A stretch of 32,000 bases of DNA from Candidatus Heimdallarchaeota archaeon (GTDB lineage: Archaea > Asgardarchaeota > Heimdallarchaeia > JABLTI01): assembly GCA_030614005.1 (NCBI GenBank), contig JAUWKS010000010.1, positions 30,001-62,000 on the forward strand, given 5' to 3'. Positions 1 to 32,000 of the stretch are shown here, piece by piece (within the stretch, counting starts at the first letter, position 1; the number at the start of each line of letters is the position of its first letter). Position numbers and translations under genes: made by a program. Below the pieces are notes generated by a model. That model was not told the DNA's origin, made no database searches, and was given only the letters and a program-made list of their open reading frames with translations.

Positions 1-152
1 TCGTCTATGTGTAAAGAACCTTTTTCCAGTTGTTCAATGAGATTAAAAATAACTGCAGTCTTTAAAACAAGTGGTTCAATTTTAACGATGTAAACTGCTT
101 TCCCATCCTCATCGCTCCATAATCCGCACAATGCTTCTGGAAAGTCTTTCAT
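1..152 (-). CDS. Hypothetical protein, 5' part only (runs off the window edge)
   Basis: ATG at 152 preceded by AAAGGTG SD-like motif; open to position 1: MKDFPEALCGLWSDEDGKAVYIVKIEPLVLKTAVIFNLIEQLEKGSLHID. Not in the ORF track. Confidence 0.55.
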   Translation of the reverse strand, partial: MKDFPEALCGLWSDEDGKAVYIVKIEPLVLKTAVIFNLIEQLEKGSLHID

Positions 153-299
153 GAATGAACACCTTTGAATTCAAATAATATTAATTCTATTATATCTATT
201 TTCAATCTTGTTTGTTATAATTAAGTGTGGAAAATACAATGTCCTTATTTGTCGGTTGAAAATCGATCCTCCATTTTAGCTAATGCCATAAACACAGAG

Positions 300-344
300 T
301 TTAAATTGTAAGACCGAATTGTTAAAGTTATAGTTTATTGAGGT
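300..344 (+). promoter_or_regulatory. Putative archaeal TATA box and SD for the 352 gene
   Basis: TTTAAAT at 300-306 and GAGGT at 340-344, 7 nt before the TTG start. AT-rich background limits specificity. Confidence 0.35.
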
Positions 345-351
345 AAGAAAT

Positions 352-3003
352 TTGATAAAACAAAAATTATACTCAAACCTTACAAGTGGATTGAAGAATA
401 AGACTGCTAAAAGAATGCTCATATTTGTCTTTATTAATATGCTCTTATTACTCGCTACTCCATTAAGAAGTTCTGCAATAAATAGCGTTACAAATGAGAT
501 TAAAACAATTAATCCAATAATCGATCCTGTTTATTCTATTGATGCTATTCCATTTCCAGAATCACGACTTATTAGAGTTGCAATTTATGATGAGCAAAAT
601 CTAACTGCACCAAGTTATGATACAAGTTTTGGTGATATTAATAATAATATCTCAAATCTTGTTGATATTCTATCGGTAAATGAGCAAATAGATATTACAA
701 TTGTGAATGCTCAAGAGATATCTGATAGAGTATTAAATACTGCAAACTTTGATGTTTTTGCAATGGTTGATAATAATCCACGGGAAAATATCACAAATAT
801 GGTCATTGATTTCTGGCTCGCAGGTGGAGGAATAATAGCTTTCGACAGTCCAGCTGTTTTTCTATCTTATTTTGGGATTCTCCCTCCAGAAGCATTAGGA
901 ACTAGTGGACGTCCAGCCTATTGGGATTTCGATTCGGATGGCTTTAATATAACCAATCGTCATCCTGTAGCAAAAGCTTACGATTTGGACACAAGCATTG
1001 TTGCTGATGGAGGTTATGGTTATTGTTCATGGGATTGGTCAGCACTAACTGGATCAGTAATTGCTAGCGATTTAATACCAATAGCACATAGTAAAAGTGA
1101 TGCGAACGAAATTACCGTACTAGGTTTCGACCCAACAGATCGAGGTGGAAAAATAGTTTCAATTGGTTTTGATCTTGATCATGAAGAAATTCCAGAACTT
1201 GATCAGCTAATTCGCGATGCTGTTGATTGGTTAGCTCCTCGACCTAAAGCAAAAATAGCTTTCGATATGTCACACAAACCTCGACGCAGTATTGATACTT
1301 GGGATACATATTCTGATTATCCTGGTAGTTATGCTATAATGAGAGATTTACTCGTTAGTCATGGTTATACTGTCGATAAGTTATATGATGTTCCATCAGG
1401 AGATAATTTCACATATGATAGATTAAGTAAATTTGATATGCTCATCTGTGAATCACCAGATATTAACTATACAGCAGGAGATATAGCAGCAATGGAAGCA
1501 TGGATTACAGATGGAGGTTCACTGCTCGCTGTTAGTGACAATCCAATATTTTCATTTAAAATTGGTGGTGAGCAACTCAACTCATTACTTAATCCATTTG
1601 AGATGTCCGTTGTAGAAGGACCAATGGTTACAACAACCTTCACTGAATTCACAAAACACCCTACCACAGAAGGTGCGACAGATCTCTATTTTGCCAATTA
1701 TGGATATATCAATATCACTGGTTCTGCTGTTCCAATTTGGAATGATGGTCCTAACACAAATATCGTCGTTGCTAGCAACGAGTATGGTGACGGACGAGCT
1801 GTTCTCACAACAGACATTAATTGGATCCAAGATACGTATATAGTTAATGCAGATAATGAACAATTTATACTCAATTTAGCAAATTGGCTTACAGCTGCAA
1901 CAGCAGATGTGTTAATTTACGTAGACTGGAGTGTTTCTCCAAATTTCTATAAATCTCCACTGGCATTAGCTTTGAATGATTTAGGTATCAACTATTACTT
2001 GACTGGTGACTATGAAGTTGTAGCACATGATTATTTCAATATGTCACTCAATAATTATGCTTGGGATTTAGTTATAATTGATAATCCAAATCGATTTGGT
2101 TTGGAGGATTATTTTGATGATATAGAAAACTATGTTGATACAGGTGGTATGTTACTTATGTCATTTTTCCGTGTTGATATTAATGATACGCACCCACTCT
2201 GGGCAAAACTTGGTTTTGAGTTTTATTCAACATTTTCTGATCAACCACCAGTCTTTATTTGGGATTCAAATCATCAAATATTCAATCAACCGTTTGATTA
2301 CAACGCAGCGAATTTCACCTACGGAACTGCATTTTTAGATGATGGTGACAGATTAACAGTCTTAGCTAATGGTATTCCGCTAGCGGGAACGACTGCACTA
2401 GAAGCAGTTGGAGAAGCAATAATCGTTCTTAGAGATGATGAACAAACACTTTACAATAGTTACTTGATCGATGAATTCACTGGAGACACAGATGATTCAA
2501 CCTATTCTGATAACTTTGAACTCTGGAAGAATGAAATTGCCTTCATGATGCGACCTAAACTGGAATTCTCTTTAGATATGCCAACCGAAGCTACTACCAT
2601 TGATACAATAGAAGTTAATGTAAATATAACGAATCATGGACTCAGTGATGCAAAACTTGGTTTCATTGATATAACTATACTAGCTGGATTGGGTAATACA
2701 ACGGATGATTTAAGTGATATATTTAGCATTCATAGAGGAGCAACTCATGAAGTTACTTGGACTATTGATAATCTAAATATTGGTAATTACACAATAGACT
2801 TTGAATCATCATACCAAGGGTATTTGGGCACAGAATACAGTGTATCTTTCGGAGAAAACATTGTAATAAATAAGGCACCCTTTAACATTCTTGATTTACC
2901 ATGGTACTACTACGTTGCTGCTGGTGGTGGTCTACTACTTATTATATTGATTATTACGATTGCTACAGTAGTTAGCAAGAAGAAGAAGAAAAAGAATAAT
3001 TAG
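352..3003 (+). CDS. Secreted, C-terminally anchored surface protein with three tandem class I glutamine amidotransferase-like (DUF4350/GldG-like) domains and an Ig-like domain
   Basis: N-terminal hydrophobic signal. Three repeats of 'D(V/M/L)x4D/E...GG(G/S/M)(I/L)(I/L)' ending LIRDAVDWL / FILNLANWL / LWKNEIAFM. CARDB-like 'VNVNITNHG', then TM helix and SKKKKKKNN tail. Confidence 0.75.
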   Translation: MIKQKLYSNLTSGLKNKTAKRMLIFVFINMLLLLATPLRSSAINSVTNEIKTINPIIDPVYSIDAIPFPESRLIRVAIYDEQNLTAPSYDTSFGDINNNISNLVDILSVNEQIDITIVNAQEISDRVLNTANFDVFAMVDNNPRENITNMVIDFWLAGGGIIAFDSPAVFLSYFGILPPEALGTSGRPAYWDFDSDGFNITNRHPVAKAYDLDTSIVADGGYGYCSWDWSALTGSVIASDLIPIAHSKSDANEITVLGFDPTDRGGKIVSIGFDLDHEEIPELDQLIRDAVDWLAPRPKAKIAFDMSHKPRRSIDTWDTYSDYPGSYAIMRDLLVSHGYTVDKLYDVPSGDNFTYDRLSKFDMLICESPDINYTAGDIAAMEAWITDGGSLLAVSDNPIFSFKIGGEQLNSLLNPFEMSVVEGPMVTTTFTEFTKHPTTEGATDLYFANYGYINITGSAVPIWNDGPNTNIVVASNEYGDGRAVLTTDINWIQDTYIVNADNEQFILNLANWLTAATADVLIYVDWSVSPNFYKSPLALALNDLGINYYLTGDYEVVAHDYFNMSLNNYAWDLVIIDNPNRFGLEDYFDDIENYVDTGGMLLMSFFRVDINDTHPLWAKLGFEFYSTFSDQPPVFIWDSNHQIFNQPFDYNAANFTYGTAFLDDGDRLTVLANGIPLAGTTALEAVGEAIIVLRDDEQTLYNSYLIDEFTGDTDDSTYSDNFELWKNEIAFMMRPKLEFSLDMPTEATTIDTIEVNVNITNHGLSDAKLGFIDITILAGLGNTTDDLSDIFSIHRGATHEVTWTIDNLNIGNYTIDFESSYQGYLGTEYSVSFGENIVINKAPFNILDLPWYYYVAAGGGLLLIILIITIATVVSKKKKKKNN

Positions 3004-3028
3004 TAGAACATTTCGAGAAGAAACATCC

Positions 3029-3060
3029 GGAGGAGAAATCCTCCAACTCATATTTTTTTA
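3029..3060 (+). terminator. GNRA-capped hairpin plus T-run between convergent genes
   Basis: GGAGGA-GAAA-TCCTCC (3029-3044) followed by aactcatattttttt. Confidence 0.6.
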
Positions 3061-3088
3061 TGAAAATTAAAATTTATCGTGCTACCAA

Positions 3089-3847
3089 CTATTTCTTTAG
3101 CCAGTAAGAAATCAATTTAGTTAATAGATTTCCTTTTTTGGTATCACTAATTTTATGTAAAGCGATAAATTCAATTCCATCTTCCTTTGCTTTTCTAATT
3201 TCTGTTTCAACAGTAACAATATTTTGATGAAATGCTTGTCCTTTGAAACTGATTTCAATTTTGTTTATTTTATATTTCTTCAGATATCTTTTAGGCATAC
3301 TCTCAATAGCCCACTCAACATACACTCTATTATTCACATGTTCATTTAAATCCAAATCAGACAGTCTAACAGTAAACTGCACTTGTGAATCTACTTTCTC
3401 AGGAAGAGCAAGTTTCGGATAATTATAATCTACTGCTCGTAAATCTATAACTGGCAAGTGCGAATATCTCTTGAGATGATCTACTTGTTTTCGCTTGATA
3501 AAATGATAGAGGATCCAACTTGAAGTTGCTGAGCATAATACCTCCTCATTTTTATCTAGAATTTGAAATTCTCGAAGTGTAAACCTGTCATTATCACTTG
3601 GCGCAACCCAAGATCGAACAACTAATTCTTCCTCTAATAACGGATATCTTTTCATTTCTATGTAATACCTAAGTAGAAACCAAGTCAGATGCTCTTTGTA
3701 TGTTTGATGAAAACTAATCCCCAAGTTTGATGCATGTTCGTACGCTACAAGTTGTAAATAATCAATAATAGGTGAGAATTGAATTTCCCCTAATTCATCT
3801 ATTTCTAAAATATTTGGCTTCACTTCAATTTCAAAAATATCCTTCAT
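3089..3847 (-). CDS. Acyl-ACP thioesterase family (FatA/FatB-like double hot-dog fold)
   Basis: DLDLNEHVNN catalytic motif; N-terminal 'YLQLVAYEHA...W...R..IEMKRYP..EE..V.SW' and 'ATSSW' segments typical of the family. Confidence 0.9.
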   Translation of the reverse strand: MKDIFEIEVKPNILEIDELGEIQFSPIIDYLQLVAYEHASNLGISFHQTYKEHLTWFLLRYYIEMKRYPLLEEELVVRSWVAPSDNDRFTLREFQILDKNEEVLCSATSSWILYHFIKRKQVDHLKRYSHLPVIDLRAVDYNYPKLALPEKVDSQVQFTVRLSDLDLNEHVNNRVYVEWAIESMPKRYLKKYKINKIEISFKGQAFHQNIVTVETEIRKAKEDGIEFIALHKISDTKKGNLLTKLISYWLKK

Positions 3848-3973
3848 ATAAGTAGAATGTTAATAGGAATTAATAAAGATAATCTTCTCTTGTTGTAAAA
3901 GAACTTCTTAGTTGATTTTAACAGATAATAGATTCACCAATTCTCTTAAAAATATTCCAAGAATTACTGATTT

Positions 3974-4801
3974 ATGGCAGAACTAACCATTCGTTTAGCA
4001 GATGAAAATGATTGCAAAGATTTAGCATTGGTATTTATCGATTCTTTTGGGATTTCAGCAGAAAATAATAATAAATTGATAGAAAACACAGCAAATACTC
4101 TGAAGCATCGTATTAACAAAAAAGTATCCGATTTTTATATTGCTTTTCAAGATGATAAAGCAGTAGGATTAGGTGCAGAAACAAGATTTCTTGGTTCATC
4201 ATATATTGGTTATGTTGGGGTTTTAAGAAGTGTTTGGAGACATGGAATAGGAACGAAATTATTTCAATTTATTCTAGAGAAAGCAGAGAAGCATAATCCT
4301 ACAATTGAATTATTTGCCAATCCCGGTGCAGATAGTGTTTATCGAAAATTGGATTTCAAAGATCAATTCCTTACATACAAGGTTGAATTAACTAGCACTA
4401 AAGATATTGTTATAGAAAAAGTACAAGAGGAAGAGCAAATACCTCAGTGGATATTTGATTTAGATAAATTAGCTATGAGGTGTGACAGAAGTCATCTACT
4501 CCAATTTTTGATCTCAGAGCCAAAAACATCACTTCTGAGTTTTGAGGACAAGGGATATTTAATTACTACAGATAAGAAAATTGGACCGGTAATAACAAAG
4601 GATATTGAAGCAGCTTACAATCTCTTAAATTATTCACTTGCTACTGGTAAGAAAACAATGCTTGTACCAGACAAGCAATTACCATTTCTAAAACCATTTT
4701 CACCCGTTGAAAAACAAAGATGTGTAAAAATGATAAAAGGAGTAGCATTGAAAAATGAGCCCAATCTAATTTTGGGTTATAATTCCTTTGCAAGTAGCTA
4801 A
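3974..4801 (+). CDS. GNAT N-acetyltransferase with YitH/HolE-like C-terminal domain
   Basis: Acetyl-CoA motif A 'VGVLRSVWRHGIGTKL', 'VYRKLDF', and C-terminal 'IGPVIT' motif. Confidence 0.85.
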   Translation: MAELTIRLADENDCKDLALVFIDSFGISAENNNKLIENTANTLKHRINKKVSDFYIAFQDDKAVGLGAETRFLGSSYIGYVGVLRSVWRHGIGTKLFQFILEKAEKHNPTIELFANPGADSVYRKLDFKDQFLTYKVELTSTKDIVIEKVQEEEQIPQWIFDLDKLAMRCDRSHLLQFLISEPKTSLLSFEDKGYLITTDKKIGPVITKDIEAAYNLLNYSLATGKKTMLVPDKQLPFLKPFSPVEKQRCVKMIKGVALKNEPNLILGYNSFASS

Positions 4802-5150
4802 AAAAAGTCCAAACGATATTAAGCTTAACAGTATTCGAGATGTACTTGCAAGTGATGAATTTGTTATTAGTTTTTTAGCTGGTTTAGCAAGTAGTCTTGC
4901 GATATCTTTAGTATTTGCATTAATAACAGCAGGAATCGGATTAATAAATAAAGCTAGACTGGCAACTAAGACTATTTTAATTACTGTTACAAAACTTGGT
5001 CAAAGCTTACTAGGTCTTAAAGCAGGACCTTATTGGTTAACTGTACCTTCTGTGTATTATGTATTAATGGCCTTTGGAATAATATTAATAATTATAGCAG
5101 TACTAATTATCTCTACGTTGCTAATATATGCTTTTTATAAAATATCATAA
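4788..5150 (+). CDS. Hypothetical membrane protein, possibly a fragment (no ATG; TTG start overlaps the GNAT stop)
   Basis: Two long hydrophobic stretches; start codon weak and no clear SD. Confidence 0.45.
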   Translation: MQVAKKSPNDIKLNSIRDVLASDEFVISFLAGLASSLAISLVFALITAGIGLINKARLATKTILITVTKLGQSLLGLKAGPYWLTVPSVYYVLMAFGIILIIIAVLIISTLLIYAFYKIS

Positions 5151-5178
5151 GTATATAAACTCTTCAGGAATTGACTAT

Positions 5179-5610
5179 ATGGAGATAAGAACTATCGATC
5201 AATATGTACAACAACAGAATGCAAAGGAACAATTTAAATCCAAAGAGAAATGGTATGAAAGAATTACTTGGATTTCAATTATTATTTCAATGACAATTAT
5301 GGTAATTGTAGCATTACGATTATTTGAGATAAACCTAATAGGTTTAGCTAAATATTTGGTAGGTTTATCATTTTCATCAATTGTATTCACTATTAATTAT
5401 TTGGTTTATGAATCTCCATTTCTTTATTCTGCTCTCTCAAAGAAATCGCGGTATTCCCCAACTGATTACAGTTATATCATAAAAGAACAAAATAAACCAA
5501 CGACTATAAAGTATAAAATCAGAAAAGTTCTTTTAATTACTTTAAACATTATTGGACTATTATTAATTCTAGGAAATGTTGTTATACTCTTCATTGAGAT
5601 GATACTCTAG
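5179..5610 (+). CDS. Hypothetical membrane protein (about 3 TM helices)
   Basis: ORF track 5128-5610; in-frame ATG at 5179 after AGGA is the more plausible start; three hydrophobic segments. Confidence 0.65.
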   Translation: MEIRTIDQYVQQQNAKEQFKSKEKWYERITWISIIISMTIMVIVALRLFEINLIGLAKYLVGLSFSSIVFTINYLVYESPFLYSALSKKSRYSPTDYSYIIKEQNKPTTIKYKIRKVLLITLNIIGLLLILGNVVILFIEMIL

Positions 5611-5615
5611 TTTTA

Positions 5616-5650
5616 ATCAGCAAATATTAGCTGATGTTTTTCTTTTTTTG
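5616..5650 (+). terminator. Hairpin plus T-run terminator
   Basis: ATCAGC-aaatatta-GCTGAT (5616-5635) followed by gtttttctttttttg. Confidence 0.55.
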
Positions 5651-5712
5651 ATTTTACCAGAAATAAATACCAAATTACGTTTAGTAATTGACTTTATTAT
5701 AGTGTTTTTTAA

Positions 5713-5976
5713 AAAACTTCATTAATATAATCATGCAATAATAACAGAGAATAAAATTGGCCCGTTAATAACAACAGAAATAGATTCAGCGCATTTTCTA
5801 ATAAATCACCATTGTTAGAAGGAAAGAAGCATATGATTATCCCTGAGAATAAATTTCAGCTTCTTAAACCGTTTGTACTAATAAAGAAACAGATGTGTAT
5901 TAAGATGTTTAATAGCACACCCTGTCAGAACAATCTAGATCATATTTGGGCATACAATTCATTTGCTGGAAGCTAA
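5713..5976 (+). pseudogene. Frameshifted 3' remnant of a paralog of the 3974-4801 GNAT
   Basis: 5812-5976 reads LLEGKKHMIIPENKFQLLKPFVLIKKQMCIKMFNSTPCQNNLDHIWAYNSFAGS*, 23/54 identical without gaps to the GNAT C-terminus. A second frame at 5741-5809 reads ITENKIGPLITTEIDSAHFLINH (GNAT: TTDKKIGPVITKDIEAAYNLLNY). KTSL at 5713 matches GNAT KTSL. Confidence 0.85.
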
Positions 5977-6068
5977 GTTACCATATATTATAATTCCTTT
6001 GGAAACGATTTTTTTTGAAAAGCTAAATTAGATTGCCAAAGTTGATGAAAAAAAAGAAAAACTAGCAT

Positions 6069-8735
6069 TTAGCTAGCTTTTTTGATTCTTATAAGTCTTA
6101 CAAGGAAGAAAATACCAAAACCTAATGCAACAAGTCCAGCACCAACTAAAGTACCCCAATTGAAAAAGTTTCCAAGAACCACCAAGATAGGTGCGGGATT
6201 ATCAATTGTGAATGATTTAACTACTTGATATGAATTTCCAGCATTATCCTCTACTAAAAAGGTAAATGTTTGTTCTCCTTCTCCATATAGTGTAGTATCA
6301 TAACTAATCATTTCTATCATAGGTCCGATATATATTACACTATATGCCAATAGCAGAGTACCGTTATAATATTGAGTTGGGCCAATATATATTGATAAAT
6401 TGTTGATTCCACTGCCAGAATCTAGACCATCTAAGTAAAATATCACTTGGTCTGTTAGTATATCATTTTCAGCAGGACCAAAAACGCTCAACGTTGGATC
6501 GATGTCATCAAGTATTGTATAAGTATAATATGCTCCAGAATTATTATCAGTGATATTATTTCCAACTGTATCGAACACCACTACGTAGTAATTGTATTGT
6601 GTACCGTATTCTGAATGGGGTATTAGCCCGCTGAAAATATTTTCTTCAATTGGTGTAGCTAATACTGGATACCAAGTTGTATCGTTCTGATAATAAATAA
6701 CTACTTCAGCAATTTCATTTAATAGATCAGTTGTAGTAACTTCAATAATGGCATCATCATAGTATGTGGGACTATTTTCCAAGGTAACAGAAGCAATCTC
6801 AGGAGGTGTAGTATCACGGACAAAGTGAATGTCATCAAATAAAGTTTCTACCTCGCCACCTGCAGAATAGCAAGCGCTTCGTAATTCAATTTCAGTTACA
6901 ATCAAATTGTCTTTTCCAAAAGCAGCAAACGAATCAATAGCAATATTTCTTATGAGGTTATACCAAGTACCAGTTGAATTGTAATTATCTACTCTGTAGT
7001 AAACATTGATTGTATCATTTGTTAGAAATGACATACTAGCACTTGCTCCCAGAAGGTAATACAGATGATAAGTATCATTAAGTTCTATATCAAATGCAGC
7101 ATAATTATTGTCGTGCGAAGTTATTTCATCCAGTTTCCACCAAAAATCAGTGTAAAGATTATTTTCAATAGGCAGGTACATTGATCTAGAGACTTGTGAA
7201 TTACCATAGCTATTATACGATGAAACATTTGCAGCGTAATTTCCACTATGGGCATCTGAAGTTATGTTTGTGTATTGATGATTTCCAACATTATTCCAAC
7301 CTATAACTGGATCATTTGGATGCCAACTATAGTCTAGTTCAAATGAAGGATCGCCAGTAGGATATGTAGTTAAATCAAAATCATCAATTAAAAGTTGAGT
7401 TGTTGAATTTTCTTCATATCCTGCATTAACTCGGAATCCTATATTAGTTATCGGCATTCCCAATACGTTTTCAAGAACAGATAGTTCATATAAATCTAGA
7501 GAAAATCTTTGCCAAGTATCTCTTGTCCCAAAACCATTTGCGCTAAAATAGCGATAGTTATACGAAGAATTAGTATAATTAGATGAAGTTACTGTGTCTG
7601 TTTCCTGACCAAGATAATAATGAAAGTAATAGCTATAGGTACCATTTCTTCCATAAATATAAAATTGTGCATTTTGACTTGATCCGCCATTAAACGTATC
7701 TGAGTATTTCCAGTCAAAATTAAGCATAACATCTCCTGGTTGAACTGTTTGATAGCTTTTAGGAAAATAATTCCAACCCACAATTGTTGATCTTTCACAA
7801 TAAAGACTACTGTAACTATTATCATAATAGGCTTCTGCTTGGAGATCAAGAGCACTTGTTCCTTCCGTATAATCATTCTGAGTTATTGTTACAGAAGTTG
7901 GTCCTTCTATATTATTTGACCAATAGGAACCATCACCAGTTTCAAAATCACCATTTCGAATAAATTCGTCTGCTGTTTTATTTGTAACGGATACATCATC
8001 AACAATTAATTCAGTAAATCCTGTTGGTTCATTAGGAGAATATGATCTAAAGTAAATTGTTCTTATTTCTATATTTGGGTTTATAGGACCAATAGCTTCC
8101 TCGTAATCTTCAGTTACATTTCTGCTAAAATGAAACCACGATGAAAGACTACCTCGCATATCATAATATCCATTAGTTGAATTAGCACTTAGAGAATCAA
8201 ATCGTGAAAAATAATAGTAGATATTAACCCAACTTGTGCCTGTGTAGAATCGAATATAAGTATAAATTTGACCACCTTCATTTAAGTCCGGATTTGCATA
8301 TGGATTGTACCAAAAATCGACAGATATGGATTCAGTTAATCTAGTCCCACTATCTATGCCCTGAGAGTTAGCAGCTGTTTCAGAAAATTGTGAGGTTCCT
8401 TTCGAAGCCATATAAGCAGAATAGGATCCTGCATGAACATCATCTTGATATGATGAATTAGTAATTGAATATGCACTTCCAACATAGTAGAATTCAGTAG
8501 GACCACCATTTGAATCTTCTTCATAGAAACCACCATCGGGTACAATATTCGATTTGAGGTATTCCTCTCCTCCAACAGCATTTGTTTCCCAAATGTCATC
8601 CATTTCTGGAATCGTTTGGTTGCTATCAATTTGATAGGTTAAATTAGTTTGATTGTTGTCAATAGCTCTTATTGAAATTGGCTGAGCAATCATAACAAAT
8701 AATAGAAAAACAGTTAGTATTTTTTTAAATTGCAT
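6069..8735 (-). CDS. Secreted, C-terminally anchored surface protein with three carbohydrate-binding-module-like (CBM4/9, galactose-binding fold) repeats and Ig-like stalk
   Basis: Signal peptide. Three ~200 aa repeats starting PDGGFYE / RNGDFET / GDPSFEL and ending IVDDVSV / LIDDFDL / LFDDIHF. Ig module with DNNSGAYYTYT, TM helix and RIKKAS tail. Confidence 0.7.
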   Translation of the reverse strand: MQFKKILTVFLLFVMIAQPISIRAIDNNQTNLTYQIDSNQTIPEMDDIWETNAVGGEEYLKSNIVPDGGFYEEDSNGGPTEFYYVGSAYSITNSSYQDDVHAGSYSAYMASKGTSQFSETAANSQGIDSGTRLTESISVDFWYNPYANPDLNEGGQIYTYIRFYTGTSWVNIYYYFSRFDSLSANSTNGYYDMRGSLSSWFHFSRNVTEDYEEAIGPINPNIEIRTIYFRSYSPNEPTGFTELIVDDVSVTNKTADEFIRNGDFETGDGSYWSNNIEGPTSVTITQNDYTEGTSALDLQAEAYYDNSYSSLYCERSTIVGWNYFPKSYQTVQPGDVMLNFDWKYSDTFNGGSSQNAQFYIYGRNGTYSYYFHYYLGQETDTVTSSNYTNSSYNYRYFSANGFGTRDTWQRFSLDLYELSVLENVLGMPITNIGFRVNAGYEENSTTQLLIDDFDLTTYPTGDPSFELDYSWHPNDPVIGWNNVGNHQYTNITSDAHSGNYAANVSSYNSYGNSQVSRSMYLPIENNLYTDFWWKLDEITSHDNNYAAFDIELNDTYHLYYLLGASASMSFLTNDTINVYYRVDNYNSTGTWYNLIRNIAIDSFAAFGKDNLIVTEIELRSACYSAGGEVETLFDDIHFVRDTTPPEIASVTLENSPTYYDDAIIEVTTTDLLNEIAEVVIYYQNDTTWYPVLATPIEENIFSGLIPHSEYGTQYNYYVVVFDTVGNNITDNNSGAYYTYTILDDIDPTLSVFGPAENDILTDQVIFYLDGLDSGSGINNLSIYIGPTQYYNGTLLLAYSVIYIGPMIEMISYDTTLYGEGEQTFTFLVEDNAGNSYQVVKSFTIDNPAPILVVLGNFFNWGTLVGAGLVALGFGIFFLVRLIRIKKAS

Positions 8736-9052
8736 ATATTCACCCTCTAATATTAACGCAAATAATAATACTAATTTTGTATCTCAGTTATACTCTAAAA
8801 ATTTTTCCAATGAAATCTGAGAAAAAATAGATAATAAATGGGGGTTAAAAATTATTCTACCACCATTATTTTATTTGTTAACAATTAATTTTTCTTAAAC
8901 CATCTTGCAATGGTGTAGATTCACAATGGCAAACCTAGGGTAAAAATTGAGTTATATTCTAAAATTTAAGGGGAATAACATGTGCAAATCTAAATATTAA
9001 AAAAGAAATAACTATCTGAAGAATCAGTCACAAACGTAAACAAGTGAAATAA

Positions 9053-9472
9053 ATGACTCAAAAAACCGATGTTGTACTACTAGCTGCAGGAACTGACGAT
9101 GAAGAGAATTTCACCACAGATCATTTCGGCTCATCGCACAATTTTTTAATTTATTCATTTAACCTAAGAACGAAAGAAATAACTTTCGAGAAGAAAATTG
9201 TTAATTTAACTCCCGAAGAACGGCAATATGGAGATCCAGTAAAAGCTAAGAATATTTCGACTTTACTGGATGGTATATCCATTGCTATGGCAAAACGGAT
9301 GGGTCCAAATATTGAACGTATTCGAAAAACCTTCATTCCTATTCTTTCAAATGAAAATCAAATTAAGCTTTCATTGACGATTTTGCCTACGCTAATTCCT
9401 GATATTTTAATCGAATTAGAAAAGCCTTCTGGCACTCCTAAAAGGATTTTAAGATTAAAATTAATCAAATAA
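9053..9472 (+). CDS. NifB/NifX family (dinitrogenase FeMo-cofactor-binding domain) protein
   Basis: 'HFGSSHNFLIY' and 'MGPN' family motifs, ~140 aa. No nif genes nearby, so no role in nitrogen fixation is implied. Confidence 0.8.
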   Translation: MTQKTDVVLLAAGTDDEENFTTDHFGSSHNFLIYSFNLRTKEITFEKKIVNLTPEERQYGDPVKAKNISTLLDGISIAMAKRMGPNIERIRKTFIPILSNENQIKLSLTILPTLIPDILIELEKPSGTPKRILRLKLIK

Positions 9473-9581
9473 ATCTCTTTTATTTTTAAAAAATAACCTT
9501 TTTTTTAGACTTTATTAACAACGTAAACTAAATTACAACTGGATAAGGAATAAAATAAAAAGAATTTTTAGAAAGAAAGCA

Positions 9582-11540
9582 TTACACTCTCTTTCTCTTT
9601 ACTGAAACAATAATAACAATAGTGAGTATTAATACTAATGTACCACCACCAGCACCTAAAATAATATAGAATGTTGTTGACTGGAAGAAATTTGGTTCAG
9701 ATGATGTTGTTGGTAAATTTTGTACAGTTATTGATATTGTATCTGATGACGACAATCCAACATTGTCAAATAGAGTTACTTGTATTGTATATGTCCCTAA
9801 TTCGTCTAAACTTAACAGATAAGTCGTAATTGGCATATTTACTGTAGCTTCCAATACAGAGTTCACTCTTACTTCTGCATAATCATATCCTGATGAGCTA
9901 TCAACAAAGTTCCAATCGATTTGAACATCACCAGGTTCCATTACATAATCATCATCTGGTGCAGTGATTATCACTGTAGGATTTGTTGAATCAATATTGA
10001 TTTGGAAATGAACAGGATCTGCTATATTCCCTGCACCATCTAAAGTTGAAATATGAGCATACCATATTCCATCAGTTAACGTTGTTGATATACTACTTGA
10101 TGATGTAAATGTACTGCTAATTGTTGGCACTGTTGATGGATTATGGTCTACTACAATATAATACCCATTAACACCATTGACGTCAAATGGGGCATTCATG
10201 TTAAAAGTAGGACTTAGGTTAGTATACCATTCTGAAGGGTTTGCATGTGGTGTAACAGTTACGTCAGGTTGATAAACAGTACAATCATAATCTATTGTCA
10301 GGAAAGGATCACCTAAAATAACCATACCGTAAAACCATTCTAAATAATCAGATGGGGATACGGTTGTTATTGTTTGGAACCAATCTTCGAAAGCTTGACC
10401 AATAGTTTTGTCTAGAGCTAAAGGATCATAGAATGTTGCCCCGCCAAACATACCACCAGTTTTTGATGTGCCAATTACTGCTATTGAGCCGTTTCCTGAA
10501 TAAAGATATGTCGTTGCTAAACAATCCGCAGCAATAGTATCTGCTCCTGAACAACAATACAAATTGTAAAAGTTTGCTGCAGGAATTGCTGCATGGATTT
10601 GAGCTGAAGTAACAGTTCCTTCACCAATACCTCCTGGACCAAAATAATGTTGAGCAGGCGATGAACCACTATGAACTGCAAGATGTACCCATTCATAATT
10701 TTGAGTCATCTTAGTCAACCAATCAGCAGCCGTTGTTAAAGTTGCTGGTGTATGGATATCTGTTCTTGTTGGGTAAGCATTATTCAACCAAGCGGGCCAA
10801 TTGTCATATGTGCCATTTGCCCATGCTTGCCAATCATCATCGATATAGGTCATAGCTTGATGAGTTCTAGCATTAGTACCTATACGATAATTATGAATTT
10901 TAGTTAGTAAATTAACGATGTCTTGATCATTAGATAATCCACCTAGCGTTCTTGACGTAGCATCTATTCGTCCAAGATAAATTTCTGGATAAATATCACC
11001 TGTACCAGCTGAGTGTATATCATAAATACCATCTGGTTCGGTATCAGTCCATGTGCCGTCCAAATCAGTTAGAAATAATTCACATAGAAAAGTTTCAGCT
11101 GCCCAAGGAATTGTTCCAGTTTTTGCCGGATGGTAAAATAAAGCAGATGGCAAATTACCTATTAAAACAACACCTGATATGCCAAAATTAGTATACCAGA
11201 GAGAGATTTTAGTTTTTAATGCTACAATATTTGAAGCTCCTGTAGAATCTAAAACAACAGTATAACCAGTATAATTCAAATCTTGAGCATATTGGTTTAT
11301 TGCTGCTTGTGCTGCAGGCACCACCCAAATAGAAGGGTCAACAATTATTCCTACAGTTTCACCATTGTAACCTGAAACTTGTTTTAGTAAGGCTTTGGAA
11401 TCTATCTGCGCCCCAATTATTTCATTATGTAATGTAATACTCTCTGTTGATAATGGCGTTTTAGCACTTGCAAAACTGAGTGAGGAGAGTATTAACAATG
11501 ATAGTATAAGTATAAGAATTTTTGATTTAAATTTAGACAT
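9582..11540 (-). CDS. Membrane-anchored C25 (gingipain-like) cysteine peptidase
   Basis: 'GVVLIGNLP', 'LTDLDG', 'PEIYLGRI', putative catalytic His (VHSGS) and Cys (LYCCS), 'IAVIGTS', 'ILGDP'. Signal peptide, Ig-like domains, TM helix and KRKRV tail. Confidence 0.8.
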   Translation of the reverse strand: MSKFKSKILILILSLLILSSLSFASAKTPLSTESITLHNEIIGAQIDSKALLKQVSGYNGETVGIIVDPSIWVVPAAQAAINQYAQDLNYTGYTVVLDSTGASNIVALKTKISLWYTNFGISGVVLIGNLPSALFYHPAKTGTIPWAAETFLCELFLTDLDGTWTDTEPDGIYDIHSAGTGDIYPEIYLGRIDATSRTLGGLSNDQDIVNLLTKIHNYRIGTNARTHQAMTYIDDDWQAWANGTYDNWPAWLNNAYPTRTDIHTPATLTTAADWLTKMTQNYEWVHLAVHSGSSPAQHYFGPGGIGEGTVTSAQIHAAIPAANFYNLYCCSGADTIAADCLATTYLYSGNGSIAVIGTSKTGGMFGGATFYDPLALDKTIGQAFEDWFQTITTVSPSDYLEWFYGMVILGDPFLTIDYDCTVYQPDVTVTPHANPSEWYTNLSPTFNMNAPFDVNGVNGYYIVVDHNPSTVPTISSTFTSSSSISTTLTDGIWYAHISTLDGAGNIADPVHFQINIDSTNPTVIITAPDDDYVMEPGDVQIDWNFVDSSSGYDYAEVRVNSVLEATVNMPITTYLLSLDELGTYTIQVTLFDNVGLSSSDTISITVQNLPTTSSEPNFFQSTTFYIILGAGGGTLVLILTIVIIVSVKRKRV

Positions 11541-11632
11541 GAAAAATAATTATTCATTTTCAAATATATACGTATCCTATGCGACAATGCTAAAGTAAAT
11601 GTAGTTATTATTTATGTTTTATTTAAAACCAA

Positions 11633-11722
11633 TCAGATTGATTGTTTATAGTTCAGAATATAGACATAACCTAGACTGTCTCCACATACAATTGTATTTT
11701 TATCTTTAACATCTAACCTGCT
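11633..11722 (-). pseudogene. Possible C-terminal remnant of a WD40-repeat protein
   Basis: SRLDVKDKNTIVCGDSLGYVYILNYKQSI* resembles the terminal 'xGDxxGxVx(I/F)L' WD40 blade. No start codon, and the match is short. Confidence 0.3.
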
Positions 11723-11829
11723 TTAAATGAAAATAATTTTATCGAATGGACATATCTTGCTGTTATACTATTAATGTGCTTTGTTGTATGCCATTCGATT
11801 AGCAGCTAAAATTGAGGAGTAGTTTTAAT

Positions 11830-13848
11830 TTACTCCTCGATAAATTTCTTTATTCCTTTTTCAGTATTTGGTACAGCAATTATTTCAGAAAGCATCGAAT
11901 TTTTCTTATCAGGTTGAAGAGCAAGATTCCATTCCACATTCTGTAATAAATAATCAGCAGAACCACCACTTTCAGCGACTAAACCAACTTGTGCACAAAG
12001 TAGAATTGCTAAACGATATTCAAAGGATGATATCTTTCCTCCAGCAAAACCCAAAACCTTAACATCTTCAGGTTTGATTTTATTCTGCAGAATATTTTTC
12101 CAATAAGTTATTACTTGTCGAATGCTAAAATTATTACCAGTCGTTTTAACAATCTGTGTGTACCTGGAATCTATCTGAACCTCTTCCGGAATATTCTCTG
12201 GAACAAATCCTATTGATTTAATGTTTTTAGCATATTTTTCTTGTAAATCTCCAACTATACCACAAACTCCACCTAACGTTCCACCTGAAATCAGTGTTCC
12301 TGTATACTTTGGAAATGATTTAAGCAATTTTTCTTTGAATAAATTGATACTCTCATTAGATGAGATTGTTGAACTACCAGCTAATATGATAATTGGTAAT
12401 TCCATTGAGAGAACATCAGTATTAGACTTTAGAAACTCATCTTTTATTTTTTGATTTCCAAATTTATACGCAGCACCTATTGTCAATAGGTCTTCAATAA
12501 ATGATAAATCAGGTAATTTCTCTCGAACAACATCGAAAAGAGAGAGGGTTTTCAAAGTAGTAGCAATCATCCAACTTTCGCTGCTATACTTTATTGCTGC
12601 TAAATAATTATTATAAGCTACCTCGCTTTCCCCAATGAGCATGTGTAAAAGGCCAATATCAAAATATGCCCAAGGTAAATTGATTTTGTGATTTATTTGC
12701 TTTTGACATTTCTCTATCACTTTTCGAATGATTGAATACGTAAAACTAATGAAACCCAAGCTTTTCTGTTTTTTTATTTCAAGTGCAAGATAGTTTGTTG
12801 TAGCATAAGGGTTAGAAGGTTCAATTTCGGATGCTTTGCGATAGTAATTCAAAGCCTTCTCTTCATCAATCTCTTTCCATTGACCACCAAGGACACAATA
12901 CGTATCTGCATCTTCGGGATTAATTTCTAATGCTTTTTCTAAATAGCTAATTCCCTTTTGATAATCTTCACTTTCTACTTCATTCTTTTTACACAATGCC
13001 AAACCAATTTCCCGCAAGATAATACTATTATTGCTATCAATAAAAGCAGATAAAATCTCAATCATTTTATCCCATTTTTCCACGTATCTTAACAGATAGG
13101 CATAACGGATTACAGTGGAGATATCTGTTTGGTCAGCTTTAAACACAATAGACATTTTTTCTAGCTCTTTTTCTAATTGCTCCCCAGATAGATATGCACC
13201 ATAATTTTCCTGAAAATCAGTCATATCATTTATCATTTCTTGAAAGTCATGATCAGTGCTTTCTAAAACAGCTGCCACTCGATAAGATTTTCTTTGTAAA
13301 TGTTTAGGAATAGTGAAATCGCCTTTATATTGTGTATCATGTTGTATTTGAGCCCAACCATGCTGGAGAAGTGTTCGAATTTGAATTTCAATAGAAAAGT
13401 CATAAAACCGTTCCGGAAAGGTTAAACCATCAAGTAAAGAACTACCTTTTTTCAAGCGGATAATATAATGATTTGAAAGATAGCCAAATTCGCTGACACT
13501 TAGTCTTTCTAATTTATCTTCACTGTGTTCAAGACTAATAATAAAATTCTGCTCAATAACTTCACAAGTCTTCTTGACATCATCAATTGAATCAAGAATA
13601 ATTCGTGATCCACAGAGATCAGTCATATCTTCAATGGGATTTGAGTATTTGTCTATTTTTCTAAAAATCTTCTCAGAAAAACTCGCAATTGTTTTTGCAC
13701 GTGCTTGAATGATACCATGAAGAGAGTATTGTTTTAGCAATTTTGACAGTACTTTCTTTATCAATTCAGCATATTCTATGTAATCTCCTCTTTTTTCTTT
13801 AAAGAGAGCTATTTGTGTTTCAATAAAATCTTGCTGTTGTTTTATCAT
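11830..13848 (-). CDS. RelA/SpoT-type nucleotide pyrophosphokinase domain fused to TPR (TPR-S/DUF4071-like) and C-terminal SLOG (LOG/Smf-DprA) domain
   Basis: Synthetase motifs R50AKTIASFSEK60, D77LCGSR, GY123LSNH127, E154IQIRTLLQHGWAQIQH170. TPR 'DTYCVLGGQWKE...ALNYYRKA..EPSNPYATTNYLAL'. SLOG-like 'IIILAG', 'LISGGTLGGV', 'SIGFVP', 'GGKISSFEYRLA'. Confidence 0.85.
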   Translation of the reverse strand: MIKQQQDFIETQIALFKEKRGDYIEYAELIKKVLSKLLKQYSLHGIIQARAKTIASFSEKIFRKIDKYSNPIEDMTDLCGSRIILDSIDDVKKTCEVIEQNFIISLEHSEDKLERLSVSEFGYLSNHYIIRLKKGSSLLDGLTFPERFYDFSIEIQIRTLLQHGWAQIQHDTQYKGDFTIPKHLQRKSYRVAAVLESTDHDFQEMINDMTDFQENYGAYLSGEQLEKELEKMSIVFKADQTDISTVIRYAYLLRYVEKWDKMIEILSAFIDSNNSIILREIGLALCKKNEVESEDYQKGISYLEKALEINPEDADTYCVLGGQWKEIDEEKALNYYRKASEIEPSNPYATTNYLALEIKKQKSLGFISFTYSIIRKVIEKCQKQINHKINLPWAYFDIGLLHMLIGESEVAYNNYLAAIKYSSESWMIATTLKTLSLFDVVREKLPDLSFIEDLLTIGAAYKFGNQKIKDEFLKSNTDVLSMELPIIILAGSSTISSNESINLFKEKLLKSFPKYTGTLISGGTLGGVCGIVGDLQEKYAKNIKSIGFVPENIPEEVQIDSRYTQIVKTTGNNFSIRQVITYWKNILQNKIKPEDVKVLGFAGGKISSFEYRLAILLCAQVGLVAESGGSADYLLQNVEWNLALQPDKKNSMLSEIIAVPNTEKGIKKFIEE

Positions 13849-13958
13849 GCGAGTTCACTTGGTATTTTATAGGTTCTCAAGAAAATTCACTATTAAAAAT
13901 TCTTTTTGTTAATAACATAATCTTAAGATATAAAAAAAGGGAAAAAGTAAGAAAGAAA

Positions 13959-16900
13959 TCATCGTTTCTTTCTTATTAATGCTAGAGCTAACACTGCAAC
14001 AATGGGTAATAGAGCAAGTAATGTAGTATTACTAGTTGAATGCGCGAGAACTGTAAAGCTGTAATAAGCGCCTCCGTTGTCGTCTGTTGCGGTATTAGTA
14101 TTTGGTGAATCATCTGTTGCTGTGATATAAAATTCAATTAAATCAGCAGCAGCAAATGTACCAATTGTTGTTTTGTATTGATCACCTGAAATGAGAAGCA
14201 TTGTTGTTGTTGTCCAAGTTCCTCCGTTTGTTCTGTAGTGAAGAACAACTGAACTGATTCCGTTTAGGTCACTCACTGTACAAGTGATATTTACTAAATC
14301 AGTATCAGAAGGTGCATTTGGATTATATTCAATGTCACTAATCGTTGGTGCTGTAACATCACTAGAAGCAATGGTGAAAGTGTAGTAATTTCCAGAATTA
14401 TCGTCTGTAGCATTGTTGTGCGTTATATAAGAATCAGTTGCGTTGATATAATATTCAATATCTGCAGCATAAGCAAAAGAACCGATTGATACTTCATAGG
14501 TACTTCCAGTGGTGAGGGTCATACTTGCATCTGTCCAAGAACCACTATTCACTCTATAATAGAGGGTAACGGATTGAACACCACTTAGATCAGTAACAGC
14601 GCAGCTAATAATTACGGTTTCTGCATCTGTAGGATTTGTGGGAGTATGAACTATATCATTTATCGTTGGACCGGAAACATCACTTGCACCTATGGTGAAG
14701 CTATAATATGAACCACCATTATTATCGGTTGCAATATTGTGTGTTTCATAATTGTCAACAGCTGTGATATAATATTCTATGAAATCTTCATACGCAAATA
14801 AACCAATAGTTGCATTATAGGTGCTATCAACAATATTCGTCATTGATACACTCATCCAATCACCGCCATCTATTCTGTAGTAGAGAGTAACGGATTGAAC
14901 ACCACTTGGATCTGTAACATCGCAGTTTATAGTTATAGTTTCAAGTTCTGTTGGTGTTGCTGGTTGGTGTAAAATGTTTTCAATTGTTGGTCCGTCAATA
15001 TCACTCGCTTCAATGGTGAAACTGTAATATATGCCACTATTGTCATCTGTTGCTTCATTGTGGTTTGGAGAATCATCTACTGCGACAATATAGTACTCTA
15101 TTTCATCATCATAAGCAAATGATCCAATTGTTGCTTCGTAGGTAGAACCAGATGTAAAGGTCATACTGACATCAGTCCAAGAACCACCATTGATGCGATA
15201 ATATAATGTAACCGATTGAATACCATTAGCATCATAAACATCACAACTGATTGTTATTGTTTCAGTGTCATTAGCTGGTTCAGGAGTCTGTGAAATAGCT
15301 GAAATGGTTGGTCCGGTAACGTCGCTTGAAACAACGGTGAAGCTGTAATATGCTCCTCCATTATCTTCTGTGGCAATATTAGGATTGATACATGAATCAT
15401 TGGCTGAGATGAAAAATTCGACTAAATCATCATAGGTAAATGTTCCTAAACTTACTTCATATTGATTGTCAATAGCCCATATCATGGTGATATTCGTCCA
15501 TTCTCCACTATTAACACGATAGTGTAGAGTAACTATATCGAGACCATTGCTATCTGTAACATTGCAATAAACAAACACTTCTTCTAAATCGGTTGGAGAG
15601 GGGTCAAATACTACATCAGTTATTTCTGGTGCTGTTGTATCGACTTGGAAATTCCAAACATCGCTCCAATCACCCCAATTTTCAGCGCCGTCTTTTGCGC
15701 GAACACGCCAATAATAAACATCATCATCCAATGAAGTTATTGCAGTATAATATGTATCAGTTGTGTATATAGCTATTGCTGTGCTCAAAAAGTCTGTGTC
15801 ATTATCTACTTGCAACTGATAAAGTACCGCTCCAGTTTCAGAAGACCATTCCAAGTATGGTGTTGGATCACTATCTATTGAATTATTGCTGGGTGTTAAT
15901 AGTGTTAATGTTGCTGGTGGTGTAGTGTCAATTTCAAAATGCCAAGTTGTACTCCAAGATCCCCAATTACCTGCGGCATCTCGTGCTTGAACACGCCAAT
16001 AATAGGTGTTTTCACCTAATGTCGTACAAGTGTAACTGCTAGAAGATGTATAGTAATTAACATTTAGTGAGCTAAAATCAGCATTATTATCTACTTGAAC
16101 ATGGTATTGCGTTGCTGTAGCCACTGTTGACCAATCAAGATACGGTGTTTGATCATTAGTCATTGTTCCGTCTGTAGGTGCAAATAATGTCGGAATACCC
16201 GGTGCTATATTATCAATAGTGAAATATCTATAAGAACTAAAACTACCCCAAGATCCTCGATAATCTTGTGCACGAACGCGCCAATACCAAGTATCACTTG
16301 ATAGTGTAAATGTGCGAGAAGTTCCTGCAAGGCTATAACTATATGGACTACTGAAACTTGGGTTATCATCCACTTGAACATTATATGCTGATGCAGTTGA
16401 TTTTGCGTTCCAACTTAAAGTTAAGGTGCTAGACTGTGTTAAGTATCCATTATATGGTGAATTCAAAGATGGTGGTGTGGTGTCAACTCTGAAATATTTA
16501 TAAGAACTATAACTGCCCCAATTTCCTAATGAATCTTGTGCACAAACACGCCAATACCAATTTCTATTTGATAAAGCAGAGGACCAATAACAATAAGTAT
16601 TTGATGTAGTTATAGTATTTGCACCAGTGAAACCTGAGTTATCAGCCACTTGAAGCTTGTATAGTACTGCAGTTGAAGATGGACCCCAATCTAAATATGG
16701 TGTTGAATCATATATTGTTGATCCATACGATGGTGAATATAAAGTTGGTGGGTTTGGCCCTGTTGAATCAAGAGTGAAATGCCATTCAGAACTCCACACA
16801 CTCCAAAAACCCCATTCATTATACGACCGAACTCGCCAATAATAAGTATCATCATTTAAATGATCACATTCGATATAAGTAGTATATCCTGTACCAACAT

Positions 16901-17216
16901 CTGTTATTTCATTAAATTCCATACTTGAAAAATCAGCATTATTATCTACTTGGATTCGATAGCGAATTGAGTCAGATACATAATTCCAGTCTAATACTGG
17001 TGTGTCATCAATTATGGTTGCTCCATTAGAAGGACTATGCAGTGTTGGTGCGTCAATTAGGGGAGAAAAGCCAGGATTGTCACCAATTGGTTCTCCAAGG
17101 GCATCAACTTGAATATTTGATGCTTGTTCAGCGTTCACAGATAAAGTGCTAGGTAATGTCATACATAAAATAAATATTATTACCATTAGTTTTGTAAAAG
17201 GTATACTCTTCCTCAA
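13959..17216 (-). CDS. Large secreted surface protein: 5 fibronectin type III-like repeats, 5 Ig-like repeats and a C-terminal TM anchor
   Basis: TTG start with GGAGTGG SD, signal peptide, repeats as listed separately, and LLALLPIVAVLALAL-IRKKR tail. Confidence 0.85.
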   Translation of the reverse strand: MRKSIPFTKLMVIIFILCMTLPSTLSVNAEQASNIQVDALGEPIGDNPGFSPLIDAPTLHSPSNGATIIDDTPVLDWNYVSDSIRYRIQVDNNADFSSMEFNEITDVGTGYTTYIECDHLNDDTYYWRVRSYNEWGFWSVWSSEWHFTLDSTGPNPPTLYSPSYGSTIYDSTPYLDWGPSSTAVLYKLQVADNSGFTGANTITTSNTYCYWSSALSNRNWYWRVCAQDSLGNWGSYSSYKYFRVDTTPPSLNSPYNGYLTQSSTLTLSWNAKSTASAYNVQVDDNPSFSSPYSYSLAGTSRTFTLSSDTWYWRVRAQDYRGSWGSFSSYRYFTIDNIAPGIPTLFAPTDGTMTNDQTPYLDWSTVATATQYHVQVDNNADFSSLNVNYYTSSSSYTCTTLGENTYYWRVQARDAAGNWGSWSTTWHFEIDTTPPATLTLLTPSNNSIDSDPTPYLEWSSETGAVLYQLQVDNDTDFLSTAIAIYTTDTYYTAITSLDDDVYYWRVRAKDGAENWGDWSDVWNFQVDTTAPEITDVVFDPSPTDLEEVFVYCNVTDSNGLDIVTLHYRVNSGEWTNITMIWAIDNQYEVSLGTFTYDDLVEFFISANDSCINPNIATEDNGGAYYSFTVVSSDVTGPTISAISQTPEPANDTETITISCDVYDANGIQSVTLYYRINGGSWTDVSMTFTSGSTYEATIGSFAYDDEIEYYIVAVDDSPNHNEATDDNSGIYYSFTIEASDIDGPTIENILHQPATPTELETITINCDVTDPSGVQSVTLYYRIDGGDWMSVSMTNIVDSTYNATIGLFAYEDFIEYYITAVDNYETHNIATDNNGGSYYSFTIGASDVSGPTINDIVHTPTNPTDAETVIISCAVTDLSGVQSVTLYYRVNSGSWTDASMTLTTGSTYEVSIGSFAYAADIEYYINATDSYITHNNATDDNSGNYYTFTIASSDVTAPTISDIEYNPNAPSDTDLVNITCTVSDLNGISSVVLHYRTNGGTWTTTTMLLISGDQYKTTIGTFAAADLIEFYITATDDSPNTNTATDDNGGAYYSFTVLAHSTSNTTLLALLPIVAVLALALIRKKR
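14046..15626 (-). repeat. Five tandem ~107 aa Ig-like modules
   Basis: Consensus I.dI...P..p.d.e.v.i.C.V.D.sG...VtLyYr.n.G.W....M......Ye..iG.F.y.d.ieyyi.A.D...n.n.AtddN.G.yYsFt. At DNA level 14560-14603 and 14881-14924 match at 40/44 nt, 321 nt apart. Confidence 0.9.
15627..17051 (-). repeat. Five tandem FN3-like modules
   Basis: Each has P.L..P.......P.L.W.....Y..QV.(D/N)...F and (Y/W)YWRV.(A/S)...W..(W/Y/F)S....F..D. Confidence 0.9.
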
Positions 17217-17349
17217 TATACAACCACTCCATTAAACTAAATTTAAGTAGAGCATCTTTGCATTTAAACATATGCAACTTTTACTGTAACAAAAATTGTA
17301 AAGATATTTATGAGAACAGTTGATTTCCTATATTGTCTAAAATAGGTTG

Positions 17350-18324
17350 TTAAATTCTTTGTAAATCTACTTCAAATTGAGCTAGAGCAGTTGGTAAAAC
17401 TTGTTCCTTGGTAATTTCTGCAAAAGCTGTACCAATAATACCTGTCAGTAATTCCCTATCGTTTTCAGCAGTATTCATATAAAAGAATCTGCCATTGGGT
17501 ATTAACTTTGCATAGTTATAGAAAGTCATTCCAGTATGATATTTATCTTTAGGACCATGAAAAATAAAAACCTCATTTTCAATTTTCGGTAAATCAGGAA
17601 CGAGATTCAGTTTTCTATTATTAAGACAAGCTTTCCGCCATTTAAAGGGAACAGCTCCTCGTACAAAATCCATGTTTCTCTCTTTCTGAGATTCGTTTTT
17701 CATTTTAGACATGATTAATTTTGCGAATACGAAACGGAACGCACCAATTACAATTGGTGGCATTATTGGTAACACCCAATTAATCCAGAATTTTTCGTAG
17801 GTCCATATACAAACAGGATCTAACACAACTGTTGTTGGAGGATTAAAATATTGTTTAATTAGTCCTTCTATTGTTGCTCCGCCACAGTAGCTAGACCCAA
17901 CCATCACATAATCTCTCTTATCTAAACCCAGATATTTTATCGCAACACCAATATCTTGAGCAGTTTTATTAATTGAAAAATCAGCTTTTCGATGTTTTCT
18001 TATATTACTAGATGCCTTTTCTCTTGTCTCGAGATGATAATATTCAGCAAAACCATGATGTGGTTTATGAAATTTCCTCCAAGTCCAGGGAGTAGTAGCA
18101 AATCCTGGAACAAAAAGAATTGGTCTTTTGGTTTTCGTTTTTTCAAGTTTGTGATGAAAAACCTTTATTTCTCCATCTTCTACTGGTACATAAATAATTT
18201 CACATTCTCCTTCATCATAAAAATTAGGAACATCTCTTCTCCCTGCATCTAATAATTTCTTAATTTCAGCTTCTTGCTTTTGTGTTAAAACAAATTCATT
18301 CTCGTTCTCAGACATTCTTAACAT
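17350..18324 (-). CDS. Alpha/beta-fold hydrolase
   Basis: Oxyanion 'FVPGF', nucleophile elbow 'VGSSYCGG', C-terminal 'FIFHGPKDKYH'. Alternative ATG at 18315. Confidence 0.8.
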   Translation of the reverse strand: MLRMSENENEFVLTQKQEAEIKKLLDAGRRDVPNFYDEGECEIIYVPVEDGEIKVFHHKLEKTKTKRPILFVPGFATTPWTWRKFHKPHHGFAEYYHLETREKASSNIRKHRKADFSINKTAQDIGVAIKYLGLDKRDYVMVGSSYCGGATIEGLIKQYFNPPTTVVLDPVCIWTYEKFWINWVLPIMPPIVIGAFRFVFAKLIMSKMKNESQKERNMDFVRGAVPFKWRKACLNNRKLNLVPDLPKIENEVFIFHGPKDKYHTGMTFYNYAKLIPNGRFFYMNTAENDRELLTGIIGTAFAEITKEQVLPTALAQFEVDLQRI

Positions 18325-18383
18325 AGTATATTAGTGTTATAAAAAAGTAACTTTTATCTTATCTTTTAAATGAAATGAAAAAA

Positions 18384-18757
18384 TCAACAACTAGATGTAA
18401 CACTTCCTTCTGTAGATATTGTTTCAGCTTGAGTCCAAGTACCATTTAAAAAACGCTGTGAAAATAATATATCTTCATCTCCACATTTCCAAGATAATTA
18501 GTTGAATCTTGCCAAACAAAATGAACATTATCTAAATGGTCAATAGCAACTCTTGGTCTTAAAGATCTTAAATTACTCTCATTAGATAATACTTGAGCCG
18601 TTGCCCATGGATATTGCTCTTCAACACCCTCATTTTGAAATAGAGAAGTAGTATTTTGTTTATAGGACTCAGAGGAGTTACTAAGTAAAGAAGAAATCAC
18701 TAGCAAGAAAGTAAAAAGTAGTAAACTTATTTTTCTTATTCTATTTTGGCAGTGCAT
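18384..18757 (-). pseudogene. Frameshifted, truncated secreted beta-propeller-repeat protein
   Basis: Signal peptide, then WATAQVLSNES...PRVAIDHLDNVHFVWQDSTNYLGN. After a frameshift near 18485 it continues GDEDILFSQRFLNG-TWTQAETISTEGSVTSSC*, the start of a second similar repeat, stopping at 18384-18386. Confidence 0.7.
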
Positions 18758-18918
18758 ATAGTAACCCACTTATTTTTTAAAATTAATATTTCAGTTTATT
18801 ATTTGAATGTAAGATTAACTCTAAATGTAATATTAAGAGAAAGATTTTTATCGAACTGTTTTTTCTAACATATCGTTCAAGCTCTAAATAACTTACTCGA
18901 AAAGTTGGATGAATAAAA

Positions 18919-19473
18919 ATGACTAAAAAAACGCTCAAAGTTAGTACTTTAATTATTGCTATTTCAATAGGGGTAATTGTTATTACAGGAACTAGCATTG
19001 GTATATGGTTAGGTATTAGAAATTCGATTAAAGATACAGAACATCCAGACCAAGATTGGTCCTTTAAAATAAGTGGGAACATTGTTGGTGATGATTTCAA
19101 TATTACTATCAAAGAGTTACTCAATATGCCTCAACATGAAGAAGAATATACAATTAAAGCATCACCGCCATATTTTGTAGGCATTTTTAAAGGAGTGGAA
19201 ATTTCACACTTGTTCAACAATATAATTGAAATTGATCCAACTGCAACAGAGGTTACTTTTATTGCTTGGGACGGTTACTCACTGTTATTCTCAATTTCTG
19301 TTATTAGTAGTAATGATTCAAATATTCTAGCACATTCTCTAGATGGTGAATATTATGAAAGCTATCCTAATGACGGGCATGGATATTTACGTTTAATCAT
19401 ACCTTCAAGTGGTCCAGATGATTTCAATGGTCAATATTGCATCAAAAGTGTAGTTGAAATATTATTTTCATAA
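18919..19473 (+). CDS. Membrane-anchored sulfite-oxidase/Moco-binding-fold protein lacking the Mo-ligand Cys
   Basis: WSFKISG, FKGVEISHL, FIAWDGY, ILAHSLDGE and GYLRLIIP motifs; N-terminal TM helix; no Cys in the segment before the GV motif. Confidence 0.75.
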   Translation: MTKKTLKVSTLIIAISIGVIVITGTSIGIWLGIRNSIKDTEHPDQDWSFKISGNIVGDDFNITIKELLNMPQHEEEYTIKASPPYFVGIFKGVEISHLFNNIIEIDPTATEVTFIAWDGYSLLFSISVISSNDSNILAHSLDGEYYESYPNDGHGYLRLIIPSSGPDDFNGQYCIKSVVEILFS

Positions 19474-19568
19474 TAGAGATTAGATTCACTTTCATAATCT
19501 CTTTTTTTTCTTCTATTTTCTTAACCAGAATATTCTTCTTCTTCTTAAACTATATGTTGACCGACATG

Positions 19569-19613
19569 TTTATATGAACATATCGATAATATATTCACAA
19601 AATATTTTGAGGT
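19569..19613 (+). promoter_or_regulatory. TATA box inside a short inverted repeat, plus SD
   Basis: ATGTT-tatatg-AACAT overlaps TTTATATG (19569-19576); GAGGT at 19609-19613. Confidence 0.4.
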
Positions 19614-19614
19614 T

Positions 19615-20754
19615 TTGATGATGAAGAAGAATAAAATTACTACAGTGTTAGCTTTATTGTCTTTAATGGTATTATCAACATTCTTTGTTGGGAATGTTAA
19701 TACAGATGCAATACCAGTGAATACAAATGATGATTTCACCTATGACTCTGAAGCAATTATTTTAGACTATGAAGTTCCAGAATTACCTGATGAAGAAGTT
19801 CCAGAATGGGAAATTAATATCACAGGTATTGGAATTACTGAACTTATTACGCTAAATCTCAGTTATTTAATTGATCAGATCAACACTAGCAATCTCAATG
19901 CATATGAAGAAACAGTAGATTACAAAGGCAGTAATCAAACTATAATCGGTTTTGATATTTTACAAGTTGTTCAAGATTACGCAGATGTTTGGTATGCTGG
20001 TGAATTCGAATTTATTGCTGAAGATGGATATTCCAAATCCTTAAACGCTACAGATATTCTCTATAGTTATTATCCTCCAGCACTAGAAAATGCTGATATT
20101 AAAATTCTTTTAGCATTTGCTGTCAATGGATCCTATTTACCGAATAGTGATTGGGCTCATAAAGGTGCTTTGAGGTTAGTTTGTCCGAGTAATCAAAAAA
20201 ATGAATATCCAACTAGTTATTGGGTTGGAAATGTAACTGATATTTCAATTACTGATAAATGGAAATGCAATGTTTTCGTTAATGGTGAATTGGAAACTTC
20301 AATACCAGTTGGTTTTCCAAGTGAATTTCCAGACTATGAGTATCTTTCATATGATTTAACCTATCATTCTGAAAACATTAAATTCGAAGGACCAAGTATT
20401 CTAAGCATTTTCGAACACATTGGCGTAGACTTTGAAAATATTACTTTATTCCAAGCAGAAGCACCAGATTTCCTTTCTACAATCGATAAAACAGAATTAA
20501 CTGGAGAGAAACCAGCTATACTTGCATTAGCAGCAAATGATGAGTACTTTGGTTTTACTAAAGGTCCTATTCGATTAGTTGGTGGTAATCTTAACAGCTG
20601 GAGTTGGTTGAAGAATTGTTTTGCTATTCATATAACGGTAAGCACTGAATCAACTACACCAACAAGCTCAACACCAGGATTTAGTTCTTGTCTAGTAATT
20701 TTGTCTCTATTAGCAATACCAATTACATACAACATTTCAAAGAAACGTAAATAG
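19615..20754 (+). CDS. Secreted protein with two tandem sulfite-oxidase-fold domains and a PGF-CTERM-like sorting signal
   Basis: Domain 1: WEINITG, FIAEDGY, LLAFAVNG, GALRLV. Domain 2: FEGPSI, ILALAAND, GPIRLV. S/T linker, TPGF, TM helix and KKRK tail. Probable start is ATG 19621. Confidence 0.75.
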   Translation: MMMKKNKITTVLALLSLMVLSTFFVGNVNTDAIPVNTNDDFTYDSEAIILDYEVPELPDEEVPEWEINITGIGITELITLNLSYLIDQINTSNLNAYEETVDYKGSNQTIIGFDILQVVQDYADVWYAGEFEFIAEDGYSKSLNATDILYSYYPPALENADIKILLAFAVNGSYLPNSDWAHKGALRLVCPSNQKNEYPTSYWVGNVTDISITDKWKCNVFVNGELETSIPVGFPSEFPDYEYLSYDLTYHSENIKFEGPSILSIFEHIGVDFENITLFQAEAPDFLSTIDKTELTGEKPAILALAANDEYFGFTKGPIRLVGGNLNSWSWLKNCFAIHITVSTESTTPTSSTPGFSSCLVILSLLAIPITYNISKKRK

Positions 20755-20764
20755 AATATCGAGA

Positions 20765-20801
20765 GGATAAAATATTACATTTTATCCATCTTTACTCTTT
20801 T
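20765..20801. terminator. Hairpin and T-run between convergent genes
   Basis: GGATAAAAT-attac-ATTTTATCC (9 bp stem, 20765-20787) then ctttactctttttt. Confidence 0.55.
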
Positions 20802-20814
20802 TTAAAATTTTATT

Positions 20815-22047
20815 TCATTTTCTAGCGAAGATAAGTGGAATTAGCATATCTTCCCATTGGCTCCCACCATGAGTTCCTAAACGATAATCCTCTGCGGATT
20901 CACTTAGGTGCATGCCATGATCAGCAGAGATGATAATTAGAGTTTCATTATCAACGTAATCCATTATTTCAGCAAGATAATCAAAAACTTGTTCGATTTT
21001 TGATAACCACTCAAATGAATAAGGTCCATATGAATGTCCAACATCATCTATCCCATGAAAATGAGTAAATAGTAAATCAGCTCTACTGCTATTTAGTGAT
21101 TGAATAGTTTTTTGAAAGATTTCATCATCATTGGAACCACTTTGATTTATATCTGGTAACCATGATTCATAATCAGCATCGATAGCAAGAAATCCTGCAG
21201 ACCCTTCTATTATTTCAGTAGTTAGATTATTCGCTCCTGCAACTTCAAAAATTGTATCAACATCCAAAATGTGGTTTTGACGAGTTGTAATACCTGTTGA
21301 AGCAGGCCAAAAACCAGAGAGCATCGATGCAGTAGCAACATTAGTTATAGATGGATAGGCTGTTAAAGCAGGTTGAGCAAATAGAATATTTAAATTCAGT
21401 TCGATTATTCCTAGGGATGTTAAATTCTCCCAGAAACGCCATCCAAAACCATCTAGATGAATAAGCAATGTTTTGCTAAATCCAGAACTGTTAGAAAAAC
21501 TAATTGGATTTCCTTCAGTTGACCAATTAGTAAACCCTAATAACTGATACATTGTAGGTGCTATATCTACAATTGAATATTCAAAATCGATAGCAATACC
21601 TTGAACTGAATCAATTTCACAACTTTCAAAAGTGAGAAGAAATCCACTTTCGCCTAATTTAAGACTAACATCCACTAAATCATTTTTATAAAATATTTCA
21701 GAACCATCAATCGTCGATATGATAGTTATATGATCAAAATCGGTGATTTCATATATTTCAAGAAAGGATAATAAAGAAATTTCTAGACTTCTGTCAGTTA
21801 AATTAGTAAAATCAGTTACATTTACTAAAGCTAGATTTTCGTTTTCACTAATAACATACAATCTACTATCTAATGGGATATCAATTCTTGTTAATGTTGG
21901 AAGAAGTATTCCCAATGTTATACTTGTCATAATAACTAATACAACTATCAATGAGAACAATGCTTTTCTTTGATCTTTTATCATACAGAAAAATAAATCG
22001 ACTTGTATTAATAAACATAACGCTAATCTATGAAAGAATTTTTCCAA
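20815..22047 (-). CDS. Membrane-anchored alkaline phosphatase superfamily protein (nucleotide pyrophosphatase/phosphodiesterase-like)
   Basis: LLIHLDGFG, PSIT(nucleophile)NVA, IDDVGH, ISADHGM, GTHGG motifs; N-terminal TM helix. Probable start is ATG 21984 (MIKDQRK). Confidence 0.85.
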   Translation of the reverse strand: MEKFFHRLALCLLIQVDLFFCMIKDQRKALFSLIVVLVIMTSITLGILLPTLTRIDIPLDSRLYVISENENLALVNVTDFTNLTDRSLEISLLSFLEIYEITDFDHITIISTIDGSEIFYKNDLVDVSLKLGESGFLLTFESCEIDSVQGIAIDFEYSIVDIAPTMYQLLGFTNWSTEGNPISFSNSSGFSKTLLIHLDGFGWRFWENLTSLGIIELNLNILFAQPALTAYPSITNVATASMLSGFWPASTGITTRQNHILDVDTIFEVAGANNLTTEIIEGSAGFLAIDADYESWLPDINQSGSNDDEIFQKTIQSLNSSRADLLFTHFHGIDDVGHSYGPYSFEWLSKIEQVFDYLAEIMDYVDNETLIIISADHGMHLSESAEDYRLGTHGGSQWEDMLIPLIFARK

Positions 22048-22178
22048 TTGATAAAGTTGAAAATGAATTATGTAAACACTTTGAGATTATTGAAAAAGAG
22101 CTCCTTGAAGAAGATAAACGTATACGTTTCATTTGTAGGAAAAAACCTCACATATCCCTATCCATACGAAAATATTAG
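22026..22178 (+). pseudogene. Possible 3' remnant of a class I SAM methyltransferase-like gene
   Basis: IYERIFPIDKVENELCKHFEIIEKELLEEDKRIRFICRKK resembles methyltransferase C-termini (ERxy...l...FeIi...Ri.f.c.K). No credible start codon. Confidence 0.3.
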
Positions 22179-22208
22179 AAATAGTAAAAGCACTACTAGA
22201 ATTGAAGG

Positions 22209-23588
22209 TTGATATTAAAAATGGCAGATAAAAAAACAAAAAAAGAAATTATTAAGAAAGCACTCCATCTTATTGATAATTGGTTTGATTTTCAAACATA
22301 TATCAAAGAATTACCTAGTGTTGCTGTAGGAATTTTTGTTGAGGATGAAATCATTTTCAAAAAAGAATATGGTTATGCAGATTTAGAGAATAAATCGAAA
22401 CTAACAGATCAACATTTATTCAGAATTGCTTCACATTCAAAATTATTCACAGCAACTGCGATAATGAAATTATATCATGAAGAAAAATTATCCATTGATG
22501 ATAAAATATCAAAACACCTCCCCTGGTTTTCTTCGGAGAAAGACGAGAACCTCCAACACATTCGAATCCGACATCTGCTAACACACTCAAGTGGTATGTC
22601 TCGAGATGGTAAAACCGCACATTGGACTACCTATGAATTTCCAGAATTGGAGCAGATTAAAAATCAAGTGACAGAAGGAATAAGCTTTTTTGAAGCAAAT
22701 GAGATACTAAAGTATTCAAATTTTGGTTACACACTTTTAGGACAGATAATTGAAACTGTTTCCGGAGAAACGTATTTTGATTATATTCAAAAAGAAATAC
22801 TTGATCCTTTGGAAATGAATAATACTGTTACAGATGTAAACGAATCAAATATTACTAGGCATGCAACTGGTTATAGAATTAAATATCCGAAAAAAGAACG
22901 AGGAACATTCGAGCATGTTCCAGCAAAGATTATGCATGCAGCAACAGGGTTGAGTAGCACTACTGAAGATCTAATTAAATTCTATCAAGCCCATTTTCTT
23001 GGAAATGAAATTCTCTTTCCAGATTATATTAAACGTGAAATGCAAAGAATACAATTTAAAGCAAAATTGGCAGATTGGGGTTTAGGGTTCAGCATTACAA
23101 CTTTACCGGATGGAGTAATTTATGGACATGGTGGAGGGTATCCTGGATTTATCACAAAATCAGGTTTTATCCAAGACAAGAAGATCATTGTTGTTGTATT
23201 AACAAGCGCTGTGGATGGGCCAGCAACAAATCTATTTTTAGGATTAAATAAATTGATGTTTTACCTATCGAAAAAAGAAGAGAAATTTTCCTCAGAAAAG
23301 GAAGAACTTGACTTGAAAGATATAATCGGATTCTATGAATCAGATTGGGGAATATCATTATTTAGTCAAATAGGTTCCAAACTGGTTTTAATTGTACCCG
23401 GATTTGATAATCCTGCAGATGTAATACAAACCTATGAACATATCGAAGGTTATCGATTCAAAGCACCAAAAGATAAATCATTTTCCTCTCCAGGACAAGA
23501 AATCGAATTTATCGATGGACCTGATGGTGAAAAAAATTTCATTGATAGCCATGGTGGAGAAAATAGAAGGTTTAAATTCAGTTATTAA
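22209..23588 (+). CDS. Serine hydrolase, beta-lactamase class C/AmpC-like fold
   Basis: SxxK (FRIASHSK), LLTHSSG, YxN (YSN), GHGGGYPGF. No signal peptide. Probable start is ATG 22221. Confidence 0.9.
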   Translation: MILKMADKKTKKEIIKKALHLIDNWFDFQTYIKELPSVAVGIFVEDEIIFKKEYGYADLENKSKLTDQHLFRIASHSKLFTATAIMKLYHEEKLSIDDKISKHLPWFSSEKDENLQHIRIRHLLTHSSGMSRDGKTAHWTTYEFPELEQIKNQVTEGISFFEANEILKYSNFGYTLLGQIIETVSGETYFDYIQKEILDPLEMNNTVTDVNESNITRHATGYRIKYPKKERGTFEHVPAKIMHAATGLSSTTEDLIKFYQAHFLGNEILFPDYIKREMQRIQFKAKLADWGLGFSITTLPDGVIYGHGGGYPGFITKSGFIQDKKIIVVVLTSAVDGPATNLFLGLNKLMFYLSKKEEKFSSEKEELDLKDIIGFYESDWGISLFSQIGSKLVLIVPGFDNPADVIQTYEHIEGYRFKAPKDKSFSSPGQEIEFIDGPDGEKNFIDSHGGENRRFKFSY

Positions 23589-23705
23589 GAATTGAAAATG
23601 ACTGAATTCATCTATTTTTTTCTTCATATGTTCAACATTGGCATCAATATAATCCTTTATATTAATAATTACTAGAATAATTGATGAAAAGCTTCTTTTT
23701 AAAAT

Positions 23706-24161
23706 ATGATGTGTCCTAAAATGTCTAATAACAAGTACTGTCCTGATTGTGGCAAATTACAAAAAGAAGGAGATGTTTTTTGTATGGATTGTGGTACAAA
23801 AATCGATTCTTCAATAAATTCTACAAATAATGAATCAATTGATTCACAACAACCAGATAATTCTATTGAATACGGAAAAACTGCTCAAACGCAAACAACA
23901 TATATTGAACAATCAGGCTCAACTGAAAAGGAAAAGAATAACTTTGTTGGTATTGCATCAATTATTATTAGTGTTTTAGGAATAGGATTCATCATTCTTA
24001 ATAACACCATTCTTGAATGGGTTGCTTTAGGTTTAGGAATCCTTGGAGTCATTATAGGAATATTAGCCTATTTTCAACCACATAAAAAAGCATTAGGATT
24101 TGTTGGTATACTTTTAGGACTAGTTGCAATAGCTGTTTGGATAACAACAAATTTCGGTTGA
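23706..24161 (+). CDS. Zinc-ribbon membrane protein
   Basis: CPDCG...FCMDCG, polar linker, three hydrophobic helices. The stop codon overlaps the start of the relic that follows. Confidence 0.8.
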   Translation: MMCPKMSNNKYCPDCGKLQKEGDVFCMDCGTKIDSSINSTNNESIDSQQPDNSIEYGKTAQTQTTYIEQSGSTEKEKNNFVGIASIIISVLGIGFIILNNTILEWVALGLGILGVIIGILAYFQPHKKALGFVGILLGLVAIAVWITTNFG

Positions 24162-24360
24162 ATACTATGTTTTTGCTACCGATGATTCACCAAACCAGAA
24201 TGTTGCTACAGACGACAACGGAGGGGCCTATTATAGCTTTACAGCTTTTACCCCTGCACCAACGATAACAACAACACCAACCAGTCAAACATCAATAATA
24301 TTACTAATACCATTTATTGGAGCATTATTGGCAACAATAATTGTAAGAAAGAAACAGTAA
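24157..24360 (+). pseudogene. Orphan 3' end of a paralog of the 13959-17216 FN3/Ig surface protein
   Basis: VEYYVFATDDSPNQNVATDDNGGAYYSFTAFTPAPTITTTPTSQTSIILLIPFIGALLATIIVRKKQ*; 23/28 aa identical to the last Ig module. An in-frame TAA at 24142 leaves no start. Both stops are followed by TTTCTTTCTTA. Confidence 0.9.
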
Positions 24361-24588
24361 TTTCTTTCTTATTCTATTTTTCTTTATTCAATATTTCATC
24401 TCTAAAATTTTCAACTAGTTTCTCTATTCCTTTTATTAATGGTGCAATAGCTGTATCAAATCAAAATCTAATGGAGTTTCTTATATTAAAAATCTAATAA
24501 CTTTAGAATTTGCTTCTTTTTAAATAAGTTTGAGAAAAGGGAATTTTTGATAATTTATGAATAAAAAAAAGAGAGAGAAAAGGAAAAA

Positions 24589-26682
24589 TTACTTTTTCCT
24601 CTTTTTACGCATTAGTAGACCGATTACTGAAAACAGCACAAAACCGCCTACAAATGAGATTAGACCAAAAGGTGTATCTTCAACTGAATATAGAAGTGGA
24701 TTAGAAACTAAAATTCTTGTTCCATCTGCACCTTCAGCAAGGAAGATGTATCCATTTCTAATTGCTAAAGATTTATGTGTTGCTAGGTCATCATATTGTC
24801 CTATTAACCGAGGATGAACAATGTTTTCAGTATCACAAACCATTAAACCTAAATTGCCGTCTATTAAATAGACGTATTGTCCATCTACTTTCAGAGTGTG
24901 TGGGTCTTCATAAGTAAAGAATTGTCCTACTTTTACTGGTTCAAGTAAATCGGTAAGATCAATAATGTCAAAGCCTTCATCACATATGAAAAAGCCATGG
25001 TTATTTTGTATTTCTACACCCCAATAGTTTGCATTTGGACGTGTAAAATTACCAATTTGTTCAGGATTATATGGATTTGTTACATCAACAACATGCATGT
25101 AATCTTCTGCTGCTAAGATAAGGTTGTCTCCAAACTTTTTAACTCCCCATATCCACCCAAGTTCATCATATTGTAGTGATTTCATTGGATAATCTGGATA
25201 GTAGATATCGATAATTGCTAAACCATTCCATGCTTGAGCAACGTATGCAAACTCATCATCAACATAGATGTCCATAGACTGCCCTGTGAAAGAGATGTTC
25301 CCCTGATATACAGGATTGGCTGGATCAGTAATGCTTAAAATTACCATTATTGAATCACCATGGTCTTCTTCTAGAAGGTAAATGTAACCATTTCTTACAA
25401 ATAAATCAACAATTGGTCCACCAATTGAATAATCATGATAAGAACTTACTTTGGTAACATTAGCAAGATTAGTAATATCCAATATTTCTAATGAGAAATG
25501 ATCAGCAACAAAAGCATAATCTCCATCTAAGAATATCTTTTTAGTAATACCATCAAATACTTCAAAGTAAGCAGATGTGATATTTACTGGATTAGAGATA
25601 TCCAAAATCTCTACTGCATAAGTGCTATAAGCGAAAGCGTAATTTCCGTAGATATAAAAATCAAATATATCAATTTCAGCATCTGTGTATTCATAAGTGT
25701 ATACTGGGTTCGTTTTATTTGTCCAATCAAAGATTTCTAATTTATCGCCTTCATTCACAAACAAGTGATTATTTCTTACTTCTATACCATAACTAGTGTC
25801 ATTAAATAAAAATTCACTTAGATATATTAGGTTATCTTTTTCCGTTGCGTTTACTACACTAGCTCTAAACGGAGTAGCGTAATAAATGAAATTCTCAGAA
25901 TAATAAACATACTTTGCTCCACCAGAACCTATAGTATCTTCACGAATCATAGAAAATGGATCAGTCACATTATAGCAGCCTATAAATCCTAAAATATCAG
26001 CAGTATAGACATAACCATTAACATAATGCATTTCATCGATAAAAGCCATAGTAGTCCAGATATCAACAGGATTATTTCTATCTGTAATGTTTACAACTAT
26101 GAAATCATCGCTACTTGCCAAATAAACATAATTTCCATGAGCAGCGAGAGCAAATACACCATCAGGACTGAACCAATTACAAACCCATTCTGGATTAGCG
26201 GTATCGCTTATATCTACAACATTAAATCCTGTATCATTTGAAACAAAAACGAGATCATCTTCGACGTAAATATTATTACAACTATAAAGATCCCATGATG
26301 TTACTAATTGGAGGTCTAAATCAGTAATGTCATAGACTCTAAATCCTTCTGTACCTAGTGCCAAATACATTCTATTCTCGATAACAAATAGATCTTTGAT
26401 AGTACCATAATTGTCATCCCAAAAAGATAACTCTGTGATATTATTATCAGCAGAAGCAGCAGTCAGATCTTCACCGGGTGAAGGACCAACACTCTTAATT
26501 TCTATACTTTCCACAGCTTGTTCTTGACCAACAACCATTTTGGTACCACCAAAAACAGTCATTGTAAAGAATAATGAAAAAATAACTAAGAAATTAAATA
26601 GTTTTCGACTTCGTAATAGATTTCTTACATTCATAATTAGTCTACCTTTCCAAAGAGTACGAATTTTACTATTCATACACAA
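24589..26682 (-). CDS. LVIVD-repeat (beta-propeller) surface protein with C-terminal TM anchor
   Basis: Repeated 'YxYxA.....(L/I).I(L/I)D(I/V)(S/T)(N/D)P.NP' units, signal peptide, TPFG, TM helix and RKKRKK tail. Probable start is ATG 26634 after AAAGGT. Confidence 0.85.
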   Translation of the reverse strand: MCMNSKIRTLWKGRLIMNVRNLLRSRKLFNFLVIFSLFFTMTVFGGTKMVVGQEQAVESIEIKSVGPSPGEDLTAASADNNITELSFWDDNYGTIKDLFVIENRMYLALGTEGFRVYDITDLDLQLVTSWDLYSCNNIYVEDDLVFVSNDTGFNVVDISDTANPEWVCNWFSPDGVFALAAHGNYVYLASSDDFIVVNITDRNNPVDIWTTMAFIDEMHYVNGYVYTADILGFIGCYNVTDPFSMIREDTIGSGGAKYVYYSENFIYYATPFRASVVNATEKDNLIYLSEFLFNDTSYGIEVRNNHLFVNEGDKLEIFDWTNKTNPVYTYEYTDAEIDIFDFYIYGNYAFAYSTYAVEILDISNPVNITSAYFEVFDGITKKIFLDGDYAFVADHFSLEILDITNLANVTKVSSYHDYSIGGPIVDLFVRNGYIYLLEEDHGDSIMVILSITDPANPVYQGNISFTGQSMDIYVDDEFAYVAQAWNGLAIIDIYYPDYPMKSLQYDELGWIWGVKKFGDNLILAAEDYMHVVDVTNPYNPEQIGNFTRPNANYWGVEIQNNHGFFICDEGFDIIDLTDLLEPVKVGQFFTYEDPHTLKVDGQYVYLIDGNLGLMVCDTENIVHPRLIGQYDDLATHKSLAIRNGYIFLAEGADGTRILVSNPLLYSVEDTPFGLISFVGGFVLFSVIGLLMRKKRKK

Positions 26683-26716
26683 TCAATTCTTAAACCTACA
26701 TTGTAGTAAAAAGTGT

Positions 26717-26827
26717 TTGCTTCGTAGCAATTCATAAAGTCGAGGGTCATAATTGGTCATAACCAACATTTTTTGTGTATTTAAGACACATTAAGTGACC
26801 TCTTCTTGAGTCTTATTTTTGAGACTC
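26717..26827. other. Candidate structured RNA or operator array (nested inverted repeats)
   Basis: TTGCT-tcgt-AGCAA (26717-30). Closing stem GAG(G)GTCAT/GTGACCTC (26742-50 / 26795-802) encloses TTGGT-cata-ACCAA (26753-66) and TGTGT-atttaag-ACACA (26774-90). GAGTCT-tatttttg-AGACTC (26808-27). Confidence 0.4.
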
Positions 26828-26843
26828 TAAAAAGTGAATCCGC

Positions 26844-26851
26844 TTTATATA
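26844..26851 (+). promoter_or_regulatory. TATA box for the small peptide pair, possibly bidirectional
   Basis: TTTATATA 50 nt upstream of ATG 26901; reads ATATATAAAG on the minus strand. Confidence 0.5.
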
Positions 26852-26900
26852 TCAAACTGGTTGTATGTTAATTACGAATAAAACTCGGAGAACGAAAAAA

Positions 26901-26990
26901 ATGAACTTCAAAAAACAAAAAATCCAAAAACAAATCAAAAAGGACATTGAACAAATCAGAATACGAGTGAGCCTCTTATCTGGTTGCTAA
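26901..26990 (+). CDS. Small basic peptide 1 (29 aa): MNFKKQKIQKQIKKDIEQIRIRVSLLSGC
   Basis: GGAG SD at 26887-26890, upstream TATA box, and similarity to the adjacent peptide. Below the ORF-track cutoff. Confidence 0.65.
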   Translation: MNFKKQKIQKQIKKDIEQIRIRVSLLSGC

Positions 26991-27022
26991 AAAAACTGAT
27001 AATAAAATAAAGGTGAAAAAAA

Positions 27023-27109
27023 ATGAACAAAAAATACAACCTAAAAAAGAAGATTATGCAGGATAAAGCAAAGGCAAGATTGAATTTCGCACTCATTAAT
27101 GGTGTGTAG
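27023..27109 (+). CDS. Small basic peptide 2 (28 aa): MNKKYNLKKKIMQDKAKARLNFALINGV
   Basis: AGGTGA SD at 27011-27016; 10/28 identical to peptide 1 with a single gap. Confidence 0.7.
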   Translation: MNKKYNLKKKIMQDKAKARLNFALINGV

Positions 27110-27218
27110 ATTTCAATCATCTTATCTTTATTCAGGAAGAATTTATTTTAAAAAAAGAGATTTAGAAACACTCATTTTTAATGAGCATTTCAATCAGATT
27201 ACAATTTTAATTGTTCAT

Positions 27219-27659
27219 TTAATGGTTAACCATAAAAGTATGGGTTAAGACTTTACCATTATTATATTCGATTCTTATTTGTAGCATTTGTCCTTGTTCA
27301 AGTCCTTCTACATGATATTGGTAGGAGTAGTTCTGACCGTTTTGTATTCTGTGTCTGTATTGCCATTGATATTGTTCTTGGTAAAGTGTTACTTCAGTTG
27401 TACCATTTTTAATTTGGATCTGGTTCATGTATGCGTAATTGTGTTGGTGTTGATATTGATTACCTGCTGGTGTACCTGATTCTTCTTCACATGATAATAC
27501 TATACTTACGGTATCGGTATCTGAATCAGCTGTTGCACTAACAACGGATAATTCGCTGGCATCTGTTGGTGTTACAGCAAAATACACTCCAACTGAGGCT
27601 CCAGCTAAAACGACTACGATGCTTGTAACTAATATTGTAATGAGTACGGATTTCTTCAT
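27219..27659 (-). CDS. Membrane-anchored protein with Gln/Tyr/His/Asn-rich beta-strand domain
   Basis: N-terminal TM helix; NQYQHQHNYAYMNQIQI and YQEQYQWQYRHRIQNGQNYSYQYH segments. Confidence 0.75.
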   Translation of the reverse strand: MKKSVLITILVTSIVVVLAGASVGVYFAVTPTDASELSVVSATADSDTDTVSIVLSCEEESGTPAGNQYQHQHNYAYMNQIQIKNGTTEVTLYQEQYQWQYRHRIQNGQNYSYQYHVEGLEQGQMLQIRIEYNNGKVLTHTFMVNH

Positions 27660-27909
27660 GGTTTAAATCACATGCTAGTATAGTTCACAAAAATACTTAA
27701 ACAATCTCAGAATATTGTTGTAAATTGGTCGCAATGGTTTAAAATAGGTTCAAGATGGGTTTACATTATCATTTTTTGCTTTCATTTCTTAAAATTCCAC
27801 CGTTTTTCAAGATTTTTGGAACAATTTTGCTTCAAAAAATCGATTTCAAAAAAAACAAGTCCATTTTTTAATTAAATCTTGATTATATACCTTATGTTTA
27901 TATAATTTA

Positions 27910-28650
27910 ATGTCAAATAATTTCTTGGGATGTTTTAATATGCGCAAATGTGAAAATTGTGGAACCGAGGTTTTAGATGACAACGTGTTTTGTCATAATT
28001 GTGGAACACAGATACATAGTAATACTGGCTTTAAGCAACCTGATCAAGAGTATCTAAATCATAACAAACAATTTATTGTGACCAAACAGCCTTTGATAGC
28101 TAGAAATTTCTGGTACTGGTATTTGTTATCAATTCTCTTAAGCCCTTTAATGTATCTTTATCTTTACTACAATTTTGAGGATTTGAAAAATTTAGACGAA
28201 TATGAGCGTCCTTCTGAAACTCCCCCAATGAATATAGATATGACTAAAATATTGATTTTGGGTGCTATTGCAATATTTTGTGGATTAGCGGCTTTTATCA
28301 TGCCATATATTTACTACTTAAAACTCGAAAAGTTGTATCAATATATTGAATCGCAACCCTCAAAACAGCAAACTAGAACAGTTTCTGGAAAAAAATTTGC
28401 TGCTATATCTATAGTCTATTTTATTGCAATAATGATTTTATATGTCGTGATGATGTTAGGACTCACTGTTTTTAATTTCAGTAGTGATGCAGGATTTATT
28501 GCTTTTAGTATGAGTTTATATGTATCTATATTTGTTATTATCATTGCTTTTACGATTTATAATATATTTCATTCAAATAAATGGCAAAAGGCATACAATG
28601 AAATTGCTTATTCTATCTGTCCTAAAACAATAAAACAAGATCTCTTCTAA
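27910..28650 (+). CDS. Zinc-ribbon membrane protein (DUF4234-like TM region)
   Basis: CENCG...FCHNCG followed by about 4 TM helices. Probable start is ATG 27940. Confidence 0.75.
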   Translation: MSNNFLGCFNMRKCENCGTEVLDDNVFCHNCGTQIHSNTGFKQPDQEYLNHNKQFIVTKQPLIARNFWYWYLLSILLSPLMYLYLYYNFEDLKNLDEYERPSETPPMNIDMTKILILGAIAIFCGLAAFIMPYIYYLKLEKLYQYIESQPSKQQTRTVSGKKFAAISIVYFIAIMILYVVMMLGLTVFNFSSDAGFIAFSMSLYVSIFVIIIAFTIYNIFHSNKWQKAYNEIAYSICPKTIKQDLF

Positions 28651-28699
28651 AACAGATTAAATTGCTTTCCCGAACAAAATAACCGAATTGCTAGGGAAA

Positions 28700-29371
28700 T
28701 CATTCAATTTTCCGAAATACTAAACAATAACTGTGGTCATATCCATACCCGTAGGATCCGTTTGTTTTTTCTTCTTCCGGTGTTTCCCAATTGATTATTA
28801 TCTCTCCTTGAAATGCTAATATTTCAGCTATTTTTTTACCTATATCCCAAGCTAGGGTTGTTAGTTTATCATCATTTTTTAGATTGGACACTTCAATTAT
28901 TATATACGACCCTTTCCTCATAATTGATTTCAATTTAGTATAGATTGCTTGTATGAAATTTAAATAATCATGGTAGGTCCCTTTTTCAGTAAAACCAGTT
29001 AAAGGATTCTCTTGTTCAAATTCAGTCATATATGTGGGTGAAGAAAAGGCAAAATCCATCATTGGAAGGTTTAGTTTGTCTAAGTTTATTGAATTGTTAT
29101 TATACAAAATTGCCTTGTTTGTAAGTTGATTCTTAACATATTCAAATCGATCCTTTTCTAATTCAATGCCAAAAGGCACTCTACTCATTTCTTCTGCTAC
29201 GAAAAGAGTAGTTCCAAATCCTGCGAAAATATCTATTATCCTATCACCCTGTTTCGTATATTCCTTAAGAAAGAGTTCAACTAGATTTTCAGGAAAACGA
29301 TTATCATCGTGTAGGAACTTTACTGGTAATGAACGATTTTTCTTCATCTTTAAAGTAATCACTGTTCTCAT
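28700..29371 (-). CDS. Orphan amino-(N4-C/N6-A) DNA methyltransferase-like protein
   Basis: Motif I 'IIDIFAGFGTT' precedes a motif IV variant 'DFAFSSPTY'; no adjacent endonuclease. Confidence 0.8.
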   Translation of the reverse strand: MRTVITLKMKKNRSLPVKFLHDDNRFPENLVELFLKEYTKQGDRIIDIFAGFGTTLFVAEEMSRVPFGIELEKDRFEYVKNQLTNKAILYNNNSINLDKLNLPMMDFAFSSPTYMTEFEQENPLTGFTEKGTYHDYLNFIQAIYTKLKSIMRKGSYIIIEVSNLKNDDKLTTLAWDIGKKIAEILAFQGEIIINWETPEEEKTNGSYGYGYDHSYCLVFRKIE

Positions 29372-29633
29372 TTTCGGGATTCCTTAAATTTAACTATATT
29401 ATATAATAAAATGGACAATGAGATTATTCATATGAATTCTTTTTCAATTGCTAGTTATAAATATCTGTATGAGCAAATCAATATCAATTGCTTATTTTAA
29501 TTATTCCAATGTAAATTCTCTAAAGGAATATTATTGATTTATATTTCAGGCCTCTACAAGAAAAAGCTATATTGATCAACAAAACTATTCAAACGATGAA
29601 ACAGCTATAAAAGAAAAAAAAGAAAATGAAAAA

Positions 29634-30914
29634 TTATGATGCTTTTATTACATGAGCATCAAGGTCTTTCATAAAGATTGCCAATACAGTTGATATAGCA
29701 AAAAGGACTGTCATAATTATAAAATTGATGTATATAAAATCGGCATTTAGAGCTTCAGTTACCATTATACATCCAAGCAAAACTATTCCACTAACTTGTC
29801 CAATCCACATCATTAAACCATTTGATGTTTCTTCTGGTAGTGGATGCGTCATTTCCGCAGCATAAGTTAATCCGACTGGCAGTAAAGAAATTAGGAAGAA
29901 ACCAGAGAAAAACGAAGTAATATATCTAGAAACATCAATATTGATAAAGTAGAATAATGGTAGAAGAATTGTTCCGGCACCCATGGCTATTATTATGAAT
30001 AGTTTTCTTTTACGGAAGTGGTCAGATAAAGCTGAAATAATTACAGCTCCTATAATACCACCACCTACAATTAAACTACCAATAATTCCAGGTCTTGGGT
30101 CACCGATTGGATAACTAAATATGACATCAATTACAGCTGAAATTGCATTAAATGAACCAAACCCTAATAAGAAAATGGTAAAGAGTAAATTGAAATCTCG
30201 CTTTTTAAACATAGATCTGGTTCCTTTCAACGCTAATGTTTTACTTTTATCGCTGTATGCATTTGGAGGAGTGGGGGGTTTGTCTCGTACAAAGATCAAG
30301 TAAAGAATCATTGATATTAATGCGGCAATTCCAAAACTCCAAGTGACCCAACTAATTGCTAAGTCAACACCGATTTTTTGCACAAGTAAAGGTGGAATTA
30401 GAAAAGCTGTTAATACACCAAGAAGCATAGACATTGTTCCTAAACCAGAGGCTAATGTTTTCTCTTGTTCAGGGAACCAAGCAGCAGCAAGTTTCGTAAA
30501 TGAATTCAAAACAAAAGGTTGACCTATTGCAGTTAAGATTTGGAAAACTAAAAGCAAGGCGTAATTTTTCGTTATAATAGCGAATACTCTACAAAATCCA
30601 AAAACACCTGTAAATATAACACCTATACCAGTGCCCCATTTTAAGCCAAATTTATCTATTGCCCAACAAGCTAGAAAATTGACTGGGACATAAGCAACCA
30701 TAAAGATTAATGCAAGCACTAGAATTGCTATCTCTGACACGCCAAAAAAACCTGCTGTTTCATCAACAATTACTCCATATGTCACCCAAATGACTTGGGT
30801 CATTGCTCCAGCAAACATAAACAAAATAAGCACTAACCAACGATACTTGTAAGCTTTAAATTCGGGTTCGTTGGTCTTCATAACTTTAATTTCACTTTCA
30901 TTATTTTGAGCCAA
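29634..30914 (-). CDS. MFS transporter, FLVCR/SLC49-like
   Basis: About 12 TM helices; 'YKYRWLVL', motif A 'WAIDKFGLK', 'AAAWFPEQEKTLA', 'LSDHFRKRK'. TTG start with AGGAG SD. Confidence 0.85.
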   Translation of the reverse strand: MAQNNESEIKVMKTNEPEFKAYKYRWLVLILFMFAGAMTQVIWVTYGVIVDETAGFFGVSEIAILVLALIFMVAYVPVNFLACWAIDKFGLKWGTGIGVIFTGVFGFCRVFAIITKNYALLLVFQILTAIGQPFVLNSFTKLAAAWFPEQEKTLASGLGTMSMLLGVLTAFLIPPLLVQKIGVDLAISWVTWSFGIAALISMILYLIFVRDKPPTPPNAYSDKSKTLALKGTRSMFKKRDFNLLFTIFLLGFGSFNAISAVIDVIFSYPIGDPRPGIIGSLIVGGGIIGAVIISALSDHFRKRKLFIIIAMGAGTILLPLFYFINIDVSRYITSFFSGFFLISLLPVGLTYAAEMTHPLPEETSNGLMMWIGQVSGIVLLGCIMVTEALNADFIYINFIIMTVLFAISTVLAIFMKDLDAHVIKAS

Positions 30915-31116
30915 TAATATCTTATCTCCTGTTTACCAACCATTTTTAATTTTAGGTTATGACTCTCTACAATTAAAAAAGATTGTTCAAAAAAACCGAT
31001 AAAATGAAACAATATCTGATGTAATTTACTTGGTTGTCACTAGTAAAACAATATTGCTTGCAGTTTCAACCAAAAAATTCAATGAATAAATAAGAAAGTT
31101 ATAGAATAAATTTCTA

Positions 31117-31638
31117 TCATTCTTTTTTATTTCTAAACCAGTCAATAACTACTTGATCTTCAGTTGATTTAAGAAGATTACATTCTTTTGCTACTGCAAC
31201 AGCAAATTCAGTAAATGCTTGACCCTTGGCAGTAATGATATTCTTGTCAATTTCAACATCGGAATCTGTAAAAATTGCTTTTTGATAATATTTTTATTCA
31301 TCTTCCGCAATTGATCCAGTGCAACGTTTATTATCAAGCAACCCTGAAAAAGCTAAAAAAGTTGGCCCACCACAGATTGCGGCAATTAATTTTTCTTGAT
31401 CATTTAATTCTCGAAGTTTTTCAGTTAGAATATCTATTTTGGATTTTAACTCTTCATTAGAAATGAAAAGTTTAGGTTCACCACCAGGAATTATAAAGAC
31501 ATCAATATCCTTTGTATCAAGATTCTCAATAGAGAAATCAACATGAACTTCTAAGTTACCAATTGATTTTACCAATCCTTCTTTGAAACCAAAAGTAATA
31601 AGCGGCAATTCTCTTAATAGTAAAAGTAATTGTTTTTT
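31117..31638 (-). pseudogene. DJ-1/PfpI family gene with an internal TAA and a damaged 5' end
   Basis: FIIPGG and AAICGGP (catalytic Cys) motifs. The frame continues past TAA 31294-31296 as KYYQKAIFTDSDVEIDKNIITAKGQAFTEFAVAVAKECNLLKSTEDQVVIDWFRNKKE* (stop 31117-31119). The N-terminal strand/Glu motif is not recognisable. Confidence 0.8.
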
Positions 31639-31650
31639 ATGTTATTCAAT

Positions 31651-31923
31651 TTAATCTGAATTTTTGGAAGATTCAGGCCAAAGATATTCCGAAATTTCTT
31701 CACCACACCTACTGCATTTAGCAATTTTAATAACTGCGGTATCAGTATATTCAAAGTTGAATGTCAATCCAAGATCACAAAGAACATCTAAATTACAATA
31801 TTCGCATCTATAATATTTTCTAGGTTCTTTTATATTCGCAGGCCACATATAACTAGAACATGACATACAAAAACTGCGACTATCACACATTAAATGATTT
31901 CCTCTAACTGTCAATTCAATCAA
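31651..31923 (-). CDS. Small Cys-rich (three CxxC) putative zinc-binding protein
   Basis: CMSC, CEYC and CSRC plus two further Cys; start could be ATG at residue 1 or 12. Confidence 0.6.
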   Translation of the reverse strand: MIELTVRGNHLMCDSRSFCMSCSSYMWPANIKEPRKYYRCEYCNLDVLCDLGLTFNFEYTDTAVIKIAKCSRCGEEISEYLWPESSKNSD

Positions 31924-32000
31924 TCACTCTTGATGTATAAATAGTATAATAACAAAAATATAAATAAATATTACTGAATGTAAAATATTTTTGTCATATT

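Follow-up and report, generated by a model that had tools for sequence, protein, structure and literature searches.

What would a RelA/SpoT-type synthetase, fused in a single chain to a TPR array and a SLOG domain, be doing in an archaeon? We know of no stringent response in Asgard archaea, and a 32,000-nucleotide stretch of a Candidatus Heimdallarchaeota genome (the window) encodes such a protein, P0001. A full-text search of published work returned no paper describing a RelA/SpoT-TPR-SLOG protein and no experimental characterisation of one; TPR features in neither of the RSH classifications, and RyR, which accompanies some bacterial relatives, is absent from the later one. The answer that we favour, and which we regard as evenly poised between right and wrong, is that P0001 is the sensor-effector of a TIR/NIR-linked nucleotide-signalling conflict system working like Thoeris. 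More tentatively, and with the balance of our judgement somewhat against it, we propose for bacteria and archaea together a two-tier immune nucleotide relay, in which a TIR/NIR NADase signal would pass through a TRPM2-type SLOG domain to a RelA/SpoT alarmone-type output.

Were this correct, RelA/SpoT alarmone synthesis would act as an effector downstream of immune signals derived from TIR and NAD, joining two major nucleotide-signalling fields that have so far been separate, and an alarmone enzyme with a plausible (immune-effector) role would be placed in Asgard archaea. The system would also make the ligand gating exerted by the LSDAT SLOG that opens animal TRPM2 tractable in a prokaryotic model; if the relay exists, the prokaryotic SLOG module, with its NUDIX and RyR associates, would be a functional antecedent of ADP-ribose gating in that channel.

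The features of the locus are collected in Table 1. The gene upstream of P0001 ends at 13959 according to the ORF list, and the intergenic region is likely to hold P0001's own promoter, with a TATA-like TTTTTAATA some 40-50 nt before the ATG.

Table 1. Features of the P0001 locus, in window positions
Feature	Position	Strand	Extent	Basis
RelA/SpoT-TPR-SLOG gene (P0001)	11830..13848	(-)	complete, 672 aa	ORF list and translation
Stop codon of P0001 gene	11830-11832	(-)		
Small-alarmone-synthetase (RelA/SpoT nucleotidyltransferase) domain	13201..13812	(-)	residues 13-216	Pfam, fold, motifs
TPR array, ~12 helices	12418..13200	(-)	residues 217-477	Pfam TPR-S, model
SLOG domain, LSDAT (TRPM MHR1/2-like) family	11833..12417	(-)	residues 478-672	fold, family-level LSDAT_prok
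A+T-rich intergenic region upstream of P0001 gene	13849..13958	(-)	110 bp	sequence read

Pfam RelA_SpoT is matched by residues 50-176 of P0001 (E 2e-17; 63.9 bits, cut-off 27), and scans with Pfam and NCBIfam revealed no HD, TGS or ACT domain, in agreement with the sequence-only reading from which this analysis started. The synthetase motifs which that reading described as intact are indeed present at the residues it named, R50-K52-S56-K60, D77-G80-R82, Y123-S125-H127, E154-Q156-R158-T159 and H163-W165, and in some 100 homologues each is either invariant or conserved to more than 90%. Family-wide, the patterns RxKxxxSxxxK, DxxGxR, GYxSxH and ExQxRT are invariant or at least 96% conserved, and D77, G80, R82, H127, E154, Q156 and H163 are invariant. 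Judged by these motifs, P0001 is apparently an active, synthetase-only RelA/SpoT enzyme.

The AF2 model of P0001 (pLDDT 91.8, pTM 0.84) comprises three domains modelled with confidence. Structural alignment of residues 13-212 with SAS1, SAS2 and RelP gave Z-scores of 17.5-18.1 (5dec, Z 18.1, rmsd 2.7 Å, 180 aligned residues; 6fgk, Z 17.6; 6ewz, Z 17.5), and Foldseek matched the synthetase fold with TM up to 0.81; searched as a whole against the PDB with Foldseek, the model returned SAS and TPR chains only among its best 50 matches. A family profile compared with the PDB matched RelQ/RelP at E-values of 1e-24 to 1e-16 and CapRel (7ztb) at 6e-10. RelQ/RelP (SAS1/SAS2; 5dec, 6fgk, 6ewz, 2be3) are the nearest relatives of residues 13-216 in sequence and fold and have all the catalytic motifs in common with P0001, but they are single-domain proteins of ~210-230 aa, vertically inherited in Firmicutes, whereas P0001 has ~450 extra residues (TPR and SLOG) and shows accessory-gene behaviour. 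That the synthetase is closest to housekeeping RelQ/RelP, and not to the known toxic SAS, in both sequence and fold counts against the Thoeris-like reading. It favours an alternative that we consider unlikely, in which P0001 is a physiological, non-immune alarmone synthetase. Its (p)ppGpp would then be a second messenger in stress or metabolism, and the SLOG/TPR part would respond to a metabolite of the cell itself, such as ADP-ribose, or to NAD status, and so report on redox or energy.

The toxic SAS (CapRel SJ46, FaRel, FaRel2 and PhRel) are, like P0001, synthetase-only RSH proteins, and are growth-arrest effectors under the control of a fused or neighbouring regulator (PMC9712102, PMC7229694). 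P0001 differs from them in having neither a pseudo-ZFD nor an antitoxin gene, in being closer in sequence to RelQ/RelP than to CapRel, and in its predicted mode of gating, in which a nucleotide-binding SLOG domain takes the place of a viral protein or antitoxin. P0001 might nevertheless be a stand-alone sensor-toxin of the CapRel type, which corresponds to the self-contained module first proposed: its TPR/SLOG part would keep the synthetase inhibited until a viral protein bound directly, and a small-molecule signal would play no part. The detectable relationship to CapRel speaks for this possibility, as do the compactness of the model, whose pTM suggests fixed inter-domain contacts, the solo state of the gene (see below), and a match of the synthetase domain to the PADLOC single-gene candidate PDC-S33 (E 7e-19). 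The PDC-S33 match, however, is confined to profile positions 27-175, that is 149 of 349, and the remaining architecture may differ; moreover, the TPR sequences are conserved, not hypervariable, within the Asgard clade, and the conserved glycine-rich SLOG pocket and tight TIR/NIR linkage described below argue for a nucleotide ligand. We therefore regard a CapRel-type mechanism as distinctly improbable.

The TPR array extends over ~260 aa, a little more than the 240 or so first estimated. The model is helical over residues 216-475, Pfam TPR-S scores 34.4 bits at residues 259-356 (cut-off 27.6), and TPR_2 and TPR_8 are also matched. The array resembles TPR proteins including the central regulatory region of ASK1 (5ulm, Z 13.8).

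The C-terminal domain, originally described as SLOG-like, has the SLOG fold over residues 484-672. Its closest structural match is TM1055 (1rcu; Z 18.3, rmsd 2.8 Å over 165 residues), and it also matches 1weh (Z 15.3), TRPM2 (8sr7, Z 15.0; 7aov, Z 14.9) and DprA (3uqz, Z 12.7). These matches came from a wide VIA-align comparison; the SLOG-type folds among them include LOG enzymes, and all cover residues ~480-672. An AF2 model of residues 478-672 from the single sequence had a pLDDT of 38 and was discarded. Taken alone, P0001 matches Pfam LSDAT_prok at residues 485-638 below the cut-off (E 0.0015; 18.3-22.6 bits against 25.4). The same family is matched by 46 of 57 family members, with a best E-value of 1e-10, and no other family is matched. 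It is on these family-level matches, together with the fold matches, that we assign residues 478-672 to SLOG and to its LSDAT type. LSDAT is the SLOG family of TRPM MHR1/2 and binds ADP-ribose in TRPM2 (PMC13143021); the names SLOG and LSDAT originate, as cited there, in Burroughs et al. 2015 (NAR). Twelve of the 14 matches of a SLOG profile to the PDB are N-terminal regions of TRPM2 or TRPM7, at E-values of 0.013-0.76, and the SLOG loop of P0001 aligns with the 'GGTxTG' segment of TRPM2.

P0001 and TRPM2 MHR1/2 thus both have an LSDAT SLOG, with fold Z-scores of 13.3-15.0 to 6co7, 7aov and 8sr7. The wider RelA fusion family also pairs SLOG with NUDIX, fused or adjacent, as TRPM2 has its NUDT9-H. 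The output in P0001, in contrast, is an enzyme and not an ion channel, the partner NUDIX of the family is MutT/NudG-like and not NUDT9-like, and P0001 itself has no NUDIX partner.

The SLOG motifs quoted at the outset are present in P0001 as G522-G523-T524-G527 and G603-G604...E610, likewise invariant or above 90% conservation in those homologues, and the glycine-rich loops in the family (G491, G517, G522-G523-T524, G527, G603-G604...E610) are at least 89% conserved. The domain is predicted to be a nucleotide-ligand sensor. Against a sensory role stand the LOG-like character of the best fold match, 1rcu, and the conservation of E610 of the LOG-type GGxxxxxE motif; the SLOG domain of P0001 may instead be enzymatic. 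The same two observations favour a scheme in which signalling runs in reverse: binding of an invader protein by the TPR array would turn on RelA/SpoT, which would make the signal. SLOG would then read or process the pyrophosphorylated nucleotide (feedback or base release), or this nucleotide would activate TIR/NIR-STAND, TrkA-RyR or SLATT proteins encoded next door, which would be the effectors. The Pfam name of the repeat, 'TPR-Sensor', is in keeping with this scheme, to which we give a low probability and return below. In the Heimdall subclade, two near-invariant SLOG positions are substituted (Y548F and D585N/A), and ligand binding by the SLOG domain of P0001 may therefore be altered or lost.

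The RelA/SpoT-TPR-SLOG family comprises 662 cluster representatives at 50% identity and occupies more than 571 loci in species genomes of bacteria and archaea. In its Lokiarchaeia-type Asgard loci, a TIR_2 or DUF4062 domain lies within 1 kb in 18 of 22 assessable cases and within 3 kb in 20 of 22; the Asgard genomes assessed have only 1-13 TIR domains in 2-5 Mb. The usual Asgard partner is a TPR-TIR gene on the same strand, ending 40-150 bp upstream of the RelA fusion. Among 76 loci from species genomes, 35 have TIR or DUF4062 within 3 kb and 42 have it within 10 kb, while 40 have a NUDIX gene within 300 bp. Where at least 5 kb was available on both sides (33 loci), 22 have TIR or DUF4062 within 5 kb, 26 have a partner of some kind and five are solo. 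Bacterial loci also carry TrkA_N-RyR (14) and SLATT (six), and STAND NTPases are among the neighbours of the family. The closest relatives of P0001 conform: a DUF4062-nSTAND1-WD40 gene directly follows the gene for P0003 (65% identical), and a DUF4062-TPR gene abuts that for P0004 (46% identical).

Of 42 partner TIR domain sequences, 98% retain the catalytic Glu, and the TIR/DUF4062 partners have large sensor arrays of their own, made up of TPR, WD40 or STAND. DUF4062 is a TIR-like NADase that makes ADP-ribose and is used in antiphage systems, and DUF4062-STAND proteins can be complete defence proteins alone, through NAD depletion (preprints 10.64898/2026.05.01.722283, 10.64898/2026.09.04.749371). 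Avs-type DUF4062 (NIR)-STAND-TPR NADases are recurrent neighbours of the Heimdall-type relatives; they are proteins separate from the RelA fusion and, as characterised, act by NAD depletion, with no downstream reader described. Since family relatives nearly always adjoin NAD-cleaving TIR-type immune genes, P0001 is probably a signal-activated effector of a putative Thoeris-like defence pathway. Part of the TIR/NIR co-location could be due to common residence in defence islands and not to a shared pathway. The proposal that P0001 is a self-contained, single-gene module found no support in this survey, for most relatives are encoded in modules of several genes, with TPR-TIR or DUF4062 in Asgard archaea and with NUDIX and TIR/DUF4062 sensors in bacteria, from which we infer that an external NAD-derived signal, and not the enzyme's own product, would be read by the SLOG domain.

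A 510-aa TPR-SLOG protein without a RelA domain, P0269, bears on the same point. Its SLOG domain is 49% identical to that of P0001 and its gene has DUF4062 and TIR-LRR genes for neighbours, so that the association of the TPR-SLOG module with NADases does not depend on the effector domain. A homologue search with the SLOG domain alone yielded a single effector-less variant and zero swapped-effector variants; a homologue search with the TPR and SLOG part together was swamped by generic TPR proteins.

Reversed signalling can be weighed against these neighbourhoods. Candidate effectors do occur in some bacterial loci, namely the SLATT and TrkA_N-RyR genes counted above, and the NUDIX partner is of NTP-hydrolase type. 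Against the scheme, the TIR/DUF4062 partners already possess large sensors, characterised TIR/DUF4062 proteins are signal makers or terminal NADases and not receivers of nucleotides, the RelA-less P0269 still lies in a TIR/NIR neighbourhood, and the Lokiarchaeial two-gene operons contain no further effector gene.

Type I Thoeris consists of a TIR signal generator, ThsB, and a SIR2-SLOG effector, ThsA. The relatives of P0001 likewise pair a TIR gene with a C-terminal SLOG fused to an enzymatic effector domain, so that the logic and two of three parts match; in both, SLOG and effector lie in one chain (672 aa in P0001), and both are patchily distributed and spread by horizontal transfer. The catalytic Glu kept by partner TIRs, the TRPM-type SLOG and the accessory-gene behaviour all count for a Thoeris-like reading. 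The systems differ in that the effector of P0001 is a RelA/SpoT pyrophosphokinase and not SIR2 or Macro-TM, its SLOG belongs to the LSDAT/TRPM family, and a 260-aa TPR array separates the two domains. In addition, the TPR region of the TIR partner in relatives amounts to ~650 aa, NUDIX and RyR are further components of bacterial forms, and no TIR gene is adjacent to P0001.

The family is widespread and horizontally transferred, including between domains of life, and its tree intersperses archaeal members with bacterial ones. P0001 is the only RelA_SpoT gene in the 12 genomes of its taxonomic family, one of which thus has the domain, and family members are found in ~27 of 135 genomes of the Lokiarchaeial family. 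Proteins 97% and 65% identical to P0001 (the former from a MAG, the latter P0003) are both labelled Heimdallarchaeota, and the relatives of the genome at phylum level are Asgard archaea, which bears out the archaeal origin first suspected. Contigs from independent sediment and cold-seep metagenome samples of several studies carry the gene at 99% identity or more; not all of these contigs span its flanks, and gaps in coverage carry no weight. No RNA runs are listed among the public runs that hold the P0001 genome.

The copy in the window is solo. No TIR, DUF4062, NUDIX, RyR or SLATT gene lies near P0001 in the window, no TIR or DUF4062 is present on its contig (C40), no small co-oriented antitoxin-like partner gene was found in the window, and the flanks of the gene contain neither direct nor terminal repeats. 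Around it are encoded Ig/CBM-type surface proteins, and PADLOC returned zero matches in nine neighbouring genes. The locus is not a recognisable defence island. The suggestion of a conflict system is supported for the family, with its patchy spread, inter-domain transfer, TIR, DUF4062/NIR, STAND and SLATT neighbours and the close Asgard linkage within 1 kb; the co-location with defence islands proposed as its test is not seen at the window locus. Because the copy here is solo, the case for this locus rests on its relatives, and any signal generator must act in trans. The single DUF4062-STAND-TPR gene of the same genome, a putative Avs-type NADase, lies on a separate contig, C77. Its product is a full-length homologue of the DUF4062-TPR neighbour of P0004 (28% identity, E 5e-78), is not significantly similar to the DUF4062-nSTAND1-WD40 neighbour of P0003, and likewise gave zero PADLOC matches. 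It is the sole candidate for a trans partner, and to name it as such is only a guess.

The solo state has a bearing on two of the alternatives. The absence of defence neighbours from the window copy speaks for a physiological synthetase; five of the 33 fully flanked loci are also solo, and the base composition of the gene is typical of its own genome. Its sporadic presence within its own and the Lokiarchaeial families, the extensive inter-domain transfer and the strong family linkage to TIR, DUF4062, STAND and SLATT genes argue otherwise. So does the lack of a detectable HD-type hydrolase: HD_4, like RyR and SLATT, went undetected in the genome, though at 90% completeness these absences fall short of proof. 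The gene might also be an orphaned remnant, non-functional or drifting after loss of its TIR/NIR partner following transfer, as the missing partner and the two SLOG substitutions would allow. The 672-codon frame is nevertheless intact, all catalytic and most SLOG motifs are kept, and the gene recurs nearly unchanged in metagenomes from several studies. Furthermore, the substitutions are common to P0003, which is only 65% identical and has a DUF4062 neighbour; they are therefore older than any orphaning. We consider a remnant very improbable.

On the Thoeris-like reading, an invader would activate an NAD-cleaving TIR or DUF4062 (NIR) protein through that protein's own TPR, WD40 or STAND sensor, and the activated protein would produce an ADP-ribose-type nucleotide. 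This nucleotide, we infer, would be bound by the C-terminal LSDAT-type SLOG domain of the RelA fusion, and the TPR scaffold would pass the change on or drive oligomerisation. The N-terminal RelA/SpoT domain, thus switched on, would pyrophosphorylate a purine nucleotide to (p)ppGpp or (p)ppApp, a tRNA 3' end being the less probable substrate, and growth arrest would follow. In bacterial relatives, the MutT/NudG-like NUDIX partner might hold the output or the signal below threshold. This partner is MutT/NudI/NudG-like and not ADP-ribose-pyrophosphatase-like, which fits clearance of a nucleoside polyphosphate, and where adjacent (40 of the 76 loci) it could serve in the role of an antitoxin. In the Heimdall-type genome, the signal generator would act in trans, the C77 gene being the only candidate. 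The archaeal form of the system, without RyR and without NUDIX, is the minimal version, and the Lokiarchaeial two-gene operon of TPR-TIR and RelA-TPR-SLOG is the simplest to reconstitute.

P0001, the RelA/SpoT-TPR-SLOG protein of the window, belongs to the RSH superfamily, in its SAS class, and to the SLOG superfamily, in its LSDAT family. The sequence-only reading had described intact synthetase motifs without HD, TGS or ACT domains, followed by TPRs and a SLOG-like domain; the feature is real, these domain calls are correct, and every motif quoted in that reading lies at the residue numbers it gave. In an alignment of about 100 homologues, the synthetase residues R50, K52, S56, K60, D77, G80, R82, Y123, S125, H127, E154, Q156, R158, T159 and H163 are invariant or nearly so, as are the SLOG residues G491, G517, G522-G523-T524, G527, G603-G604 and E610. 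A Pfam scan of P0001 detected no HD, TGS or ACT domain, and its NCBIfam matches are confined to SAS-type and TPR models. An AlphaFold2 model calculated with a 96-sequence alignment as input is confident over the whole length (pLDDT 91.8, pTM 0.84), and its parts were assigned by exhaustive structural alignment against PDB representatives. Residues 13–212 resemble small alarmone synthetases (5dec, 6fgk and 6ewz; Z 18.1, 17.6 and 17.5), residues 213–477 TPR proteins, including the central regulatory region of ASK1 (5ulm, Z 13.8), and residues 484–672 the SLOG superfamily (TM1055, 1rcu, Z 18.3; LOG, 1weh, Z 15.3; MHR1/2 of TRPM2, 8sr7, Z 15.0, and 7aov, Z 14.9; TRPM7; DprA, Z 12.7). Because the single-sequence LSDAT_prok score lies under the cut-off, the SLOG assignment leans on this fold and on the family: LSDAT_prok is the sole Pfam family matched by 46 of 57 SLOG-domain segments (best E 1e-10), and 12 of the 14 sequence matches of a SLOG profile in the PDB are N-terminal regions of TRPM2 or TRPM7 (E 0.013–0.76). 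TRPM MHR1/2 belongs to the LSDAT family of SLOG domains, and in TRPM2 it binds ADP-ribose (PMC13143021). With TPR-S and LSDAT_prok present in Pfam, the building blocks were already catalogued; literature searches turned up no experiments on the fusion. The window contributes the minimal archaeal form, the Asgard clade to which it belongs, whose partner genes are TPR-TIR or DUF4062, and a solo copy.

Features of the P0001 gene and of related loci (C, contig; L, locus or contig examined; G213, genome of a relative)
Feature	Location	Strand	Description
P0001 gene	window 11830-13848	minus	intact ORF, 672 aa
RelA_SpoT	P0001 residues 50-176		Pfam E 2e-17
TPR-S	P0001 residues 259-356		Pfam 34.4 bits, over cut-off; generic TPR families match too
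LSDAT_prok ("SLOG in TRPM, prokaryote")	P0001 residues 485-638		Pfam E 0.0015, under cut-off
F548	window 12202-12204		SLOG domain
N585	window 12091-12093		SLOG domain
Flanking genes	window 9582-11540 and 13959-17216	both minus	large Ig-like and carbohydrate-binding-module proteins (Big_13, Ig_Rha78A_N, CBM_56, Lmo2446-like_N)
Divergence points of metagenome contigs	window ~11686-11716 and ~13885-13911		just beyond both gene ends
Sole DUF4062 gene of the window's genome	C77:13306-16407 (L113:8307-11408), outside window	plus	1033-aa DUF4062-STAND-TPR, Avs-like
P0004 locus	L031:5903-14570		metagenome contig; RelA/SpoT-TPR paralogues (667, 837 aa) either side of 1221-aa DUF4062-TPR gene
P0269 gene	L114:5155-6687 and L115:8001-9533		between 858-aa DUF4062 gene and nSTAND1-NACHT STAND gene
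Tandem TPR-TIR paralogues (up to three)	L035:2509-9949 and G213:C44:20761-26104		directly upstream of Lokiarchaeial RelA-TPR-SLOG gene
TrkA_N-RyR / SLATT_1 neighbours	L041:4653-6449, L044:8224-10008, L059:7718-9463		example bacterial loci

The family core of RelA/SpoT, TPR-S and SLOG spans some 670 residues. RyR is added at the C-terminus of most bacterial members (53 of 76 loci) and NUDIX at the N-terminus of some family members; the Asgard clade that includes P0001 has the bare core only. Neighbouring genes were surveyed at 80 loci from species genomes, the gene being present in 76, using iterated HMMs built from the loci and Pfam names for representative neighbour proteins. In 40 of the 76, a small NUDIX gene is at most 300 bp away, mostly directly upstream and co-oriented; TIR or DUF4062 occurs in 35 at a distance of up to 3 kb and in 42 when the limit is 10 kb. 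Where at least 5 kb is available on both sides (33 loci), TIR/DUF4062 occurs within 5 kb in 22 and any partner in 26, and five copies are solo. TrkA_N-RyR proteins (about 600 aa, RyR C-terminal) at 14 of the surveyed loci and two-TM SLATT proteins (SLATT_1) at six are possible extra effectors, the RyR module being common to the synthetase protein.

For the Lokiarchaeia-type relatives, homologue coordinates were crossed with genome-wide TIR_2 and DUF4062 matches. One or other lies within 1 kb in 18 of 22 assessable loci and within 3 kb in 20, five further loci being broken by contig ends. As these genomes of 2–5 Mb carry only 1–13 TIR domains each, chance TIR adjacency is negligible. Most commonly, a same-strand gene for a TPR-TIR protein (about 800 aa, TIR C-terminal) ends 40–150 bp upstream; the occasional two or three tandem paralogues suggest a diversified sensor or signal-generator arm. 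The gene of P0003, a homologue 65% identical to P0001, has a DUF4062-nSTAND1-WD40 gene 104 bp downstream. That of P0004 (46%) has a DUF4062-TPR gene as its direct neighbour, and its locus also holds a second RelA-TPR paralogue. Upstream are a PIN/RHH toxin-antitoxin pair and genes for a 565-aa NUDIX protein and a PDDEXK protein; the whole resembles a small defence island of an archaeon. P0269, a TPR-SLOG protein of 510 aa without the RelA domain (SLOG 49% identical), is encoded between DUF4062 genes with TIR-LRR genes adjoining; in one of its two loci (L115) the neighbouring STAND gene also bears DUF4062, and TIR-LRR genes are near. Its presence among NADase genes despite the missing RelA domain argues that TPR-SLOG is the module that tracks NADases, and P0269 could itself be an effector-less sensor or regulator.

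In Thoeris, TIR domains produce ADP-ribose-derived signals that are read by the SLOG domain of ThsA. Antiphage systems also use DUF4062/NIR, a TIR-like NADase whose products are ADP-ribose and nicotinamide (bioRxiv 10.64898/2026.05.01.722283, 10.64898/2026.09.04.749371). In toxin-antitoxin and defence systems (CapRel, for example), synthetase-only RSH proteins are toxic effectors that synthesize (pp)pApp or pyrophosphorylate tRNA (PMC7229694, PMC9712102, PMC11782079). Taken with the gene linkage, this background makes a Thoeris-like circuit the most economical reading, and one to which we give an even chance; we infer its polarity, ligand, product and phenotype. The NADase partner (TIR or DUF4062) would produce a signal, SLOG would sense it, the TPRs would act as scaffold or transducer, the RelA/SpoT domain would be the output, and NUDIX would remove the output or the signal. 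The catalytic glutamate is kept in 98% of 42 partner TIR domains. The partner NUDIX proteins resemble MutT, NudI and NudG and are less like ADP-ribose pyrophosphatases. The synthetase domain has more in common with RelQ/RelP than with CapRel, a weak hint at a nucleotide, not tRNA, as the acceptor. Reversed polarity, with the RelA domain making the signal, is distinctly improbable. A CapRel-like stand-alone sensor-toxin, equivalent to the single-gene, self-contained module envisaged from the sequence alone, is very unlikely; the data do not support self-containment as a description of the family, relatives being mostly multi-gene with TIR, DUF4062 or NUDIX, and the solo copy in the window may or may not act alone. 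While the proposed circuit would work as Thoeris does, P0001 is not a member of that system, since its effector, SLOG family and partner TIR architecture differ and the window locus has no TIR gene. P0001, P0002 and P0003, which make up the Heimdall subclade, differ at two near-invariant SLOG positions: 92% of the family have Y548 and D585, whereas these three have Y548F and D585N/A. The substitutions may mark a changed ligand specificity accompanying a switch from TIR to DUF4062 partners. G618C occurs in P0001 and P0002 only.

No TIR, DUF4062, NUDIX, RyR or SLATT gene lies near the P0001 gene, and PADLOC found no match in nine neighbouring genes. The flanking genes probably encode surface proteins, which bear no relation to the synthetase finding, and the A+T-rich upstream spacer of 110 bp probably contains P0001's own promoter. 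That the gene is a decaying orphan is extremely unlikely; it retains every synthetase motif residue. The gene's composition is like that of the surrounding DNA. The gene is confirmed on independent metagenome contigs, and the best-holding sample also confirms the junction with the upstream gene. Other sediment and cold-seep contigs diverge about 115–145 bp downstream and 40–60 bp upstream of the gene, which hints at a 2.2-kb segment that is variable between strains and whose contexts may differ; no flanking repeats were found at this segment. Genome-wide HMM searches of the window's own genome (3.6 Mb, 126 contigs, 90% complete) returned neither RyR nor SLATT; the NUDIX genes found were all generic and on other contigs, and the remaining matches were a single weak TIR-like one and one DUF4062 gene, on contig C77. 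The C77 protein is a full-length homologue of the DUF4062-TPR neighbour of P0004 (28% identity, E 5e-78), and from this homology we infer a possible trans partner of P0001, the only candidate. Compared with the DUF4062-nSTAND1-WD40 neighbour of P0003, it had no significant similarity.

The same genome has one RelA_SpoT domain, and no HD_4 hydrolase was detected in its 90% complete sequence. RelA_SpoT is found in one of 12 genomes of its taxonomic family, the window's own, and other full-length homologues in the phylum are limited to about 27 of 135 genomes, in one Lokiarchaeia-type family; that P0001 is a physiological alarmone synthetase is unlikely. Two proteins of Heimdallarchaeota MAGs are closest (97% and 65% identical), with Promethearchaeota next at about 40%, in agreement with the archaeal host presumed earlier. 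Outside Asgard, species-representative genomes hold over 571 loci of the family, in bacteria including Chloroflexota, Gemmatimonadota, Planctomycetota, Actinomycetota and Desulfobacterota and in archaea including Bathyarchaeia, Thermoplasmatota, Halobacteriota and methanogens; a search of 1.84 billion proteins yielded 662 cluster representatives at E ≤ 1e-30. In a maximum-likelihood tree, P0001 and P0003 group together as sister to a Promethearchaeota/Hodarchaeota clade, and the Asgard clade (support 100) is nested within bacterial sequences, with the remaining archaeal groups scattered. This topology argues for repeated inter-domain transfer and for accessory rather than housekeeping behaviour. 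The conflict or signalling role first proposed for P0001 draws support from its relatives, whose genes are linked to TIR, DUF4062 and NUDIX in a patchy, transferred family. A homologue annotated from the fungus Botryotinia convoluta (P0103, 629 aa; 92% coverage, 29% identity) points to gene transfer to a eukaryote or else to contamination.

Follow-up and report, generated by a model that had tools for sequence, protein, structure and literature searches.

Two tandem micro-ORFs of a Heimdallarchaeota contig belong to an undescribed, genus-wide family of lysine-rich, single-helix small proteins

Are the two very small tandem ORFs of the window (the whole 32,000-nt stretch of DNA that was analysed, from contig C40 of a 3.6-Mb metagenome-assembled genome with 33% GC) genuine genes and, if so, what could their products do? 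ORF a, of the alpha type, occupies positions 26901–26990 of the plus strand and encodes 29 residues before a TAA stop codon (net charge +6; C-terminal end Gly-Cys-stop). ORF b, of the beta type, follows on the same strand at 27023–27109 and encodes 28 residues before a TAG (net charge +7; C-terminal end Gly-Val-stop). The earlier note had placed both ORFs here with a Shine-Dalgarno (SD) sequence each, and reading of the window sequence bears this out: GGAG of ORF a is at 26887–26890, 10 nt 5′ of the ATG, and AGGTGA of ORF b is at 27011–27016, both on the plus strand and read directly, for SD-to-ATG spacings of 6–10 nt. A CTCGGAGAA block at the SD of ORF a is kept among a-type copies, and GGTG or GGAGG is kept 5′ of b-type copies. 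The two peptides are 29% identical to each other. On the 5′ side, the pair is flanked by a divergent gene for an LVIVD-repeat surface protein (24589–26682, minus strand) and on the 3′ side by a convergent gene for a 146-aa protein (27219–27659, minus strand). Since the convergent gene lies directly 3′, there is nothing else that could usefully be cotranscribed with the pair. Folding of the RNA places a hairpin over the last codons and stop of ORF b (27055–27130) and, 3′ of it, the T-rich tract TTTATTTT is read directly at 27142–27149 on the plus strand; together they may mark the 3′ end of the transcript. The window has no Rfam matches and no tRNAs.

Both ORFs are real genes of an undescribed family of Lys-rich, single-helix proteins of ∼29 residues, found in one Heimdallarchaeota genus. 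Searches with tblastn, phmmer, and an HMM identify 10 paralogs in the genome itself, arranged as tandem pairs on contigs C40, C121, and C7 and as single copies on C71, C54, C68, and C114. All are 28–30 aa in length and end in Gly, one or two further residues, and a stop. The family HMM separates them cleanly from the rest of the genome, with 10 matches at E < 1e-7 (1.3e-13 for ORF a and 4.8e-11 for ORF b) and the next best at E ∼0.9. Across the genus, HMM and six-frame searches yield 83 members in 11 genomes, and each of the 10 other genomes has between 2 and 15. Members are 27–34 aa long, 73 start with ATG, and only one of the 83 has an internal stop. An SD-like motif precedes 72 of 83 members (87%) versus 10% of random positions. 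In eight ortholog or paralog groups, dN/dS is 0.17–0.39 (pairwise Nei-Gojobori, summed within each group), with an excess at third positions. The clean HMM separation, the recurrence throughout the genus, the excess of SDs, and the low dN/dS put the two ORFs far beyond chance. The arrangement of an a-type followed by a b-type ORF is intact in ∼16 pairs, which include two syntenic loci across the genus and a divergent metagenome contig. The earlier note had proposed a small-protein family under protein-level selection, to be examined in relatives with a small-ORF HMM, dN/dS, and synteny, and on each of these the proposal stands, with conserved ORFs, dN/dS well below 1, and two syntenic pair loci. 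The ORFs of the window are probably translated and under purifying selection, judging from these patterns of substitution. An RNA-level element as the selected unit was considered and rejected: folding of the window transcript is only slightly more favorable than that of shuffles (z = −2.4, chiefly from the 3′ hairpin) and the codon-level signal argues for protein.

Beyond the genus, the family is nearly absent. Only one of 71 genomes of the class has a match (none in the one sister-genus genome and one among 70 others). This lone match, in genome G044, is on a 4.9-kb contig and comes close to one of the subtypes seen in the genus, which makes mis-binning no less probable than true spread. When 1.84 billion cluster representatives were searched with a profile, 64 clusters matched, all but four of 27–50 aa. 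These are the same tiny proteins, some with over-extended starts, and those looked up are unnamed or called "hypothetical protein." Among these matches, no larger protein has the family motif as a domain. The exact sequence of ORF a is absent from a collection of 15 billion proteins, Pfam, NCBIfam, and PDB sequences hold no homolog of established function, and a feature search of the ESM Atlas gave no usable match to the family. We found no description of the family in the literature. A stop-to-stop frame at contig ends, which weakly resembles the family, was considered as a distant member and rejected, as it belongs to an unrelated ∼190-nt repeat that has no start codon. This repeat is present at G000:C42:5400-5700 and in at least 15 further places, often where a contig ends, in copies that are 88–96% identical; it probably represents a small mobile or repetitive element at which the assembly breaks.

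The predicted structure is simple. AlphaFold2, given an alignment of 76 sequences, models one helix over residues 2–28 with a mean pLDDT of 89. In the column profile of the same 76 members, positions 4–18 are rich in Lys and Gln and are broken by hydrophobic residues at 8, 12, 16, and 19, which form a narrow seam with i/i+4/i+7 spacing along the N-terminal two thirds. Arg-20 (71 of 76 members) is followed by a denser and conserved hydrophobic stretch at 21, 23, 25, and 26 in the last two turns, where Leu-25 is also near-invariant. Near-invariant Gly-28 (72 of 76) would cap the modeled helix, and the tail 3′ of this codon varies from one to five residues across the family. The ten C-terminal residues, beside the stop, are the best conserved. 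Over 29 residues, the peptides have a net charge of +4 to +7; basic side chains surround the helix except at the seam, and Lys and Gln predominate over Arg. No transmembrane stretch (∼18–20 hydrophobic residues) is present; the longest hydrophobic run is ∼6 and mean hydrophobicity is 0.07–0.25. Likewise, the hydrophobic moment of the full-length peptides (0.07–0.32) is not above that of shuffled sequences (fraction of shuffles equal to or above the observed value, 0.12–0.90). A modeled complex of ORF a and ORF b, both entered as alignments, scored 0.04, a value that was obtained without controls and bears neither way.

The pair has its own promoter, as the earlier note had claimed from a TATA box upstream. 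The box, TTTATATAT, is at 26844–26852 and closes a promoter block (26829–26852, plus strand) that recurs in relatives together with an operator. From 5′ to 3′, the order is a palindrome with CTC, a GAGT element, the TATA block, and a leader of ∼25–30 nt that includes the SD. In the window, the operator-like palindrome GACAC-N5-GTGAC followed by CTC is at 26785–26802, with one mismatch to the family consensus GTCAC-N5-GTGACCTC, which is located ∼50 nt upstream of the TATA box. The right half of the interval 26717–26827 consists of this conserved palindrome and the GAGT element of the peptide promoter, so that the interval more likely functions as DNA than as a structured RNA; also in the window, GGTCATAA is repeated, at 26745 and 26755. 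The palindrome is kept 5′ of a-type and bactofilin-linked members in all 11 genomes, and an extended operator pattern has 2–10 matches per genome in these 11 versus none for a reversed control. The promoter block is nearly identical in the C40, C121, and C7 copies, has only 14 near matches in the genome, mostly at these promoters, and is 84–90% identical between types versus 60–67% for the ORFs. Other subfamilies have other operators. In the C68/C114 type and in some b-type genes, GGTCAC and GTGACC half-sites flank the TATA box, and palindromes surround the TATA box of an operon in which a family member leads an ArsR-type gene. In that operon (L004:5880-6015, G000:C54, and orthologs), TTGTAAT-N3-ATTACAA is just upstream of the TATA box and a second palindrome is near the start site. 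Having its own palindromes suggests that the ArsR-type operon is autoregulated.

The operator defines a regulon larger than the pairs. It is present 5′ of all three pairs of the genome and of a C71 operon that combines a small ORF with a bactofilin-domain gene. On C68, two tandem bactofilin-domain genes with products of ∼390 aa (G000:C68:48715-51300, L101) each have the operator and promoter and no small ORF; other bactofilin-like paralogs always have the small ORF. The only deoxyhypusine synthase gene of the genome (PF01916; G000:C4:62540-63862, L104) has the same operator and is preceded by a different ORF of 32 codons, which is kept in relatives (L081, L083, L085, L088) and resembles the family in its N-terminal half and not at its C-terminus. 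Operators were also found upstream of a gene for an MFS transporter (C35) and an ABC-2 transporter operon (C71), both distant from the pairs, and, on C114, of a family-like ORF of 35 codons ahead of hydrolase genes. Among the targets, the genes for bactofilin, deoxyhypusine synthase, and MFS proteins are found again in relatives, and the regulon genes have no obvious common theme. In Thermococcales, the glycolytic motif bound by TrmBL1 is TATCAC-N5-GTGATA, and location of this motif upstream of BRE/TATA corresponds to activation (PMC4706686). The operator described here shares its TCAC-N5-GTGA core and spacing, and the genome has, on contig C58, a gene for a 344-aa protein that contains a TrmB HTH. 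This resemblance between motifs makes a TrmB-like factor the putative regulator.

Location of members relative to other genes differs between pairs and single copies. Across the genus, one syntenic pair is 3′ of Gar1/SRP19 and faces a NAD-kinase-like gene, and the other is 3′ of a gene for a HEAT-acidic-linker-Ras-type GTPase and faces a gene for a 164-aa protein. Pairs also occur at other, genome-specific loci. In the window and on C121 and C7, a convergent gene is 3′ of the pair and the products thus cannot be mere leaders there; the window pair is not directly 5′ of any gene on the same transcript. Conversely, single copies are located 6–36 nt 5′ of unrelated genes that have their own SD, and 4 of the 10 copies of the genome, as well as many in relatives, are first cistrons. 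Subfamilies keep one fixed downstream gene across genomes: an ArsR-type HTH gene whose product has a long coiled coil (nine loci and a metagenome contig), a bactofilin-domain gene with a product of ∼390 aa (seven to eight loci), or a gene for a GNAT-containing protein of 1085 aa (three loci). Further downstream partners of single copies are genes for a TPR aspartyl protease and a 94-aa protein. Additional members in relatives adjoin divergent wHTH regulators of ∼210 aa or follow other mini-ORFs. Such regulators (ArsR/PadR-like) can form arrays (L046:3155-5450 in G006:C143, also L034 and L058) in which family members and further mini-ORFs of ∼23 codons are located between the regulator genes.

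The window pair has a mixed ancestry. At the DNA level, ORF a is 88.9% identical to the a-type copy of C121 versus 62.2% to that of C7. ORF b, conversely, is 80.5% identical to the b-type copy of C7 versus 59.8% to that of C121. With an ORF a of the C121 type and an ORF b of the C7 type, the window pair is a recombinant of the two syntenic pairs, and a recent one relative to these older pairs. ORF a differs from its C121 counterpart (93% identity in protein) by two replacements and six synonymous codon changes that include an AGC-to-TCT serine switch; the protein of ORF b is 79% identical to that of C7. The pair is also part of a lineage-variable segment (24162–27086), with the LVIVD-repeat gene, that MAG HM7_B34 (L073) lacks at its syntenic locus. 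There, at L073:4560-4600 (syntenic to 27087–27109 of the window), ∼23 nt from the 3′ end of ORF b persist as a remnant with the stop changed to CAG, implying that the pair was once present and then deleted. The family spreads as cassettes.

What the helices do is a separate question from whether they are made. The explanation that we favor, tentatively and as a whole with somewhat less than an even chance of being right, combines one transcription unit under operator control, helices that act in trans as binding modules, and a recombinant origin of the window copy. Transcription would start from the TATA promoter of the pair, and a regulator on the upstream palindrome GTCAC-N5-GTGAC would control it, most likely by activation. 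The helices, either singly or joined in an a/b coiled coil, would then serve as small binding modules in trans and could dock on partner macromolecules at acidic or hydrophobic surfaces. At the window locus, a purely cis role is excluded by the stand-alone pairs, and the fixed pairing of subfamilies with neighbors favors specific partners. The best candidates would be proteins encoded in the same regulon or, for operon-type copies, by the gene immediately 3′, such as the extended bactofilin-like proteins, the coiled-coil ArsR-type regulator, and the giant GNAT protein; RNA would be an alternative partner. A bolder version, which we regard as improbable, casts the a/b helices as diffusible regulators of the Asgard cytoskeleton that stem from a nutrient-responsive (TrmB-like) regulon shared with the long bactofilin-like proteins. 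They would cap, anchor, or nucleate filaments, or bind the small GTPase with an acidic linker that is encoded beside one pair.

A different possibility is that selection acts in cis on a cassette made of a promoter and a translated leader, in which stalling of the nascent chain or translational coupling tunes the downstream gene and stand-alone pairs are source copies or decoys. We consider this unlikely for the family as a whole, yet a serious rival for the operon-type copies. Members 6–36 nt 5′ of unrelated genes in conserved operons are positioned as leaders would be, and the 4 of 10 copies that are first cistrons also fit. So do the peak of conservation in the ten residues beside the stop, the better conservation of the promoter than of the ORFs between types, and the occurrence of cassettes at variable loci. 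In addition, the deoxyhypusine synthase gene and some family members have, on their 5′ side, other small ORFs that are similar in the N-terminal half. However, no same-strand gene lies downstream of the window pair or of the two syntenic pairs, downstream genes elsewhere have their own SD, and the two bactofilin paralogs of C68 use the same promoter without any small ORF. A tail of one to five residues after the invariant Gly fits poorly with a precise termination stall, and no intercistronic structure was found in the one transcript that was folded, that of the window.

The earlier note had listed nucleic-acid or ribosome binding among the possible functions, and the charge of the helices raises the question of whether they bind nucleic acids in general. 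Small basic RNA- or DNA-binding proteins of chaperone or nucleoid type, made upon a nutrient signal like the Fur-regulated basic proteins of Bacillus, would account for a net charge of +4 to +7 distributed around the helix except at the seam, for members coregulated by one operator, and for a multicopy dosage that suits an abundant binder. Nevertheless, the dominance of Lys and Gln rather than Arg speaks against this role, no known nucleic-acid-binding motif was found in searches of Pfam, NCBIfam, and PDB sequences, and tight pairing of subfamilies with neighbors is unexpected for a general binder. These features leave such a role conceivable but unlikely.

The earlier note had also raised the possibility of a membrane-active peptide. 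Tandem paralogous tiny ORFs with their own SDs, cationic helices, and MFS and ABC-2 transporter genes under the same operator recall leaderless cationic peptides (of archaeocin or PSM type, or helices that target the membrane of the producer) that are exported or countered by the coregulated transporters. This reading is weakened by the lack of a transmembrane stretch, low mean hydrophobicity, and a hydrophobic moment that does not exceed that of shuffled sequences. Moreover, no transporter or immunity gene is beside any pair, no maturase, exporter, or immunity gene consistently adjoins family copies, and selection is purifying rather than diversifying. We give it little chance of being correct. 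Least credible is the remaining proposal of the earlier note, a modified-peptide (RiPP) precursor with a Lys-rich leader and a short C-terminal core, because despite the short length, conserved C-terminal region, and copies that end in Cys, the last residue is Cys in only 8 of 76 members, the near-invariant residues are Arg, Leu, and Gly rather than Cys, Ser, or Thr, and in a survey of neighbors of the 10 native copies and ∼70 in relatives (genes of LVIVD, Gar1/SRP19, GTPase, ArsR-HTH, bactofilin, GNAT, and other types; representatives scanned against Pfam and the others read from ORF lists), copies have no conserved neighbor of the radical-SAM, YcaO, lanthipeptide synthetase, or peptidase kind and no maturase family was detected among the representatives.

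The family adds a clear set of overlooked genes, 2–15 per genome and mostly missed by annotation pipelines, together with a sharply delimited operator and regulon for which a single purified regulator would suffice as a test. It may also offer a way to approach the extended bactofilin-like proteins and the control of deoxyhypusine synthase in these organisms. No known organisms are more closely related to eukaryotes than the Asgard archaea and, to our knowledge, almost nothing is known of their small proteins and gene regulation. Peptides acting on filaments or on translation would represent a new regulatory layer; were they regulators of the cytoskeleton, there would be a micro-protein layer of cytoskeletal control in the closest prokaryotic relatives of eukaryotes. 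Even if they are only translated leaders, the cassettes show a regulon recruiting new genes.

Known systems share some features with the family and differ in others. Like arrest peptides and conserved-peptide uORFs (TnaC, SecM, and eukaryotic CPuORFs), members are short, conserved in the C-terminal part, and present in several copies directly 5′ of regulated genes. In contrast to these peptides, neither the window pair nor either syntenic pair has anything downstream, and the tail after the Gly varies. Strong amphipathicity or hydrophobicity and dedicated exporters encoded nearby characterize phenol-soluble modulins and leaderless bacteriocins. Their operons resemble the pairs in having tandem paralogous ORFs of 20–45 codons, a ribosome-binding site for each, one regulated promoter, and no signal peptide, whereas the peptides of the family are mostly polar, have a weak hydrophobic moment, and lack a linked exporter. 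FbpA, FbpB, and FbpC of Bacillus subtilis are Fur-regulated small basic proteins of a bacterium and are linked to an sRNA. They are likewise very small and basic, encoded in several copies under the operator of one regulator, and free of an enzymatic domain. No relation in sequence is known, and the family described here differs in its TrmB-like operator, its arrangement as a/b pairs or operon leaders, and its Asgard host. Lastly, relative to the TrmBL1/Tgr regulon, the outer bases of the operator differ, a fixed CTC and GAGT extension is added, and the targets are not those of sugar metabolism, but the TCAC-N5-GTGA core and its spacing, the position upstream of BRE/TATA, and the number of promoters, ∼10 per genome, are alike (PMC4706686).
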